Part shown: positions 1 through 64,000 of the stretch, one piece after another | How the letters are laid out: the number at the start of each line of letters is the position of its first letter | How positions within the stretch are numbered: the first letter of the stretch is position 1 | DNA from: a virus | Taxonomy: Duplodnaviria > Caudoviricetes | Virus record (IMG/VR): IMGVR_UViG_3300032007_000017 | Direction: 5' to 3' (one strand) | DNA: 64,000 bases | Notes under the pieces: model-generated | What the model was told of the DNA's origin: nothing | Database searches by the model: none | The model's input: the letters and a program-made list of their open reading frames with translations, nothing else | Position numbers and translations under genes: made by a program

Positions 1-64
1 GCCTTAACCCCCACCCCTACATATCTCACTAATCGATTCGGTTTCTTATATAATTTCCTCATTT

Positions 65-100
65 AAAGAGAAAGAGAGAAAGAATTCTCTCTTTCTCTTT
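65..100. terminator. Perfect 16-bp hairpin (terminator or DGR target-recognition hairpin of an off-window gene)
   Basis: AAAGAGAAAGAGAGAA-AGAA-TTCTCTCTTTCTCTTT inverted repeat. Confidence 0.6.
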
Positions 101-226
101 TACAAAAAATAGAGAAGCTTTTTCTTTATACTCTTAAAACTTTATAGATTTTTCTTATGATTTTGCTTTTATTATTGATCCATAATATTTTTTATTGACG
201 ATTAAATGATAAACATACTATTAGAA

Positions 227-238
227 ACACATATTATA
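227..238 (+). promoter_or_regulatory. Early-type phage promoter motif upstream of the DGR TR-RT unit
   Basis: ACACATATTATA; the same motif precedes many non-structural genes. Confidence 0.5.
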
Positions 239-317
239 GTCGAATATGGCCAACATCTATTTGATAGCTTAGTTACCATACTTAAGTGTATGGGAAGTCT
301 ATTAAGGATGATGGAAA

Positions 318-481
318 TGGTGCCCTCGTGGTTCAATGTCAACTCGAACGCTGGCAATGTCCCGAATGTGGGTGGCAACTGGAACAACAACTTGAACAAT
401 TCCGGTCCTTGGGTCGTCAATTGTAACAATTCGCCGTCGAACACGAACTCGAACATCGGGGTCCGCTGCGTCGCCGCTTAA
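318..481 (+). ncRNA. DGR template repeat (TR), C-type-lectin/FGE-type
   Basis: Frame reads WFNVNSNAGNVPNVGGNWNNNLNNSGPWVVNCNNSPSNTNSNIGVRCVAA*; 17 AAC/AAT codons; no third-position A in sense codons; GGxW...NxGxR signature; upstream of a DGR-type RT. Confidence 0.92.
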
Positions 482-830
482 CCAGAAATGACTATATTGA
501 TTATAATATGTGTTTCTAATAACCAACTTACAGCATTAACTGAATTGGGTTAGAAGCGATATTATTATAGTATATCGATATACAAAGAGCAGTAATCTTT
601 GCTATGGATATAATTTAACTATGCAATCGCATTTTTCGTTCCTTATATCCTAGGTTGTTCCATCTTTCTTACTTCTGGTATTTAGGAAGTAAATTACGCT
701 CGAGAAAACATGGCGCAAGTAGGTCAGTATTATTACTGATGCAAAAGTCCCATAGAGTTTTCTGGTTATTATAATTTACGAGATACTTAACCATAGAGTA
801 ATTTCATATGATTGAAAGGAGAGATGTAAC

Positions 831-2255
831 CTGGGAAAATTACGAAAAAGTGATCTGTATCAGTTAATTTGCAGCAGAGAAAATTGCATTAAAGCCGCTA
901 AGAATGCTGTAAAGTTGAAGAAAGACCGTAATGTAATTGGGTCTTTGTCGTTTCAGATCGCTTCTAACCCAGAATACTATGGTGTATTAATAAGCAATAT
1001 GTTGAAAAATCATAAGTTTCATCCCTCTCCTCCGAATCATTTCTTCGTAAGAGAAGCTCCTTCAGGAAAAATAAGAGAGATATATGCACCTCAATTATTT
1101 CCTGATCAGATTGTTCATTGGGCTATTATGCAAGTATTAAGCCCATTGATGGAAGAAGAATTTTACTATTATTCTTGTGGTAGTATTCCAGGAAAAGGCC
1201 CAAGAATGGTTAAGGATTATCTGGAAAGTATGCTTCATCCAGATAAAGATCATATGAATTATAGCGTTATCAAACGCTATAAATTTTGTTTGAAATTAGA
1301 TGTTCATCATTTCTTTCAATCTATTGATAGAGATATAATGATGGATGTACTAAGAAGAGAATATAAAGATAAAGATGTATTAAATATACTATCTGATATC
1401 ATATATTCTGTACCAGGTGAAGTTGGATTACCGATTGGATATTACACATCACAGTGGTTATCTAATCTATATCTAACAGTCTTTGATTACTGGGTTAAGC
1501 GAGATTTACTGCCTAGATATTTTAAGCATCACATATACATTCGATATGTAGATGACATGGTAATCGTAGCAGGAAATAAACGACGTTTAAAAGCAGTCGA
1601 AGATGAAATCAATAAGTATCTCAAAGAAAAATTGAAACTTGATCTTAAATATAGCACCTATGATCAAATATTTGAGATCAATAAGCGTCCTATTGATTTT
1701 GTGGGATATAAGTTTTCTTTTGGAAAAACACAGGTTCGTAACCGTATTTTCAGAAGAGCTCTCACAGTTATGCATAAAGCAGAAACTAACAAGTATACTG
1801 TTCACAATCTTTCAAGTTATATCTCTTATAAAGGATGGCTTGGAACCTATAGTGCTTATAAAGATATCGATAGTAGTACACCTAGTTCTCGTAGAAGAAA
1901 ACTAAAGAAAGCTATGGAAACTGATAAGCACTATATTAAGAAGATTAAGGCAAATCAAGAAGCTTATAGTATTAAGAAGGAAATTCAAAGAAGATCCATA
2001 GAATATTATAAGGCTCACAATGAAGAAGAAGCTTTTCTAATAACCGTTAGTAAAGCAGACGTTATGAAGCATTACAATTATACTATTGCTGATAGTGTAA
2101 TGGTAATTGATCCAGATAATGAGGTTTATTATAAACCTCCAAGACCTAAGTTTAAGAAACCTGAACCGGTTCCTGAATCGCTCAGGAATCATAAGAAAAA
2201 ATCTAAGAACGACAATAGCATAGGTGATGAAAAGTCATATTTTCAGCCTATTTAA
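831..2255 (+). CDS. DGR reverse transcriptase (probable CTG start at 831; ORF track starts at 915)
   Basis: GKIREI, DQIVHWA, KLDVHHFFQSI, GLPIGYYTSQ, YIRYVDD, IDFVGY motifs; in-frame upstream LYQLICSRENCIKAAKNA matches the DGR-RT N-terminus; SD AAGGAG at 816-821. Confidence 0.93.
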   Translation: MGKLRKSDLYQLICSRENCIKAAKNAVKLKKDRNVIGSLSFQIASNPEYYGVLISNMLKNHKFHPSPPNHFFVREAPSGKIREIYAPQLFPDQIVHWAIMQVLSPLMEEEFYYYSCGSIPGKGPRMVKDYLESMLHPDKDHMNYSVIKRYKFCLKLDVHHFFQSIDRDIMMDVLRREYKDKDVLNILSDIIYSVPGEVGLPIGYYTSQWLSNLYLTVFDYWVKRDLLPRYFKHHIYIRYVDDMVIVAGNKRRLKAVEDEINKYLKEKLKLDLKYSTYDQIFEINKRPIDFVGYKFSFGKTQVRNRIFRRALTVMHKAETNKYTVHNLSSYISYKGWLGTYSAYKDIDSSTPSSRRRKLKKAMETDKHYIKKIKANQEAYSIKKEIQRRSIEYYKAHNEEEAFLITVSKADVMKHYNYTIADSVMVIDPDNEVYYKPPRPKFKKPEPVPESLRNHKKKSKNDNSIGDEKSYFQPI

Positions 2256-2262
2256 GAGTATA

Positions 2263-2322
2263 AGAGAAGCTTTTATAAGCTTCTCTGTTTTTTTTTTAGA
2301 GAACGCTTATAGCGTTCTCTTT
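2263..2322 (+). terminator. Tandem intrinsic terminators after the RT
   Basis: AGAGAAGCTT-TTAT-AAGCTTCTCT plus T-run, then AGAGAACGCT-TAT-AGCGTTCTCT. Confidence 0.8.
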
Positions 2323-2366
2323 TCATATTTCAGTTATATATTATTATACTGAAAGGAGAAATTATT

Positions 2367-2606
2367 ATGAGTATTCCAAAATTAACAGATCCTGAGCAGG
2401 TAGATCATTATCTCAGTAAGCTTATCAAAGCAGCATCCAGACATCCTGAGGATGATGATCTATATGAAACTGTCGAAAAAGTAAGACTAATTGTCAGAAA
2501 ACAACAGAATCTTATTAAGGAGGCTCACACTATCATTGAGAAAGCAAAAGAAACTTCAAAATCAATAAACGAAATTTTAGAGGAGATGAAACAAAATGGA
2601 AACTAA
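2367..2606 (+). CDS. Hypothetical protein (early)
   Basis: Early motif and AAGGAG SD; overlaps the next gene. Confidence 0.7.
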   Translation: MSIPKLTDPEQVDHYLSKLIKAASRHPEDDDLYETVEKVRLIVRKQQNLIKEAHTIIEKAKETSKSINEILEEMKQNGN

Positions 2607-4602
2607 TAATTCTTCGAAGACTATTCCTTTTGGCTCTTTCACAAGAAAGGGATTCACACAATCATTTTTCTGTGAATGCTGTTTCAATACAGCAGTGACA
2701 AACTCTTCAATATCATTTGATGGGGATGTCACTTGTAGTAACGACATGGATATCAGTCCAATATTTAGTAATCCCAATATCGATATATATTGCAAAAAAT
2801 GCGATAATTACATGGTAGAGGTAGATACTGGAATTATCGAGCATGTAGTCAGACTCAATAAAGCTGGATGCTTTACGCTTTTTTCTTGCGAAGGTCATAT
2901 CAATCGTCCGACAGCGAAAGCAATAGTATCTGAGGATGATGGGGATGTGTATGAAAATCCATATATCGCGGTTGTTCTTAATAAAAAGAATGCAGAAATT
3001 ATTAAGAAAACCTTCGAGGATTTCTACGCAGAGCTTAATAGGTTAAGCAACCCAGTCAAGTTTAGTAAGTATGATATGTATCCTATGGTCAATATCTATG
3101 ATATTAAACTTGAAGATAGAGAAGAAATCTACAGAATCGGCATGGATCTGTTGACAGATTGTATGCCGTCTGAGAATGAGTTTGAAGATTGCAGACGCAC
3201 TTGGTTAACATGCTTGGCAAAAGCAATCAAAGCCATCGAAGATGATGAGAAAGAAAATAAGAGATATACTGCTGGAGACATTATCGATCTATTTGAAAAT
3301 AAGTATGGATTTGATAACGTCGAATGCGATGAAGGTGATTACGAAACTGGAAGTGGATCGAGCCTCAAACTTGAAGTTCCAATTAATCAGTCATCGGATA
3401 TCATATCTTCCATTATAGAGTTTTGTAACACCAAGTCGTATCATATTATGGACATGAATCCTATTACTTCTGGAGATAATTATGCATCTTCTATCATCAT
3501 ACGTGTTCACATGCCGACAACCGTCTTTGACACAGAAGAAGGATTCTTAAACCAGGAAAGAGAATTCTTCAATAGTATGTATAAGTTCTTCTATGAAAAA
3601 TGGGAGAAAAATTATAAAAGTCCTTATGAAGTAAAAGGGATAAATTATGATGTAGAGGCTATCAATATCCCAAGTGATATATTTGGTAAAACCATTAATA
3701 TGCTCAAGGATAAGGGGTATAGCATTGATCAAGAATATGGTACTATCAAGAATGACATCACTGGATTCTTTACTACCAAGCCTGCTGTTACAATAACAGG
3801 CAATACCAACAAATATACCGAGATCTTGTCGATTCTTGATAGACATCGCCTAAATACAACATATAAAGCCAAAACGTTTATTTCAACCAGTAACAAAAAG
3901 ACTAGTAGTAATGAATTTGCGACGCATATTACCATTAATCAGTCATTCAATGTATTTACTGCTGAAGAAGTAAAACAAATTAGAGAGAATTTCTGGAAAG
4001 CTATGGAATTTGTTGCCATTGAGATCTCTCAAAATATCGAAAGCAGTAAAATCAAAAGCAACAAATATGATGGGTTATTTATTAAGTATTTCGGTGAGAA
4101 TAGTATAATCAAAGAGATCAAGAAGCATTCCGGCGAAAATAATATAATCAGAGAGATCAAGGATGGTGAATTTCCTGCAGCAACATTCAACAGTCTTGCG
4201 CATAGTGCATTCTATGATGTAAGTACGCAATTAGTTAGACTATTCGGTGAAACAAATAATTCAAAAGCAAAATTCGTCGTCATGAATCTCAATATAGGAA
4301 TCTCTGACGAGAATATAGTCACCTATCCTATTTTATCGGTCTATGTAAAGGACGATGAGTCCCTTTATAATAGGATTAATAGTCTGGTAAAAGGATATGA
4401 TATGAGATTAGTAAAAGTTGCAATGTATGGTGGTTTTAAAACGTCTACTATGAAAATCTCATTAGGAGAAGACTATGAGTTGATGAAATACCTGCGTGAG
4501 ATTGATGTCGATGATAAATCGGTTATCTATCGTATCAAGACTGCTCTCTTCTGGGCAGAAGTCGATGAGATTCTCAAGAACATTGAAAATCTCGATGACT
4601 GA
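2596..4602 (+). CDS. Hypothetical protein with N-terminal Cys pairs and LNxxGxxTxxSCEGH motif
   Basis: 668-aa ORF; CECC/CKKC putative Zn site; terminator follows. Confidence 0.75.
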   Translation: METNNSSKTIPFGSFTRKGFTQSFFCECCFNTAVTNSSISFDGDVTCSNDMDISPIFSNPNIDIYCKKCDNYMVEVDTGIIEHVVRLNKAGCFTLFSCEGHINRPTAKAIVSEDDGDVYENPYIAVVLNKKNAEIIKKTFEDFYAELNRLSNPVKFSKYDMYPMVNIYDIKLEDREEIYRIGMDLLTDCMPSENEFEDCRRTWLTCLAKAIKAIEDDEKENKRYTAGDIIDLFENKYGFDNVECDEGDYETGSGSSLKLEVPINQSSDIISSIIEFCNTKSYHIMDMNPITSGDNYASSIIIRVHMPTTVFDTEEGFLNQEREFFNSMYKFFYEKWEKNYKSPYEVKGINYDVEAINIPSDIFGKTINMLKDKGYSIDQEYGTIKNDITGFFTTKPAVTITGNTNKYTEILSILDRHRLNTTYKAKTFISTSNKKTSSNEFATHITINQSFNVFTAEEVKQIRENFWKAMEFVAIEISQNIESSKIKSNKYDGLFIKYFGENSIIKEIKKHSGENNIIREIKDGEFPAATFNSLAHSAFYDVSTQLVRLFGETNNSKAKFVVMNLNIGISDENIVTYPILSVYVKDDESLYNRINSLVKGYDMRLVKVAMYGGFKTSTMKISLGEDYELMKYLREIDVDDKSVIYRIKTALFWAEVDEILKNIENLDD

Positions 4603-4696
4603 AAAAGAAAGGGCATAGCCCTTTCTTTTTTGTATTCCCATTATTTGCTTGACCTGTAACATCCTAATAAAATTCCTAAATAAGGAGTGTGAAGAC

Positions 4697-5452
4697 ATGG
4701 CTAATACGTTCGAGGCTAAATCACGTATTCCCACTAGACCTTTGTCTTTTGCGAATATTGACATGATTATGCCGAAAGAACTCGCTGTCGATTATACTAA
4801 TGGTAATATCTATGTCAGCGATGAGAACGGTGTCGTTCACGATCTTTCTGAGGCGGTCGCTGAGATCGTTGCCTCTTCTGAAGAGTTAGCCGAAACGATT
4901 AAGGTTAAAATCGAAGATGAGCATGGAGAGGAACAAGAAGTTGTTCTTGAGACTGCTATTGCTCAGATGGCTATTGATATCAGAAATCTGAAAACTAAGT
5001 CTGAAGAAATTCAGGCTGCTGTTGATGAGATTACTCAGACTGATCCAGAAACTGGCGAGAAAGTTGTTAAAATCAAGCCAGGCGATATTATCGATGACTC
5101 TACTCATCGCTTTGTTACAGATACACAATTAGAAGAGCTTTCCAAAAAGATCTCTATTGATGGTATCGTCCTCACTCTTTATGCCGTTAATTGGACAGGT
5201 AGTGAAGCTCCCTATACGCAGACTGTTTCTAATGCTGCTTTTACAGCTAATATGCCTCGTCCTACTATTGATATCAACCACTACGAATCAGAAGTTTATG
5301 AAGATGCTATGGATGCAGAGGATGCATGGTGCAAAGTATACCGTGCCGTCACTGCAGATGGTAGTATCACCTTCTATGCTACAGAGAAGCCTGAAGTGAA
5401 TCTCTCTGTATTCGTCGAGATTAAGAAATCCGGTCTTTCCGGAGTTTCGTAA
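4697..5452 (+). CDS. Tail-fibre-associated structural protein
   Basis: Late promoter AACA-TCCTAA-TA; C-terminal domain homologous to that of the 9049-11049 fibre (WTGSEAPY...AWCKVYRAVT...ITFYA). Confidence 0.7.
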   Translation: MANTFEAKSRIPTRPLSFANIDMIMPKELAVDYTNGNIYVSDENGVVHDLSEAVAEIVASSEELAETIKVKIEDEHGEEQEVVLETAIAQMAIDIRNLKTKSEEIQAAVDEITQTDPETGEKVVKIKPGDIIDDSTHRFVTDTQLEELSKKISIDGIVLTLYAVNWTGSEAPYTQTVSNAAFTANMPRPTIDINHYESEVYEDAMDAEDAWCKVYRAVTADGSITFYATEKPEVNLSVFVEIKKSGLSGVS

Positions 5453-5467
5453 GGGAGGTTTCTATCA

Positions 5468-6124
5468 ATGAAATATATCGGTAGAGAAGAAATTATCACT
5501 GATACCAAAGATTGGACTGTTCCCAAAGCTAGAGATCAGAAATTCCAGGTTGCTCTTTATGGCGCTGGAGGATCTGGCTCTATCAATGGAAACTATTTCC
5601 AAGATGTTGGTGGAGCTGGTGGTGGTTCCGGCGATTATGCTTTTAAAGAGCTGGAACTTAAAGAAGGAGATCGCATTCATATTGAGATCGGTAAGGGCGG
5701 AGAAGGTATGACTGGCTCTGACAAAGTAGCTGATTATATTGGCCACATTGTCGGTAAAACTGGTGGTACTACGTCCTTTGGAGAGTATCTTTTCGCTGTC
5801 GGTGGCCTTGGCGGAAATATCAACCAAGGTGGAGATGGCGCAAATGATGGTGGCGCTACCGGTGAGACTGCCGAAGGCCACTATTTTGGAAACGGTTCTT
5901 CTGGTACCGTTGACGGTTTAAACTATACTTCTGGCGGTGGCGGTGCTGCTGTTAATGCCCGTGGTGTCGGCGGATCGGCCGAGTTCAACCAGGGTAATGG
6001 CGGTACTTCCGCTGGCGGAGCTGGATGCTTCGTAGAGAAGGTTGACGGGAAAGTTTCTCGTCGTATTGGTGCTGGTGGTAATGGTGTTTGTATCATTACC
6101 TATTATGCTCCAATTGGTGGTTAA
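5468..6124 (+). CDS. Glycine-rich tail-fibre tip/adhesin-like protein
   Basis: GAGGSG...IEIGKGG...GGTTSFGEYL...GGNGVCIITYY; paralogue of the 19877 and 21147 genes. Confidence 0.7.
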   Translation: MKYIGREEIITDTKDWTVPKARDQKFQVALYGAGGSGSINGNYFQDVGGAGGGSGDYAFKELELKEGDRIHIEIGKGGEGMTGSDKVADYIGHIVGKTGGTTSFGEYLFAVGGLGGNINQGGDGANDGGATGETAEGHYFGNGSSGTVDGLNYTSGGGGAAVNARGVGGSAEFNQGNGGTSAGGAGCFVEKVDGKVSRRIGAGGNGVCIITYYAPIGG

Positions 6125-6176
6125 AAACCAATATTAAAACCATTTAATAAAACATTGTAAAGGAGAAATATCTGAT

Positions 6177-6911
6177 ATGGCTATTTTCCAGATTGTTAAT
6201 GGCAAGTGCCATTGGCGTACCCCGTTTACCTCTCTCGATGAAGTTAAGGGTAAGTTCCCTCCCGACTGTCTGTTTGTCGATGCTCCTGACTATGTCAATG
6301 AGCAGTGGGGATTTGATGAGACTGAGATCGGCGACGATCGTTTCATTAAGCCGCAGCCGCCTGAGGGATGGATCTACGATGATGAATCCGGTCAGATGAT
6401 GCCTGAGGATATGGCTGAGCAGGCTCTCGAAGATGCTAAGAATGGTAAGCAGGCTGAGAATAATCAGCAGTTTGCTTCTTGGCTGAATGAGCATCCTCTT
6501 ACCTGGAAGGATGGTAAGAAGTATGGTGTTACACTGGCTGATCAGCAGGAGATTGAGCTGAACCTGGTTTCCTATACGATGGCTATTCAGGCTATCGATA
6601 GCAATACCGATATGACTGAGGAAGAGAAGACCGCTGCTAAGGCTGCTGTTGTTCTTGAGTGGCATGCTTCTAAGGAAGCTTGTGTTACTTGGGCATACGA
6701 GGATCTGGTTGCTCTGTCCATGGCTATTCGTACCTATATCTATGGTGCGTATACTTTGAATCAGACTTATAAGACCAGCATCTTCGCTGCTGAGTCTCGT
6801 AAGGATCTTAATGCTATCGAGTTCCACTATGATTACCTCGTTGATGATGGTAATGGTGGAGTCAAGTATGTGGTTCCTGAGAAGACTGAAAAAGCTACCT
6901 CTGAGGAGTAA
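6177..6911 (+). CDS. Tail fibre assembly/chaperone-like protein
   Basis: Position in tail-fibre cluster; GW..D motifs and helical C-terminus typical of fibre chaperones. Confidence 0.55.
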   Translation: MAIFQIVNGKCHWRTPFTSLDEVKGKFPPDCLFVDAPDYVNEQWGFDETEIGDDRFIKPQPPEGWIYDDESGQMMPEDMAEQALEDAKNGKQAENNQQFASWLNEHPLTWKDGKKYGVTLADQQEIELNLVSYTMAIQAIDSNTDMTEEEKTAAKAAVVLEWHASKEACVTWAYEDLVALSMAIRTYIYGAYTLNQTYKTSIFAAESRKDLNAIEFHYDYLVDDGNGGVKYVVPEKTEKATSEE

Positions 6912-6969
6912 TCGTTAGATTCATAAATCTCAGACACATATTATAACAATGTAGAAAGGAGGTCTAATA

Positions 6970-7008
6970 ATGGACGATGATATGTTCATCGGCGTCTTTG
7001 CTGATTAA
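6970..7008 (+). CDS. 12-aa acidic mini-ORF MDDDMFIGVFAD
   Basis: Own early motif (~6934) and strong SD AAAGGAGG. Confidence 0.4.
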   Translation: MDDDMFIGVFAD

Positions 7009-7125
7009 CGTTCCCAGTAAGAGTTATGAAGCTTATGAGTCGGTCCATTGCTAGGCCAAAATCTATGAAATCAAAGAGGACACCCCGCTAAGGGTGTCCT
7101 CTAATATTTAAGGAGGATAATATCT

Positions 7126-7527
7126 ATGGAACCCAAAATTATTAACAATAATAGCATGCGCTGCATGCAACTCTTTATGCGGGACCGTGTAATCGACAAG
7201 GATGTGATCCCGAGTGTCACACCTAAAGGAAACATTATGATCTCAAAAAACATACGATCGAAAGATGACAACACAAAACATGTCATTTCCTCGATTGAGT
7301 TCGGGGATGTAGTGACCTTTATGGCTGCATTCTACCATGATGACAAAATGGTTGAGTGCTTAAGAAATGTAGTGAACCCCATTCCCAGCGGTAAAGATTT
7401 GCTGCCGCCCGAAACTGCGTTTGACTTTTTGATAGTGCAGTTTATGGGTTTCGAATATGAGAAGTTATATGAGATATACAGAGCCGTAAAGAACGGTTAT
7501 CAGTTTGGCTACGATGTAGTCAAATAA
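7126..7527 (+). CDS. Hypothetical protein
   Basis: SD AAGGAGG; terminator follows. Confidence 0.7.
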   Translation: MEPKIINNNSMRCMQLFMRDRVIDKDVIPSVTPKGNIMISKNIRSKDDNTKHVISSIEFGDVVTFMAAFYHDDKMVECLRNVVNPIPSGKDLLPPETAFDFLIVQFMGFEYEKLYEIYRAVKNGYQFGYDVVK

Positions 7528-7596
7528 GGGGAAAGGGCTTCGGCCCTTTCTTTTTTTGTCTCGCAAACACTTAAATAAGAATGGAGGTTGTTTATT

Positions 7597-8466
7597 ATGA
7601 TGAATAATAAGCCTGTTTCTTATTTACAAACAGATCCTAAGTGGAAGAATAAATCTTATTCCACTAAAGGAGAGAGTACTACAATCGGTGCATCTGGATG
7701 TGGCCCAACTTGTATGGCAATGGTAATTTCTACTTGGACAGATAAGAAAGTCACTCCAGTAGATACTTGTAAATGGTCTGTTGATCATGGTTACAAAGCC
7801 TATAAGAATGGAACTTATCATTCTTATTTTACTCCTCAAGCGGCAGCATATGGATTATCTTGTATTCAGATTAATTCTAGTCTGATCTCTGATATGTCTG
7901 CTACAAATGCTGCTAAAGTACATCAGATTGCTAAAGATTATGTCCTGGAAGGCAATCTTGTAATCTGCCTTATGGGACCTGGTAATTGGACTAAAGGTGG
8001 ACACTATATACTTTGGTATTCAATTGACAATGAAAACAATGTATATATCAATGATCCTGCAAGTACTGCAAGTCATAGAGTTAAGAATACCTGGTCTCTT
8101 CTGAAATCTCAAGTTCGTAAATACTGGGTAATTAAAGTACCTAAGGAGGTTATTTCGATGACTAATTCTGAAGTGAAGCAGCTTATTAAAGATGAAGTTG
8201 CTGCTGCAATGGCTGCTAGTAAGCCTGCCACTGATACCATTCCTGCTAGCTGGGCTAAGTCTGCTTGGTATGATGCATGTGTAAAGAAGATCTTTGATGG
8301 ATCTAATCCTCATGGAAACGTCACTCGTGAGCAGATTGCTGCTGTTCTTAGTAGACTTAACCTGCTGGATGCTAATGCTACTGTTCCTGCAGACTTCCCC
8401 TGGAATAAGATCAAGAATGGTAACTTCCAGCAAGTGTATCTTGACTACAAAGCTGGCAAAAAATAA
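7597..8466 (+). CDS. Peptidase C39-like cell-wall hydrolase with SLH domain (putative endolysin)
   Basis: YLQTDPKW...SGCGPTCMAMV...GGHYI...INDP; C-terminal SWA...FDGSNPHGNVTREQIAAVLSR (SLH); late promoter. Confidence 0.8.
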   Translation: MMNNKPVSYLQTDPKWKNKSYSTKGESTTIGASGCGPTCMAMVISTWTDKKVTPVDTCKWSVDHGYKAYKNGTYHSYFTPQAAAYGLSCIQINSSLISDMSATNAAKVHQIAKDYVLEGNLVICLMGPGNWTKGGHYILWYSIDNENNVYINDPASTASHRVKNTWSLLKSQVRKYWVIKVPKEVISMTNSEVKQLIKDEVAAAMAASKPATDTIPASWAKSAWYDACVKKIFDGSNPHGNVTREQIAAVLSRLNLLDANATVPADFPWNKIKNGNFQQVYLDYKAGKK

Positions 8467-8543
8467 GATATAGAGACAGAGAGAATCACTCTCTGTCTCT
8501 TCTAATTTCAACATCTTAGTAAACCGTTGTATAAAAGGAGGAA

Positions 8544-9047
8544 ATGTTGATGTCTGTAGGAGATATCCGTTCTCCGGTAAGACCTCTTACGACAGGATCT
8601 CTGTCAAAGATTTATCCTGGAGAATTGCTAATCGATCCTTCTACTGGTAATTTCCGGTACTACGATTCGAACAATCACGTTATTCAGCATAACAAACCTG
8701 GTAGTTTGACTGTTATTTATGGAACTCAAACCATCTTGGATGGTGCAGATCTTTCTGGTAACGTTAGTGTTACAGTTCCTGAATACTCTCATCCTACTCA
8801 TACAGCTCATACAACTTCTGCTCTGTATAAGATTACAGTTGATGCATTGGGCCATGTCGATAGTGCTACTGCTGTTCAGTTTGATGATGAACCCACAGAA
8901 GATAGTACTAATCTTATGACAAGTGGCGCAATCTATGTGATGGAGAAGTACCTTCTCGATCTGATTGCCGCGCTATCTATCACTGTCAATGACCATACCC
9001 TGGTTATAAAGACTCCAGAAGAAACCAATATTGAGGGGGGTATGTAA
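8544..9047 (+). CDS. Tail-associated structural protein
   Basis: Late promoter; YSHPTH...KITVDALGHV motif typical of fibre proteins. Confidence 0.6.
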   Translation: MLMSVGDIRSPVRPLTTGSLSKIYPGELLIDPSTGNFRYYDSNNHVIQHNKPGSLTVIYGTQTILDGADLSGNVSVTVPEYSHPTHTAHTTSALYKITVDALGHVDSATAVQFDDEPTEDSTNLMTSGAIYVMEKYLLDLIAALSITVNDHTLVIKTPEETNIEGGM

Positions 9048-9048
9048 G

Positions 9049-11049
9049 ATGGCCGATTCTTATATTGATCAAATCTCACGTGCAGGCGTATCATATGACA
9101 TCAGAGACTCTGAGGTTCAAGATTGGGCACGTGGTGCAACTAAACCGTCATATACCAAGTCTGAAGTTGGTCTTGGTAATGTCGATAATACTGCAGATGC
9201 TAATAAGAACGTCGCTACTGCAGAGGCTCTTTCGAGCGGTGCAAAGATCGGTATTACTGGCGGCGCTACTGCTGCTGGTGTAAACTTCGATGGTTCTGGT
9301 GATATTAATCTTATTGTCACTAGCCTCGATGCTACTAAACTGAGTGGTACTGTTCCTCTGTCTAGTATTCCTAAGGGTGCTGTTTCTGAGGAAGTTGTCG
9401 TTGCTAACTATGATGCTATGCTTGCCCTGACTTATGCTCAGGTGCAGCAAGGTGATACAGTTAAGCTGAACGATACTGGTGTCATGTACTATGTCAAGGA
9501 TGACACCAAGCTTGGCTCTGCCGCTGCCTTTGATATGTATAAGGCCGGTGAAGCCTCTTCTGTTGACTGGGCTAATGTCAAGAGTAAGCCTTCTAGCTTT
9601 ACTCCGTCTAGCCATACTCATCCTATGTCTGATATCGATGAACTTACTACTGCTCTGGCTGGTAAGTCTGATACTGGTCATGGACATAGTATGTCCGATA
9701 TTACTGGCTTGAGTGATGCTCTCGGAGCTAAGGCTGATGCAGATGCTATGACAACAGCCCTGGCTGGTAAGTCTGATACTGGTCATGGACACACCATGTC
9801 TGATATCACTGGCTTGAGCGATGCTCTTGCTGGTAAGGCTGCAGCTACTCATACTCATGCTATTTCTGATGTCACTGGACTTCAGGATGCTCTTAATGGA
9901 ACTTCCTCATCCACTCATGGCCACGGTAATATTAGTAATACTGGTACTCTTAGTTCTGCTAGTGTTGTTGTTGTTACTGATGGCACTAAGAAGATCGGAG
10001 TTAGCACAATCACTACAACTAAACTTGGATATCTGAGTGATGTCACTTCTAATATCCAGGCTCAGATTAATGCTAAGGCTGCTTCTAGCCATACTCATGC
10101 AATGAGTGATATCACTGGCTTGAGTGATGCTCTTGCTGGTAAAGCTGCAGCTACTCATGGTCATGAAATCTCTGAGATTACTGATCTTAGTGACACTCTT
10201 GCCGGTAAGGCTGCTGCTTCTCATAGCCATGCAATCACTGATATTACCAACCTTCAGACCACTCTGAATGCCAAGGCTGCTTCTACGCACACCCATGGTA
10301 ATATTACCAATGCTGGTGCTATTGGAACCGATTCTGGTCTGATTGTTGTTACTACCACGAGTGGTGTTCTTACTGCTAAAACGATTGCTAATGCTGGTCT
10401 GGCTGCTGCCTCTCATAGCCATGCAATGAGCGATATCACTGGATTGAGTGATGCTCTTGCTGGTAAGGCTGCTTCTAGCCACTCTCATGCAATCGCTGAT
10501 ATTACCAACCTTCAGACCACTTTGAATGCTAAGGCGGCTTCTGATCATGTCCACGGTAATATCACAAATGCTGGTGCTATTGGAAGCACTTCCGGCCTGA
10601 TTGTTGTTACTACTACGAATGGTGTTCTTACCACTAGTACTATTACTACAACCAAGCTTGGCTATCTGTCTGGTGTTACCTCTGATATTCAGACTCAGTT
10701 GAATGCTAAGGCTGCTTCTAGCCACTCTCATGCGATCTCTGAGATTACCAATCTTCAGTCGACGCTTGATGCTAAGGCTACTACTGCTAAGTGGACTAAT
10801 CTTAGCATTGCTACTGGTTGGTCTGGCTCTGCTGCTCCGTACACGAAGACTCTCACCGTCTCTGGTATTCTTGCCACTGATGTTCCTGTGATTGATTTCC
10901 GTGCTACTGGTACATACAGCACCGATAAGACTGCTGAGGAAGCCTGGTGCAACGTCTATCGTGCGGTTACTTCTGCCAATACGATTACATTCTATGCACA
11001 TGAGGCTCCCACGGTTGCAATTCCTGTTACCATTCAGGTCACTCGCTAA
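9049..11049 (+). CDS. Long tail fibre with HxH repeats
   Basis: Multiple HxHxxSDIxGLxxALxGKA repeats; Ala/Thr/Ser-rich. Confidence 0.85.
   Translation: MADSYIDQISRAGVSYDIRDSEVQDWARGATKPSYTKSEVGLGNVDNTADANKNVATAEALSSGAKIGITGGATAAGVNFDGSGDINLIVTSLDATKLSGTVPLSSIPKGAVSEEVVVANYDAMLALTYAQVQQGDTVKLNDTGVMYYVKDDTKLGSAAAFDMYKAGEASSVDWANVKSKPSSFTPSSHTHPMSDIDELTTALAGKSDTGHGHSMSDITGLSDALGAKADADAMTTALAGKSDTGHGHTMSDITGLSDALAGKAAATHTHAISDVTGLQDALNGTSSSTHGHGNISNTGTLSSASVVVVTDGTKKIGVSTITTTKLGYLSDVTSNIQAQINAKAASSHTHAMSDITGLSDALAGKAAATHGHEISEITDLSDTLAGKAAASHSHAITDITNLQTTLNAKAASTHTHGNITNAGAIGTDSGLIVVTTTSGVLTAKTIANAGLAAASHSHAMSDITGLSDALAGKAASSHSHAIADITNLQTTLNAKAASDHVHGNITNAGAIGSTSGLIVVTTTNGVLTTSTITTTKLGYLSGVTSDIQTQLNAKAASSHSHAISEITNLQSTLDAKATTAKWTNLSIATGWSGSAAPYTKTLTVSGILATDVPVIDFRATGTYSTDKTAEEAWCNVYRAVTSANTITFYAHEAPTVAIPVTIQVTR
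9610..10790 (+). repeat. Intragenic tandem repeats of the tail-fibre shaft
   Basis: Recurrent ~66-75-nt units plus duplicated HGNITNAGAIG and TTTKLGYLS blocks. Confidence 0.85.
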
Positions 11050-11136
11050 TCATTATAGTACACGCAGGTTTTCCTGCGTGTACTTTTTTTATTATATAGA
11101 AACAATCAAATAATTTATTTAGGAGGTTTAAATACC

Positions 11137-11616
11137 ATGACTAAATCTTATACCATGAAAGAAATCACCACTATGTATGAGACTGGAGAACCGCTTCTTC
11201 CGGCTTCTACTGGTGTTTTGGAGTTTGTGCTTCATCACAATCTTGAAACTATTGAGCCTATTGTCGATGAGTTCCTTGAAAAGAAGCAGGAGATCATTGA
11301 TAAGTATGCTACAGTCGATGAGAATGGTCATAAGGTCATGACAGATGAGAATGTTACTAAGGCTAATGCTGAGCTTAAGCCTTATCTTGACATTAAGTAT
11401 GACCTTGATATCATTGTTGTTCCTGAGGTTAAGCTTCTTAACTGCGGTCTGAAAGCAGTTGAGATGAGAAATATCAAGTGGATGATCGAGCGTTCTACTG
11501 CCGATGATATCCGTTCTATGCTTGGTATTGTTGATAAAGAAGCAGAAGATGCTGCCAAGAAGGAAGCAAGCAAATACGATCCTAGTGAACCTGTTGATGA
11601 CGATCGTTTTGTATAA
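11137..11616 (+). CDS. Hypothetical late protein
   Basis: AACA-ATCAAA-TA promoter; SD AGGAGG. Confidence 0.7.
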   Translation: MTKSYTMKEITTMYETGEPLLPASTGVLEFVLHHNLETIEPIVDEFLEKKQEIIDKYATVDENGHKVMTDENVTKANAELKPYLDIKYDLDIIVVPEVKLLNCGLKAVEMRNIKWMIERSTADDIRSMLGIVDKEAEDAAKKEASKYDPSEPVDDDRFV

Positions 11617-11638
11617 ATTATTCTAGGAGGATCAAACA

Positions 11639-11806
11639 ATGAAGATTTCTGAACTTGTAGAGAAGCTGAATGCTATTAAGGAAACTGAAGGAGACCTTGA
11701 GGTCAATATTCCCAGCAAGGTCAAGTTCCCTTATGCTTCAGTATCCGATGTTGAAGTCTCTGAGAATGAGCTCAACGATGATGCTAAGGAAGTATTTCTC
11801 GATTAA
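11639..11806 (+). CDS. Small hypothetical protein (55 aa, MKISELVEKL...)
   Basis: SD AGGAGG; below the ORF-track cutoff; terminator follows. Confidence 0.65.
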   Translation: MKISELVEKLNAIKETEGDLEVNIPSKVKFPYASVSDVEVSENELNDDAKEVFLD

Positions 11807-11889
11807 TCATCAATAATATAGACAGTATGCTTTTGCATACTGTCTATAATTAAGCCCTCGAACAATTCAATAAGAAAGGAGGCTGTATC

Positions 11890-13344
11890 ATGGAGTTAGG
11901 ACATGTAGATTTCAGTGAATGCTTACCGTTAGATCCTTCTACATTTAATCCTAAGCATTCTAAAACATTACATCAAAACCTTTGTATCCCTAGTACAGCT
12001 CAGTCTTATTCTATTTGTATTGAGTACATGAAACGATGGTTTCTTTCTCTTTTTGAGAGGAATCCATTTAAGACTGTATATGTAGATGGTAAAAATATCT
12101 TTGATGATTATCGTAGATTATCTGCTGTAGAGCTTTTAAAACGTCAGAAGCCTGCATTAGCAATCATCCCTAATATTGATTGGGGATTTAATGATGAAAA
12201 TCGAGATATTTATCAATATGGAACCACTCTTTACCAGACTAAAGGGCTCTATAGTAATTCTTTTTATCAAGATAGAGAGCATAATTCTTATTTAGGAATT
12301 ATGATGGAAACTCTTTTTATGGAATTTACTTTCCGTATTAGAGTAGAAACAAGAGCCCAGCAACTTGATATGTTTAAATACCTTCAGCTTGCTAGTAAGG
12401 TTAATGCTGGTTCATTTGGAGAGGATGTAGATCTTGATTTCCATGTACCATATGATATCATGCTTGCTATTGCTGCTGATGCTGGATTTGAGATAGTTCC
12501 TAGTAAAGAGGATGATGAAACTGCATATCCTTATGTAAAGAATATTCAAGAATTTTTAGCATTCTTGAATTCTCATTCTGAGATTCCGTTCTTATATAAA
12601 TTAAGAACGATTAATGGAAAGAATGAATTCTTTATTCGTATGCAGGATATGTATGTACATGTAAAGCCTACTGGACTTAGTGGAGATGATGGTGAACGAG
12701 AAGCAGTTATGAGCAATAACTTCCATCTTGAAATGACTGCAGAAGTTCGTTTTCCTGCTCCTAAGTTCTTTGCATACTATACAGATAATTCTAGAGATTT
12801 TCGCACAGTTTACTCTGCTTGGCGTCAACCTTCTGGAATTGTATCTGTTGCATATACGTTCAAAGGAATCGAAGTTCCTAATCAAAATGCTCTTGGCTGG
12901 CATAAGTATTTAGAGACAAACTATGAATCTGATCCTGAAGACATCAATAAACCTCTGGTAGCAGATCTTAGTCCTCTTCTCAATCAAGGAGATCTTGGAG
13001 AGACAATTAAAGCCTGTGTCCAATCCGGAGTATCTCCTTCTATCTTCTTTGATGTATTTGCTACGAATGGAGGAGAGATCTTACAAGGATCTATCAATTG
13101 GTCTAATCTGACTTATGAGACCACTCAACCAATTCGTAATATCAATACTTTCTTTGCATTCTATATGGATATGATGTATATTAATGACTATATCATTGTC
13201 AATAGAGATGCAAAAAAGAATAGACTTCAGCATACTAAAGATCCTAAATCTCAAATCAGAACGATGCCTCAGAGACTTCCCGATGAAAAGAAAGAAGTTC
13301 CTCCGCCTCCTGGTTTGAGTTTGAATGATCATTATGTCGAATAA
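11890..13344 (+). CDS. Putative virion structural protein
   Basis: 484 aa; late promoter AACA-ATTCAA-TA. Confidence 0.6.
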   Translation: MELGHVDFSECLPLDPSTFNPKHSKTLHQNLCIPSTAQSYSICIEYMKRWFLSLFERNPFKTVYVDGKNIFDDYRRLSAVELLKRQKPALAIIPNIDWGFNDENRDIYQYGTTLYQTKGLYSNSFYQDREHNSYLGIMMETLFMEFTFRIRVETRAQQLDMFKYLQLASKVNAGSFGEDVDLDFHVPYDIMLAIAADAGFEIVPSKEDDETAYPYVKNIQEFLAFLNSHSEIPFLYKLRTINGKNEFFIRMQDMYVHVKPTGLSGDDGEREAVMSNNFHLEMTAEVRFPAPKFFAYYTDNSRDFRTVYSAWRQPSGIVSVAYTFKGIEVPNQNALGWHKYLETNYESDPEDINKPLVADLSPLLNQGDLGETIKACVQSGVSPSIFFDVFATNGGEILQGSINWSNLTYETTQPIRNINTFFAFYMDMMYINDYIIVNRDAKKNRLQHTKDPKSQIRTMPQRLPDEKKEVPPPPGLSLNDHYVE

Positions 13345-13375
13345 AAAATAAGAGGGCATTGCCCTCTTATTTCTT

Positions 13376-14008
13376 TTATGCATCGAATGCAACTCCATTA
13401 TGCATGACGGATACGTATGCATAATCAACTCCAATAAGAATATGCTTCATAATGGAATTTCCGAATATATCAATACGCTTAAAATCATCTATTGTTGTAG
13501 CCGTAAGAAGATCATCAAGATCTATCTTTCCTCTATCAATTGCCATATTCGATGTTCTCTCAGCATTACTATCTGTTAAAGTAAGGAGAATATCTCTAAC
13601 GATAATATCTCCAATCTTTTTGGTATCATCACCAATTTGTAATGTCGTAATTGTTGTATCGATCATTCTTTTATTTCCGACATTACAATAAAGATTATAC
13701 ATATCTTTAGCGATAATAGATGCTGCTGTAACAGAAGTATCGGATTCTCTCATAATTTCGATCATGGCATTACGAAAGTCATCTGTTTCATATCTGGGAA
13801 TAGTAAAGTTATTGAAACCATATGTGGTATCTGCTTTGCATTCTTTAGCAACCTTTTTACAAATCTTTGCAATAATGTCTTTCTCTTTCTTTTCATACTC
13901 TCCCTGGAGATTAAGAGATTCTAACCATCCATAAAGATAGAATGTAGATTGCCTTTTTAATTGATTATTAAATGTGTGGCTAAAATCAATAAAATCAAGA
14001 TTGTTCAT
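13376..14008 (-). CDS. Hypothetical protein (early)
   Basis: SD AGGAGG; early motif at ~14030-14040. Confidence 0.7.
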   Translation of the reverse strand: MNNLDFIDFSHTFNNQLKRQSTFYLYGWLESLNLQGEYEKKEKDIIAKICKKVAKECKADTTYGFNNFTIPRYETDDFRNAMIEIMRESDTSVTAASIIAKDMYNLYCNVGNKRMIDTTITTLQIGDDTKKIGDIIVRDILLTLTDSNAERTSNMAIDRGKIDLDDLLTATTIDDFKRIDIFGNSIMKHILIGVDYAYVSVMHNGVAFDA

Positions 14009-14118
14009 ATTCTATACCTCCTATACTTTAATAATATGTATTTTTGATAAATATTAAGAACTTTAACATTTTATTAGATCCATGATCTGAATCGATTAAT
14101 AATTTGGAGGTATGTACT

Positions 14119-14484
14119 ATGTTTAAAGGTATGATCCGTCTGAAGTGTGTCGACCTGTCAAACTGGGCTGCCAACCAGCATCTGTTTGATAACGTCTCTG
14201 CTGAGGATCCTATCCGCTTTGGCACTGAGGGTATGGACACGATCAACGTCTATGTCCAGAAAGCCAATGATCTTGTTACCCTGCAGGATGAGCTCATCCA
14301 GGGTATGAATCTCTCCATTGAGAAGTTCTCTGCGCTTAACCAGGACTTCACCATGCTTATGAAGGGCGTTAAGGCCGTCCTTGATAGCAAGGTAATGGAG
14401 CAGTCTTTCTCTCAGCAGCTCCGTCTGCCCATTTCTCCGTACATTGAGGTTGTCATTAAGGACACCGAAAAGCAGGAGAACTAA
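14119..14484 (+). CDS. Hypothetical late protein
   Basis: AACA-TTTTAT-TA; high-expression-type codon bias. Confidence 0.7.
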   Translation: MFKGMIRLKCVDLSNWAANQHLFDNVSAEDPIRFGTEGMDTINVYVQKANDLVTLQDELIQGMNLSIEKFSALNQDFTMLMKGVKAVLDSKVMEQSFSQQLRLPISPYIEVVIKDTEKQEN

Positions 14485-14615
14485 TGATCAACAATACATA
14501 ACGTAGATTCGTCTACGTTATGTATATTTTTGTGTGGTTATATATTATTAATCTGAAGGGAGGAAAATACATATAAAAGAACAAACTATATATCATTATA
14601 AAAAGGAGAAATATT

Positions 14616-15158
14616 ATGATGATCGATCTTGAAGGCTTTATTCTTTGCATTGTTGCAGCATTCGTTATGGGTATGCTATTATGGTCTGTCTATAAAGATG
14701 CTGTTATTTCCAGAGCCTGTCGTAAAGAATTTCTTAGTGTTGAAAAAGACATTGAATCTCTTATCGAGAGAATCAATAACCAGACGATATCCATTAAACT
14801 ATACTATCGTATTACCTACGATGATTTCCGTAATATATACGATAAAAATATCGATATGTTTTATCTCTTTGGTCATTTTGTAGTCTTTTGTGATTATAAT
14901 TACACTAACTCCAAAGGCTTAAGAGAAGCTACATTATACTACTTTGATGAAGAGTCTTATTGGAAGTATAAAGAGTTCTTTGTAAGAGAGAAATCTTTGT
15001 ACAAAGATACTGCTCTTGAAGATGAAGTAGAGAGAAGGAGTAAAGAAAATCATTTAAAAGTACATACAGTGGAGGGTAATCAATCAGATGCGAGAAAACT
15101 TTTCGGCTCTACTAAAAGCGAGATTATCTATACTGCAAAAGAGACAGGATCTGACTGA
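14616..15158 (+). CDS. Hypothetical membrane-anchored protein
   Basis: N-terminal hydrophobic helix; SD. Confidence 0.65.
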   Translation: MMIDLEGFILCIVAAFVMGMLLWSVYKDAVISRACRKEFLSVEKDIESLIERINNQTISIKLYYRITYDDFRNIYDKNIDMFYLFGHFVVFCDYNYTNSKGLREATLYYFDEESYWKYKEFFVREKSLYKDTALEDEVERRSKENHLKVHTVEGNQSDARKLFGSTKSEIIYTAKETGSD

Positions 15159-15510
15159 GCAAGTTGGGTCTGAATTCTATTTCATTGATCGTCAAGGTCT
15201 AGGTGCTAGATCTATTAATCGAGATAAAGACACAAAAGATCTTGATGATATAATTGAAACGATTAAAAACCTCATACTTAAGTACAAGAATGATACTGAG
15301 TATGAAGGACCTGAATCCTGGCAAGATAGAGTAACCAAAATCTTTGCTGATGCTGGTTACAATATTATCTTTCAAAGAGATGATAATAACAAGAAAGATT
15401 TTGTAACCATTATCAGGGAAGGAGCTAATTCTAGTATCTTTGCTTATGGATGGTATCCTATCTTACAGATAGATTATCATTATGACAAAGATGACAAGAA
15501 AGTGTGGTAA
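15088..15510 (+). CDS. Hypothetical protein
   Basis: ORF in co-oriented run. Confidence 0.6.
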   Translation: MRENFSALLKARLSILQKRQDLTEQVGSEFYFIDRQGLGARSINRDKDTKDLDDIIETIKNLILKYKNDTEYEGPESWQDRVTKIFADAGYNIIFQRDDNNKKDFVTIIREGANSSIFAYGWYPILQIDYHYDKDDKKVW

Positions 15511-15513
15511 TAC

Positions 15514-15996
15514 ATGAAAGAGGTTTATTTGAATGGCAAGATGAGACAGCTTACCGCTGAAGAAGAAAAAGCTAATAACGAATTCCATCAGAAACGTCAG
15601 ATCTTTTGTATTGCAGGAGGAAGCATATATTTTGCTGATCCATTCACTACAGAAGATCATTTCGAATGGATGAGTAAAACTATGGGTATGGATAAAGACG
15701 AATATGAAACTACTATTCGTGGATATATCATGAAAGATCGTATTCAGTTCTTTATCGGTACTGCTCATAGTGCTATTCCTGATATCCTTAGTAGAATTTC
15801 TATTAAAGATATTGATACTCTTGCTAAGAAATATGCACAGGTATTTAGTGACGAAATAGATACTGATAAGAGTATTAAAATCTGCAATGGTGTATCTATT
15901 GGCGAGATCGGGAAACAATGGGATGAGTTAGAAACCATTGGACATATAAGATGTGTTTCATATCCTGATATATTTATGTATTTGATTTCTGCGTAG
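15514..15996 (+). CDS. Hypothetical protein
   Basis: ORF in co-oriented run; terminator follows. Confidence 0.65.
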   Translation: MKEVYLNGKMRQLTAEEEKANNEFHQKRQIFCIAGGSIYFADPFTTEDHFEWMSKTMGMDKDEYETTIRGYIMKDRIQFFIGTAHSAIPDILSRISIKDIDTLAKKYAQVFSDEIDTDKSIKICNGVSIGEIGKQWDELETIGHIRCVSYPDIFMYLISA

Positions 15997-16091
15997 TCTG
16001 AAAATTAATAAAAGAAAGAGCCAACTGACTCTTTCTTTTTTAGTTTATACTTTGCTGAAAACACATATTATAATAATGAGGTGATAAACAT

Positions 16092-16292
16092 ATGATAGTA
16101 GATCTAGCTAAAAAGAATCTAGATGAGACTACCAGCTTTAAATTGCTAGTAGAAGCTATGAGCATTGTCCAGTCAAATAACTTTGTTCCTGAAGGAGTTA
16201 AAGTTATGATGCAAACGGCTTTCGATCCTGTTCCTATGGCTATTCATGGGGCCAGGTTTGATAAGGAAACAAATTCAATTATTATTTATTAG
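16092..16292 (+). CDS. Hypothetical protein
   Basis: Early motif and SD GAGGTG. Confidence 0.6.
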   Translation: MIVDLAKKNLDETTSFKLLVEAMSIVQSNNFVPEGVKVMMQTAFDPVPMAIHGARFDKETNSIIIY

Positions 16293-16304
16293 GAGGAAAT
16301 AAAA

Positions 16305-16934
16305 ATGGCAACCAAGAAAACTACTGCAACTATTACAAAGGCAACTGAAAAGAAGGAATCCGTCAAGAAGACTAAGACCCCTACCAAGAAGACCACAGCC
16401 TCTAAGAAGGAGCCTGTTAAGAAGACTATCACCAAGCATGCTCTTCCTAATATCTCTGAGAATCAGAAGAAGGCAGCCATTGATAGACTTAAATCCATTA
16501 GTGCATCTATGGATGCTGCTAAGATTCTCGATGAGATGGAAGGAAAATATAGAGCAAATTTTGTAACAGCAGCATCGCTTGCTACAACCATCATTAAATC
16601 TATTGCCAAGTTTGGTGATTATCCGATCTTTTTCAGTTCAGATAGTGAAATTGGTAAGATTATTAATACTAGAGGAATCCAGGTAGTAAAGGTACCTGGA
16701 ATTACTCCTAATGATTTAGAAGCAGATAAGTATGCAAAGGCTCTGATTATCAATAGGTATAATGGTAATTTTGGAATCATCTGTGATGGTAATCAAATTG
16801 ATGAGTCCACTATAGTCATCCCTGTTAATAAAGTAGCTGAAGAGGAAGAGCCTAAGAAGACTACCAAGAAGAAATCTACCTCTTCTACTTCTAAGAAGAA
16901 GACTACGAAGAAAGAGACAAAGGGAAATGAGTAA
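16305..16934 (+). CDS. Protein with Lys/Thr-rich (histone H1-like) tails
   Basis: KKTT/KKT repeats at both termini. Confidence 0.65.
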   Translation: MATKKTTATITKATEKKESVKKTKTPTKKTTASKKEPVKKTITKHALPNISENQKKAAIDRLKSISASMDAAKILDEMEGKYRANFVTAASLATTIIKSIAKFGDYPIFFSSDSEIGKIINTRGIQVVKVPGITPNDLEADKYAKALIINRYNGNFGIICDGNQIDESTIVIPVNKVAEEEEPKKTTKKKSTSSTSKKKTTKKETKGNE

Positions 16935-17178
16935 TCAATCAAAACCTTACGATAATCTCTATGTCAAGTACTATGACTATCTTGGCTATGAGCATGGTGG
17001 AACCATTGTTCTAGTTCAACCTTGTCCCACTGCTGAGGTAGAAGGAGAAACTTATATCTATATTCTGGATGAAATGCCTGAATATAATGATAAAGTATAT
17101 AAAGCTCCTGATGGTACAGAATATAAGTATGCAGAAATCCGCAGATCGACAGAAGTTTGGAGGCCAGTGGATGCATAA
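16927..17178 (+). CDS. Hypothetical protein
   Basis: Overlap-coupled ORF. Confidence 0.6.
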   Translation: MSNQSKPYDNLYVKYYDYLGYEHGGTIVLVQPCPTAEVEGETYIYILDEMPEYNDKVYKAPDGTEYKYAEIRRSTEVWRPVDA

Positions 17179-17869
17179 AATCTTACAAAGAGGAACTAAG
17201 CAGATCTATATCAACTATGAGGCATTGGATCTGATACTATTAATCCTTAGGGCTATTTTGCTTTTATGCTTAACGATTATTCTAGTAATCGAGGCAGTGA
17301 ATAAAGTCGATATAGTCATAGGCAAAGTAGTTATATCTGCATTAATATTCGTTACATTTCTCGATTTGGAGATTTCAATTGCTAGTAGAAAAGATATCGC
17401 AAGAGCTAAGAATGGATCTCCTACAATTTTTGCATACTTCGTTCAAGGCGCAAATGATATTAAAGATATCAAAAATGTTTTATCAGATCCTCATTTCTTA
17501 TCATTTACCTATATGGCTGATAGAGTTAGTAAGACAGTATTACCATATGATAAATTTATTGAAGATTTGATGAAAGATGGAATCATTGAGCAGTCAGATA
17601 ATCTCATTAAAAATAATGATACCATAAATAATATTTTTAATGAGACTTCCAAAAGAATAAAAGAACGAGGTAAAGAGTTTTCAACTGTTAGAAGAGTCTT
17701 TGCTGATGCCATATATGATTGGTATATGGATCATTCTTATAAAGCCTATATTGCTAGTAGTGCTGTTAATGTAGGAACAATGGATAGCTTTTTCTACATT
17801 ACGATTATTAGTATATATCTAGAAGGCTTACTTGAATACTATAGAAATAATTATTATATGGAGGTATGA
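17171..17869 (+). CDS. Hypothetical membrane protein
   Basis: Two N-terminal hydrophobic segments; SD GGAGG. Confidence 0.6.
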   Translation: MHKILQRGTKQIYINYEALDLILLILRAILLLCLTIILVIEAVNKVDIVIGKVVISALIFVTFLDLEISIASRKDIARAKNGSPTIFAYFVQGANDIKDIKNVLSDPHFLSFTYMADRVSKTVLPYDKFIEDLMKDGIIEQSDNLIKNNDTINNIFNETSKRIKERGKEFSTVRRVFADAIYDWYMDHSYKAYIASSAVNVGTMDSFFYITIISIYLEGLLEYYRNNYYMEV

Positions 17870-17872
17870 ATT

Positions 17873-18346
17873 ATGGAAGTGGTATTGAAGGTTGATCTTA
17901 CTGATGAGCAGTATAAAGAGCTCATGGAAAAGACAACCAGCGCTGTCACAAACAGCGATGCATTCTTTGAAGCTGCTAAAGATAAGATCCTGAGTAGTAT
18001 GGCAGATTATCTGAAAGAGAATAAAGATGAACTTCGTAAGCTTTGTGGTATCGGTCATTATTATAGTAATGATACCACATTGTCTGAGAATAAGCGCGCT
18101 GCTACAGCAGCTATTAATGTTGCTACTCAGGATTTTTCTGAGAAACTGAAACCGATCATTGCAGATTTGTATAAAGAGATTCTCTCTAAGTGCGAATTTG
18201 AAAAGATTCTGGAAGAAGTATTACTCAGAACAATCGCAAGTGGTTTGACTGAAGGAGTCCAAGAAAGACTTAATAATATGACTGATCTTCATACTATGAT
18301 AATTGGAGAACTCGACAGTATCAGGTCTAGACTCAACAGCATTTAA
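17873..18346 (+). CDS. Hypothetical protein
   Basis: SD GGAGG; terminator follows. Confidence 0.7.
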   Translation: MEVVLKVDLTDEQYKELMEKTTSAVTNSDAFFEAAKDKILSSMADYLKENKDELRKLCGIGHYYSNDTTLSENKRAATAAINVATQDFSEKLKPIIADLYKEILSKCEFEKILEEVLLRTIASGLTEGVQERLNNMTDLHTMIIGELDSIRSRLNSI

Positions 18347-18373
18347 AGAAATAAAGAGAGCCATTTGCTCTCT

Positions 18374-18566
18374 TTATTTTTTGTTTTCGACCCTTGGTTT
18401 TAAATCTTCTTTGGAGACAGACTCTTTTCTAAGTCCATTGGCAACTCCATAGATATCATATGTATTGTCTTCATTGACAGCAGTGATACGTACTAAGTCA
18501 CCTGGTCTTAAGAAATCAGCAAGTCTTTTTTGAAGAATCACAAGATCTCCAACTTTCGTAAAGCAT
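18374..18566 (-). pseudogene. Small SH3-like ORF with its start out of frame
   Basis: 63-codon open frame (KVGDLVI...GDLVRITAV) lies +1 to a TGATG-coupled ATG. Confidence 0.45.
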
Positions 18567-19258
18567 CACTTCTCTTCATCTGATTTACTGTCGCTATTGC
18601 TAGCGTCATTAGTAGGATGTTGAAGTTCATATGATGTCATGGTAGTATAACTACCAATATCATGTACATTTGCATTACGAGGGATAACACCCAAAGGACT
18701 GATACTTGGTGTAATAATTGTAGGTACTTCTTTTGAATAAGTATTAAAAGTGATACCTTCTCTAAGAGTAGTACCACCTTTAGTAACCTCATTTATAGAT
18801 GGATTGTTTTTATCATGAATATCCTTAGCATACGTTACAATTCTATCGATTGCCTGATTGGGAGTATGTCCATCAAAGATAGGAGCTCTAGGAAGCTCAT
18901 CTATATCAAACATTGCCCAATAAGGATCGATATTATAATGATAAGTAGCATCTCCATAAGGAGTTGAGACACCAACTATAAACATACCAGGATACATAGG
19001 ATCTTTCTTAGGATCATTATGAAGAAGACTCTTCCAAGCAATATTCTTAAATGAAGTTAAGCAGAGTGCTAAGAAGAGCATAGCACGATGATGATAAAGT
19101 TCATCAAATGAATGATAACCATCAGAAATCATTCCTGTAAAACCAGTATTCTTTATCGCATCAATACTCTCCTGAATATCCTTAATAGCTCTTGGCATTG
19201 TAGGCTTTTCACTACCATCAGTCATTTCAGGATCATTGATATTTGTAGTGTAGTTCAT
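18566..19258 (-). CDS. Conserved phage protein (SDGYH...FDGH type)
   Basis: ISDGYHSFDELYHHR, AWKS, TYH, APIFDGH motifs. Confidence 0.7.
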   Translation of the reverse strand: MNYTTNINDPEMTDGSEKPTMPRAIKDIQESIDAIKNTGFTGMISDGYHSFDELYHHRAMLFLALCLTSFKNIAWKSLLHNDPKKDPMYPGMFIVGVSTPYGDATYHYNIDPYWAMFDIDELPRAPIFDGHTPNQAIDRIVTYAKDIHDKNNPSINEVTKGGTTLREGITFNTYSKEVPTIITPSISPLGVIPRNANVHDIGSYTTMTSYELQHPTNDASNSDSKSDEEK

Positions 19259-19261
19259 TGA

Positions 19262-19795
19262 TTAATCCTCCTTAATAAATTTATCAGTTATATATTTAGA
19301 AACATCTGCTGTCAGATGATTGGAAAGCTGGATAATTCTTTGATTAGAAGATCCTCTATATGGAAGGGAGATATCTTTCTTCTCTTCTATAAAAGGACCA
19401 TCTACCAAGATATCTATTGTATCTAAGATAGCATTTGCTTGAGTCTGAGTTTTTAATTTCTCATAAATATATCCAGTATATATCCAGATATCTTTAGAGA
19501 AACCAAACTCTTCTCTTACTGCTCTTACTAAACTTAATACATCAGGAATATTTTCTACTTCAAACGGATCTCCCCCTAAGATAGAGAGACCATTTATATA
19601 ATCTGGTTTTAGTGATTCAATGATTTGATTTTTGATATCACTTGTATAAGGTTGGCCAAAGTAAAAATCCCATGTTTGAGGTTGAAAACATCCTTTACAA
19701 TGATTTCTACAACCAGAAACAAATAGAGAGGTTCTTACTCCAACCCCATTAGCAATATCACAATACTTGATCTCACCATAATACATATAAATCAC
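19262..19795 (-). CDS. nrdG: Anaerobic ribonucleotide reductase activating enzyme (radical SAM)
   Basis: DIANGVGVRTSLFVSGCRNHCKGCF, GLSILGGDP, IWIYTGY, DILVDGPF, RGSSNQR. Confidence 0.93.
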   Translation of the reverse strand: MIYMYYGEIKYCDIANGVGVRTSLFVSGCRNHCKGCFQPQTWDFYFGQPYTSDIKNQIIESLKPDYINGLSILGGDPFEVENIPDVLSLVRAVREEFGFSKDIWIYTGYIYEKLKTQTQANAILDTIDILVDGPFIEEKKDISLPYRGSSNQRIIQLSNHLTADVSKYITDKFIKED

Positions 19796-19831
19796 CTTCT
19801 GATTAGATTACTAGAAGGTTTGTCATATAAT

Positions 19832-19860
19832 AAAAGAGAACCCCGAAGGGTTCTCTTTTT
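19832..19860 (-). terminator. Terminator closing the glycine-rich cassette
   Basis: AAAAGAGAACCC-CGAA-GGGTTCTCTTTT. Confidence 0.8.
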
Positions 19861-19876
19861 GAGATGTGTTGAAATA

Positions 19877-20974
19877 TTAATCTTGTATTTCCCAATAATA
19901 GTATTGGATTATGCATACGCCATCTCCACCATTTGATGTAATTTGATTATTACCATCAGTAAAATCACCACCATTAGCAAATAATCCATATCCACCACCA
20001 CCTCTTCCATTTGCTGGAGTATAGTATCCTCCGCCACCTCCACCATTATCTCCTCCTTTAGCAGATTTTCCATATCCGCCACCGCCTCCACTTGCACCAC
20101 TACCATAAAGAGTATATACCATATAAGAAGAAGCAGCTGCTGTTGAATTTCCACCATTACTTCCATAACCTCCACCTCCTCCAAATGCTATATTATAAAA
20201 TGATGTATTATATCCACCACTCCATCTATCTCCATTAAGTCCTACTCCTCCATATGCAATTCCTTGTTCTGATTCTTCTACATCATTAAAACCGATAGTA
20301 TTTGTTCCTTCATATCCATTTAAATGAGATGAATCTCCTCCATTACCACCATATATTCCTCCAATTCCACTCCCTCCAGTAGCTTTTATTCTTTTCCACC
20401 ATTTACTTTCCCAACAATCTAAATATATTCCTCCGCCACCTCCTCCCCATGGGCCACCATTTCCGCCTCGCCCATTGATATCTATTGTTTTACCGTCAGT
20501 TCCGCAAGTTCCAGAACACGTGAGTCCTCCCCCTCCAAATTGATAACCAATTCCTGCAGTTCCATAATTATTACTATCTGGGCTTCTTGTTAAATAACCA
20601 CCACCGCCACTTCCACCATTTCCGCCACTTCCACCAACTCTAATATCCCATGCTCCTCCTCTACCATTAGCACTTAAATAATCGCCAAATGCTGTTGTAC
20701 CTCCAGCTGTATATGTTCCCCCTCCAGTTCCAATTGTTATATTTATTGTCTCATTTTTATTAATAATTATAGAATCATTATTCATCCATCCTCCTCCACC
20801 TCCTGCCCAGAGACTACCACCTCCTCCGCCACCAAAAATTCTAACATGAAATTCATTATTTATTGCTTTAGGAGTAATGTATTCTTGGCTTTTTGTAATA
20901 ATATCAGTGCGAAGTACTTTAATTGCATTTAATCCACCAGAACCACCACGTCTGCTAATAATTCCTTCACTCAT
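19877..20974 (-). CDS. Glycine-rich adhesin-like protein B
   Basis: MSEGIISRRGG...VRIFGGGGGG...GGTTAFGDYLSANG...GDGVCIIQYY; polyglycine repeats with variable loops. Confidence 0.75.
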   Translation of the reverse strand: MSEGIISRRGGSGGLNAIKVLRTDIITKSQEYITPKAINNEFHVRIFGGGGGGSLWAGGGGGWMNNDSIIINKNETINITIGTGGGTYTAGGTTAFGDYLSANGRGGAWDIRVGGSGGNGGSGGGGYLTRSPDSNNYGTAGIGYQFGGGGLTCSGTCGTDGKTIDINGRGGNGGPWGGGGGGIYLDCWESKWWKRIKATGGSGIGGIYGGNGGDSSHLNGYEGTNTIGFNDVEESEQGIAYGGVGLNGDRWSGGYNTSFYNIAFGGGGGYGSNGGNSTAAASSYMVYTLYGSGASGGGGGYGKSAKGGDNGGGGGGYYTPANGRGGGGYGLFANGGDFTDGNNQITSNGGDGVCIIQYYYWEIQD

Positions 20975-20977
20975 AAA

Positions 20978-21007
20978 AGAGTACTCTCCTTTCTAGGAGA
21001 GTACTCT
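20978..21007 (-). promoter_or_regulatory. 13-bp hairpin sequestering the SD of gene B
   Basis: mRNA AGAGUACUCUCCU-AGAA-AGGAGAGUACUCU-UUU-AUG. Confidence 0.85.
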
Positions 21008-21044
21008 ATAACAGCACCCTCCTCGAAGATATAGTAGTTATTAA

Positions 21045-21122
21045 CTACCCTTCCGGGGGGGGGGCAAACTGAATCAAACTAGTTCTATTGTGGATGTGAA
21101 CCAGCATATGAAGATGAATCAT
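21045..21122 (-). CDS. Leader peptide containing a C10 tract (MIHLHMLVHIHNRTSLIQFAPPPEG)
   Basis: SD-like AAAGGGG; one extra C extends it to 50 aa ending in an ATGA overlap with gene B. Confidence 0.65.
   Translation of the reverse strand: MIHLHMLVHIHNRTSLIQFAPPPEG
21055..21064. repeat. G10/C10 homopolymer (candidate phase-variation tract)
   Basis: Ten consecutive G in AT-rich DNA. Confidence 0.9.
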
Positions 21123-21146
21123 AGTTATAAGCCCCTTTATTAAGGT

Positions 21147-22223
21147 TTAAGCATAATACTGAACTATGCAAACACCAGAACCGCCTGTTCCGCCGCCTCC
21201 TGAATTACTAGAATTTCCTTCTCCACTACCCCCTCCTCCGCCAAGTATTCCATTATACCCCCATCCATTTTGAACAGCATCTCCTCCATTACCATATCCT
21301 CCTCCTCCCCCTCCACCTAATGTATTGCCATTTCCACCTTTACTAAAATAGCCTCCACCACCAGCACCACCTCCCTGAATTCCCCATTTTCCCCATCCTC
21401 CATTTGCATTTTTTCCATATCCTCCCCCACCTCCACCATAATTACCACCACTACCTCCGTATCCACCACCTCCACCACCATAAAAAACATAACCATATCC
21501 AGTATATGAATTAATTCCTTTTCCTCCATTACCGCCAAACCCTCCTCCACCACCATATTCCCCTCCAATTGCAGGACCTTTAAAATTATCTGATATATTG
21601 GTCCATAACATTGTATTTGTTCCATTGCTTCCATTTACTCCATCTGATCCTCCTCTTCCGCCATAAATACCATTGCTTCCCCATGGAGATCCACCTCCTC
21701 CATAGGTTCCTCCACTGCCGCCTTGACGAGTTCCTCCTCCACCACCACCCCACATACCTCCATTACCCCCATTATAAGCACCACCTCCAGCACCTCCACC
21801 AAATTGATATCCTATACCACCATTTCCTTGACCTCCACCTCCACCTGAACCGCCACTACCTCCATTTGCTGTAACGGAAGAGCCTGTTCCGCCATTAGCA
21901 CTTAAATAAGTACCGAAAGATGTAGTTCCACCAGTTCTTGAAGGTATTTGAGCATTGCCTCTGGCTCCGCTTCCTCCTTCTCCAATAATAACAGAAATTT
22001 CCGTTCCATTATCGATATCAAAATCTCCATTATTCATCCATCCTCCTCCTCCACCTCCTCCACGTTGAGCACCGCCTCCACCACCTCCAAATATTCTTAC
22101 ACTTACATTTCCTTTATGGTTAGGTATAGTAAATGCACCAGTCCCTAAAAATAATGTAACTAAATTTCCTCCACCACCTCCAGATCCTGAACCACCTCTC
22201 CTACTAATTACCGCCTCACTCAT
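21147..22223 (-). CDS. Glycine-rich adhesin-like protein A (start MSEAVISRRGG)
   Basis: Paralogue of gene B with the same N-terminus and C-terminal GSGVCIVQYY. Confidence 0.75.
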   Translation of the reverse strand: MSEAVISRRGGSGSGGGGGNLVTLFLGTGAFTIPNHKGNVSVRIFGGGGGGAQRGGGGGGGWMNNGDFDIDNGTEISVIIGEGGSGARGNAQIPSRTGGTTSFGTYLSANGGTGSSVTANGGSGGSGGGGGQGNGGIGYQFGGGAGGGAYNGGNGGMWGGGGGGTRQGGSGGTYGGGGSPWGSNGIYGGRGGSDGVNGSNGTNTMLWTNISDNFKGPAIGGEYGGGGGFGGNGGKGINSYTGYGYVFYGGGGGGYGGSGGNYGGGGGGYGKNANGGWGKWGIQGGGAGGGGYFSKGGNGNTLGGGGGGGYGNGGDAVQNGWGYNGILGGGGGSGEGNSSNSGGGGTGGSGVCIVQYYA

Positions 22224-22361
22224 ATATTTCAACACTCCTTTTATCGAGGAGGGTGTTGACAATTTTATAAAGAGAAGGATCAATATCCTTCTCTCAGAAA
22301 TGAAATAGTGATAGCCCTCGCTATCACTTCTTAATGTTTTTAACAAGGCCCATCACCTCGC

Positions 22362-22393
22362 AAAAAAAATAATGGTATGCACACGCATACCAT
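22362..22393 (-). terminator. Attenuator-like terminator inside the cassette leader
   Basis: AUGGUAUGC-GUGU-GCAUACCAU-UA-U8. Confidence 0.75.
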
Positions 22394-22473
22394 CGATTAA
22401 ATGAATCATTACCACGTCATCCAAAAATGCTATGATACCCCGATTCCCTCCCCCCATTTATTACTACACTCAC

Positions 22474-22485
22474 GGGGGGGGGGGG
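22474..22485. repeat. G12/C12 homopolymer (candidate phase-variation tract)
   Basis: Twelve consecutive G. Confidence 0.9.
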
Positions 22486-22518
22486 ATCAATGCACCATAT
22501 CAGACGTGCTGATCCATT

Positions 22519-22530
22519 TACTATTCAGTT
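22519..22530 (-). promoter_or_regulatory. Late promoter of the glycine-rich cassette
   Basis: AACT-GAATAG-TA. Confidence 0.55.
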
Positions 22531-22638
22531 ATATAAATTAAATTTTTATTATAAAGAGGGAAAAAAAGAAGGAGCCGAAGCTCCTTCTCCTTTATATTAA
22601 TGTACTCGGCTAGCCAGAAGCACACTAATACCATATAT

Positions 22639-23187
22639 TTATTTCTTAGTTACAGGATTAGGATTTTCGTCATACACACTTCCCAAAGTGGGATTTGTGC
22701 AATAGAGATAGTTATGGTAATTAGCTTTATCGAATTCACAAGAAAATGATGCATATTTACCAACATATGGTTTAACTTCTTCGAGCTTTTTCTTACTTGA
22801 AAACCGCAGTTCAATATGGCTGGATGTAGTGGTATCATCTGGTGTGATAATCACTACATAATAATTCCCACTTTTTTCAGTTGGGATATTATTTATATAT
22901 CCAGTCACTAAGCTTTTGTATTTCTTGTATTTCTTTAGATACTTTTTATCCATAGCAGCTAATCTGCTATATTCATCCCAATCTATGGCGGTTCCCTCGG
23001 TAAATTCTACTTCAGCCTCTACTACCTTTTCTGGAAATGTAATATTAATTTTGCTGAAGTCTGGCTTCACAACACAGCAAATGATGGTGATGCAAACCAA
23101 TAGTATTGAAATAAGGCTGATGAATTTATCAAACTTAGTGAATTGTATGTCTACTGTTTTCTTGTCTTCGCTAAAATCGATTTTCAT
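22639..23187 (-). CDS. Membrane-anchored hypothetical protein (possible OB-fold)
   Basis: One TM helix then a beta-rich domain. Confidence 0.6.
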   Translation of the reverse strand: MKIDFSEDKKTVDIQFTKFDKFISLISILLVCITIICCVVKPDFSKINITFPEKVVEAEVEFTEGTAIDWDEYSRLAAMDKKYLKKYKKYKSLVTGYINNIPTEKSGNYYVVIITPDDTTTSSHIELRFSSKKKLEEVKPYVGKYASFSCEFDKANYHNYLYCTNPTLGSVYDENPNPVTKK

Positions 23188-23202
23188 ATTTTACGCCTCC
23201 GT

Positions 23203-23721
23203 TTAATCTTCATAAGGATACCCAAATTGTACCCAAATCACTTCATCTTTTTCAACTACCTCATCAAGCAGTCGAATTAGATCTTCTTCGGTAATTTCGG
23301 TAATAGGAATATGTTTCTCTTTGCTATGTTTTTTACCAAGTCTTTGATCATTATAGTTCTCAAAATACGATGATCTGGTTTCATCTAGGTTTAACAAAAT
23401 TCGATTAGTGCGATAAGATCCATCGCCGACATGTTTGAGATACTTATGGTATCTTTCATTGTCAATAATGCGCTTTGCGATAAATTGCGCACACTGCTCA
23501 TACTTTTTGCTATAATCACTCTCAAGAGATGCGGGTTTAAGCTCGAATTTGTCAAGGTATTCCTTCATTCTTTTAACAATTGTTGCTGGATCTGTTTCAA
23601 AGACACTTCTTTTTTCGTAGTCATGGAAATCATCCATAGATTTTTCGCCGAGGATATGCTCATTCTCGGTAAACTCTCTCCAGTTATAGCCCTTCGGCCA
23701 GTCTTTCGGTTGTGGACGCAT
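23203..23721 (-). CDS. Hypothetical protein (early)
   Basis: SD AAAGGAGG; early motif. Confidence 0.7.
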   Translation of the reverse strand: MRPQPKDWPKGYNWREFTENEHILGEKSMDDFHDYEKRSVFETDPATIVKRMKEYLDKFELKPASLESDYSKKYEQCAQFIAKRIIDNERYHKYLKHVGDGSYRTNRILLNLDETRSSYFENYNDQRLGKKHSKEKHIPITEITEEDLIRLLDEVVEKDEVIWVQFGYPYED

Positions 23722-23881
23722 AATTATTCCTCCTTTATTATACTTCATTCTAATAATATGTAATCGATAAAGACAATTATTACAAATATCAAAATCTAAT
23801 TATTACTAAACAAGCAATTATGAATAAATGACACTTGAGACACATATTATTATCGTGATTAAGGTTAAGGAGGCACACAAA

Positions 23882-25387
23882 ATGAGCGAATTAAAAGTCA
23901 ATCTTCATTATCCTGCGTCTGATAAATATACTTATGAGACGTATCTAGACAGATTAAATCTGGATGAAGAGCGACGTAAAGATCTGGCATCCGGAAATGG
24001 GTTTGTGATTACATCAGCTAGACCTATTAAAGATGATGTAAAAGATCCTAATGGTATTTTCTCCAATAGATGGGGAAGAGGATTAGGAGATTTGGATCCA
24101 TTTTCTGATCGTTATTCTTGTCGCTGTGGATTATTGAAATCCAGATTTAATAAAGGACAGATTTGTCCTGTGTGCAAAACCAAAGTCGATTTCGTCGATG
24201 ATAATTTTGGTTATTTTGGGTGGATTGTGCTTGAAGAAAATTGGGTAATCCATCCTACATTATGCATGTCTCTGCAATCTTTTATTGGAACAGAAGAATT
24301 CCGTAATATTCTCGTCTATCAAAGTAATAAAGATGAGGATGGCAACGATATCGAAGGTAAAGTTAATAAGAAAGAACCTTTCTTTGGTATCGGAATGATT
24401 GAATTCCATAATAGATTCGATGAGATTATGGAATACTATAAAAACAAATTCAAAACACAAGCAAAGCAAGATAAGTATAAGGATATTATGGGTGTAAAAG
24501 ATGTCATCTTTACCCAGAGTATTCCTGTATTTACTACTCTGCTTAGACCTTATACTGTTTCAGGATCTGAACTGCATTATGAGTCTACCAATGCTATTTA
24601 CAAGATAATGGCCTCTCTTGCAGTTAGAATCAATAGCAATGGACTTAAAATGAATAGAAATAAAAAGTCCAAGAATGAATTGCTTTATGATCTTCAAATG
24701 AAGATTAAAGAGCTATTCGATGAGATTCAAAAGATTCTGGCAGGAAAGAAAGGTGCTGTTCGTGGTTTGATGGGAGGCAGATTCAACTTCTCTGCTAGAT
24801 CTGTCATTGGCCCGAACCATAAACTTCATAATGATGAGATCATGGTTTCTTATCAGATGCTATGCTCTCTCTTACAGCAACAGATTATCAATATTCTTCA
24901 CAAGGCATATAATATGCATTATAACGAAGCATATATATTCCTTGATTCTAATAGAAGATATGAGAATCCAATTATTAAAGAGATTATAAATTCTCTTATT
25001 AGATCTCATCCGCGTGGACTTCCCATGCTGATCAATCGAAATCCGACAATCAATTATGGTGGTATTCTTCAGATGTATTGCATTGGAATGTGTAGTCCTT
25101 ATCTGATGCAATTACCGAATAATATCTTACCATATCTAGCTGCAGATTACGACGGAGACACGCTTACGGCCCTATACATTATCAATCGTGATTTCGAACA
25201 TGCAATGAGTATCTTTAATCCTGCACAGAGTCTTGTAATTAGTAGAAATGATGGACAGCTTGATAATGCATGCTTGCCTGCTCGTGACCAAGTCATCTCT
25301 GCTAATACAATGATTCAGCTCTCTAGAGAATTCTATACAAAAGAATATCTTGCAGAGATTGAAGCTCTTAAAGCAGAAGCAGTATAA
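23882..25387 (+). CDS. Multisubunit RNA polymerase beta' N-terminal/catalytic subunit (probably non-virion RNAP)
   Basis: GIFS, CRCG...CPVC Zn site, GKKGAVRG...RFNFSARSVI, NRNPT, AADYDGD catalytic motif; early promoter. Confidence 0.92.
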   Translation: MSELKVNLHYPASDKYTYETYLDRLNLDEERRKDLASGNGFVITSARPIKDDVKDPNGIFSNRWGRGLGDLDPFSDRYSCRCGLLKSRFNKGQICPVCKTKVDFVDDNFGYFGWIVLEENWVIHPTLCMSLQSFIGTEEFRNILVYQSNKDEDGNDIEGKVNKKEPFFGIGMIEFHNRFDEIMEYYKNKFKTQAKQDKYKDIMGVKDVIFTQSIPVFTTLLRPYTVSGSELHYESTNAIYKIMASLAVRINSNGLKMNRNKKSKNELLYDLQMKIKELFDEIQKILAGKKGAVRGLMGGRFNFSARSVIGPNHKLHNDEIMVSYQMLCSLLQQQIINILHKAYNMHYNEAYIFLDSNRRYENPIIKEIINSLIRSHPRGLPMLINRNPTINYGGILQMYCIGMCSPYLMQLPNNILPYLAADYDGDTLTALYIINRDFEHAMSIFNPAQSLVISRNDGQLDNACLPARDQVISANTMIQLSREFYTKEYLAEIEALKAEAV

Positions 25388-25483
25388 TGAAGAAAGGAGC
25401 TTCGGCTCCTTTCTTTTTTTTTCGTAGAATAATAGGTAGGTCAACATTCAACTAATATGACCATTTATACGGAGGTGAAATAA

Positions 25484-28387
25484 TTGGCTTATAAGATTGA
25501 GCAAGTATATACAGAAAATCCATATGTAGATGTACTTGTTTACAATACTAAGCTCCTCGGTATTGATACTGTATTGAAAATGAAAGATGTAGCAGATGCC
25601 AATGAGACTGAAGAGTCTCTTTATAATGCTGACAGATTAATTGCTAGCATTGAAGGTACTACTACATGGGGATTATTTGATTCATTCCCCGAAGAAGTTC
25701 TTCGTAAATCTGGTCTCACAGGATCAGTATTAGCTGCATCTTTACTTAGTAAAGAATCCATTCCTGCCTCTTATAGAGACACTGTTGTCTCTAATATGAG
25801 AATATGGTATGCAGATAATTATGAAGAGCTTAATAACTACTATCGTATGCTCAATGGATTGCCTCCTATGGAGTACAATCAAACCGTTTTTAGTAAGGCT
25901 AACTGGGTTTATCCTACAAATATGCCTACTGCTAATGATGGTAGAGTAAATGGAGCATACTGCTATGCCTTATTGGTAGATACCTACAATTGGTATATCT
26001 ACAATGAGACAGAGGATGCGTGGACTATTACTAGCACTCCTCCTCATGTATGTATAGATAATGGATGGACTCCTCCATCTGATATCACTACTTTAGATCT
26101 CAGTATTCCGGTCCATAAGATGTCAGATGAAGCCATTCTTATTCTCGAAGGAGAAGGGGAACTAGAAGAACTCTATAATGCAGATAAGGAGAATCGTGGT
26201 TATATTAAATATCTGCGTAAGAAAATTAATCCTTATACTGCTAGAAGGGCTCCTGCTTTCTATCCTATCTATATCCCAGATATAGATTCAAGAGAGCTTT
26301 CTGATGAATATAAAGAGAGACTTGAAGTAAATCGGAAGTATGCATTACAAGCTGTATATTCTCAGGCTTATAAATTCAACTCTGATTACTTTGATAATTT
26401 TGTTGCTGTCTTTATTATCATCAATACTATAATCGATATCATCTCTAGGGTGCAAGAGTTTATTGCTAGAAAAGAGATATTCGATATCAGATCTTGTAGA
26501 TATATCTTTGAGTCGAATGGAGTTCCCTATTGGGGTGAAATTCCTCTTAAATATCAGATCCGAATGGTAAAGAATCTCCATACATTATTGAAGTATAAGT
26601 CTACTTCTCAATGCATGGTTGATATCTGCTCTTTATTTGGATTTAAAAACATCAGTATCTTCAAGTATTACCTTTTAAGAGAGCGTAAGAAAGATGTGAA
26701 TGGAAACTATCTATTCTATACAAACTCTAAGGGTGAAGAAGATTATGATGCTAACTTCGAACTGAAATTTGTAAAGATTCCTATTGATGCTGAAATGGAT
26801 GAATATATCCGTGATCCTTCGTACTATGTAAACTATGATGAAGTCACTGCTAGTGATGATACATGGGATGGTGGAATGGATCATGATACTGTAAAACGTC
26901 AGCATAAAGCACTAGGATTCAATTACACAAGAACCAAGTATTTCTCAGTTGATGCTGTCTACGATCTTGCTAAGATTGCTATTCAACAGGAATACTTCTT
27001 CAATATGCTATATGATAATGTAGAGATTGAAGATCTTATCAAGGTAACTGTTCCATATATTACAGAAACGCCTATTGAGATATCTCAACTCTTTACATTC
27101 TTAACTACTTTGTCATTCCGTTATTATGGAATCAAAGATACTATCCTTGATACTGCTTCTAAAGTTCTCTATGTAAATGGATTCAACTTTAAAGCAGATA
27201 TGTCTGTGCTTCAAGATCTGTTTGATCACTTTAGTAGATTACAGCTTGAGCATATTACTGAAGAAGAGTATGCTATATCTGCTCTGAATAGAGCAAGGGA
27301 TCTCTTTAAACGATTCAATCTTCCCACTGATCAAATTCCTACATTCAATCAGCTTATGTATATCTTTAAGAATAACCTTGATATTCGTGAGCTGTTGGTT
27401 ATTGGAATGAAAGAAGCAGATAATAAGAGAATTCATGATATCTATAAACTGCTTTATGATTCTCTTATGACTATGCAGCTTACCAATGATCATTTCTGTG
27501 ATCCTGAGACTGGTGAGCTTTGGAGAGATGAACAAGGCGATGCTACTTATACAGAGTGGCTAAGACATGTAAATCCCTCTCTTTATTATAAACTTCGTGA
27601 GATTGATAATATGGAGGAAGCAGAAACAAAGAACCAATATATTGCCAATCTCATTGATAATATCATCTATATTCTTGAAGAGTATATCGATATGGATGAG
27701 TTTGCTGGTTTATTTCACTCACTCCCTGTAGTATCTGGAGAAGCCGTTAAAGAATATATTGCTATGGTGATTGACTTCTATAAATCTTATAAAGTCCATT
27801 TCCTTGGTGTAAATACTCTTTATACATTCGATGATGACTATGAGGGATGGGTTAGAATTATAGATCAGTGTCTCTTCAATCGTATCTTCTGGAAGGATGA
27901 TATTGTTCCTATCTCCGAAACCATCTTTGATCAACTTAACTGGATGCAAAAAGATGACAAATATCACATTAGAGAACAAGTAACCTTTGATATTGAGCAC
28001 TGGATATATTTGTATCATACAGATGCTGTAAATATTAAAGATCTTGGTCCTATTGTCAGTCATCTTAATCCAAAAGATCAATATATCATCTATGATGCAA
28101 GAGGCGAAACCAAGTTCTATTTAGAACCCGATGATATTGTCTCTGCGATAGATCTGATTACAGGAAGTCATGTCAAACTTACTGTATCAGACTATGTTCG
28201 TCCTACAGATTGTATAGATATTACACCCATCTATGCTGGAGCCGATGTAGTTGGAAATACTCTTATTATCTCTACAGCAATCTCTGAAGTCTCTGGAAGT
28301 GATATTAATATCACTCGTAGAGGTGAGTCTGTTACCGAGGTAAGAGGAACAACACTTCATTTCTCGGATGATCCAATACATGGGTAA
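25484..28387 (+). CDS. Large virion structural protein (baseplate-like)
   Basis: 967 aa; late promoter AACA-TTCAAC-TA; specific role is inference. Confidence 0.55.
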   Translation: MAYKIEQVYTENPYVDVLVYNTKLLGIDTVLKMKDVADANETEESLYNADRLIASIEGTTTWGLFDSFPEEVLRKSGLTGSVLAASLLSKESIPASYRDTVVSNMRIWYADNYEELNNYYRMLNGLPPMEYNQTVFSKANWVYPTNMPTANDGRVNGAYCYALLVDTYNWYIYNETEDAWTITSTPPHVCIDNGWTPPSDITTLDLSIPVHKMSDEAILILEGEGELEELYNADKENRGYIKYLRKKINPYTARRAPAFYPIYIPDIDSRELSDEYKERLEVNRKYALQAVYSQAYKFNSDYFDNFVAVFIIINTIIDIISRVQEFIARKEIFDIRSCRYIFESNGVPYWGEIPLKYQIRMVKNLHTLLKYKSTSQCMVDICSLFGFKNISIFKYYLLRERKKDVNGNYLFYTNSKGEEDYDANFELKFVKIPIDAEMDEYIRDPSYYVNYDEVTASDDTWDGGMDHDTVKRQHKALGFNYTRTKYFSVDAVYDLAKIAIQQEYFFNMLYDNVEIEDLIKVTVPYITETPIEISQLFTFLTTLSFRYYGIKDTILDTASKVLYVNGFNFKADMSVLQDLFDHFSRLQLEHITEEEYAISALNRARDLFKRFNLPTDQIPTFNQLMYIFKNNLDIRELLVIGMKEADNKRIHDIYKLLYDSLMTMQLTNDHFCDPETGELWRDEQGDATYTEWLRHVNPSLYYKLREIDNMEEAETKNQYIANLIDNIIYILEEYIDMDEFAGLFHSLPVVSGEAVKEYIAMVIDFYKSYKVHFLGVNTLYTFDDDYEGWVRIIDQCLFNRIFWKDDIVPISETIFDQLNWMQKDDKYHIREQVTFDIEHWIYLYHTDAVNIKDLGPIVSHLNPKDQYIIYDARGETKFYLEPDDIVSAIDLITGSHVKLTVSDYVRPTDCIDITPIYAGADVVGNTLIISTAISEVSGSDINITRRGESVTEVRGTTLHFSDDPIHG

Positions 28388-28434
28388 CCCCGAAACATAT
28401 TAATAAACGTAGTATATAGGAGGTATTATTCCTT

Positions 28435-29271
28435 ATGATTACTAAAAGAATTCATTTGAATGAATTTAATACTGCTCATGACAAAGAGCAGCATAAAGTA
28501 TTTCACTCTAATCCTCATACTGAGATCATTCTTCGCAATCCAGATACTGGAGAGATTCTCTTCAAAGGTTCCAACAGAGTTGTTGGAGCTGGTGGAGATA
28601 TGGTAGCTCGTAAGATCTTCGATGTCGAGGATGCTACTCAGGTTATTCCTACCTATAATACCGAACTTGGTATTCCTGATCCTGGTGAGGAAGATCCTGG
28701 TGCTACATATGATACCCGTGCTACTGCTCTCAGTCCCAAAGTTCTCGCTTTTATGTGTGGAACTGATGGTTGCGGTACTGAAGGATCTCAGATCTATGCA
28801 GTTGATTACAATAGTCGTATTGCTCCTGAGGCTGTTATTCCCTTTAGATATCCTCTTGCTAGCAATGATCTCTCTGATGAAGAGCGTGAGCTCTATCTTG
28901 GACGTAAGGAAGATGGAGATTACATCGCTTATTACTTTAAGCGCTTCTCCTCTGAACCTGAACTCTTTGAACAGTATCTTGATGGTACCGCTATCGAGTC
29001 AGATGTCTATCAGACTGAACAGGAGTATGAAGTCTTTGTTGAGACAAAGCTCATGATCACTAAAGAAGATCTGAGAGAGTACTTCATTGCTACTGTCGGC
29101 ATTGAGGAAGCCAGGGTAAATACAGTCTCTCTTCTGTATGGTTACTTCCGTCAGGTAGATGGTAAACTTTTCCTACTCGACTGCCGGCCTATGACTAAGC
29201 TTAATTTTAGCAATGAGTATATGATTGACGTTACCAAGAGTATCGAGATCATCTATCATACCTATTTCTAA
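28435..29271 (+). CDS. Virion structural protein (tail/baseplate-like)
   Basis: Late promoter AACA-TATTAA-TA. Confidence 0.55.
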   Translation: MITKRIHLNEFNTAHDKEQHKVFHSNPHTEIILRNPDTGEILFKGSNRVVGAGGDMVARKIFDVEDATQVIPTYNTELGIPDPGEEDPGATYDTRATALSPKVLAFMCGTDGCGTEGSQIYAVDYNSRIAPEAVIPFRYPLASNDLSDEERELYLGRKEDGDYIAYYFKRFSSEPELFEQYLDGTAIESDVYQTEQEYEVFVETKLMITKEDLREYFIATVGIEEARVNTVSLLYGYFRQVDGKLFLLDCRPMTKLNFSNEYMIDVTKSIEIIYHTYF

Positions 29272-29310
29272 AAAGAATAAACCCTGCCCTATAATGGGCA
29301 GGGTTCTCTT

Positions 29311-29463
29311 TTATTTTGCATTTCCAATCCACTTACGAGGCTTATTATCTCGAGTAGATGATTTAACTCCTTTTACATGGGTTGTAGGAGTCTTGCCAGT
29401 ATTAGACTTGATAGTCTGTACATTAGGAGGAGAATTAGGAACACGTTTAATTATTTCAGCCAT
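29311..29463 (-). CDS. Small basic protein (50 aa, MAEIIKRVPN...)
   Basis: SD AAGGAGG; below the ORF-track cutoff. Confidence 0.6.
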   Translation of the reverse strand: MAEIIKRVPNSPPNVQTIKSNTGKTPTTHVKGVKSSTRDNKPRKWIGNAK

Positions 29464-29476
29464 TGTAATATCCTCC

Positions 29477-39543: not shown

Positions 39544-40353
39544 TTATGATATATATTTGAACAGCTTATTTCCTCCAGGATATTCCATAGCATGAACCAA
39601 TTCAGCATAACGCCGAATGATCTGCTTTCCCTGAAGTAGAGCAAACCTATAGTGATCATCGACAGTAGGAGGCTCATTCATCACATTGATGTATGGAATG
39701 GGCATCGTCTGTGCGATATTCTCATATTCGGTATTTGCTATAATATCAAAGGTCAAACCATCAATGGTAACCTGTTGATTATGAGTATAACCTCTTAGAA
39801 TATCTCTTGTCTTATGATCCACATAGTTATTGTGAGCAGAGATTCCTTCTGCTGTCAATCCTAAGCGGAAGAGATTAATGCCATTTACCTTCTGGAAGCT
39901 TTTAGCACAATGAACATAGTTTCTTTCGACATGTCCAATCTGATGCCAGAAGTGAACTTCCAGACTATGCATAATGATATGATTGAAAATCAACTTAAAA
40001 TACAACTGATTAGAAACAGGTTCACCACTAGAATTCACTAGCATGAAGTTTCCATTCGAGTTTGCGTTTGCTATCCAATTAAAGATCCATTCTCTGGCTC
40101 CCTTGATACTGATGATGGAATCAGAGAAGATATTAAAAGCACAGGGACCCTGTGCTTTCTCTTTAATGTCAATAGCTGATAGTACTCCAATCAAGATGGC
40201 ACAAATCTCACCAGAGTTATTTGTTCCATTTGGTTGGATGATCGTCTTAAGCTGTGTAAATTGAGAGCCTCTCTCAGTGATTAATGCTCCTGCACATGCT
40301 CCTCGTAAACTCTTATCTACGGATGCGTCACAGAAAATGTCATAGATCTTCAT
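39544..40353 (-). CDS. rnhA: Ribonuclease HI
   Basis: IFCDAS, TNNSGEICAI, IFSDS, HQIGH, NNYVD. Confidence 0.85.
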   Translation of the reverse strand: MKIYDIFCDASVDKSLRGACAGALITERGSQFTQLKTIIQPNGTNNSGEICAILIGVLSAIDIKEKAQGPCAFNIFSDSIISIKGAREWIFNWIANANSNGNFMLVNSSGEPVSNQLYFKLIFNHIIMHSLEVHFWHQIGHVERNYVHCAKSFQKVNGINLFRLGLTAEGISAHNNYVDHKTRDILRGYTHNQQVTIDGLTFDIIANTEYENIAQTMPIPYINVMNEPPTVDDHYRFALLQGKQIIRRYAELVHAMEYPGGNKLFKYIS

Positions 40354-40467
40354 AGAACTTAAAAGTCCTCCTTTCTAAAGAAAATAACTTTTCTTATTCA
40401 TATAAATAATATGTATTTACGAAAAAGAATAACCCAGGGCCGAAACCCTGGGTTATTAATTGATTGA

Positions 40468-40974
40468 TTACTTCTCCGAACGGAAGATCTTGATGCCCTT
40501 AGCCTTGAGCTGCTTAAGAGCCTTACCAAGGCCCTTGGCCTTCTTGGTGGCCTTGCCCTTGCGGCCAGCCTTAGCCTCGAGCAGGCAATTCTCAATGATC
40601 TCCTCGGCAACGTCAGCCGGAGCAACGATGACGAGATCATCGGAATTAACCTCATTCTTCTCAGCGATGTCCTCAGCGACTTCGCCAGCATCAGCATCAT
40701 CGCCCTCGGCCTCGCAGATGCGAAGAACGTCACGGATATCGCAGTAGAAACGGCCATCGCCGCTCTCCCACAGATTGCACATTTCCTTGAGCTCCTCGGG
40801 AGCCAGGACAGCATGGTTATCATTCTTATCGCCAGCGGGGACTTCCTCCACGTTCGTGGTCAGAGTATCCTGCAGATCAGCGACAACGTCCTTGACCTCC
40901 TGATCGACCTGCGGATCAAGCAGATCAGCAGAGGCAGCCTCGGACAGAATACGACTAGTTCTACCGTAAAGCAT
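40468..40974 (-). CDS. Abundant acidic late (virion) protein with basic C-terminus
   Basis: Late promoter AACA-TAATAG-TA; strong codon bias. Confidence 0.65.
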   Translation of the reverse strand: MLYGRTSRILSEAASADLLDPQVDQEVKDVVADLQDTLTTNVEEVPAGDKNDNHAVLAPEELKEMCNLWESGDGRFYCDIRDVLRICEAEGDDADAGEVAEDIAEKNEVNSDDLVIVAPADVAEEIIENCLLEAKAGRKGKATKKAKGLGKALKQLKAKGIKIFRSEK

Positions 40975-41082
40975 TACAATTGTCCTCCTTATTATTAATA
41001 ATAAGACTTATTTTGGTAAATTCCGCGGAATAGAGTAGACATACTCTGGAATTTACTATTATGTTTGCCTTCAAAATAGATA

Positions 41083-41874
41083 TTAATCAACCTGAGAGAA
41101 GGGACAATAATAGTGTTTTTCATCTTCCTTTGGGCTGTCTATTACAATATCCTTCGCGGATCCATTCATGATTTCATTTAATCTATCTTTCATCATACGA
41201 GTTACAGAATCCAATTTAGGAATCTTAAACCCATCTGCATCATAATAGATATAATGACGTTCCAAGATATGTTTATAATCTTCATTCTCCATAGAGAGTG
41301 TATAGTCTTCAATATTCTGGAGAGCAAGCTTGACATCATCAGATATGAAGTCTCCATACTGATCAACAAAACGTCTCCAGTTACCATAGACTATATTATT
41401 AGGAATGAATAGATATTGATTGTGTACCAATTCATGCACTGTTTCAGAAAGAGGAATCAATCCTACATTCATAGCATAATGGTTATACACAATCTCTTTT
41501 GCAACATGCTCAACTTCAAGGGATTCACCGAAATGAATCCTCTTTTGAACCACAGCGGCAGTTATATCATATAAAGATAGTGGCTCATGGTGAATCTCTA
41601 TATGAATTTTGGTAGTTTCAGCATTAGAGACATTCTCATAGAATGAGCAACCATTCATATTGACATAGTCTCTCAGAAAACCTACCATGTGTTGATATTC
41701 AAAGGAACCTCTTACAGTCTTTTCAATATCAAAAAGATATTTTTGAAATTCCTTTTCATCATTTAAATCATAGTCTGGCTCTAAATATGGTTCGAGCTCA
41801 GGCATTGCGATGTGATTAGGCACTTCCTCAGCATAATCTGCAAATCGCTGAAGTTGTTCAGGATCTCGTGCCAT
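41083..41874 (-). CDS. HNH-like late protein
   Basis: IEIHHEPLSLYDI...LSETVHELVH; late promoter. Confidence 0.6.
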   Translation of the reverse strand: MARDPEQLQRFADYAEEVPNHIAMPELEPYLEPDYDLNDEKEFQKYLFDIEKTVRGSFEYQHMVGFLRDYVNMNGCSFYENVSNAETTKIHIEIHHEPLSLYDITAAVVQKRIHFGESLEVEHVAKEIVYNHYAMNVGLIPLSETVHELVHNQYLFIPNNIVYGNWRRFVDQYGDFISDDVKLALQNIEDYTLSMENEDYKHILERHYIYYDADGFKIPKLDSVTRMMKDRLNEIMNGSAKDIVIDSPKEDEKHYYCPFSQVD

Positions 41875-42038
41875 CTAATCACCTCCTTTTAATCGTATGT
41901 TCCGCAAAGCGTAATTGAGAGCCAATAAGGCTCTCAATTACTATTTTAGAAAAGAGGCTATTTGATGAAACGACAACAACACACACAAACAAGAAAAAAG
42001 ACCCTTGCCAAGGTGTACATATATGTTATAAGATTAGC

Positions 42039-43493
42039 TTATAACTCAGACTTTGTCTTGGGATCAGGAAGTTCAATTCCACCTTCAGGCTCTCTTCCAG
42101 CCGCATCATCATCTTCGATTGTCTTAATGCCAAGGTTTACAAGTTCTTCTTGTGAAACAGTCTCAGCAACCTCATTTTCATCTGTGATGATATTAGTAGA
42201 ATCAGTGTTAATAATAGGCTTATTTGCCCTAGTATTATTAATCACTGTAGGAATCAGAATATCGTAGATTGCATCATCAGGATATTCGACCATTCCATCA
42301 GGTTGAATTCTACCCATAGTAAACAGATTCTCACGGAACCATTTACCAATCTTCAGTCCATACTCTCTCATCTCAGACTGAGCATGAGAATCCTCACGAA
42401 GCTGAAGATACTTGATAAGGTGATAGAAATTAAATGTGATATAGATTCTACCACACTGAGTATTCTGAACCAGATATGCACGAGCATCTTCGGAAATCAG
42501 AGCATTGCTTCCATTCTTCTTATCCTTCAACTGGGGATAGATTTTGTTCATCTCATCGCCAAGTTGCTGGAGATTCATACGGAAATGCTTATTTCCAAAG
42601 TCAATGTCATACATATACTTCGGATCATACTTATCTGGTTTAAATTTAGCAGGACTATTGAACGGAGCACCAGAGTAATCTACATATCTCTGAGACTCCT
42701 GAGTGATACCATTACGATGACGAGTAAGCTGCTGAGTAATGATACGGCTCATATGCTTATACTCGACAGTAACAGTAAGGAATCTCATGATATCCTTAAG
42801 AGTGAATACCTGGGGCTCAGAGCAATGCTGAGCAAGCTCATAGATAAGAGCCATATAACTATCTGCACTGATAATACGAATATCATCATCGATATTCGAA
42901 TAAGTGCATGCATTGAACTTCTTGATCGATTCCATATCGGGAGCATCAATGAAGTCTTCCTTATGAAGAACTCCTGCTTCGATCAGATCAGTCATTGCAT
43001 CAGACGGAATGTACTGATGAACCATCGATGTGATAGCACGCATCATAGCATTATCGGAAATTGTATATGCATTCAGATATAAGTCGGAGAAACCTCTCCA
43101 ACTACCTCCAAGAAGCACATGCCAACCAGCATTGTTAATACTACGATGCACAACAGAGTGGAGATAATTCTTATATCCAAGTACCTCCATAAGATCATTA
43201 GAGAACTTATCGGGAACAAAGAAATAGAAAACCACATTAGAATGCTCGAGAATAGAAGTATGACCAGTCTTAGCACGACGACCAATATACGAAGACTTAT
43301 CAGCATATTGATCAGGAAGCTTGGTATCCCAGCATGAAGAACAGGCTAGAGCACAGATCTCAACGCCATTGTTCATCATGACAAGATCACCAGTGATACG
43401 ATCAGGATCAGCATATCCAGTAACTGGGAGTCTCTCTGAATCTGACTTTGTTTTCTTTAGACCGTTATTGTTGAATAAATCTTTGAGTGACAT
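42039..43493 (-). CDS. thyX: FAD-dependent thymidylate synthase (extended)
   Basis: GHTSILEH, SRIITQQLTRHR-x7-SQRY, EDARAYL, LREDSHAQSEMR. Confidence 0.9.
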   Translation of the reverse strand: MSLKDLFNNNGLKKTKSDSERLPVTGYADPDRITGDLVMMNNGVEICALACSSCWDTKLPDQYADKSSYIGRRAKTGHTSILEHSNVVFYFFVPDKFSNDLMEVLGYKNYLHSVVHRSINNAGWHVLLGGSWRGFSDLYLNAYTISDNAMMRAITSMVHQYIPSDAMTDLIEAGVLHKEDFIDAPDMESIKKFNACTYSNIDDDIRIISADSYMALIYELAQHCSEPQVFTLKDIMRFLTVTVEYKHMSRIITQQLTRHRNGITQESQRYVDYSGAPFNSPAKFKPDKYDPKYMYDIDFGNKHFRMNLQQLGDEMNKIYPQLKDKKNGSNALISEDARAYLVQNTQCGRIYITFNFYHLIKYLQLREDSHAQSEMREYGLKIGKWFRENLFTMGRIQPDGMVEYPDDAIYDILIPTVINNTRANKPIINTDSTNIITDENEVAETVSQEELVNLGIKTIEDDDAAGREPEGGIELPDPKTKSEL

Positions 43494-43541
43494 TGTTTTA
43501 TACCTCCTAAATAATGTCTAATTTAATGTGGTCAGACATAT

Positions 43542-43706
43542 AAAAAGATACCTGGATATGATCCAGGTATCTTGAAGCGAGGTGAAATACTAGAAGAACT
43601 ACAGAAAATCATTTTAGGAGGTTAAAAATGAACAAAAACGACTGAAAGTGAAGATGACAGAGGTATTACGGACGGACAACGAGTATGGAATTCTCCTAGT
43701 ATTTCT
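43542..43706 (-). ncRNA. Candidate late small RNA (~165 nt) with anti-RBS loop
   Basis: AACT-ATCTTG-TA promoter, 15-bp closing stem, orphan minus-strand terminator. Confidence 0.55.
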
Positions 43707-43759
43707 ACAAGATAGTTACATATTATTTAAATGATTACAGAGGTGAGGTGTTATATTTA

Positions 43760-44608
43760 ATGGGCTATATTGAAAACTATAAAACACTTGAAATCACTCC
43801 TATGATTCTTGAGATGAAGCCTAGAATAGAAAGTTTATTTAATTGGCTGAATGGATATGTGAATCATAGGATTAATTGTAAGCTAAACATTTGTGGATAT
43901 AGTGTTAATAATTTTGCTATATTTCAATATCCAAATCAAGTAAGTGTATATCTTGGCAGTATCATTGACTTTTCTACTCAAATGAGTCATGGATTAGATG
44001 TCTTTAATTGCTCAATGTCGTTAGCGGCATTGACAATTACTCATGAGCTATTTCATTCTGATCAGGCTCTTGATAATAGAAGATATACAGATGATAATGA
44101 GTATAGAGATTCTATCGAACGAGCAGCAGAATATAATGCAGAACAGTTTTGTGCTGCTCATATCATAGATTTCAAAATGCTATTCGGCTTTGATTATAAG
44201 ATGAAGCATAAAACTCCATATGAAAATTTCGTTAAGGGAAGTATTAGCGATTATTATGTATATGGAGTTCCTGGAGTTCTTTGTTCTACTCTTATACGAG
44301 ATAGAATGACTGATATGTTTTATCGGTATGAGAATTTTGGAATCTATATTACGGATAATAGAATGGAAGAAGTTCCTCCATTCAATTATGATACAGGGTG
44401 TATCTTGAGATGGCATGGAAAGGCTGTTAATAGTCCTGAAGATATTGCTCATTTTCAGGATTTGCTTAGAAAGTATATGAATGGTACAAATATGTATGAT
44501 ATGACGATGTCTTTATCTCATGCAATACTCGAGAAAAACAATGAACATATAGATCTTTTGTATATTTGCATCAATAATATGAATTATTATCCATTCGCTT
44601 TTGACTGA
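43760..44608 (+). CDS. Putative zincin-like metallopeptidase
   Basis: THELFH (HExxH) and downstream ERAA. Confidence 0.5.
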   Translation: MGYIENYKTLEITPMILEMKPRIESLFNWLNGYVNHRINCKLNICGYSVNNFAIFQYPNQVSVYLGSIIDFSTQMSHGLDVFNCSMSLAALTITHELFHSDQALDNRRYTDDNEYRDSIERAAEYNAEQFCAAHIIDFKMLFGFDYKMKHKTPYENFVKGSISDYYVYGVPGVLCSTLIRDRMTDMFYRYENFGIYITDNRMEEVPPFNYDTGCILRWHGKAVNSPEDIAHFQDLLRKYMNGTNMYDMTMSLSHAILEKNNEHIDLLYICINNMNYYPFAFD

Positions 44609-44657
44609 ACTTGGTAGTAATGACATGTCAACAATATCGAAAGGAGGTTGATAAACA

Positions 44658-45176
44658 TTGAATAGCTTTGTAAAACGAGCATCTACTAAGGATCTTTATA
44701 AGATTGCTTATGCTATTATGTGTTTAAAGACCACATCTGAGAGCATCACTACAGAAGAGGTAAAACATTATGTAGATAGGTGCTATTATTGTGAAGACAG
44801 ATTAGGAAATATCATTGCTATCGTTGCAGCAGAGCGTATTGTCTTTGAGTATCCTTCCGAGGTAGAAGGAGAAACAATAAAGACATACCCCAATAAATAT
44901 AGAATCAAATATATGCTCTATGACGCCTATGCTATAAAGAGCATGGGTGAAGATCCCGCAGAACTCTTAAGAGAAATGGTTAGAGAGCTAACTGCTGATA
45001 TGAGTGATTGGACCGTATCAGTAAATCTGTCAAAGTTATCAAAGATATCTATTGACTCAGAAGAAGACTGTAAAGAAACTCTTAAGTATGCATTAAATTC
45101 AAATGGATTTAGGAACATGTCAGACGAAGATCTTATGCTTCGTGCCACTCCTTTGAATTTTGATTCATTCCACTAA
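44658..45176 (+). CDS. Hypothetical protein
   Basis: SD AAGGAGG; TTG start. Confidence 0.65.
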   Translation: MNSFVKRASTKDLYKIAYAIMCLKTTSESITTEEVKHYVDRCYYCEDRLGNIIAIVAAERIVFEYPSEVEGETIKTYPNKYRIKYMLYDAYAIKSMGEDPAELLREMVRELTADMSDWTVSVNLSKLSKISIDSEEDCKETLKYALNSNGFRNMSDEDLMLRATPLNFDSFH

Positions 45177-45211
45177 AGAAATAAACCCAGGGATTTCCCT
45201 GGGTTTATTTT

Positions 45212-48200
45212 TTATTTGTGAGTATAGAACTGAGGTATTAGCATAGACTTGCCAAAGCTATGCTTAAAGTTACTGTCCTTGATGATATTAATGACATCAT
45301 CTTGAGTTGGAGAAACCACAGCAATAGCAACGCTATTTTTAATAGCAGGAATCTCGGTAGATCTAATGCGAAGTTGAGGAACATCGAGAATTATAGAAGT
45401 AGGATTAGTCTGTTCATTCGGATCATTCGGGCTAATTGCTGCAGAAACATCATCGAATTTAATTTTTGTCGATTGCTCGATTTTATCGATAACTTCTACT
45501 GCAATAGCAGCACTCGAATTCTCTTCAGGAACAGCAGGACCATATCCATTCTCTTCTTCATCATCTTTGATGGTTTCCAGCCTCCAGAGCTTTCCAAGTT
45601 GCTTTTTGAATCTAGGAATATTCTTAAATTCAAAGTTATTGAAATCCACTCTGAAGTAACCAGTCTTACCAACGAATATTACCAATTTTCCTCCAAACAA
45701 TTCTCTTACCTTATTAGGATCTCTTCTAATAAGACGGAAAATCATAGAAATAGGATTCAAATTGGAAGCCCAGTCATAGACATCAGTATTAGGAAGAGTA
45801 TTCCAAGCACCTTTCCAAACTGGGATAAAGATAGTGTTCTTTACATAATTCTGTTTAAAGTATGGATCGAAGTTATTAAGCATACGACCGAGATACTCTA
45901 AATAGAATCTAATAGCCACATCTCTTATCGTTTTATTATTCGATAAGAAGAGGCCATTATAGTAAGACAGATCATAGAATACATTCAGAGAATTATACAT
46001 CCTAGGCTTTACATAAGCCTTCTTAATCTTAGGACAAGATTGTCTCACTCGATTATTGATAGCCACATGATCAGAAGTAATTCTGATTCTCTGAGACCAC
46101 AGATATTTACGAAGCTTGGTATTGTAAGAATTCTGGGATAATTCTCCAGGAGCTTCTGTAAATACAAACACCTGTCCTTCCATCAATGTAGTAAACTTAT
46201 CTTCTACTACAGAGAAAGATTCTTGATGTTGAGTAGCAGACGTATAAATATCAAGCTGCATGTAAACCATATCGCCATTGATTACATATTGCTTAAAGCC
46301 CTTCTTTTCATAGAACTTTTGAGCAACAGCATTATTCTTATCAACAGCAATATTTGTGATATTATCCTCATCAATAGCAATCTCAATCATTTGAGATGCT
46401 AAACCACGTCCTTGGTAGTCGTCAGCAACTTTAATAGCTTGCAGCCAGACTACGCTGCTACCAGGAGAATTTTCATCTTCTTTTTTCTGAGAATTATAAT
46501 AGCAAACTGGGATATTGCCTTTTTTCTCATCAATCCAAAGATATCCATGGCAGCCTTTCTTTGTTTTTACTTCAGTAAGACCTTCAATATGGTTTTTATA
46601 CTTCTCAATGACTTCATCATTGATCTGAAGTTTTGTGAGTCTGCTGATTGGAAGATAAGTCTTACCGCTGTCAGTTTCAATAACAGTAGCTTCTCCAAAA
46701 GTAGCAGTTTTTCTTTGATCTTCTGTAGCCTTTATGAAAGTATCTACTATATCAGAGCCAGGAAGAATCTCATCCTCTCTAGGGATATAAGCAGTCATAT
46801 ACCGATATTTATCGATATCTCCCCATAACTTACGATAGTGAATATCTTCATAATGTGTAAGAATATCTTTGACATTCTTTACACTTCCCATACCAGAAGT
46901 AAATCTAGGGTTATAGGGATCGAAGATTACAGTAGATCCATCAGCATAGCTAATAACATTTGCAGCAATTATATCTCCGCACTTATCAGCATATGCATCA
47001 TGCTCACGAAACAGAATAAGATTGACGTTGAATCCCATCTTACAAAGTGCTCTATAACAGAATATAGCACAATGGAAGTAAGAAACTTCTTTCATCTTAA
47101 TGATGTCTTTTACAGTATGAGGATTAAACCACATACCATCAGAATGCTCTTTGCTTGCACCACTAAGAGTATCAGGCTTCTTAAAATGAGTCCTACAATA
47201 TTTCATGAGACTAAGCTCATCAAGAATATTAGAAGGAATGTCATCATATTCATGATAGTTGACGATATTTCTAGGGCCAGAAACTGTATTAACCGTACTG
47301 TACCCACTATCGCTACACGGATACAACCAAAGCCTATAAACACTTTGAGTAGCAGACTTTCTAACAAGCTTAAATCCATACTTCTTAGCAAGTCTGATAG
47401 AGGCTTGATTCTTATTATCCACGTACCAAATCAGATTGGTAGTATAAGGATTATCAACAAAGAATTCTCTTGCTTCAAGGAATCTAGTTAAAAGAGTAGA
47501 TGCAACTCCTTCATGACGATGACGAGGATCAACTCCAATAACAACGATTCCAGAATTCTGAGGTCCATCATAGATCTCTAAGAATCCTCTCAGATCATAA
47601 GTGCCAGTCTTCTCTACTTCTCTATAAAGACACTTACGAGTCTTATCCATCTTAATGAATGTACCCGTACGATCTAAGAAGTTCTTTTCTTTATCACTCA
47701 TATTATTGAAGATATTGACAGCATCCTGATGATCACCATCTCTAATGAACTCAGTATTATCTTCATCTTCAATAACGTATACTTTAGCAGCTTCAAGCTG
47801 AATTTTAATGCGATTATAGAAGTCCTTGGCACCATATCTAAATATACGGACATAATCTCCTTCTTTTAGAGCTTTTATAAGTGCCATTCTTCCTTCAGAC
47901 TTATAGTACTTCTGAATGAATCTTGCCATAGAGATTCTATCGTCAACCTTGTGATCATTGTGCTCGTAGATATAATCGCAGGCACCAGACAGAACCATAC
48001 CTACTCTATTTGCAAGAAGCCAATTACATTTACGAAAGCTATTATTAGCTACATAAGTAATGATAGCAGTCTCACAATACATAGAATAAGGTCCTTCAGC
48101 AAGAACCAAATTATATTCAGATCCACAAAGAACAAAGATTTCTGTAGATGTATTAAAGCTATTGGGAGTGATTTTAGATTCTTTTTCAATCAAATCAGCA

Positions 48201-48685
48201 CCAACTGCTTTATTCATATCAGAGAGAGAAGTGAATGCATAGATATTCGGATAAATACGATTCATCTTCCTAACCTGAAAGAAATCATACCATTTATCGA
48301 AATTCTTCTTTGCAAATTCAGTCTCAAGCAATCTTTGATCATTGGTTGTTCCATAAGCCTTAACAACCGGTTTAGTGTGATTTACATTTACTTCTTCAGT
48401 AAATGCCATCTCTTCATAGACATCAGGATCTTCATCCTCTACATCAAGCTTAATACTACCATCGTTTGTCAAATAGTGTTTGACATTTCTATCCATCCAA
48501 TAGGATACGAAATAAGACGGATTTTGAAACCATGGAGTATTAATTAGAGTGATGGAGTCCTCCATAGACTGAGTCAAAAGGGTGATCATAGCACCCTTCT
48601 TTTTATTTGTAGGATTAAATGGAAGGTAAGCTCTTTGCCTTGTTGAATACAAGCGAAGAGGGATCATTTCATCCATTAAAATCAT
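45212..48685 (-). CDS. Large late protein with two GNAT acetyltransferase domains
   Basis: VDPRHRHEGVASTLL...NQASIRLAKKYGF and VADDYQGRGLASQMI...NAVAQKFYEKKGF; late promoter AACA-TCATAG-TA. Confidence 0.8.
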   Translation of the reverse strand: MILMDEMIPLRLYSTRQRAYLPFNPTNKKKGAMITLLTQSMEDSITLINTPWFQNPSYFVSYWMDRNVKHYLTNDGSIKLDVEDEDPDVYEEMAFTEEVNVNHTKPVVKAYGTTNDQRLLETEFAKKNFDKWYDFFQVRKMNRIYPNIYAFTSLSDMNKAVGADLIEKESKITPNSFNTSTEIFVLCGSEYNLVLAEGPYSMYCETAIITYVANNSFRKCNWLLANRVGMVLSGACDYIYEHNDHKVDDRISMARFIQKYYKSEGRMALIKALKEGDYVRIFRYGAKDFYNRIKIQLEAAKVYVIEDEDNTEFIRDGDHQDAVNIFNNMSDKEKNFLDRTGTFIKMDKTRKCLYREVEKTGTYDLRGFLEIYDGPQNSGIVVIGVDPRHRHEGVASTLLTRFLEAREFFVDNPYTTNLIWYVDNKNQASIRLAKKYGFKLVRKSATQSVYRLWLYPCSDSGYSTVNTVSGPRNIVNYHEYDDIPSNILDELSLMKYCRTHFKKPDTLSGASKEHSDGMWFNPHTVKDIIKMKEVSYFHCAIFCYRALCKMGFNVNLILFREHDAYADKCGDIIAANVISYADGSTVIFDPYNPRFTSGMGSVKNVKDILTHYEDIHYRKLWGDIDKYRYMTAYIPREDEILPGSDIVDTFIKATEDQRKTATFGEATVIETDSGKTYLPISRLTKLQINDEVIEKYKNHIEGLTEVKTKKGCHGYLWIDEKKGNIPVCYYNSQKKEDENSPGSSVVWLQAIKVADDYQGRGLASQMIEIAIDEDNITNIAVDKNNAVAQKFYEKKGFKQYVINGDMVYMQLDIYTSATQHQESFSVVEDKFTTLMEGQVFVFTEAPGELSQNSYNTKLRKYLWSQRIRITSDHVAINNRVRQSCPKIKKAYVKPRMYNSLNVFYDLSYYNGLFLSNNKTIRDVAIRFYLEYLGRMLNNFDPYFKQNYVKNTIFIPVWKGAWNTLPNTDVYDWASNLNPISMIFRLIRRDPNKVRELFGGKLVIFVGKTGYFRVDFNNFEFKNIPRFKKQLGKLWRLETIKDDEEENGYGPAVPEENSSAAIAVEVIDKIEQSTKIKFDDVSAAISPNDPNEQTNPTSIILDVPQLRIRSTEIPAIKNSVAIAVVSPTQDDVINIIKDSNFKHSFGKSMLIPQFYTHK

Positions 48686-48821
48686 GGATTTTATCCTCCT
48701 TCTTAATCTAGTTACTATGATGTTGAAGGTAGCACAATTTATGCTATCTTCAATGATTTATTTAAAGACATATTATTATTTTGAACCTAGAAGCGAACAA
48801 TAAACTGTAAAGGAGAAATAT

Positions 48822-49115
48822 ATGGTAATCTATAACCAGAGAGGAAATACCACTACAATGGGTATTTGCCTCACTCCAGAATATTATAAGGAGGGTAATA
48901 TGGAAGTAACTCTGAAAGAGTTTAAAGACCGCGTCGATGCATTTGTAAAGTATTTCGGCGAGGACAAGAAAGTAAGTATCACTAGTACTTGGGCTCCAGT
49001 TATTAGTGATTCAAGGTTTCCAAATGGGGTAGTCCCATTCTTCTATGATGATGAACCCAGAAACGAAACCCATGAAAATACAATAAGGAGGATTTTAGAA
49101 AATGGCAAAAAGTAG
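48822..49115 (+). CDS. Hypothetical protein (early)
   Basis: Early motif and SD. Confidence 0.6.
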   Translation: MVIYNQRGNTTTMGICLTPEYYKEGNMEVTLKEFKDRVDAFVKYFGEDKKVSITSTWAPVISDSRFPNGVVPFFYDDEPRNETHENTIRRILENGKK

Positions 49116-49494
49116 ACATGGTTATCAGAGAGCACATCGTCCCAATCCTGTTATGGCTCAGATGCAGCAGCAGAAGAGGATTGAGAAGCAACTGAAGGAA
49201 GCGTACAATCAAGGTGTTCGTCAAGGTATTATCCTTGACAAGATCATTGCAGTACAGCTTCTGCGTAATGCTGGTTCCGGTGCACCCATTACTGAATATA
49301 TGAGTGCCTTCGATAAATATCGCAATGCTGTTGTCTTTGATGAGCTGACTACAGTTCGCGATATCATCGATCAGCTTAAAGAGGCTGAAGGATTTAGTCT
49401 TACTGATGAGGATATCATCGAAGCTATTCCTGAGATTGCCTCTTATCTCCCCGAATCTTCAAAAGAAGAAGAAAATACCTCTAAAGTCGAGTAA
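49102..49494 (+). CDS. Hypothetical protein
   Basis: SD AGGAGG. Confidence 0.7.
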   Translation: MAKSRHGYQRAHRPNPVMAQMQQQKRIEKQLKEAYNQGVRQGIILDKIIAVQLLRNAGSGAPITEYMSAFDKYRNAVVFDELTTVRDIIDQLKEAEGFSLTDEDIIEAIPEIASYLPESSKEEENTSKVE

Positions 49495-49633
49495 GCAGTC
49501 TACTTAGACATAAACTGCTTTTGAAACGATTTTACGAGCTTACATTCTCGTGAGAGTGCCTAAATGGGCCTCTCACGAGAGTATTTTTTGATAAATAGCT
49601 CTACATCTATATAATTGAAAGGAGCTATAATCA

Positions 49634-49831
49634 ATGGATAAGATAGAACCTGGAAAGGTGGATAAGGATAATTTTATTCAGTTTTTAACTCATGCAACTC
49701 CAGAAGAGATGAATGAGTTAATTGATAAGAAAGGTAAACCACGTAAGCCTTATTATCCATTTTATGAATTTAGAGCTAAGGAGGAATCGCAAGATGAAAG
49801 ACCAAACACCTATGGAACCGAAACCCGTTAA
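49634..49831 (+). CDS. Hypothetical protein
   Basis: SD AAAGGAG. Confidence 0.6.
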   Translation: MDKIEPGKVDKDNFIQFLTHATPEEMNELIDKKGKPRKPYYPFYEFRAKEESQDERPNTYGTETR

Positions 49832-50333
49832 GGAATTAATCACGGATATTAAGGAGAATCTTTCCCAGAAAGGTGCTTCAAGACAGGATGAGATTTCTGT
49901 TATGCAATCCATGTTATCTGATCCTGATTATGAAGTTGCCATGTGGGGAAAGAATGGTATCAAGGGTATGTACAATCCGTGCAAAGACTTCCGTTCTATG
50001 GGAGCTAGCATGCTTGTCAATACCACTAAGATTACCCAGCACGAAGCAAATGCTCTTATGGAGAACTATGTTCCGTCTCGTAGAGAGGCTGAGAGTATGG
50101 TTAATATTTCTAAGGAGTACGTTAATACGTATCTTCAGACAGATCGTAAGTTGCCGCTTGGCGGACGTGAGAAATCTGACATCTCTCTTCAGCTTCGCCA
50201 TGCACCGGCTGCTGAAAAAAGTTACCCCTCCAAGGATGAGAAAGGTAATTTCATGAAAGGTACTAAGATTATTGGAGCTCATGATACAATCAAGGTCAAG
50301 GCTCCTTGCCCGTCTTGGGTACAATCTAAGTAA
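49794..50333 (+). CDS. Hypothetical protein
   Basis: SD AAGGAGG; terminator follows. Confidence 0.7.
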   Translation: MKDQTPMEPKPVKELITDIKENLSQKGASRQDEISVMQSMLSDPDYEVAMWGKNGIKGMYNPCKDFRSMGASMLVNTTKITQHEANALMENYVPSRREAESMVNISKEYVNTYLQTDRKLPLGGREKSDISLQLRHAPAAEKSYPSKDEKGNFMKGTKIIGAHDTIKVKAPCPSWVQSK

Positions 50334-50394
50334 GATTAAGAGGGGTATTTCCCCTCTTTTCTTAAGAATAAAATTATTTTAAGGAGAAACGAAA

Positions 50395-51030
50395 ATGACT
50401 AAGAACAAGAACACGAAGAACACTCTTCCGACTACCGCAAACAACACTACACTTACAGAGGATGATTTTATCAATGCGGCAGAGATGATTCTTACCGATG
50501 AACCTCTCGATGATTATCACAAGCTTCTGGCCGCTAGATCTCTCTGTGAAGCAAGTGGCGCAAACCCCGATGCTGTATTCCCTCAGATCAACAATGATAT
50601 GAGAGATCAGTATACGTCTGCTAGTAATATTCTCTCTGATGATTATTCTAGTGAAGATGATGATACTGATATCAAAGATACCACCATTCGTGCAGTCAGG
50701 GGCGATGAGGTTATTGAGGATGATGAACTCATGGTTCCTGACGAGCCCACTACTGCTATTCATGGTACTGATATCAATACAGGGATTATGAACTATCAGT
50801 CTGCTATTACTGTACTGAATCAGTATGCGTTCCTTGGTATTCCTTGTGCTATCCTTGGCAACAAGGCATGTGGATTCTTTGTTGATACTTGTCATGTGAC
50901 ATTTGAAGATCTTAGAAAGCTTTATGAAAGTGATTCTATTGATTTTCTTATGTATACTGATGGCAACAGAGCTACCATTATCAAGCAAGCAGTCTTTGAT
51001 AACTTCACTGGAATGATCGCTAAGTTATAA
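50395..51030 (+). CDS. Acidic hypothetical protein
   Basis: SD AAGGAG; terminator follows. Confidence 0.7.
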   Translation: MTKNKNTKNTLPTTANNTTLTEDDFINAAEMILTDEPLDDYHKLLAARSLCEASGANPDAVFPQINNDMRDQYTSASNILSDDYSSEDDDTDIKDTTIRAVRGDEVIEDDELMVPDEPTTAIHGTDINTGIMNYQSAITVLNQYAFLGIPCAILGNKACGFFVDTCHVTFEDLRKLYESDSIDFLMYTDGNRATIIKQAVFDNFTGMIAKL

Positions 51031-51083
51031 AAAATAAAGGGGAGAAATCCCCTTTATTTTTTGTCTGCCTATAACATTTATAT

Positions 51084-51159
51084 ATAACCATAGTTGTGCC
51101 TCCTTTCCGGTGGCGAACGATGAATAAGAGGAAGGCTTGGCTTCCTCTTATTCATTTTT
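51084..51159 (+). ncRNA. Candidate late small RNA (~75 nt) with anti-SD/anti-AUG 5' region
   Basis: AACA-TTTATA-TA promoter; CCAUAGUUGUGCCUCCUUUCC; orphan 15-bp terminator. Confidence 0.6.
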
Positions 51160-51196
51160 ATGGATCATATAAATATACAAAAAAAAGAAGAGGGGG

Positions 51197-51643
51197 TTAA
51201 CCCTCTTCTTCTTCAGCTTCGGCTTCAGCTTCTTTAACCATAGCATCAACCTCTGCTTTTGTTTCTTCATCGACGTCATCGATACTTTTCTTGAATGCAA
51301 TCCAAGCATCGATAGCTTCATTGATAGTCATCTTCTTGGTACGAATATCATCACTATGATATTCCCAGATTCCTCGAATACAAGCAGTAGTCTTACGAGT
51401 ATCAAAGTATGAAAGAGTTTTATAGTTTTCACACATGATAATAGTTAAGCCTGTTCTATCTACATTGTATCCAAAGAAATCAGGATAAGAAGAATAGATT
51501 TCTTTACCATTCATGACTTCAGCCATAGTCATAGTAATGGGATCTTTTGATTCAAGTTCTGCAAGTTGTGCTGAACGTACAAGAGCATATTCAACAAACG
51601 TTCTTGCATTACTATTGTTCAGTACTTCGTATACCTTGTCCAT
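51197..51643 (-). CDS. Hypothetical protein
   Basis: TAATG overlap with the chaperonin gene. Confidence 0.7.
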   Translation of the reverse strand: MDKVYEVLNNSNARTFVEYALVRSAQLAELESKDPITMTMAEVMNGKEIYSSYPDFFGYNVDRTGLTIIMCENYKTLSYFDTRKTTACIRGIWEYHSDDIRTKKMTINEAIDAWIAFKKSIDDVDEETKAEVDAMVKEAEAEAEEEEG

Positions 51644-53469
51644 TACTTGATCTCCTTCGTATCAGTATAGACGTTATGCTGAGCAGTCGGAACCATAAAC
51701 TGATTACAACTAACCATCAGTCCAACGATCTTCATGACAGAGTTCAGAATAATGGTATCAGATTCAATAGAAGATTTGACCTTACCATCAAACTCATTGG
51801 TTCTCATATTGTAAGGACCACCTCCTCTGATTGTCTGATCAACAAGCTCTCTGGAATTAGGATACTTTGTAGCATAGAGCATATTAACCAGCTCAATATA
51901 TGCATCAAAGATACCATTTACCACAAGATACTCAGCATCAGTGGCTCCAGCACTACCAATCTCATCATTAAGATCAATGATAGCATTCAAGCCAGATACA
52001 TTAGCACCCCAACCTACGCCATACTTGGCAGCAGATCTGCAGTTCTTAACAGCATCCTCAACTCTATGAAGAAGAGCATCTCTGTCAGAAGGAGACATAC
52101 CACCAACACGGATCTCAACCAAGTTGGACTTCAGAGCATGGAGACGACGCTTAAGAGTACCAAGCTCTCTCACATCTCCACCATCAGCTTCATTCTTCTT
52201 GATCTCTGCTTCAACGAAAGCAAGAAGATTCTTATAGATCTCACTAAATTCACCATCCTCATTCTTCATTTCCAGAGGATTAATGAACTTAGTATCTTCA
52301 CTATAAGAAACAACAGACTCTGCCTTACCAGCGAAGTCAAAGAAGTTATCAGGAGTGCAAGCACGTCCAGCTTCCACATCAGCCTTATAGACTTCTGCAT
52401 CCATATATTTCATAATGGGCTTAGCACCACAGAGCTGATAGATATCTCTAATCTGATCAGGCTGAGTACGGTTGATAACAAAGTTCACAGGAAGTTTGTT
52501 ACCAGCAGGCTGCTTAGACTGAATATCAACCAGTCGATCGATCAAAGAGGACATATCTCTAGAGATCTTCGGACAAACGATAACAGTCGGAGTCAGATTA
52601 AACACTCCTGTTCTAACACCCCTATCAAAGGGATTGATGATATTATTGCTAAGAATGGCATCGAGAATGACACCAAGCTCCTTAGTATCAATAGGATCAT
52701 CAAAGAAATAGATCTCAGGATTATCAACGACAGCAGAGTTATCAGACGGATTTGTGACAAATGAACTATCCATAAATCCGCTATCGATTGTCATACCATC
52801 AAATGTCTTGACGGTAATCTCTTCAGGAGCAGTTGTAGGAGCGACATCGATGAAAACTCCCATACCACTTTCTTTATAGATATTCTGGATAAACTGAGCA
52901 ACCCAGTAATCTCCATCAGAAGAAGTATATGCAATATCAAAGATATCCTGAAGATTGCATTCCTTAGCGGTTTCACGAATTGCTTCATCGATTTCTTTAC
53001 CAATCTTATCCATAGCACGAGTGACATCGGATGCATACAGATTGGGATTGGCTTCCATACCTTTGATAATACTATCAAAGATAAGCTTGGAGAGGATAAC
53101 AGCACTCGTTGTACCATCTCCAACAGTCTTGACGATATTAAGAGTGATATTCTCAATATCATCACGAATAGACTGCTCAATAATGCCATTATACTTAATA
53201 GCACCAAGAATCGTATGACCATCCTTAGTGTACATCGTACTGGCATTCAGGTTTTTAATAGCAGTCACAGATCCATGAGGACCAAAGCTGTTAATAAGGA
53301 TCTTAGTAAGGTCTCCAAGAATCGTTGACTGGATTCTGCGAAGTGTTTTCTGATCAATTACATTAGAAATGTAATTGATATGCTTTACTTTACCATCATC
53401 GACAATGAATGCTACCGGATCGTTAACGGGATTGTCGACAATAGTCTTTTCGCCATAATCATTACTCAT
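51643..53469 (-). CDS. groEL: Phage GroEL-like chaperonin
   Basis: SFGPHG, YTKDGHTIL, VGDGTTSAVIL, RVEDAVKNCRSA. Confidence 0.92.
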   Translation of the reverse strand: MSNDYGEKTIVDNPVNDPVAFIVDDGKVKHINYISNVIDQKTLRRIQSTILGDLTKILINSFGPHGSVTAIKNLNASTMYTKDGHTILGAIKYNGIIEQSIRDDIENITLNIVKTVGDGTTSAVILSKLIFDSIIKGMEANPNLYASDVTRAMDKIGKEIDEAIRETAKECNLQDIFDIAYTSSDGDYWVAQFIQNIYKESGMGVFIDVAPTTAPEEITVKTFDGMTIDSGFMDSSFVTNPSDNSAVVDNPEIYFFDDPIDTKELGVILDAILSNNIINPFDRGVRTGVFNLTPTVIVCPKISRDMSSLIDRLVDIQSKQPAGNKLPVNFVINRTQPDQIRDIYQLCGAKPIMKYMDAEVYKADVEAGRACTPDNFFDFAGKAESVVSYSEDTKFINPLEMKNEDGEFSEIYKNLLAFVEAEIKKNEADGGDVRELGTLKRRLHALKSNLVEIRVGGMSPSDRDALLHRVEDAVKNCRSAAKYGVGWGANVSGLNAIIDLNDEIGSAGATDAEYLVVNGIFDAYIELVNMLYATKYPNSRELVDQTIRGGGPYNMRTNEFDGKVKSSIESDTIILNSVMKIVGLMVSCNQFMVPTAQHNVYTDTKEIK

Positions 53470-54157
53470 GAGAACTCTCCTTTTCTTGTAGTTGGAAAGA
53501 ATCAATGATTTGGAATTCGCTCTTTTGACCATATTTGATAATATAGTCTTTTAGAATTACCACGTCATTGTCAATTACTTCTAGGTTACAGCCATAATTT
53601 AAAATAGCCAGATATTTAGCTGTAGATTGCATATTCGGAATATCATCTAAATATCTTACATCAGCAAGAATTAAACGGCTGTATTGGGACAGATCAAGTT
53701 CACTTCTTTTCCCAATAAAGATATTGGGATTAGATGACTTGAACAGTGATTGAATTGTTTTTACTTGAGCCTCATTATCACAACGGATATGGACCTTGAT
53801 CATTCCTCCAGCAGCTCGAGAATATGTAGTGATAAGTCTATGAATCATAGTTACAGGAGCTCCCTGTACGATTCTATCATACTCATCAGATACGTAGGTA
53901 TCATAGATAGTTTTCCAATACTGCTTTCCAGAATCCATAAAGCACTCTTCTACAATATTCTTATTGTATAGAGTAACTCTATCTCTTACAAGTTCCATTA
54001 ATGGCTTATGTAAAAAAGCATAGTTGATTGATGGATTAAAGCCTCCGAGAGGATAGTCCTCTCGGAGAGCTTTAACCACAGCTAACTGAAGATCAACTAT
54101 GCCATCAAATTCAACCAGTATAGACTGTCGTCTAACTGCATTTAATCCAAGTGGCAT
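53462..54157 (-). CDS. Hypothetical protein (HAD-like N-terminus)
   Basis: ILVEFDGIVD resembles a degenerate HAD motif I. Confidence 0.55.
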   Translation of the reverse strand: MPLGLNAVRRQSILVEFDGIVDLQLAVVKALREDYPLGGFNPSINYAFLHKPLMELVRDRVTLYNKNIVEECFMDSGKQYWKTIYDTYVSDEYDRIVQGAPVTMIHRLITTYSRAAGGMIKVHIRCDNEAQVKTIQSLFKSSNPNIFIGKRSELDLSQYSRLILADVRYLDDIPNMQSTAKYLAILNYGCNLEVIDNDVVILKDYIIKYGQKSEFQIIDSFQLQEKESSHE

Positions 54158-54169
54158 AGTACTACCTCA

Positions 54170-54967
54170 TTAATAGAGGTCATCCATCGTGGCATTGACA
54201 TATGCATCAAGACCACCATCATCGCTGTTGGACTGAGATGCAGGAGAAGAAGGACCATTGCTAGAGAAGTAGCTGGTAGAACTACTCTGTCTAGAGCCTC
54301 CTATACTCATATCCAGACCCAATTTCTCTCCAATTCGATTGAGCTTCGTGGAAGTACGATAGTCATTCCAACGGGTCTCATCGACAACCGTGTAAGCGAT
54401 TGCTCTAGTTTCGGCTTTATAGTATTCCTCAAGCACAGTCAGAAGCTGACGGAGCTCAAGATCAGGAAACTTTCTAGTCCCATACTGTCCATTGGACTTC
54501 TCGGAGAAGTTAGTGACAGCAAAATAGTAATCGCCTTTAACTTCATATGCAAAAGACGAAGAAACGTTACCAGATTCATCGACTTTGCGAATGATCACCA
54601 GCGGGAACTTCGAATTGAAGTCCTTTCCTGTCGAGAAGCAAATGATAGAACTACCAGAAGTAACTCCACAGTTATCATTTGCTTCAGGATTTTCGATAAA
54701 GCTCTTCAAAACCTCAGCGAGGATACGAGCCTTAGAATGATTCAGATAGACACTGATACCATTCTTCATATCGAACGTAGGCTGGTCAGTAGGCGATTCA
54801 GGATTCTTAGGACTAATAGAAATACGTAAAGTCTTATTCCAGAATTGGGTAGTCAAAGAAGTCTGGTCAACAGTGCTCTGTGCATTGTTAAACCTATACG
54901 GTGAGTAGATAGTGGGATCAATAGGCCCACCTTTCTTGTTATTGTTTGAATAGTTTCCGTACGGCAT
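54170..54967 (-). CDS. Putative single-stranded DNA-binding protein
   Basis: Ser-rich linker and acidic, aromatic-ending tail (MDDLY); function is inference. Confidence 0.45.
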   Translation of the reverse strand: MPYGNYSNNNKKGGPIDPTIYSPYRFNNAQSTVDQTSLTTQFWNKTLRISISPKNPESPTDQPTFDMKNGISVYLNHSKARILAEVLKSFIENPEANDNCGVTSGSSIICFSTGKDFNSKFPLVIIRKVDESGNVSSSFAYEVKGDYYFAVTNFSEKSNGQYGTRKFPDLELRQLLTVLEEYYKAETRAIAYTVVDETRWNDYRTSTKLNRIGEKLGLDMSIGGSRQSSSTSYFSSNGPSSPASQSNSDDGGLDAYVNATMDDLY

Positions 54968-55005
54968 GAGTATTTTCCTCCTTAAATAATATATGTACTT
55001 ATTTG

Positions 55006-56172
55006 TTACAGATCAGTATTTTTATACACAGGCGTGGCCATCAGATAAGATGATATCGCCGGCTTGTTATTAAAAATCCAATCTGCTAATTCATTAGGTT
55101 TCATGGTGAATATCGGTTCTTCGATCTGGAAACCAGCAGCACCAGGATGACCTCCACCACCAAACTGCTCTGCAATCTTATTGACTTCAATATAATTTGC
55201 TTTATTTGCATAAATCGAATGAATCCAAAGTCTAGATTCAGGATCGAATCTATACAAAACAGCAAAGCTTACCAAATTATCATCAAGATAATTTAAGAAG
55301 TTCTTAGAATTTCCATGACCATTCTTTACAATGATCTTATGACCAAAGAGATTCATGATCGTACAGAATTTAAATTCTGTAAAATATCTATTTCTCTCAA
55401 ACACATTGATCTTCTTACCATCTCTGATAAACTCTTCACATCTATCGAAGAGATTAAACATATCAGAATATTTTGTTTCTCTTGTATTCTGATCCATTCT
55501 CGTCATTGAGAAATCAGATGCCATATATCCTGTGATGAAATCAGGAGCTTCAGGCTCTTCTCTCGTCCAACGATCATGATGATCAAGATAATACAAGAAG
55601 TCAGGAATGGTGAATTCTCCATAGTCTGCTATAGTTGCACTTATCTTGGTTATATGATTGGGTTCATTCTTCTTCAATGCAACATCATTGACAAGCAGAT
55701 AATGATTATCGTGAATATTGATTGATGAAGAACAGATCAAATCCGTATAAAGATAGGTAAGAACTGCTCCGCATGCATTATTACTATGAATAATAGCACC
55801 ATACGAGATATTCTTATGCTGAGCAAGGAATGAAAACACACCATCAATAATAGGCTTAGAAGAAGCATGATGGTCAATCCAAACCACTCTCTTAACTCTA
55901 GGATCACTGATAATTGCATTTATCAGAATATCAATTGTATTCTGTGTGAAAGAAAGATCAACAAACCAGAGTTCAATAGGATCATCTCCTTCAATCTTAA
56001 GATGATCATCAAAGGAAGAAGTATATACCTTTTCAGCGGTAAAGACATTCTTATATACAAATCCTTCCTTTTTCAAATTTACTTCTTTTCCAAGCAGAAA
56101 ATTCTCTGCCAGGTATCCGGATACATGACCATCCGGATCATTATGATGATAAATCATTGCGTTATAGTTCAT
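55006..56172 (-). CDS. DHH/DHHA1 phosphoesterase
   Basis: HHNDPDG, FVDLS, WIDHH, GGGGHPGAAGF. Confidence 0.9.
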   Translation of the reverse strand: MNYNAMIYHHNDPDGHVSGYLAENFLLGKEVNLKKEGFVYKNVFTAEKVYTSSFDDHLKIEGDDPIELWFVDLSFTQNTIDILINAIISDPRVKRVVWIDHHASSKPIIDGVFSFLAQHKNISYGAIIHSNNACGAVLTYLYTDLICSSSINIHDNHYLLVNDVALKKNEPNHITKISATIADYGEFTIPDFLYYLDHHDRWTREEPEAPDFITGYMASDFSMTRMDQNTRETKYSDMFNLFDRCEEFIRDGKKINVFERNRYFTEFKFCTIMNLFGHKIIVKNGHGNSKNFLNYLDDNLVSFAVLYRFDPESRLWIHSIYANKANYIEVNKIAEQFGGGGHPGAAGFQIEEPIFTMKPNELADWIFNNKPAISSYLMATPVYKNTDL

Positions 56173-56243
56173 AGCTGGGTTCTCCTTTCTTGAATTCATC
56201 ATAATAATATGCAACTGAAACTTATTATTAAAGAGGTGAGCAT

Positions 56244-56879
56244 ATGCCTAATAAAACAGATTTCTATAATAACTCATCTATGAATATGCCTTATCTCGAA
56301 ATAGGCATTGCATTAAAAGATATTGATCGAAACAATCCTGGAAAGATTCCATTTTCTATTCCTATCCTTACTCCAGATGTAGATACATCTAAACAAGTTA
56401 AGAGTAAAGTTCCTCAGAGAGATAAGTCAAATATTCTCACTGATAATAAAGGAGCTGTAGATGTATCTGATATAGAAGTTTCAAACTATATTGAGATTGA
56501 AATTCCTAGAGAGTTATGTGCTCTTGCAAATGCAAAATATGCAGTTGAAGGATGGCTCAATATAGAAGGATCTGGACACGTTCAAACTGCTACTTTAAAT
56601 GGAACTGGTAGTATATCTGGATCTCTTTCTGGTAGTGGAACAGTTGGTCCTCCGCTCAATTATGATTTTCTTAGTGCTTCTGGTACTGTTTCTGGTAATA
56701 TATCAGAAACTGTAAGTGGAACACATACTACAGACTTTCAGAAAGCCAAAGTAGATGGAGAACTTACATTGAAAATGATTGCTCCATATCATATTATTCC
56801 AAAAGGCAGTAAGTGGCTTATTGCCTTTATCGGAGGAGATATGAGTATGCCTAGAGTAATCTGTAGGCTTCCTGATTAA
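56244..56879 (+). CDS. Baseplate central spike-like protein (gp5/gpV OB-fold)
   Basis: IPKGSKWLIAFIGGDMSMPRVI; G/S/T-rich beta repeats; AACT-TATTAT-TA late promoter. Confidence 0.55.
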   Translation: MPNKTDFYNNSSMNMPYLEIGIALKDIDRNNPGKIPFSIPILTPDVDTSKQVKSKVPQRDKSNILTDNKGAVDVSDIEVSNYIEIEIPRELCALANAKYAVEGWLNIEGSGHVQTATLNGTGSISGSLSGSGTVGPPLNYDFLSASGTVSGNISETVSGTHTTDFQKAKVDGELTLKMIAPYHIIPKGSKWLIAFIGGDMSMPRVICRLPD

Positions 56880-56897
56880 AAAAAAAAGAAAGGGCTT

Positions 56898-57317
56898 TTA
56901 GCCCTTTCTTTTCAGAGTGCAATGATACAAATCATGCACTTCAGCAACGTCTTCAAGCCATTCCTCGTAGGAAATACTCGTGATCTCGTATTCTCCAAGA
57001 GATGCAGTGATAGCTAATGGACCATATGTAGTTTTGGCCATCAGCTCAATGGAGCATTCTTTTCGTAGAGGGTTCACCATGCATTGGAATTCATTAATAC
57101 CAATGACTTTATTATTGTGATATATTGTTCCGCAGATCGTGAACATGATATCATCAATAATAAAATCAATCGGATTAAGAGGTTTAATGCTGATTTCAGT
57201 TAGTTCCCCATTTTTATCTTTTGCTGGTGATATGGATGCCATGAGAGATTCTGTTTGCTTAAACAAATCTACAAACACTTTGTTGAACGAATAGTCCATA
57301 TTCATTCCTCCTTTCAT
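56898..57317 (-). CDS. Hypothetical protein
   Basis: Early motif and SD. Confidence 0.65.
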   Translation of the reverse strand: MKGGMNMDYSFNKVFVDLFKQTESLMASISPAKDKNGELTEISIKPLNPIDFIIDDIMFTICGTIYHNNKVIGINEFQCMVNPLRKECSIELMAKTTYGPLAITASLGEYEITSISYEEWLEDVAEVHDLYHCTLKRKG

Positions 57318-57442
57318 ATAGATAATATGTAATTATAAATCGAATAAATTACAAGAGAGGCCAAAAGGCCTCTCTTGTGTTGGCTCGTTTTTGAAAAGCG
57401 TGAACAGGTTCGCATCCAAGATCTAATAGAATGTTCTCAGAA

Positions 57443-58618
57443 TTAATATCTATCAGGCTGGATGTCAGGATAAGGAACAAAGACTCCATAAGTCTTTCCC
57501 TTATAGACAAGAGTAGAAGACAATTCATCTCTAACTCTCTTAAACTTCTCAAGAGATTCTCTCCAGCGCTTAGCCTCAGTCTGAGAGAGATCATCAGAAT
57601 TAACAAAGTCTTCAATGATTGCAATACGAGTATTCAGTTGACGCATCAGATAAAGAGCATCATCTTCATCTTCAACATTACGAACTCTCATATTCAATTC
57701 ATAGAAGTCATCTTCGAGAGATCTCATGTTATTGATGCGCATCTTACGCATTCTCTCATTGATCTTCGACTTGACAGATGCTGTAATATCAGCCTCCATC
57801 AAAGCATAGTCGTCAATACGAGAAATACGCTTGATCATAGCATCCATTTCCATCTTCTCGATAGTAGAACCAGTAAGAGCTTTAGCCTTATTCAAAGCTT
57901 TAATAGCTCCAATACGTCTAGTTCCAAGATGACGATAAAGACTAAGTGTCCAAGTAAATGCAGAGAATTTATCTACATTGCCACCGCTATACAGCTTCAT
58001 ATTCTTAGAGATAATCTTGTTCATAGCTCTTTCGAGGTCAGCAGTATATCCATACATTCTGACAAAGTCATCAGCAAGAATCTCATCCACATCGTTTGTA
58101 TAGAACATGGAACGATCCTTTGAGATGAAATCCTTCAAAGCATATGCAAGAATCTCTCTATAATGAATCGAATCAGACATAGCGATAGAGTCATGAGACT
58201 TAGCCATATACTCATCAAGATATCTCCTAGCATTAGCAATCGGAGTAATATCATTCGTTACATGACCAACCTCATGAAGAGTCATAGCAACCAGCTCACG
58301 AGAAGTTAAACCAAGAATGGGATTAAAGAGATGAGAATCATACTCAAGAGAATACTTAGAGATACGCATTTCATCAGTTCCCATAAGATAGTCATAGATC
58401 TTATCAGAATCAATACCTGCATTCACGATAATACCGAAAAACATCTTATCCGTATTATTGGTATAAAATACCTGAGTGCAGGTAGAATCCTTGAAGAATC
58501 TATTAAGCTCTCTACGAATATTAAGCAAATCCGAAGAGTTTAAAGATCCACGAGCAATAGCCCGATCAAAGATATTTTCCAAACCAGAGAAGTCATAATT
58601 GATCTTTCTCATAGTCAA
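57443..58618 (-). CDS. Virion-associated zincin-like protein
   Basis: TLHEVGH and EILADDFV..YGY; late promoter AACA-ATTGAG-TA. Confidence 0.65.
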   Translation of the reverse strand: MTMRKINYDFSGLENIFDRAIARGSLNSSDLLNIRRELNRFFKDSTCTQVFYTNNTDKMFFGIIVNAGIDSDKIYDYLMGTDEMRISKYSLEYDSHLFNPILGLTSRELVAMTLHEVGHVTNDITPIANARRYLDEYMAKSHDSIAMSDSIHYREILAYALKDFISKDRSMFYTNDVDEILADDFVRMYGYTADLERAMNKIISKNMKLYSGGNVDKFSAFTWTLSLYRHLGTRRIGAIKALNKAKALTGSTIEKMEMDAMIKRISRIDDYALMEADITASVKSKINERMRKMRINNMRSLEDDFYELNMRVRNVEDEDDALYLMRQLNTRIAIIEDFVNSDDLSQTEAKRWRESLEKFKRVRDELSSTLVYKGKTYGVFVPYPDIQPDRY

Positions 58619-58708
58619 TAACCTCCTCTTAATGAGTCATATTACTCAATTGTTCAGCCCAAGAGAAAAAAGAAAGAGGGCTTAGCCCTCTTTCTTTATT
58701 AGTGGTGC

Positions 58709-59191
58709 TTAAGAAATATATCTAGATGAAGTAATTTTATCAGATACTTCTCTTGTTTTATCAGACATATCTATAAGAAAATCTGAGCAGAATTCTAAGC
58801 ACTCAAATAGATCTGGCATGGTTCTATTATGAATCAATTCAAATATTTCTTCTGGACCTTCCCAGTCATCAGTATTAAATTCATTACAAGTATCGGAATC
58901 TTTTCCAAGAGCAAATAGTTTAAGATCTTCAGCATCAATGTCTAAAGAACCATAAGTTCCTACCTGCCTCGAATACCCATAAAGACGATTATCCCATGCT
59001 TCATATTCGGATTTGAATTCCCTATCATTCTCTAAGTAGCCAGAATAGTATACATCATCTGCAAAATCATCTACAAGATCATACATTGCTGCATATACAT
59101 CATACCATGCTCTATAAATATCAGCATAGTAAAGCATGGTTCTTTGATCAAGGGTAAACATATTTGAATTCTCCTTTAATATAGATTTCAC
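58709..59191 (-). CDS. Acidic hypothetical protein
   Basis: ORF with own terminator. Confidence 0.65.
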   Translation of the reverse strand: MKSILKENSNMFTLDQRTMLYYADIYRAWYDVYAAMYDLVDDFADDVYYSGYLENDREFKSEYEAWDNRLYGYSRQVGTYGSLDIDAEDLKLFALGKDSDTCNEFNTDDWEGPEEIFELIHNRTMPDLFECLEFCSDFLIDMSDKTREVSDKITSSRYIS

Positions 59192-59269
59192 AAGTATAAT
59201 ATATTATTATCTCAAATAATAGATTTATACTTTTAAGAAAAAAGAAAGAGGGCTAAGCCCTCTTTCTCT

Positions 59270-59731
59270 TTAAATAATTTCGGGGTTAATTTGATTCAGA
59301 ATAAATGGAAAATCATTGACGACATCATAAATTTCAGCATATATCTTTTTACTATTTTTAGTATACTTAAATGTAAAATTTACTGATAATCCAACCAATT
59401 GCTTCTTAGAAAACACAATATACATCGAATTACAATTTTTTACAATCATATCGAATATACTAAGATCGCACCATGCCTGATAAAATTTATCGGTATAAAG
59501 TATTGGTTTAGGATTATGGTTAATGATTGTGAGTGATGCATTTCCATTTCTATTAAATATAGATGTTCCTTTTGGCTGTGTAAATGCAAAATCACAAGGA
59601 ATTCCATTACTTAACAAACTGAACTTATTTGGAACAGGTATAATCTCACCATTTTCGAATTTAATAGAATGATCCCCAATAATCATACTTGGCTCATATG
59701 AACGATAAAGATACTTCTGATAGGCTGCCAT
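59270..59731 (-). CDS. Hypothetical protein
   Basis: SD AAAGGAGG. Confidence 0.65.
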   Translation of the reverse strand: MAAYQKYLYRSYEPSMIIGDHSIKFENGEIIPVPNKFSLLSNGIPCDFAFTQPKGTSIFNRNGNASLTIINHNPKPILYTDKFYQAWCDLSIFDMIVKNCNSMYIVFSKKQLVGLSVNFTFKYTKNSKKIYAEIYDVVNDFPFILNQINPEII

Positions 59732-59774
59732 TTTTATTTTAATATCCTCCTTTCAAGAGAAAAAGAAAGAGGGC

Positions 59775-60503
59775 TTAGCCCTCTTTCTTTGTTTTCTTAA
59801 TTCGCAATGTTGAAGCTGGTACAAACCATATATCTGTATTTTCTTCTTCTTCCCATCCATATCTTTTATGGTCTACTGCGTATGCCTCAAGCATATATAT
59901 TACTACAGGAAGTTCAATAAAATATGGATATGGATGTGTAATACCACAAATACGCATCATTGTATCTCTGTAAAGAGGGTTAAACGTTATTTTTAATTCT
60001 CTTCCTTTAAGGGAAGAACCATCTTTTGGTGAATGGTCATTTTTAGTAATTGTGCTATAAACAGCCTTATCGTCTTCCCAGGCCGCATCGAGGGCTTTAT
60101 GCGATTTACCATATAATAGGCTATAATCAAAGTAATATTCACGATAAGTGCCATCGCCATAGCCATATCTTGAATCAACACGAAGCGCAAATGTTTCAAG
60201 GTATACTTCTTTTCCAGTTCTTGACAAAATGACTCTACGAACTTTTGGGTGTTTTACGAGTTCTTCTCTTATTGCTGGTATTGATAGATTTCCGTTAGTA
60301 TCAATTATTATCCCATCCGAATCAAGACTAATGATATCGAATTGTATAAAAGTCATATCGTAATCTTTTCCATAAGATCTACATATATCAATAGCCTCAG
60401 ATATATCTGTCGTATATATGTCAGGAGTATCAGGGGTATTGGGAATTCTAAATATTGCATTTTCGGGAATGCATATATGATCAAAATATTTAATATCAGT
60501 CAT
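59775..60503 (-). CDS. Hypothetical protein
   Basis: SD AAAGGAGG. Confidence 0.65.
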   Translation of the reverse strand: MTDIKYFDHICIPENAIFRIPNTPDTPDIYTTDISEAIDICRSYGKDYDMTFIQFDIISLDSDGIIIDTNGNLSIPAIREELVKHPKVRRVILSRTGKEVYLETFALRVDSRYGYGDGTYREYYFDYSLLYGKSHKALDAAWEDDKAVYSTITKNDHSPKDGSSLKGRELKITFNPLYRDTMMRICGITHPYPYFIELPVVIYMLEAYAVDHKRYGWEEEENTDIWFVPASTLRIKKTKKEG

Positions 60504-60631
60504 TATTTTAATACCCTCCTTTAGGACGATTATTGTTATTTCTGATCATGTAGAGAGCGATTGCTATAAGTGTTAACTGAACTAGAGTTCCGATTATAGT
60601 AGACATTCTTTATTTCTCTCCTTCTTAATAC

Positions 60632-61246
60632 CTATCCTTTCAAATATTTTTCGACTCGTTTATCATATTCTATCCCATTTCCTTTACAATAGCTCTTCAT
60701 GAGGTCAATCAAATCTTCTTTTGTAGAATGATAGTCATGACCAATATGCTTAAATTCAGCCATAGAGGTTTTGGTTAGACCAAGCTCGTAAGATAACTCG
60801 ATCGTACCCTCTGGAATAAAATAGAATGCTTCTCCTTTATATTCCCCTTCGATATCATATGGGGTTCCATCAGTATCTACCCATACAACATGAGAGAATG
60901 GAGCAGCCCAGCATACTTCACCTCTCTCGAATGCATTACGAAGCATGTGGGCGAAATAATAACAATATCCTGCTCTAAACTTTTTTCTTATAACTTCCCA
61001 ATTATATTCAGGAAGTTTATCATATCCAGCAAAGTCACCAATGAACTTTAATACTTCATCGCGCATCTCATTTCGTTCCATTATCGAAAATTTCAATTTA
61101 ATGCCTTCTCCATATCCTAAAGATTCCAATAAGGTCGACATAAGGTTATCGGCTTCTTCATAAAAAATGCCTGGCGATTCATACATATCTTGAAGTGCAA
61201 GTATTTGGTTCTTAAATTCTTCTGGGGTCATAACTTTTTCGCTCAT
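60632..61246 (-). CDS. Hypothetical protein (GYCYYFA...HVVW, papain/transglutaminase-like?)
   Basis: Cys-His-Asp spacing; SD and early motif. Confidence 0.6.
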   Translation of the reverse strand: MSEKVMTPEEFKNQILALQDMYESPGIFYEEADNLMSTLLESLGYGEGIKLKFSIMERNEMRDEVLKFIGDFAGYDKLPEYNWEVIRKKFRAGYCYYFAHMLRNAFERGEVCWAAPFSHVVWVDTDGTPYDIEGEYKGEAFYFIPEGTIELSYELGLTKTSMAEFKHIGHDYHSTKEDLIDLMKSYCKGNGIEYDKRVEKYLKG

Positions 61247-61532
61247 AATTGGTTTCTCCTTTCGATTTAGTACTATAATAATAATATATATTTAAAATAA
61301 ATAAAGGTAGCGATGCTACCTTTATTTTGTAAGCTCATTCAATCTAGGACGAATATCATCCATCTCATCTTGAATTGCTTGTATTTCAGCATAACTAAGA
61401 GATGGATCTCTTAGTCTCTTTTCAAGCACATCTATTCGATTTTTATATTGATTGATTAGATTAATTTTAGCATACATACTAAGCTCCATATATTTATCCT
61501 CCTTTAGAGCACAGTATTAATGAGATGTAAAA

Positions 61533-61808
61533 TTAATCACTAATCTTATCATATGTCTTATAGAAGATATCGGGTTTGCATGGATAGAGTTCTCCATTCA
61601 CTCCCTGAATCACATAATCTTCATTCGAGATATAGTGATCTCCCTCAAGAGTTTTAATGGTATAATGACCATCATTAGATTTATAGACTGTTCCATTATC
61701 AATGGCGTCTTTAAACCATTGAGGTGCATTTTCAATACATTTATCTAAATGAGCATAGATAAACTGAAATGCTTCAATAGTAACAGGTTTCTTTATATAT
61801 CTAGCCAT
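61533..61808 (-). CDS. Conserved small phage protein
   Basis: KKPVTIEA, TLEG, GVNGELYPCKPDIF motifs. Confidence 0.75.
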   Translation of the reverse strand: MARYIKKPVTIEAFQFIYAHLDKCIENAPQWFKDAIDNGTVYKSNDGHYTIKTLEGDHYISNEDYVIQGVNGELYPCKPDIFYKTYDKISD

Positions 61809-61813
61809 TTCTA

Positions 61814-62137
61814 TTACATCTCCATAATTATAATCGATACAGAATATGTAATATACTCTATATCAGTACACATAAGAAAAAGTTTTGACTTATCGATACC
61901 AAAACAACAATATACTTCTTTGGAAATATTATCTTTATTATATAAAGATCTCCAAAATTCTATCTGTTTATCTTTTGTATCTATTACTTTTTCAATGACA
62001 TTAGTGCGGTTATTTCCATCATTAGTCAAAGTTGTGTTTGTATATTTTACTGAAATTCTATATTGTTTTAACTCATCGTATCCTACAACTGTTTTAAGAT
62101 CCAAAATATCTCCAAAATTCATTTTAGTTTTTATCAT
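61814..62137 (-). CDS. Hypothetical protein
   Basis: SD AGGAGG. Confidence 0.55.
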   Translation of the reverse strand: MIKTKMNFGDILDLKTVVGYDELKQYRISVKYTNTTLTNDGNNRTNVIEKVIDTKDKQIEFWRSLYNKDNISKEVYCCFGIDKSKLFLMCTDIEYITYSVSIIIMEM

Positions 62138-62235
62138 GAATAATAAAACCTCCTAGTATATAATTATTAAAATGTCGATTACATAATAAAAAATAATAGG
62201 TAGCCCGAAGGCTACCTATTATTCAACGAGAATTA

Positions 62236-63990
62236 TTAGTTCTCGAGCAGGTTAAAGTCATTCATCTGACCAACCTGGATCGGATCATCATTCGCAGGAA
62301 TGTTGGTCAGACCAGTCGGGTGCAGAATCTTGACACGGCCCTGGACAGGCTGATACTCAACGAACTTCCAGCGCTCGAAAGCGTGGACAGCAGGCAGAGC
62401 ATAGTTGTCGACATTGCGGATCTCATTGCTGACGTACATCTGATAATCGTAAATACGATAGATGATACGCTCGCTGTTCCGCGGGCACAGAACCAGGATG
62501 AAGTTCGTGGTACCACGAAGCTTATCAGAACCGATGAACTGATACACGCGCTTGTCGCTCGTGACGATCGTGCGGGTGTAGTCGAGCTCGACGGGGCCGA
62601 TGCTGTTCGGAGTCTGATACGTATACTCGGTCGGGGTGACCATACGAACTAGCTCAGGAGAACCGAAGACGGAAACCGTCATATTCGGATCATTCAGGAC
62701 CTGGAGCATAATCGTAACGACATGATCCAGATAATCCATGAACATTTCCTTGCGGTACTGAACCGGGCTGAAGGCATAACCGACGCGCTCAGGAGCAAAG
62801 TCAAAAGCGGTCTGAACCTTCTGGGAAGCCGGCATACGAACAAAGCTGTCGTCGAGGTGATGATGGATCTTGTCATCCTTGTAGTTACCCAGAACGGTCT
62901 TGATCATGGACATGATCTTGGCGAGCTGGTTGGTGTTATACAGGGCAGCAATATCCTTAACCTCATCGGGGGAGACAGGCGTATTGATGGGATTCGCAGA
63001 CGGAATCTCAACGACGGTGGTACGAGTATCCCACTTGACAGAGGGAGTGCGAACCATCGCGGTGGAAGTGTCGACACGGGCAGCAATCTTAACAGCAGTG
63101 ACAACTTTCTTATAGTCGACAATGCAGAACTTGTTCTTCTTAGTGTAACCACCAAGGACAGCGGTCTTCGTGATCATCTTATCCGGATTCGAAGGATCGC
63201 GGGACTGGATCTCGATACCAGCAGTCATCGTACGGTCATACTCACCGTAAGCAGGAACAAAGTCCTTATGAGTGGGCAGCCAGACCTCAACTTCGCCATC
63301 CTTAGTGGCTTCCTCACCCGTCTCAGGGTTGACATCGCCAGTCTTCAGATAGACCTTGGTCTTGACAGCAGAGATATGAGTATCGATATCGAGGTTGTCA
63401 CGAGAGTTAGCACCCATGAGAGCCAGAATATCAGTGGACTCATTCTCGGGGAGGGTGATCTCGACCTCGACGAACGGGGAGGTAGCCTCGATAGCATCGT
63501 AGAGCTTGTACTGCTCCTTGAACATATCGATCTCCTGTCCATCCGGCGTCACGAGATAACGCGTCTCCATGGTAATGGTGAACTTCGGCTCACGAGCAAC
63601 AACCTTAGGAATAGCACCCTTATCGAAGATGCAGTTCATCAGGATGTTCTTGTGAAGCGGGAAAGTCATACCGATCACAGGATTCATAGTGCCGATGTTC
63701 GCATATTCCAAAACAGCCTCACGGTCATTCAGGAACTGCTCATCAAGGGCTTCCTTCTGCTCCTGGATCAGTTCAGCAGCGTTTTTAGGATCAAGAGCCG
63801 CAATGGCGTCCTCATCAAGAGCCCCCTCAACGAAGAAGTTCTTAAGAGCATTGATGCTGGACTCATACATCATGGCCTTTGCCGGCTCGGAATACAGATC
63901 CACACCGGACTCGGTCATAATGTCACGAGCGCACTCGGCAAAGCTCTTAGCAAACTCGAAGATGGGGTCATTCTGATAGCCACGGCCCAT
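62236..63990 (-). CDS. Probable major capsid protein (5' end may lie beyond the window)
   Basis: At least 584 aa; strongest codon bias in the window; acidic N-terminal propeptide-like region; frame open to the window edge. Confidence 0.7.
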   Translation of the reverse strand: MGRGYQNDPIFEFAKSFAECARDIMTESGVDLYSEPAKAMMYESSINALKNFFVEGALDEDAIAALDPKNAAELIQEQKEALDEQFLNDREAVLEYANIGTMNPVIGMTFPLHKNILMNCIFDKGAIPKVVAREPKFTITMETRYLVTPDGQEIDMFKEQYKLYDAIEATSPFVEVEITLPENESTDILALMGANSRDNLDIDTHISAVKTKVYLKTGDVNPETGEEATKDGEVEVWLPTHKDFVPAYGEYDRTMTAGIEIQSRDPSNPDKMITKTAVLGGYTKKNKFCIVDYKKVVTAVKIAARVDTSTAMVRTPSVKWDTRTTVVEIPSANPINTPVSPDEVKDIAALYNTNQLAKIMSMIKTVLGNYKDDKIHHHLDDSFVRMPASQKVQTAFDFAPERVGYAFSPVQYRKEMFMDYLDHVVTIMLQVLNDPNMTVSVFGSPELVRMVTPTEYTYQTPNSIGPVELDYTRTIVTSDKRVYQFIGSDKLRGTTNFILVLCPRNSERIIYRIYDYQMYVSNEIRNVDNYALPAVHAFERWKFVEYQPVQGRVKILHPTGLTNIPANDDPIQVGQMNDFNLLEN

Positions 63991-64000
63991 GGTCGCCGTA

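Follow-up and report, generated by a model that had tools for sequence, protein, structure and literature searches.

The intergenic region studied here raises the question of how a phage could switch a single gene on and off while leaving its coding sequence untouched, and what part a short upstream ORF with a run of ten cytosines might play in this. The region lies within a 64-kb window (the whole stretch of DNA that was analyzed, 64,000 nucleotides, ca. 37% GC) from a giant gut phage that encodes its own split multisubunit RNA polymerase. It precedes gene B (19877–20974, minus strand), which encodes a 365-amino acid glycine-rich protein (MSEGIISRRGG...) that is a putative receptor-binding fibre or adhesin. 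On its other side is gene A (21147–22223, minus strand; 358 amino acids, MSEAVISRRGG...), a glycine-rich, fibre-like paralogue of gene B, whose true start is fixed by the conserved MSEAII N-terminus.

Gene B had no Pfam match at threshold, and gene A scored 20.6 bits against Gly_rich_2 (PF21722), under the cutoff of 24.3; the same domain is present in many homologues. An AF2 model of the gene B product, of moderate confidence (pLDDT 67.7), returned the Pam3 fibre, the Bxb1 tail tip and the ALK glycine-rich domain as top Foldseek matches (E = 2e-3 to 5e-3, probability 0.99-1.0), the best, to the Pam3 fibre at E = 2e-3, being made with a model of pLDDT ~68. Repeated GGGG-x-GG motifs, variable loops between them and a beta-sandwich in front are common to gene B, the Pam3 fibre gp24, the S16 gp38 adhesin and the ALK glycine-rich domain (PDB 7YPX, 7YFW, 7LIR; PMC9608196); unlike gp24, gene B is without an N-terminal helical shaft. 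As modeled, gene B thus putatively resembles receptor-binding fibres, as represented by cyanophage Pam3 gp24 and the ALK glycine-rich domain.

The initial annotation had placed the SD of gene B inside a perfect 13-bp hairpin, and both the coordinates and the folding bear this out. The hairpin (20978–21007, minus strand) is formed by the arms AGAGTACTCTCCT (21007-20995) and AGGAGAGTACTCT (20990-20978) around an AGAA loop; the SD (AGGAG) sits in the 3' arm, and the stem ends 3 nt 5' of the start codon, in the order stem, TTT, ATG. The local folding energy is -21.6 kcal/mol, and the whole 181-nt region has a z score of -4.07 versus shuffles. In predicted folds the probability that the SD zone of gene B is unpaired is 0.008, with no change across tract lengths from C7 to C13. 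The idea that tract length alters RNA folding or SD exposure was therefore rejected and, because the predicted structure stays the same, length would be transmissible through the reading frame only. SD hairpins are specific to cassette genes (median -13.9 versus -5.2 kcal/mol for other genes, p = 1e-7). Because aligning the hairpins with MAFFT gave a result that was not structure-consistent, covariation was counted in 10 units on helices from RNAfold, with the SD core as anchor; helix positions 5-12 showed two to five pair types each with zero mismatches, and G-U wobbles were occasional and restricted to the outer end. A search of Rfam yielded two sub-threshold chance matches and nothing else.

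The leader ORF (21045–21122, minus strand) comprises, as assembled, 25 codons (MIHLHMLVHIHNRTSLIQFAPPPEG) followed by TAG. Its start, ATG 21122-21120, lies 25 nt downstream of the gene A stop and 148 nt upstream of gene B, and a further ATG occurs at 21107. From reading the sequence, we also noted a weak SD-like element, AAAGGGG (21132–21138, minus strand), 10 nt 5' of the leader ATG; it is kept as AAAGGGGCT in unit 4 of the relative L018, and the leader itself is homologous to that of L018 unit 2 (MIHLH...). Inside the ORF, 80 nt upstream of gene B, is the slippage-prone poly-C tract, C10 (21055–21064, minus strand). It is followed, 7-11 nt further on, by a stop cluster, TAG-T-TAA-TAA (21038–21047, minus strand), that closes two of the three frames, a design also present in L018 units 2 and 4.

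An in silico frame check reproduced the course of translation that the initial annotation had described for each tract length. From ATG 21122, the C10 frame runs to TAG 21047-21045, and the C9 and C12 frames stop at the nearby TAA 21043-21041, with a second TAA at 21040-38. With C8 or C11, and with C14 too, the leader reads through the hairpin to TGA 20973-20971, which overlaps the gene B start codon (ATG 20974-20972) and forms with it the sequence ATGA (20971–20974, minus strand). Relative to gene B, the stops of the presumptive OFF frames are thus at -73 and -69, at least 33 nt 5' of the hairpin arm at -33 (37 nt for the TAG of C10), and that of the presumptive ON leader is at +1. The frame of gene B itself is closed upstream by the TAA at -69 and by a TAG in the hairpin loop, so that a leader-gene B fusion is impossible at any tract length.

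The poly-C run is not due to chance. Only two G/C runs of at least 7 occur in the 64-kb window, the C10 of gene B and a C12 ahead of gene A, and by our own estimate ca. 0.006 C/G runs of at least 10 would be expected; C10 is also within the range of hypermutable repeats, taken as G/C runs of about 8 or more. The tract proved variable rather than invariant. A near-identical strain from another metagenome (L040; JGI 3300028886) aligns to the window over 2825 nt with one mismatch and one gap, and this sole indel is the tract, C9 versus C10 in the window, the other 200 intergenic bases being identical. In a 270-kb ENA contig with identical proteins, compared by gene spacing only, the gap between genes A and B is 171 nt versus 172 here, and all other gaps are equal. 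The three assemblies of the gene B locus therefore have C10, C9 and an inferred C9, and the C11 (ON) allele is found in none of them. Judged by the reading frame, the assembled C10, which stops at TAG and had been called OFF in the initial annotation, and the C9 of the sister strain are both OFF.

The same module stands before glycine-rich genes in relatives assembled as ~260-kb contigs. It combines a leader ORF and a repeat of pyrimidines (poly-C or (CT)n) with a GAGGAGGGTG box, an SD hairpin that covaries, and overlapping stop and start codons. In seven related units, as at gene B, the repeat falls inside a separate leader that has a start codon of its own. Across divergent relatives the hairpin stems differ in sequence but always retain complementarity, and the read-through frame and the overlap, whose conservation the initial annotation had proposed to check, are kept as well, the junction being ATGA, TAATG or a TGA at +5. 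When close relatives were sought among GenBank phages, in IMG/VR (with proteins, alignments, the RNA polymerase subunit and the exact hairpin pattern as probes) and in JGI metagenomes (by RNA polymerase subunit), only one distant IMG/VR locus (L004) was recovered.

Repeat lengths in the relatives differ from sample to sample in steps that toggle the frame (C10/C11/C12; (CT)9/11; (CT)8/10/13). L018 is the closest relative with DNA, and its unit 2, judged from sequence, is likely the counterpart of the gene B unit; it is C11 in four samples, reading to a TGA at +5, and C10 in one, with an early stop. Unit 4 of L018 is C11 in five samples, with a TAATG overlap, and C12 and C10 in one sample each, both stopping early; the allele flanks in the L018 group are otherwise identical, but the deviating C10 and C12 alleles come from low-coverage or short contigs (~2-4x, L022 and L019) and could be either assembly noise or sampled minority variants. 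At the equivalent leader site, L002 and L003 carry (CT)11, which gives a 36-amino acid leader ending in ATGA, and L006 carries (CT)9; in another (CT)n unit, (CT)8 reads through, and (CT)10 and (CT)13 stop early. The (CT)7-13 repeats of the relatives encode LSLSLS in the leader, and stalling at poly-proline (PPPG) was set aside on this ground. Leader ORFs also occur without a repeat (L013-b, with a TAATG overlap) or with (CT)4 only (L001). Thus, leader coupling would be ancestral, with the repeat adding switchability. All units (7/7) have one or more frames without a stop between repeat and start codon, versus a null of 0.19-0.49 per unit; given the relatedness of the units, the product of these values, 7e-4, is to be taken as an upper-bound argument. 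The 'one frame in three' rule is not universal, as two (CT)n units each have two frames that lead to the start codon.

Two further elements had been overlooked in the initial annotation, namely a conserved G-box and units that combine poly-C with a G-box in the absence of a leader. The G-box, GAGGAGGGTG (21015–21024, minus strand), is kept in every cassette unit of the family and is predicted to pair with the poly-C tract. At gene B it is read as Glu-Glu-Gly in the C11 frame only; six of the seven ON leaders read it as EEG, the gene B unit doing so only at C11. Exact copies are confined to the cassette, making a role as a general phage promoter unlikely, and a scan of IMG/VR for the poly-C...G-box pattern gave only two matches, both unrelated and high-GC. 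A second poly-C, C12 (22474–22485, minus strand), lies ~250 nt before gene A and belongs to the same module family. Downstream of it are a G-run, a terminator-like hairpin with T8 and an SD hairpin belonging to gene A. The tract is crossed by no leader ORF and, whatever its length, no leader frame extends to gene A; the L040 contig breaks off 4 nt past this C12. Besides gene A, poly-C and a G-box occur with no leader ORF across the tract in L023 (six units), L018 units 1 and 3, the first genes of L001 and L002, and L033. The tract is variable in length in such leaderless units too; thus, poly-C would have a frame-independent role there, or its variation would be mere instability.

We consider it probable that the poly-C leader is a slippage-driven ON/OFF switch that acts on gene B translation through opening of the hairpin. 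The ribosome-binding site of gene B would be locked in the stable hairpin and closed to a free 30S subunit, leaving a ribosome that translates the short leader ORF as the sole means of access. At C8, C11 and C14 this ribosome would pass the G-box and both hairpin arms and terminate at the TGA of ATGA, unmasking the SD, so that gene B could be entered by re-initiation or by fresh initiation. The remaining two frames would halt the ribosome at TAG or TAA 7-11 nt past the tract, and the hairpin would stay shut. Slippage during replication would then yield progeny that mix gene-B-ON and gene-B-OFF genotypes with the gene B coding sequence unaltered; because gene B is fibre- or adhesin-like, the likely pay-off would be bet-hedging in host recognition. 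The proposal that tract length is the switch, made in the initial annotation, is supported by the C9/C10 polymorphism, the conserved module and the frame-toggling alleles; our inference covers the reliance of gene B translation on that of the leader, the rate of switching and the part played in adsorption.

Much of the same evidence can be read with poly-C as an element whose role, in RNA or DNA, is chiefly structural or regulatory rather than that of a frame counter. It would either pair with the G-box in a poly-C / G-box / anti-SD arm / SD switch or bind a factor, for example Rho or a poly(C)-binding protein; the gene B leader would then be secondary and changes in length neutral. All units that were folded do show poly-C or (CT)n paired to the G-box in the predicted minimum-energy structure, first-in-cassette hairpins have an anti-SD arm, CACCCTCCTC, to which the G-box is exactly complementary, and the leaderless units place variable poly-C and a G-box before glycine-rich genes. 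At gene B, however, pairing between the G-box and the anti-SD arm amounts to only ~5 bp, versus 13 bp in the hairpin, and SD accessibility is 0.008 at all lengths. Such an element would also leave unexplained the well-placed leader starts, the clustered stops that close two frames just after the tract, the remaining open frame that ends exactly on the start codon in 7/7 leader-type units, the leader ORFs that have no repeat and the dominance of C11 in L018 units 2 and 4. We regard this reading as unlikely. Slippage may instead occur at the RNA level, with the phage or host RNA polymerase slipping on C10 so that some transcripts carry C11, which would give constant low expression of gene B and no heritable lineages. 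Homopolymer runs of ~9 or more promote transcriptional slippage (e.g. Thermus dnaX and Shigella mxiE), the present tract measures 9-10 nt, and gene B is intact although all three assemblies are in an OFF frame. Yet the (CT)n found at the equivalent site in other lineages is not a classic transcriptional slippage site, and length differences between samples are seen in the DNA, which makes RNA-level slippage quite improbable as the explanation; the two mechanisms can coexist, and an OFF state might be less than strict if the RNA polymerase slips on C10.

The hairpin might also serve gene A as its intrinsic terminator, or be an attenuator of the pil1 type, in which case the leader would control transcription into gene B. 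A 13-bp stem followed by TTT, the terminator in the pil1 precedent and the lack of an obvious promoter for gene B itself are compatible with this idea. The hairpin was not flagged in a terminator scan, however, and the stems of relatives are followed by tails without a U-tract (TCTATG, ATTAATG, TTATAATG, AATG), and on these two grounds we rejected the intrinsic-terminator reading. In addition, the SD is always part of the stem, 1-8 nt separate the stem from the start codon, and the ON leader terminates exactly on that codon. Control of transcription by this hairpin is thus highly improbable. The terminator rules of the phage's own split multisubunit RNA polymerase may differ from those scanned.

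Parts of the proposed switch have precedents. In translational coupling, an SD-sequestering hairpin is combined with a stop/start overlap, as for trpB-trpA (UGAUG/AUGA), MS2 coat-to-replicase/lysis and ermC-type leader control. There, as at gene B and its ATGA and TAATG overlaps, the upstream ribosome must open the helix that buries the SD, but classical coupling is constitutive or responds to a drug or metabolite, whereas at gene B a hypermutable repeat would decide whether the ribosome arrives. In Helicobacter pylori sabA, oipA and hopZ, which encode outer-membrane proteins, and in Neisseria opa, the frame of an adhesin is set by CT or CTCTT repeats located where the signal peptide is encoded. 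These repeats and those of the relatives studied here are alike in being pyrimidine tracts that encode Leu-Ser near the 5' end; the former lie within the adhesin ORF, the latter in a separate ORF.

A close parallel in working is the experimentally proven pil1 pilus switch of Streptococcus gallolyticus, where a pentamer repeat (GCAGA) lies in the ORF of a leader peptide that precedes a surface-adhesin locus (Danne et al. 2014, PLoS Pathog 10:e1003860; PMC3894217). A short pil1 leader stops ~39 bp before a hairpin, giving low expression, and a long one stops in or after it, so that the ribosome melts the hairpin and expression is high (PMC3894217). Both systems have a separate leader ORF with a repeat, a short/long leader geometry and a regulated coding sequence that is left untouched. 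The pil1 system, however, is bacterial, with a pentamer repeat and a hairpin that is a transcription terminator, whereas gene B belongs to a phage, with a C homopolymer ((CT)n in relatives) and an SD hairpin 3 nt from the AUG. The ON leader stop of gene B overlaps the start codon, as in translational coupling, unlike in pil1, and its element is flanked by tandem fibre-like genes in a jumbo phage genome, where many such units occur, each with its own repeat. By analogy, then, the gene B switch would be pil1-like in its working, yet a translational variant rather than a member of the pil1 type.

Among phages, hypermutable poly-G tracts have been linked to phenotypic diversity in Campylobacter phages (Sorensen et al. 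2021, Cell Rep 35:109214, as cited in PMC10877375). There, as here, homopolymer slippage is used by the phage, not by its host. The Campylobacter phage tracts reportedly concern host-recognition or structural genes and are said to lie inside the coding sequence, where they truncate or restore the protein itself. The present tract, in contrast, is outside the coding sequence, in a leader ORF that lies upstream, and always leaves the structural gene as it is. The remark in the initial annotation that no phage system built like this had been described needs correction in view of the pil1 principle in bacteria (PMC3894217) and the poly-G switching reported for Campylobacter phages; the gene B switch would be a translational phage variant of a principle already described in bacteria.

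Phase variation is typical of bacterial surface structures; among phages, to our knowledge, it has so far been reported essentially only for those of Campylobacter. For the wider family, we tentatively propose that a lineage of gut jumbo phages of ~260 kb, whose split RNA polymerases are AR9-like, may carry two to six or more receptor-binding fibre genes per cassette, a separate hypermutable pyrimidine repeat standing ahead of every gene, with leader-borne repeats gating a locked SD hairpin. One lytic genotype might thereby spawn combinatorial fibre repertoires, a heritable form of host-range bet-hedging, and the poly-C / G-box / anti-SD / SD arrangement, which occurs leaderless as well, may be an uncatalogued class of cis-regulatory RNA. 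If this is true, gut phage populations would be mixtures of adsorption types generated at the rates of mutation hotspots, which bears on genome-based prediction of host range and on arms-race models, and consensus assemblies that collapse such tracts would call for more careful reading. The repeat, stop cluster, SD hairpin and ATGA would then make up a compact, portable translational ON/OFF module, the translational counterpart to the pil1 attenuator. A whole lineage of large gut phages appears to switch single host-recognition genes by slippery repeats while keeping the structural gene intact.

Upstream of gene B, a glycine-rich fibre-like gene on the minus strand, lies a leader ORF that follows the stop of the paralogous gene A (TAA, 21149-21147). 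This leader opens with ATG 21122, has another ATG in frame at 21107 and enters a run of ten cytosines (C10) at 21064-21055. In silico enumeration of the leader frames for C7-C14 placed a TAG stop at 21047-21045 for C10 and a TAA stop at 21043-21041 for C9 and C12. With C8, C11 or C14, the leader stays open for 27 more codons, across a perfect 13-bp hairpin (arms 21007-20995 and 20990-20978, loop AGAA), to a TGA overlapping the gene B ATG at 20974. The AGGAG Shine-Dalgarno sequence (SD) of gene B lies inside this hairpin, which ends 3 nt before the ATG. Leader, tract, stops, hairpin and ATGA overlap thus correspond exactly to those described in the initial annotation. Because the frame of gene B itself is closed upstream, no tract length yields a leader-gene B fusion. 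The leader-hairpin region folds far more stably than its shuffles (z = -4.07), and the predicted unpaired probability of the SD zone is 0.008. Only two G/C homopolymers of at least 7 nt occur in the window, the leader tract and a C12 tract at 22485-22474 (minus strand), ~250 nt before gene A; their placement is not due to chance.

The tract at this locus is not invariant. An exact-protein look-up found genes A and B together on a JGI contig (L040, metagenome 3300028886), whose alignment to 22470-19646 of the window (2825 nt) contains a single mismatch and a single gap. This gap falls within the leader tract, which is C9 in L040 versus C10 in the window; the remaining 200 bases of the A-B spacer do not differ. 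A 270-kb ENA contig encoding the same proteins has an A-B gap of 171 nt, versus 172 in the window, with two other gaps equal (415 and 90 nt), which fits C9, as judged by gene spacing alone. No C11 allele was seen at the gene B locus; C9 and C10 each put the leader in an OFF frame, where it stops early. Contigs also tend to end at tracts: L040 ends 4 nt after the C12 of gene A, the start of a Logan contig lies 14 nt past the 3' end of the tract and 66 nt ahead of gene B, and three related loci (L027, L029, L030) begin within one. A divergent intergenic region of other relatives (L005:3447-3529, L006:3432-3529, L007:3450-3529) carries consecutive runs of C22-28, T20-25 and C19-21, whose lengths are unlike in every sample and at which assemblies break.

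Homologues of gene B occur on contigs of ~250-270 kb assembled from metagenomes of the human gut and other sources, and ~35 loci were taken for comparison. The closest relative with DNA, the L018 group, has four tandem glycine-rich genes. Unit 1, a unit being one such gene with its upstream module, has the SD hairpin stem of gene A, with one loop base different, and is preceded by C13. Poly-C and a leader beginning MIHLH, like that of gene B, occur in unit 2, and the unit 4 leader is similar. Across samples tract lengths vary between otherwise identical flanks. In unit 4, C11 (five samples) takes the leader across the hairpin to a TAATG overlap, and C12 and C10 (one sample each) meet a TAA right after the tract; in unit 2, C11 (four samples) reads to a TGA at +5 and C10 (one sample) stops early, the off-frame alleles of this group coming from short or low-coverage contigs.

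In other lineages, (CT)n occupies the same leader position. In L002 and L003, the leader with (CT)11 is 36 aa long and ends in ATGA; the same site in L006 has (CT)9. In this (CT)9 allele (L006:404, minus strand) the regulated gene starts with GTG, not ATG, and the leader ends with a TGA at +5; the unit is one in which two of the three frames reach the start codon. In another unit (CT)8 reads through and (CT)10 and (CT)13 stop early; (CT)7, found in eight samples, reads through in each of them. The leader and overlap occur without any repeat in L013-b and with only (CT)4 in L001. Read-through leaders have an M(F)NI(K)H start in common, and in 6/7 units they read a conserved GAGGAGGGTG box as Glu-Glu-Gly, which the gene B leader does only at C11. 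All seven units have one or more frames open between repeat and start codon (shuffled expectation 0.19-0.49 each; product 7e-4, the units being related). A conserved ATGAATATTAAACAT mini-ORF start directly follows the upstream gene (L002:6340-6372 and L005:4669-4710, plus strand), and in L002 the end of this mini-ORF overlaps, as TAATG, the start of the leader that holds the repeat, an arrangement suggestive of coupling relayed through mini-ORFs from gene 1 to gene 2.

Selection acts on the SD hairpin. The 45 nt before glycine-rich starts fold at a median of -13.9 kcal/mol, versus -5.2 for other genes on the same DNA (Mann-Whitney p = 1e-7), and the strongest "controls" proved to be further cassette genes. 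In ten units anchored on the SD core, helix positions 5-12 show two to five pair types each and no mismatches, with occasional G-U wobbles at the outer end. A terminator scan did not flag an intrinsic terminator at the gene B hairpin, and the stem tails in relatives are not U-rich; we therefore rejected a terminator and regard the helix as an SD mask.

The gene B module is best explained, on sequence grounds, as a stochastic switch. Predicted structure and SD exposure are constant from C7 to C13, so tract length can be read only as reading frame. Slippage in the tract would set the leader frame, and the permissive frame alone would carry a ribosome across the hairpin as far as the overlap of stop and start codons, making gene B translation possible. 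The leader's own SD is weak, and transcriptional slippage could make the OFF state leaky. The leader-hairpin geometry is that of the experimentally proven pil1 system of S. gallolyticus, in which the short form of the leader ends 39 bp ahead of the hairpin and the long form within or beyond it (PMC3894217). However, the pil1 hairpin is a transcription terminator, whereas that of gene B holds the ribosome-binding site, and the ON leader of gene B stops in overlap with the start codon.

A second, frame-independent layer, a poly-C/G-box/anti-SD/SD switch, is probable, given poly-C and G-box without a leader ORF, repeat-G-box pairing and anti-SD complementarity. Poly-C followed by a G-rich box precedes glycine-rich genes without an ORF across the tract in gene A, L023 (6/6 units), L018 units 1 and 3, and L033, and tract length varies in such units too. 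RNAfold pairs the pyrimidine repeat with the G-box in every case. The family-wide G-box consensus GAGGAGGGTG exactly complements the anti-SD arm CACCCTCCTC of first-in-cassette hairpins, and the unit B G-box TCGAGGAGGGTG (21015-21026, minus strand) is a perfect 12-nt complement of the gene A anti-SD arm (22244-22255, minus strand). The G-box could act as an anti-anti-SD, possibly tying A and B expression together. Upstream of gene A (22371-22530, minus strand), the C12 tract precedes a G-run GGGGGGAGGG and a hairpin that resembles a terminator, with T8 (22394-22371), after which come two further hairpins and the bulged SD hairpin of gene A itself; frame enumeration found no ORF from the C12 tract into gene A at any tract length. 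Homologous long-leader units in relatives carry C12-C28, differing from sample to sample. On a 130-kb contig from a Hadza gut sample (L023:700-8800), six glycine-rich genes each have their own set of elements, comprising a motif that resembles a promoter (TTATAGTAAAA), a tract of C12-C14, a GAGGGAGGAGGGTG box and a strong SD hairpin (CACCTTCCTC/GAGGAAGGTG); an ATG leader ORF crosses the tract in 0/6.

The window derives from a jumbo phage, and its products include the beta' subunit of a split RNA polymerase (phrog_2987), a structural protein of the virion, an activase for anaerobic ribonucleotide reductase and a protein with a WDGH domain. The glycine-rich genes A and B are paralogues, whose products begin MSEAVISRRGG (gene A, true start ATG 22223) and MSEGIISRRGG (gene B). 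Modelled with AlphaFold from 18 aligned sequences, the gene B protein reaches moderate confidence (pLDDT 67.7), and Foldseek matches the model best to cyanophage Pam3 fibre gp24, Bxb1 tail-tip proteins and the ALK/LTK glycine-rich domain, which makes "putative adhesin" a reasonable label. A third, shorter paralogue (218 aa, 27% Gly; 5468-6124, plus strand) has neither G/C homopolymer nor leader module upstream. A Spo0A_C-domain protein is encoded beside the cassette in relatives (L005:7841-8293, minus strand; equivalents in L006-L012); taken with SDs that are strong and of the AGGAGG type, this is a hint that the host is a Firmicute.

The initial annotation knew of no phage system built like this. 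Singly, the components are known: phase variation driven by repeats, hairpin melting through a leader ORF (pil1), coupling of stop and start codons, and switching by poly-G in phages (Sorensen 2021, as cited in PMC10877375). Our literature search found no description of their combination, in which the repeat sits in a separate leader ORF, this ORF would gate a masked SD through translational coupling, every gene of a fibre cassette in gut jumbo phages has a copy of the module in front of it, and poly-C and (CT)n are interchangeable.

What the first reader, a model, noticed from the sequence alone, without database searches (positions are those of the whole stretch)
21012..22258. Long-range complement that could make adhesins A and B mutually exclusive
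Seen: CACCCTCCTCGA (21015-21026) is a perfect inverted repeat of 22244-22255 (14/15 when extended). In the mRNA the upstream copy is the anti-SD arm of gene A's RBS hairpin (UCAACACCCUCCU...AGGAGUGUUGA). The downstream copy lies after the C10 stop but inside the C11 read-through frame. Inference: at C10 the free downstream copy captures the anti-SD (A on, B off); at C11 ribosomes strip it (A off, B on). This would be an RNA-level toggle. DNA inversion at these repeats is the alternative, but no recombinase is visible.
Basis: inference. Interest (0 to 1): 0.85.

Follow-up and report, generated by a model that had tools for sequence, protein, structure and literature searches.

The report
Conserved long-range RNA complement between phage genes
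In a jumbo phage, a short sequence that masks the ribosome site of one tail-fibre-like gene exactly matches a conserved "G-box" in the leader of the next gene; related phages keep and co-vary this match, so it may link the two genes' expression, but that link is untested.

Summary
21015-21026 is the exact reverse complement of 22244-22255, and 14 of 15 bases match when extended.

Both genes lie on the minus strand of a ~270 kb jumbo phage with a split RNA polymerase. They encode glycine-rich, tail-fibre-like paralogues.

A bare 12-nt inverted repeat is common here: 42 in the window against ~21 expected. This one is not chance. The downstream arm is a "G-box" (GAGGAGGGTG), found in 45 of 47 related leaders that carry a poly-C tract. 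It sits ~24 nt after the tract and before an SD-masking hairpin.

The G-box has two local partners: its own poly-C tract (flanks co-vary, p=0.002) and its own anti-SD arm.

In all 14 A-then-B gene pairs from related phages, it also complements the upstream gene's anti-SD "C-motif" over 12-15 bp.
- Cognate pairs beat non-cognate ones (p~0.001).
- One helix position co-varies (T-A x9, A-T x5).
- The helix dominates naked-RNA ensembles in 4 of 6 pairs.

So the complement looks selected. The mutually exclusive A/B toggle remains inference. DNA inversion is unlikely.

The scan has not noted this on other DNA.

The parts
22474..22485 (-). C12 tract in gene A's long leader
   Evidence: One of only two G/C homopolymers of 8 or more in the 64 kb. 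An identical C12 is present in an independent contig, L003.
22438..22455 (-). Gene A's own degenerate G-rich box, ~19 nt after C12
   Evidence: Read. Its duplex with A's C-motif is -17.6 kcal/mol, weaker than the -25.8 with gene B's G-box.
22371..22394 (-). Terminator-like hairpin plus U8 inside A's leader (a second hairpin lies at 22307-22328)
   Evidence: Pattern scan. Hairpins in the same position occur in A-type leaders of relatives.
22244..22258 (-). C-motif, the anti-SD 5' arm of gene A's RBS hairpin (upstream arm of the finding)
   Evidence: CAACACCCTCCTC is nearly invariant in A-type leaders of relatives.
22229..22239 (-). SD-containing 3' arm of gene A's hairpin
   Evidence: Hairpin -10.9 kcal/mol with a 2-nt bulge.
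21147..22223 (-). Gene A, a 358-aa glycine-rich tail-fibre-like protein
   Evidence: ORF. Weak Pfam Gly_rich_2 match, E 2.4e-4, below cut-off. 462 homologues, many on 235-274 kb contigs.
21045..21122 (-). Leader ORF of gene B as read at C10 (ATG 21122 to TAG 21047-21045)
   Evidence: The ORF and its frame logic are conserved in 16 non-redundant B-type leaders.
21055..21064 (-). C10 tract inside the leader ORF
   Evidence: It is C9 in an otherwise near-identical JGI contig, L002. Tract length differs in 13 of 21 contexts seen in 2 or more contigs.
21034..21048 (-). Small hairpin between tract and G-box (GTAGTT/AACTAC)
   Evidence: MFE fold. Equivalent hairpins with other sequences occur in relatives.
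21012..21026 (-). G-box of gene B's leader (downstream arm of the finding)
   Evidence: GAGGAGGGTG is invariant in 14 aligned B-type leaders. It is present in 45 of 47 leaders with a tract. It pairs with the tract in 10 of 10 local MFE folds.
20978..21007 (-). Perfect 13-bp hairpin masking gene B's SD
   Evidence: about -23 kcal/mol. The arms co-vary across relatives.
19877..20974 (-). Gene B, a 365-aa glycine-rich paralogue (~40% identical to A)

Best explanation
The two 12-mers are two parts of a conserved RNA leader system. This system controls arrays of glycine-rich, tail-fibre-like genes in a group of jumbo phages.

Each gene carries, in order:
- a hypervariable poly-C tract;
- a G-box (GAGGAGGGTG) ~24 nt later;
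- a hairpin in which a C-rich anti-SD arm masks the SD.

The G-box acts as a hub with three possible partners: its own poly-C tract, its own anti-SD arm, and, in phages with A-then-B gene pairs, the anti-SD C-motif of the upstream gene ~1.2 kb away.

I judge it most likely a selected long-range RNA helix. It would tie gene A's ribosome-site masking to whether ribosomes read through gene B's poly-C leader ORF.

Shown: the complementarity, its conservation, its cognate-specific co-variation, and the frame logic.
Inferred: that the helix forms in vivo, and the sign of its effect (G-box free gives A unmasked; G-box translated gives A masked and B coupled on).
For: - The helix is 12-15 bp in 14 of 14 A-to-B pairs from 10 contigs of related ~235-274 kb phages (two of which are the window's own phage), at -24 to -29 kcal/mol. 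That beats the G-box's own anti-SD arm (7-13 bp, -13 to -22) and A's own SD arm (about -13).
- Cognate pairs beat non-cognate ones. Permutation p is 0.0007 (helix length) and 0.0012 (dG). With one pair per contig (n=9), p is ~0.001.
- Helix positions 0-9 are paired in 14 of 14. Position 11 is paired in 14 of 14 with two pair types, T-A x9 and A-T x5. Flank variants match each other: AACAC/GTGTT, CTACAC/GTGTAG, TAATATG/TGTATTA.
- In some A-type variants (L015, L043, L004 g3, L060) the C-motif sits in the hairpin loop. It is therefore not needed to mask its own SD, yet it is conserved.
- In full-length naked-RNA ensembles the helix is the dominant partner of the C-motif in 4 of 6 pairs: W 10-12 bp, L008 12.7, L015 10.4, L019 12.5.
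- The G-box lies inside the ON frame in all 16 B-type leaders and beyond both OFF-frame stops in 15 of them.
- No terminator-like site lies between A and B.
Against: - The G-box is universal. It also occurs in monocistronic relatives with terminators between genes, where its partners must be local.
- Flanks of the poly-C tract and the G-box co-vary (p=0.002), and local folds pair them in 10 of 10 cases. The G-box's conservation therefore needs no upstream gene.
- The helix core never varies. The co-variation rests on the flanks of 9-14 related pairs.
- Within-genome swaps are ambiguous: in L019 the swapped pairing is better, in L008 and L004 it is equal, and only in L015 is the cognate pairing better.
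- Both L004 pairs pair the C-motif with Gly-codon-rich coding sequence instead.
- L001 keeps the C-motif without any downstream G-box.
Confidence: 0.45

Rival explanations
1. By-product. The G-box and the anti-SD arms are SD-like and anti-SD-like consensus elements with purely local jobs. The G-box would close a stem with its own poly-C tract, act as an anti-sequestor for its own anti-SD arm, or serve as a 16S-binding standby site. Any G-box then complements any anti-SD arm, and the A-B match has no function of its own.
For: - 45 of 47 leaders with a tract have a G-box at a fixed ~24 nt, including monocistronic units.
- The tract pairs with the G-box in 10 of 10 local MFE folds and in the RNAalifold consensus, with flank co-variation at p=0.002.
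- The G-box pairs with its own anti-SD arm at a median of 10 bp and -16.8 kcal/mol. In L027 and L048 this pairing is the local MFE.
- Non-cognate A/B combinations still give ~11-12 bp and about -24 kcal/mol.
- L001 has the C-motif but no B gene.
Against: - It does not explain the cognate-specific flank matches (p~0.001) or the T-A/A-T co-variation at position 11.
- It does not explain why A-type anti-SD arms match the G-box perfectly yet match their own SD only with a bulge.
- It does not explain why the C-motif is kept in hairpin loops where it masks nothing.
Confidence: 0.35
2. DNA inverton. The 12-15 bp inverted repeats are recombination sites, and the 1.2 kb segment carrying gene A and B's poly-C leader flips.
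For: - The arms are inverted repeats flanking a discrete segment.
- Cognate-specific identity of the arms would also follow from homogenisation at the DNA level.
- Some invertons are known to use repeats this short (own knowledge: fimS has 9 bp).
Against: - Every A gene is co-oriented with its B gene in all 14 pairs and in repeated assemblies of the same phages.
- Contigs break at poly-C tracts, not at the repeats.
- The antisense of gene A has no ORF above 87 aa.
- No recombinase family was found in 30 window proteins scanned.
- An inverted state would only silence A.
Confidence: 0.04
3. Chance match in a GGAGG-rich, glycine-codon region.
For: - 12-nt inverted repeats within 3 kb are common: 42 observed against ~21 expected in 64 kb.
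- The coding region holds 8-9 nt partial complements at 21547 and 21238.
Against: - The expected count for this arm is 3e-3.
- The match recurs in 14 of 14 pairs in diverged phages.
Confidence: 0.01

Closest known systems
Long-range RNA interactions that couple cistrons in RNA coliphages (MS2 Min Jou interaction; Qbeta long-distance helices). From own knowledge, not checked in a paper here.
   Same: The ribosome site of one cistron is governed by pairing with a distant sequence. The accessibility of that sequence depends on ribosomes translating another reading frame on the same RNA.
   Different: In this case the genome is DNA (a jumbo phage). The distant partner lies in an untranslated or conditionally translated leader, and a slippery poly-C tract sets its translation. 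Pairing would unmask the site rather than mask it. Nothing has been tested experimentally.
Hypermutable homopolymer tracts (contingency loci) in phages: polyG tracts in Campylobacter Fletchervirus receptor-binding genes (Sorensen et al. 2021, Cell Rep 35:109214, seen in the reference list of PMC10877375), and T2/T4 contingency loci (bioRxiv 10.1101/2025.10.21.683753).
   Same: Long G/C homopolymers sit at tail-fibre or receptor-binding-type genes. Tract length differs between otherwise identical genomes (13 of 21 contexts).
   Different: The tracts here lie in 5' leaders or short leader ORFs, not inside the structural genes. They are embedded in a conserved RNA structure (tract:G-box stem plus an SD-masking hairpin). 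One relative uses a (TC)n repeat in the same place.
Leader-peptide translational attenuation (ermC, cat) with alternative hairpins. From own knowledge.
   Same: A short upstream ORF is present. Mutually exclusive pairings among three or four segments decide whether the SD of the downstream gene is exposed.
   Different: No antibiotic-stalling peptide is evident. The switch variable is the reading frame set by a slippery repeat. One candidate pairing partner lies 1.2 kb upstream in another gene's leader.
Invertible tail-fibre segments (Mu G/Gin, P1 C/Cin) and fimS-type invertons. From own knowledge.
   Same: Inverted repeats flank a segment linked to host-range-type genes.
   Different: The repeats are only 12-15 bp. 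No invertase was found, there are no opposed alternative coding exons, and no flipped copy appears in any assembly.

Membership tests
Long-range RNA-RNA translational switch (MS2 Min Jou type) | Complementarity conserved in relatives | tested here: met
   12-15 bp in 14 of 14 A-to-B pairs.
Long-range RNA-RNA translational switch (MS2 Min Jou type) | Compensatory co-variation in the helix | tested here: inconclusive
   The 10-bp core is invariant. Position 11 shows T-A x9 / A-T x5 with 14 of 14 paired. The cognate advantage has p~0.001. However, n is small, the pairs are related, and within-genome swaps are ambiguous.
Long-range RNA-RNA translational switch (MS2 Min Jou type) | Both arms on one transcript | tested here: inconclusive
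   No terminator-like site lies between A and B, and one follows B.
Long-range RNA-RNA translational switch (MS2 Min Jou type) | The helix forms and changes expression | not testable with these tools
   Only thermodynamic ensembles are available: the helix is dominant in 4 of 6 pairs.
Site-specific invertible segment (Gin/Hin/Cin or fimS type) | Recombinase gene at or near the element | tested here: not met
   No recombinase family in 30 window proteins, including all neighbours. The rest of the 270 kb genome was not available.
Site-specific invertible segment (Gin/Hin/Cin or fimS type) | Both orientations present in populations | tested here: not met
   All assemblies of this phage and its relatives show the same orientation. 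Raw reads could not be checked.
Site-specific invertible segment (Gin/Hin/Cin or fimS type) | A functional product in the flipped state (alternative exons or a promoter) | tested here: not met
   No antisense ORF above 87 aa lies within gene A.
Contingency locus (slipped-strand phase variation) | Long simple repeat whose length varies between otherwise identical genomes | tested here: met
   C10 against C9 at 21055-21064. 13 of 21 tract contexts vary. Homopolymer assembly error cannot be fully excluded.
Contingency locus (slipped-strand phase variation) | Repeat length changes the expression of a gene | tested here: inconclusive
   The frame logic is conserved in 16 non-redundant B-type leaders, and both ON and OFF lengths are observed. 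No expression data exist.

The most novel reading that the evidence does not exclude
The long-range helix brings gene A's ribosome site next to the end of cistron A and the early stops of B's leader ORF, acting as a railway switch. In the OFF frames, ribosomes stop just before the G-box; the helix stays closed, A's SD stays unmasked, and ribosomes may even be handed back to A. In the ON frame, ribosomes melt the helix, A is re-masked, and they couple into B. A one-base slip in a poly-C tract would then swap which of two tail-fibre-like proteins a phage genome makes. The module is repeated several times per genome across a whole group of jumbo phages.
Probability: 0.2. Interest if true: 0.9.

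Novelty: new variant of a known kind. Interest (0 to 1): 0.7.

Why it matters
If the helix works as proposed, these jumbo phages would combine two things known separately. One is hypermutable repeats at host-range-type genes. The other is long-range RNA control of ribosome sites. Together they would form a heritable, reversible selector between adjacent tail-fibre-like genes.

Even without the long-range part, the leader is a conserved, unannotated RNA element with no Rfam match. It consists of the poly-C tract, the G-box, the SD-masking hairpin and, in compact leaders, a frame-dependent leader ORF. It was found in dozens of metagenomic phage contigs.

The system gives a testable case of phase variation acting through RNA structure and translational coupling rather than by breaking the reading frame of the structural gene.

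Tried and rejected
- blastn of the locus against 50,697 phage records found no match.
- No whole genome is held for this window.
- Four IMG/VR scans found nothing: peptide patterns, the A hairpin, the gapped hairpin and the 19-nt motif. A fifth, with the C-terminal coding pattern, gave two loci that lack the leader architecture.
- A protein-alignment scan of metagenome contigs matched 600 stretches, but none passed tblastn, probably because of low complexity. The degenerate C-terminal DNA pattern then gave 48 loci.
- DNA of the 270 kb parent contig could not be fetched because the file is too large.
Inversion junctions, tract-length spectra in reads and RNA evidence therefore could not be checked, and read laying was not used.
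- The Rfam search found nothing credible.
- MAFFT alignments did not put the hairpin arms or stem flanks in register. Pair statistics were therefore computed by anchoring on the invariant cores in scripts.
- My first idea was that the downstream arm is an orphan copy of gene A's own 3' arm left by duplication. I dropped it once the G-box proved universal.
- Chance and DNA inversion were considered and judged unlikely (see the rival explanations).

Full report
**Where we are.** Both genes of the finding lie on the minus strand.
- Gene A is 22223..21147 (358 aa). Gene B is 20974..19877 (365 aa). They are glycine-rich paralogues, ~40% identical.
- Gene A has only a weak Pfam Gly_rich_2 match, below cut-off. 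A third, shorter paralogue at 5468-6124 matches PHROG tail-fibre families. "Tail-fibre-like" is therefore fair, but "adhesin" is not shown.
- Nearby genes include a split Rpb1-like RNA polymerase subunit, an NrdG-like radical-SAM protein and a WDGH protein.
- The identical gene A protein is encoded on a 270,305-bp metagenomic contig and on a JGI contig. The window therefore comes from a jumbo phage.
- No whole genome is held, and no catalogued phage is similar at the DNA level.

**The observation.**
- 21015-21026 is the exact reverse complement of 22244-22255, and 14 of 15 bases match when extended.
- On the mRNA, the upstream copy is the 5' arm of a bulged hairpin over gene A's SD (7 + 4 bp with a CC bulge, -10.9 kcal/mol).
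- Gene B's SD is buried in a perfect 13-bp hairpin of about -23 kcal/mol.
- The only two G/C homopolymers of 8 or more in the 64 kb are C12 (22485-22474) upstream of A and C10 (21064-21055) between A and B.
- The leader ORF from ATG 21122 stops at TAG 21047-21045 at C10. With one more C it runs through the downstream copy and the hairpin to a TGA overlapping gene B's ATG.

**Is it chance?**
- A 12-nt inverted repeat by itself proves nothing. The window holds 42 distinct perfect repeats of 12 nt or more spaced 50-3000 nt apart, against ~21.5 in composition-matched resamples.
- For this arm, the expected number of 12-nt complements in the local Gly-codon-rich sense strand is 3e-3.
- The decisive argument is comparative.

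**Relatives.**
- Homologues of gene A are numerous and often sit on 235-274 kb contigs.
- I fetched arrays from several of these contigs.
- A degenerate pattern for the conserved C-terminus gave 48 further metagenomic loci.
- In total, 77 gene starts were placed with an N-terminal profile, giving 58 non-redundant leaders.

**A universal leader.**
- 47 of the 58 leaders contain a poly-C tract of 8-19 C in the part read.
- 45 of those 47 have a G-box (consensus GAGGAGGGTG) a median of 24 nt downstream. An anti-SD:SD hairpin follows, just before the ATG.
- This also holds for distant relatives in which each gene is a separate unit with a terminator after the previous gene.
It is invariant in 14 aligned compact leaders.

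**The tracts are hypervariable.**
- The window has C10 where the near-identical JGI contig has C9.
- Among 21 tract contexts seen in two or more contigs with identical 25-nt flanks, 13 differ in length.
- Several contigs end exactly at a tract.

**Local partners of the G-box.** There are two.
- *Its own poly-C tract.* All 10 local MFE folds pair the tract with the G-box. RNAalifold finds the same consensus in 20-22 of 22 sequences. The bases just outside the tract and the G-box are complementary in cognate leaders, with different sequences in different lineages (for example TAAGTCAT/ATGACTTA). The permutation p is 0.002 over 33 leaders.
- *Its own anti-SD arm.* The median helix is 10 bp, usually with one G-U, at -16.8 kcal/mol. 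In L027 and L048 this is the local MFE. In the window it is an 11-bp helix of -16.7 kcal/mol.

The G-box therefore needs no upstream gene to explain why it exists.

**The compact leaders and the frame logic.**
- In the phages closest to the window, genes come in pairs. An A-type gene has a long leader: tract, G-rich box, terminator-like hairpins, mini-ORFs, then a weak bulged SD hairpin. A B-type gene follows, with a 127-172 nt leader.
- In all 16 non-redundant B-type leaders, an ATG-initiated ORF enters the tract.
- Exactly one downstream frame stays open to within -4..+13 nt of the gene's ATG. At least one of the other two frames stops before the G-box in every leader, and both do in 15 of the 16; in L019 g4 one of them stops at -19, inside the hairpin.
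- The ON length is mostly 11. Both ON and OFF lengths occur in the assemblies.
- One relative (L062) has a (TC)n repeat instead of poly-C, inside a leader ORF with a strong SD that again ends at an ATGA overlap.
- This independently supports the sibling note on a slippage-controlled coupling switch.

**The long-range helix itself.**
- In all 14 A-to-B pairs, the A-type C-motif and the next gene's G-box form 12-15 contiguous pairs at -24 to -29 kcal/mol. This is stronger than A's pairing with its own SD (about -13), with its own upstream G-rich box (-18 to -20), or than the G-box's pairing with its own anti-SD arm.
- Because both cores are nearly invariant, non-cognate combinations also pair (~11-12 bp).
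- Cognate pairs are still better. The permutation p is 0.0007 for helix length and 0.0012 for energy, and ~0.001 with one pair per contig.
- Anchored on the cores, positions 0-9 are paired in 14 of 14.
- Position 11 is paired in 14 of 14 with two pair types (T-A x9, A-T x5).
- The flanks come in matched versions: AACAC/GTGTT, CTACAC/GTGTAG, TAATATG/TGTATTA, CGAA/TTCG and TGAA/TTCA.
- In several A-type variants the C-motif sits in the loop of the SD hairpin, so it masks nothing locally, yet it is conserved.
- In partition-function folds of the naked bicistronic RNA, the helix is the dominant partner of the C-motif in the window (10-12 of 14 bp), L008, L015 and L019. In the two L004 pairs the C-motif instead pairs with G-rich coding sequence.

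**Against a dedicated A/B toggle.**
- The G-box is ancestral and has local partners.
- Within-genome swaps give no consistent cognate advantage.
- One A-type gene (L001) keeps the C-motif although a terminator and divergent genes follow, and there is no G-box within 7.6 kb.
- Nothing shows that the RNA folds this way in infected cells or which way expression would move.
- The sample is small and phylogenetically related.

**DNA inversion.**
- No flipped arrangement is seen in any pair or in repeated assemblies.
- Contigs break at tracts, not at the repeats.
- The antisense of gene A is not coding.
- No recombinase family appears among 30 window proteins scanned.

**Verdict.**
- The best reading (about 45%) is a selected long-range RNA helix. 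It makes gene B's G-box a hub between B's slippery leader and A's ribosome site.
- The main rival (about 35%) is that the match is a by-product of shared SD-like and anti-SD-like elements with purely local roles.
- The mutually exclusive logic is plausible and consistent with the conserved placement of stops. It remains inference.
- No Rfam family matches.
- The closest published phage precedents are hypermutable tracts inside receptor-binding or other genes, not leader-RNA switches.
- The scan has no note of this element on other DNA.

Noticed in passing
L062:9051-9221: In one related phage the B-type leader carries a (TC)n dinucleotide repeat instead of poly-C. The repeat sits inside a leader ORF with a strong SD (AAGGAGG). 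That ORF reads through the G-box and hairpin and ends at an ATGA overlap with the gene. A different slippery repeat is thus used with the same logic.
   Followed up: partly
window 21108-21128 (minus strand) and L048, L004:7265-7285, L015, L060, L064: A ~13-21 nt element (GAAGATGAATCAT / ATGATTCATCTTC) lies between the upstream gene's stop and the tract. It occurs in either orientation in different leaders, even within one phage. Its core ATGAWTCAT is near-palindromic, so it supplies the leader ORF's ATG either way.
   Followed up: partly
window 21082-21100 (+): A 19-nt motif (GTTCTATTGTGGATGTGAA) is identical to a stretch in the A-type leaders of L001 and L019, where it lies in the sense orientation. 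In the window it is antisense, inside a ~30-nt insertion in B's leader relative to the paralogous leaders in L019. It looks like a recombination scar.
   Followed up: partly
window 19866-19877 vs 22224-22235: This is a second perfect 12-nt inverted repeat. The bases just after gene B's stop (AUAUUUCAACAC on the mRNA) complement gene A's SD arm and spacer. It may be a relic of the start of a further A-type leader, since arrays in relatives continue with another A-type unit.
   Followed up: no
L019 (contig Ga0256407_10000893), same phage as the window: The same genome carries a second array of at least five Gly-rich genes in A-B-A-B-A order. Its tracts run from C11 to C17, and its leaders are the same. 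Gene callers extend the A-type ORFs upstream through the hairpin (for example 473 aa called against 399 aa real).
   Followed up: partly
window 22371-22394 and 22307-22328 (minus strand); A-type leaders in L004, L008, L015, L026, L043: A-type leaders hold a terminator-like hairpin with a U-run right after the tract/G-box module. In relatives they also hold a conserved mini-ORF with a perfect SD (AAGGAGGTG) ~90-130 nt before the gene. This suggests an attenuation layer on gene A.
   Followed up: no
L001:1, L002:1, L012:1, L023:1, L042:1, L055 end: Many metagenomic contigs end exactly at a poly-C/poly-G tract. That fits length heterogeneity or poor read-through at these sites, so assemblies may under-report the arrays.
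   Followed up: no
L026:1373-1458, L001:40-80, window 22438-22455: Several G-rich boxes have four or more runs of GGG on the sense strand, close to a long C-run. G-quadruplex or i-motif formation at the RNA or DNA level was not examined.
   Followed up: no

What the first reader, a model, noticed from the sequence alone, without database searches (positions are those of the whole stretch)
22221..22530. Unbroken relay of eight overlapping mini-ORFs through a C12 tract, a terminator and stacked hairpins
Seen (minus strand, after AACT-N6-TA): near-leaderless MDQHV* (22517), MVH* (1 nt later), TTGA to LIPPPP* (C12), GTGA to an 18-aa ORF, ATGA to MTW*, TAATG to MIHLIDGMRVHTIIFFAR* (spans the U8 terminator), TGATG to MGLVKNIKK*, GTGA to a 15-aa ORF, then TTGA into gene A's frame through its SD hairpin. 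Seven of eight stops are TGA although most genes here end in TAA. Both leaders contain an MIHL-starting ORF. C11 would divert ribosomes to a non-overlapping TAG before the terminator; C12 can also pair with the downstream G-rich run. Inference: a ribosome-relay attenuator acting as master switch for the cassette. Caveat: NTGA overlaps arise easily by chance.
Basis: partly seen in the sequence, partly recalled or inferred. Interest (0 to 1): 0.82.

Follow-up and report, generated by a model that had tools for sequence, protein, structure and literature searches.

The report
Poly-C leader before phage fibre gene
The chain of tiny overlapping reading frames is real on paper but looks accidental; what is really there is a long folded RNA leader with a slippage-prone run of 12 C's, one copy of a module that sits in front of nearly every glycine-rich tail-fibre-like gene in a group of uncultured giant phages and probably lets the phage vary which fibres it makes.

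Summary
A chain this long is rare in dinucleotide shuffles (7 of 2000). But the link rule is post hoc, there are about 34 comparable region-strands, seven of nine restarts lack a Shine-Dalgarno, and nine homologous or paralogous long leaders lack an equivalent relay (one has a 6-ORF chain). The ribosome relay is therefore not supported.

The window is part of a 270-kb AR9-like jumbo phage. The only two G/C homopolymers of 7 or more bases in 64 kb lie in the leaders of its two glycine-rich genes. In relatives, 32 of 40 glycine-rich ORFs have a poly-C tract upstream, against 3 of 108 other ORFs. Tract length differs between assemblies with matching flanks.

Short leaders, including gene B's, carry a uORF that reaches the gene start only at C11. 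Long leaders, including this one, have no conserved uORF. They share a late promoter, a rod in which poly-C pairs with a G-run, terminator-like hairpins and an SD-burying hairpin. How tract length acts in long leaders is unresolved; equilibrium folding shows no length dependence.

The scan has noted poly-G leader switches in other phages.

The parts
22567..22588 (-). Terminator hairpin that ends the upstream 182-aa gene (22639-23187)
   Evidence: 9-bp stem followed by a T-run in the sequence
22519..22530 (-). Late-promoter-like motif AACTGAATAGTA (AAC[AT]-N6-TA). The inferred transcription start is the final A at 22519.
   Evidence: 22 of 65 motif hits fall in the 12.8% of the window that is intergenic, and this is the only hit serving genes A and B. 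The AR9 late consensus is AACA-6N-TA/G with the last base as TSS (PMC5312081). The block is 19/22 identical in the paralogous leader L035 while its flanks diverge.
22399..22519 (-). Rod-like 121-nt hairpin. The closing stem is AAAUGGAUCA.GCACGUC : GACGUG..UGAUUCAUUU. The apical helix is poly-C paired with the G-run.
   Evidence: The whole leader has z = -8.7 against shuffles. The closing stem GGAUCA:UGAUUC recurs with different extensions in L035 and L003.
22474..22485 (-). C12 homopolymer (G12 on the + strand), a slippage-prone tract
   Evidence: only two G/C runs of 7 or more bases exist in 64 kb, and both lie in leaders of glycine-rich genes. The same C12 is present in an independent Logan assembly (L001). 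A JGI contig breaks exactly at the tract (L002).
22438..22455 (-). G-run GGGGGGAGGGAATCGGGG, the pairing partner of the C tract
   Evidence: all 12 C's pair with G6 + G2 + G4. A C-tract paired with a G-run is predicted in nearly all (20 of 21) long-leader variants examined.
22361..22394 (-). Intrinsic terminator inside the leader: 10-bp stem followed by U8
   Evidence: The pairing probability is 0.99 at every modelled tract length. AR9 transcripts stop at predicted intrinsic terminators (PMC5312081).
22297..22328 (-). Second terminator-like hairpin: 9-bp stem with an ATTTCATTT tail
22272..22295 (-). Third hairpin, GAGAGAAGGAU-AUUG-AUCCUUCUCU, with a U-rich tail
22230..22258 (-). RBS hairpin CAACACCCUCCUC..AAGGAGUGUUG, which buries gene A's SD (22235-22240). 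The 5' arm CACCCUCCUC is the exact complement of the invariant GAGGAGGGUG of the short leaders.
   Evidence: mean unpaired probability of the SD is 0.09. The sequence is nearly identical in L003, L013, L035 and L036.
22280..22517 (-). The eight mini-ORFs of the claimed relay; judged incidental
21147..22223 (-). Gene A, 358 aa, a glycine-rich protein resembling phage tail-fibre or tail-tip proteins
   Evidence: Pfam Gly_rich_2 match below the family cutoff. AF2 model has pLDDT 91. Top Foldseek hits are the Bxb1 tail tip 9d93_Q and the cyanophage Pam3 fibre 7ypx (E about 3e-4), followed by the ALK/LTK TG domain.
20975..21146 (-). Short-class leader of gene B. It contains uORF ATG 21122 (SD-like AAAGGGG), C10 at 21055-21064, GAGGAGGGTG at 21015-21024 and an SD hairpin at 20978-21007. 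At C10 the uORF stops at TAG 21045, which is the OFF state.
19877..20974 (-). Gene B, 365 aa, glycine-rich paralogue

Best explanation
The region is the 297-nt 5' leader of gene A. It is transcribed from a single AR9-type late promoter with its start at about 22519. It is the 'long form' of a leader module that precedes nearly every MSE-type glycine-rich, tail-fibre-like paralogue in this clade of uncultured ~260-270-kb jumbo phages. The order of elements is: promoter; a rod-like hairpin whose apex is a hypermutable poly-C tract (C12) paired with a G/A-rich, SD-like run; one to three intrinsic-terminator-like hairpins; then a hairpin that buries the SD. By default most transcripts should end at the U8 terminator, and those that read through should be poorly translated, so gene A and the downstream cassette are held low. 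I infer that polymerase slippage in the C tract, a contingency locus, changes the behaviour of the C:G rod and so the fraction of productive mRNA. This would act at the RNA level, on terminator read-through and/or release of the G-run to open the CACCCUCCUC anti-SD arm, and not through translation of the mini-ORFs. Shown here: the anatomy, its conservation across relatives, the near-exclusive association of poly-C with glycine-rich genes, tract-length differences between assemblies, and, for the short leaders, a frame-dependent uORF coupling in which C11 is ON. Inferred only: that tract length matters in the long leader, and by which step.
For: Only two G/C homopolymers of 7 or more bases exist in 64 kb, and both lie in glycine-rich gene leaders. 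In relatives and in a second array of the same phage, 32 of 40 glycine-rich ORFs have C8 or longer within 620 nt upstream, against 3 of 108 other ORFs; those three are a paralogue and two shadow ORFs. The tract is always C on the coding strand. Tract length differs between assemblies with matching flanks in about 9 of 14 sets. Across 21 long-leader variants, the C tract pairs with a downstream G-run in 20, and all have 1-3 perfect hairpins (mostly 9-12 bp) with T-rich tails before the gene. The stems flanking the C:G helix covary: CUGUAAA/UUUACAG, GAA/UUC and AGCGUUGC/GCAACGCU. Tract length correlates with G-run size (Spearman 0.57, n = 40). Some homologues have terminator/antiterminator alternatives adjacent to the G-run (L035 X2:X3; L038 and L041 GGUGUACUUGUG:CACAAGUACACC, which covary). 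Other late-promoter motifs in the window (for example at 2503, 11861 and 41890) lie immediately upstream of their SD, so a 297-nt leader looks exceptional. AR9 polymerases terminate at intrinsic terminators. In 22 short-leader variants exactly one post-tract frame stays open to -4..+5 of the gene ATG (+13 in one variant), and the uORF is in that frame only at C11.
Against: Equilibrium folding shows no dependence on tract length in this leader. The terminator probability is 0.99 and the SD stays masked for C0 to C20. No antiterminator alternative is detectable in leader A. The C12 tract itself is identical in the two assemblies that span it. Homopolymer lengths in short-read assemblies are error-prone, and tracts at contig ends are unreliable. 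There are no transcript data. The long-only correlation between C and G counts is weak (rho 0.33, p = 0.10). No Rfam family matches.
Confidence: 0.55

Rival explanations
1. Ribosomes start near the 5' end and are handed from one overlapping mini-ORF to the next through C12, the terminator and the hairpins. Their passage melts the terminator and the SD hairpin. C11 would break the relay.
For: The chain is literal and rare in shuffles: 7 of 2000 overall and 5 of 2000 reaching the gene frame. It is the longest chain in the window. C11 does end at a non-overlapping TAG. A leader-peptide plus terminator switch of this general kind exists in S. gallolyticus pil1 (PMC3894217). One relative leader (L013, gene at 5001) has a uORF whose frames do reach its terminator.
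Against: The relay is not conserved. Seven of nine homologous or paralogous long leaders have chains of only 1-3 ORFs reaching the gene frame, and leader B has 1. Seven of nine restarts lack an SD. The model needs eight successive reinitiations, several from GTG or TTG. The TGA bias is circular, and the NTGA count equals the shuffle expectation. The link rule was fitted after seeing the sequence, and about 34 region-strands were available.
Confidence: 0.05
2. The stretch from promoter to U8 terminator (22519-22363, about 157 nt) is a stand-alone small RNA. Its G-run, once freed from the poly-C strand, pairs in trans with the CACCCUCCUC anti-SD arms of glycine-rich gene RBS hairpins and activates their translation.
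For: There is a discrete promoter, rod and strong terminator. The G-runs of long leaders are complementary to the conserved CACCCUCCUC, which stays conserved even where its hairpin partner changes (L038 and L041). The invariant GAGGAGGGTG of short leaders is its perfect complement.
Against: No second promoter motif for gene A lies downstream of the terminator, so read-through is needed in any case. SD-like and anti-SD-like sequences are complementary by construction. The G-run of leader A (GGGGGGAGGG) matches CACCCUCCUC less well than those of relatives do. There are no expression data.
Confidence: 0.15
3. The leader is only a stabilising or insulating structure (5' stem-loops, leaky terminators). 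The C tract is a GC clamp whose length drifts neutrally, so there is no switching.
For: Folding predicts the same structure for any tract length. C12 is identical in two assemblies. Some length differences between assemblies may be technical.
Against: Long homopolymers are mutationally unstable, yet they are maintained before glycine-rich genes and essentially nowhere else, across diverged phages and paralogues. In the sister short leaders, tract length clearly sets a reading frame.
Confidence: 0.15
4. The rod is a put/nut-like RNA that modifies the phage RNA polymerase into a terminator-resistant form (processive antitermination). That would explain why several terminators follow it.
For: The architecture is promoter, then structured RNA, then 1-3 terminators, then genes, in all long leaders.
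Against: No sequence or structural similarity to known antitermination RNAs was found (Rfam: none). Nothing is known about such a mechanism for AR9-type polymerases. The idea rests on architecture alone.
Confidence: 0.08

Closest known systems
Hypermutable homopolymer contingency loci in phages: poly-G tracts in receptor-binding genes of Campylobacter Fletchervirus phages (cited from general knowledge and earlier scan notes; paper not read here) and SSRs in T2/T4 (bioRxiv 10.1101/2025.10.21.683753)
   Same: Slippage-prone G/C runs are tied to host-recognition-type genes of lytic phages. Tract length differs between otherwise matching genomes.
   Different: Those tracts lie inside coding sequences and act by frameshift. 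Here the tract lies in a non-coding 5' leader, is paired with a G-run, and is longer (C12-C24). In the long form no reading frame depends on it.
Streptococcus gallolyticus pil1 switch: repeat-length variation in a leader peptide combined with a premature terminator (Danne et al. 2014, PMC3894217)
   Same: A repeat tract lies in a leader upstream of an intrinsic terminator, ahead of surface or adhesin genes. One relative leader (L013, gene at 5001) fits it.
   Different: Leader A has no SD-led leader peptide crossing the tract, and no frame that reaches the terminator directly (+54, +1 and +41 against a stem starting at +79).
Translational coupling through an SD-masking hairpin, as in RNA phage MS2 coat/replicase and the ermC-type leader (general knowledge)
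   Same: In the short leaders (gene B), a uORF in the right frame reads through the SD hairpin and stops at -4..+5 of the start codon in all but one variant (+13 there).
   Different: The frame is set by a hypermutable C tract (C11 = ON). This does not apply to the long leader studied here.
Bordetella pertussis fim promoters and Neisseria opc/porA: poly-C or poly-G tracts in promoters (general knowledge; PMC1891110 is listed but was not read)
   Same: A C tract of about 12-15 bases lies upstream of a surface-structure gene and gives phase variation.
   Different: In those systems the tract sets the spacing of promoter elements. Here it lies at +35 to +46 of the transcript, downstream of a promoter that needs only positions -11 to +1.
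AR9 late transcription units (PMC5312081)
   Same: The promoter motif is AAC[AT]-N6-TA. Long 5' UTRs occur in AR9 (26-491 nt) and intrinsic terminators are used.
   Different: The RNA polymerase beta' is only about 30% identical. No poly-C leader was found in the papers I searched and read; this was not an exhaustive search.

Membership tests
SSR contingency locus (phase variation) | Long homopolymer or short tandem repeat at a fixed place relative to a gene | tested here: met
   C12 at 22474-22485. The tract is found before 32 of 40 glycine-rich ORFs against 3 of 108 others.
SSR contingency locus (phase variation) | Repeat number varies between otherwise identical genomes | tested here: inconclusive
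   Met for the family: about 9 of 14 tract sets with matching flanks differ. For this tract, both spanning assemblies have C12 and a third assembly breaks at the tract. Short-read homopolymer calls are error-prone.
SSR contingency locus (phase variation) | Repeat number changes expression | tested here: inconclusive
   In short leaders the uORF reaches the gene start only at C11. In this long leader no frame or equilibrium-structure effect was found. Expression itself is not testable with these tools.
Leader-peptide transcription attenuator (trp or pil1 type) | Leader ORF with its own RBS, conserved in relatives | tested here: not met
   Seven of nine chain starts lack an SD. No conserved uORF crosses the tract in long leaders.
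Leader-peptide transcription attenuator (trp or pil1 type) | Intrinsic terminator between promoter and gene | tested here: met
   10-bp stem plus U8 at 22394-22363. Terminator-like hairpins are present in all long leaders.
Leader-peptide transcription attenuator (trp or pil1 type) | Mutually exclusive antiterminator structure | tested here: not met
   None was found in leader A: the terminator's 5' arm stays unpaired in pre-terminator folds. Alternatives do exist in the paralogue L035 and in L038.
Termination-reinitiation relay | Stop-start overlaps conserved in homologues | tested here: not met
   Chains reaching the gene frame are 1-3 ORFs in seven of nine long leaders, 4 and 6 in two, and 1 in leader B.
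AR9-type late promoter | AACA-N6-TA/G with the last base as TSS | tested here: inconclusive
   The site reads AACT-N6-TA, one base off the AR9 consensus. AAC[AT]-N6-TA is enriched in intergenic DNA (22 of 65 hits in 12.8% of the sequence). No TSS data exist.
Any Rfam family (riboswitch, leader, sRNA) | Covariance-model match at the gathering score | tested here: not met
   There were 0 matches in the window. The best E-value hits in 22000-22800 are far below their family cutoffs.
Glycine-rich phage fibre/tip domain (Pfam Gly_rich_2; TNF-like plus polyglycine-II) | Profile or fold match | tested here: inconclusive
   Pfam score is 21.6 bits against a cutoff of 24.3. The AF2 model has pLDDT 91. 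Foldseek finds Bxb1 tail tip and Pam3 fibre at E about 3e-4, but TM is only 0.3-0.44. There is no sequence hit in the PDB.

The most novel reading that the evidence does not exclude
The poly-C:G-run rod of the long leaders is a new kind of hypermutable riboregulator. Slippage in a non-coding homopolymer would reset an RNA element, acting as an antiterminator or anti-anti-SD either in cis or as a small RNA. That element would gate a whole array of alternative receptor-binding proteins from one late promoter of a jumbo phage that uses its own RNA polymerase. It would work alongside uORF frame switches (C11 = ON) on the individual downstream paralogues, giving two-tier stochastic control of the fibre repertoire.
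Probability: 0.25. Interest if true: 0.8.

Novelty: new variant of a known kind. Interest (0 to 1): 0.55.

Why it matters
Phase-variable host recognition in phages has been shown mainly for coding poly-G tracts in Campylobacter phages and T-even phages. Here an uncultured clade of AR9-like jumbo phages appears to place a poly-C leader module in front of most members of arrays of glycine-rich fibre or tip paralogues. This phage has at least six such genes, and the module comes in two designs. The short design gives a clear and testable rule: C11 lets a uORF unmask the start codon. The long design, which is the region examined here, has no known mechanism. It is a good candidate for studying how a non-coding homopolymer can act through RNA structure with a non-canonical viral RNA polymerase. 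For annotation, poly-C tracts break the assemblies of these phages, and mini-ORF chains in such leaders should not be over-read.

Tried and rejected
1. DNA search of 21000-23300 against the phage collection found no match. tblastn with gene A also found none.
2. IMG/VR scans with gene A and with the upstream 182-aa protein found no relatives. Relatives came only through the protein database and exact-protein look-ups.
3. The pattern poly-C..GAGGAGGGTG in IMG/VR gave only unrelated elements. Three of the six metagenome pattern hits were unrelated.
4. There are no tRNA or tmRNA genes and no Rfam family match.
5. No whole genome is held for this window.
6. G-quadruplex-aware folding predicted no G4 at any tract length.
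7. A thermodynamic switch set by tract length was rejected for leaders A and B.
8. A generic rule that a uORF reaches the terminator in long leaders was rejected; only one leader type fits.
9. The MAFFT alignment of short leaders (A1) was too poorly aligned in the hairpins for pair counting, so per-sequence folds were used instead.
10. My terminator-probability index for L035 was mis-set (it printed 0.0) and is not used.
11. The strict N-terminal regex undercounted the association, so Gly content was used instead.
Full report
CONTEXT. The window is part of a 270,305-bp metagenomic contig. It carries a split RNA polymerase beta' about 30% identical to those of Yersinia phage phiR1-37 and Bacillus phages AR9 and PBS1. 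It is therefore a distant, uncultured AR9-like jumbo phage. The finding covers the 415-nt gap between a 182-aa ORF (22639-23187, minus strand) and gene A (21147-22223, minus strand). Downstream lie a paralogue, gene B (19877-20974), then an anaerobic ribonucleotide reductase activase-like gene and a WDGH-domain gene.

THE OBSERVATION.
- No other 299-nt window of the 64 kb reaches this length.
- The [AGT]TGA count equals the shuffle expectation (8 against 7.7). The '7 of 8 TGA' bias follows from requiring NTGA overlaps.
- Seven of the nine starts have no Shine-Dalgarno.
- The window has 17 intergenic gaps of 150 nt or more on two strands, and the rule was fitted post hoc. The corrected significance is therefore marginal.

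CONSERVATION TEST. Close DNA relatives are absent from the phage and IMG/VR collections. Protein searches, however, found many glycine-rich homologues on ~255-274-kb contigs, and I fetched their loci. One of them, L035, is a second glycine-rich array of the same phage: it encodes P0013, which lies on the same 270-kb contig. In nine homologous or paralogous long leaders, the longest relay reaching the gene frame is 1-3 ORFs in seven, and 4 and 6 ORFs in two. Leader B of the window has 1.

WHAT IS CONSERVED. The only two G/C homopolymers of 7 or more bases in the 64 kb are C12 in leader A and C10 in leader B.
- Across the fetched loci, every poly-C tract of 8 or more bases that I inspected lies on the coding strand upstream of a glycine-rich gene.
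- Of unique ORFs of 150 aa or more, 32 of 40 glycine-rich ones have such a tract within 620 nt upstream, against 3 of 108 others. Those three are a 21%-Gly paralogue and two shadow frames.
- A third glycine-rich ORF in the window's tail module (5468-6124) lacks the tract.
- Tract length differs between assemblies with matching flanks in about 9 of 14 sets, for example C15/C15/C15/C12, C15/C16/C20, C14/C18/C18/C18 and many C10/C11 pairs.
- Several contigs break at the tracts.
- Caveats: short-read homopolymer lengths are noisy, tracts at contig ends sit next to junk sequence, and the C12 of leader A is the same in both assemblies that span it.

TWO LEADER CLASSES.

Short leaders lie between paralogues and include gene B's. 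They read: stop codon; an SD-like AAGGGG; a uORF ATG within an ATGAWTCAT core..GCC-poly-C (9-12); a small variable hairpin; the invariant GAGGAGGGTG; then a hairpin that buries the SD; then ATG.
- In all 22 variants, exactly one post-tract frame stays open through the hairpin and ends next to the gene's ATG (at -4, -2, +1 or +5 in 21 variants and at +13 in one). The distance from tract to ATG varies from 67 to 85 nt.
- The uORF is in that frame only when the tract is C11. Tracts of C9, C10 and C12 stop early.
- Gene B is thus OFF in this contig (C10) and in the JGI contig (C9).
- All 17 unique short leaders fold the same way. Poly-C plus a covarying flank stem pairs with G.GG.GGG (about -16 kcal/mol). 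The SD hairpin is about -21. An alternative helix between GAGGAGGGTG and the anti-SD arm is about -17.

Long leaders precede the first gene of an array and include the region under study. They have no conserved uORF across the tract and no frame that reaches the gene start. Only one leader type (L013, gene at 5001) has frames that reach its terminator.
- They share a late-promoter-like motif. AAC[AT]-N6-TA is threefold enriched in intergenic DNA and matches the AR9 late consensus AACA-6N-TA/G with the last base as TSS (PMC5312081).
- The poly-C tract (C8-C24) lies 35-70 nt into the transcript.
- A G/A-rich run follows, to which the tract is predicted to pair in nearly all variants (20 of 21). 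Between the G-run and the gene there are 1-3 perfect-stem hairpins with T-rich tails, and finally an SD-masking hairpin.
- The 5' arm of that last hairpin, CACCCUCCUC, is nearly invariant.

LEADER A IN DETAIL. The first 121 nt form one rod. All 12 C's pair with G6 + G2 + G4. The closing stem uses the 'MIHL' sequence UGAUUCAUUU as its 3' strand. The U8 terminator follows. The whole leader folds far better than shuffles (z = -8.7). Several other late-promoter motifs in the window sit directly in front of their SD, so a 297-nt leader looks exceptional. No second promoter motif lies between the terminator and gene A, so genes A and B depend on read-through.

MECHANISM. I tested whether tract length could work through equilibrium RNA structure. 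It does not: the terminator probability is 0.99 and the SD stays masked for C0 to C20 in leader A, and the SD stays masked at all lengths in leader B. No G-quadruplex is predicted. In some homologues there are genuine alternative pairings next to the G-run that compete with the terminator, namely L035 X2:X3 and L038/L041 with covarying extensions. None is detectable in leader A. I therefore commit to an RNA-level, tract-dependent gate on read-through and/or SD unmasking as the most likely function. The length dependence in the long class is inferred from three things: maintenance of the tract, its polymorphism in relatives, and its co-variation with G-run size (rho 0.57 overall, 0.33 among long leaders alone). 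Rival readings are a trans-acting small RNA, a neutral structural clamp, a processive antitermination RNA, and the ribosome relay.

THE GENES. The AlphaFold model of gene A is confident (pLDDT 91, pTM 0.88). Its best structural matches are the mycobacteriophage Bxb1 tail-tip protein and the cyanophage Pam3 fibre, followed by the ALK/LTK TNF-like/glycine-rich domain. TM-scores are modest, so the assignment as a fibre-tip or receptor-binding type protein is tentative. No sequence match exists in the PDB, and Pfam Gly_rich_2 scores just below its cutoff.

NOVELTY. Contingency loci in phages are known from Campylobacter phages and from the T2/T4 preprint. Leader-peptide plus terminator phase variation is known in S. 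gallolyticus. Earlier notes of this scan describe poly-G leader switches in other phages. I found no description of poly-C leaders in AR9-like jumbo phages, nor of a non-coding C:G rod of this kind, but my literature search was limited.

VERDICT. The relay is a curiosity of one sequence. The leader belongs to a real, conserved and probably phase-variable module, and the working of its long form remains open.

Noticed in passing
window 20975-21146 (minus strand): Gene B's leader has a uORF (ATG 21122, after the SD-like AAAGGGG) that runs into C10 and stops at TAG 21045. Only C11, C8 or C14 would carry it through the SD hairpin to a TGA overlapping gene B's ATG. The same C11 = ON rule holds in all 22 short-leader variants from relatives.
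   Followed up: yes
window 21015-21024; short leaders in L003, L008, L011, L013, L017, L033, L035, L036, L044: GAGGAGGGTG is 100% invariant in all short leaders while its flanks vary, including at third-codon positions of the uORF frame. It is the exact complement of CACCCTCCTC in the RBS hairpin of the long leaders (window 22244-22253).
   Followed up: partly
window 21108-21122; L003:2320-2340 and 5265-5285; L011; L013: The roughly 27-nt block around the palindromic core ATGAWTCAT (between CTTAT and ATAAG) occurs in either orientation in different short leaders. An ATG opens the uORF in both orientations.
   Followed up: partly
L013:4600-5001 (also L014, L015): One long-leader type has an ATG 7-10 nt before its C16-C24 tract. 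Two of its three post-tract frames stay open for about 220 nt and stop exactly at the foot of a terminator. This fits a leader-peptide/terminator switch like S. gallolyticus pil1.
   Followed up: partly
L035 (JGI Ga0256407_10000893), 3038-9711: This is a second array of four glycine-rich genes (473, 392, 429 and 432 aa) belonging to the same phage as the window. It carries five poly-C tracts (C8, C11, C17, C12, C10), so the phage has at least six poly-C-gated paralogues.
   Followed up: partly
L002, L005, L006, L016-L020, L033, L046 (contig ends): Independent assemblies of these phages often break at or next to the poly-C tracts, and some show unrelated sequence on the far side. Tract lengths at contig ends are unreliable.
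   Followed up: partly
window, 22 intergenic sites (e.g. 2503, 11861, 28394, 41890, 30821): The motif AACA-N6-TA(A) is enriched in intergenic DNA and in several cases lies immediately before an SD. It is probably the late promoter of this phage's non-virion RNA polymerase.
   Followed up: partly
window 5468-6124 (+ strand): A third glycine-rich ORF (218 aa, 27% Gly) in the tail module lacks both the MSE..ISRRGG N-terminus and any poly-C tract.
   Followed up: no
L024, L025, L028, L029, L031 (IMG/VR contigs, unrelated phages): A different conserved element was hit by chance. It reads ACCACCA-C10-14-TTATATA-GAAGGAGGAGGGTGGTGG, a C-tract/G-run hairpin in small viral contigs.
   Followed up: no
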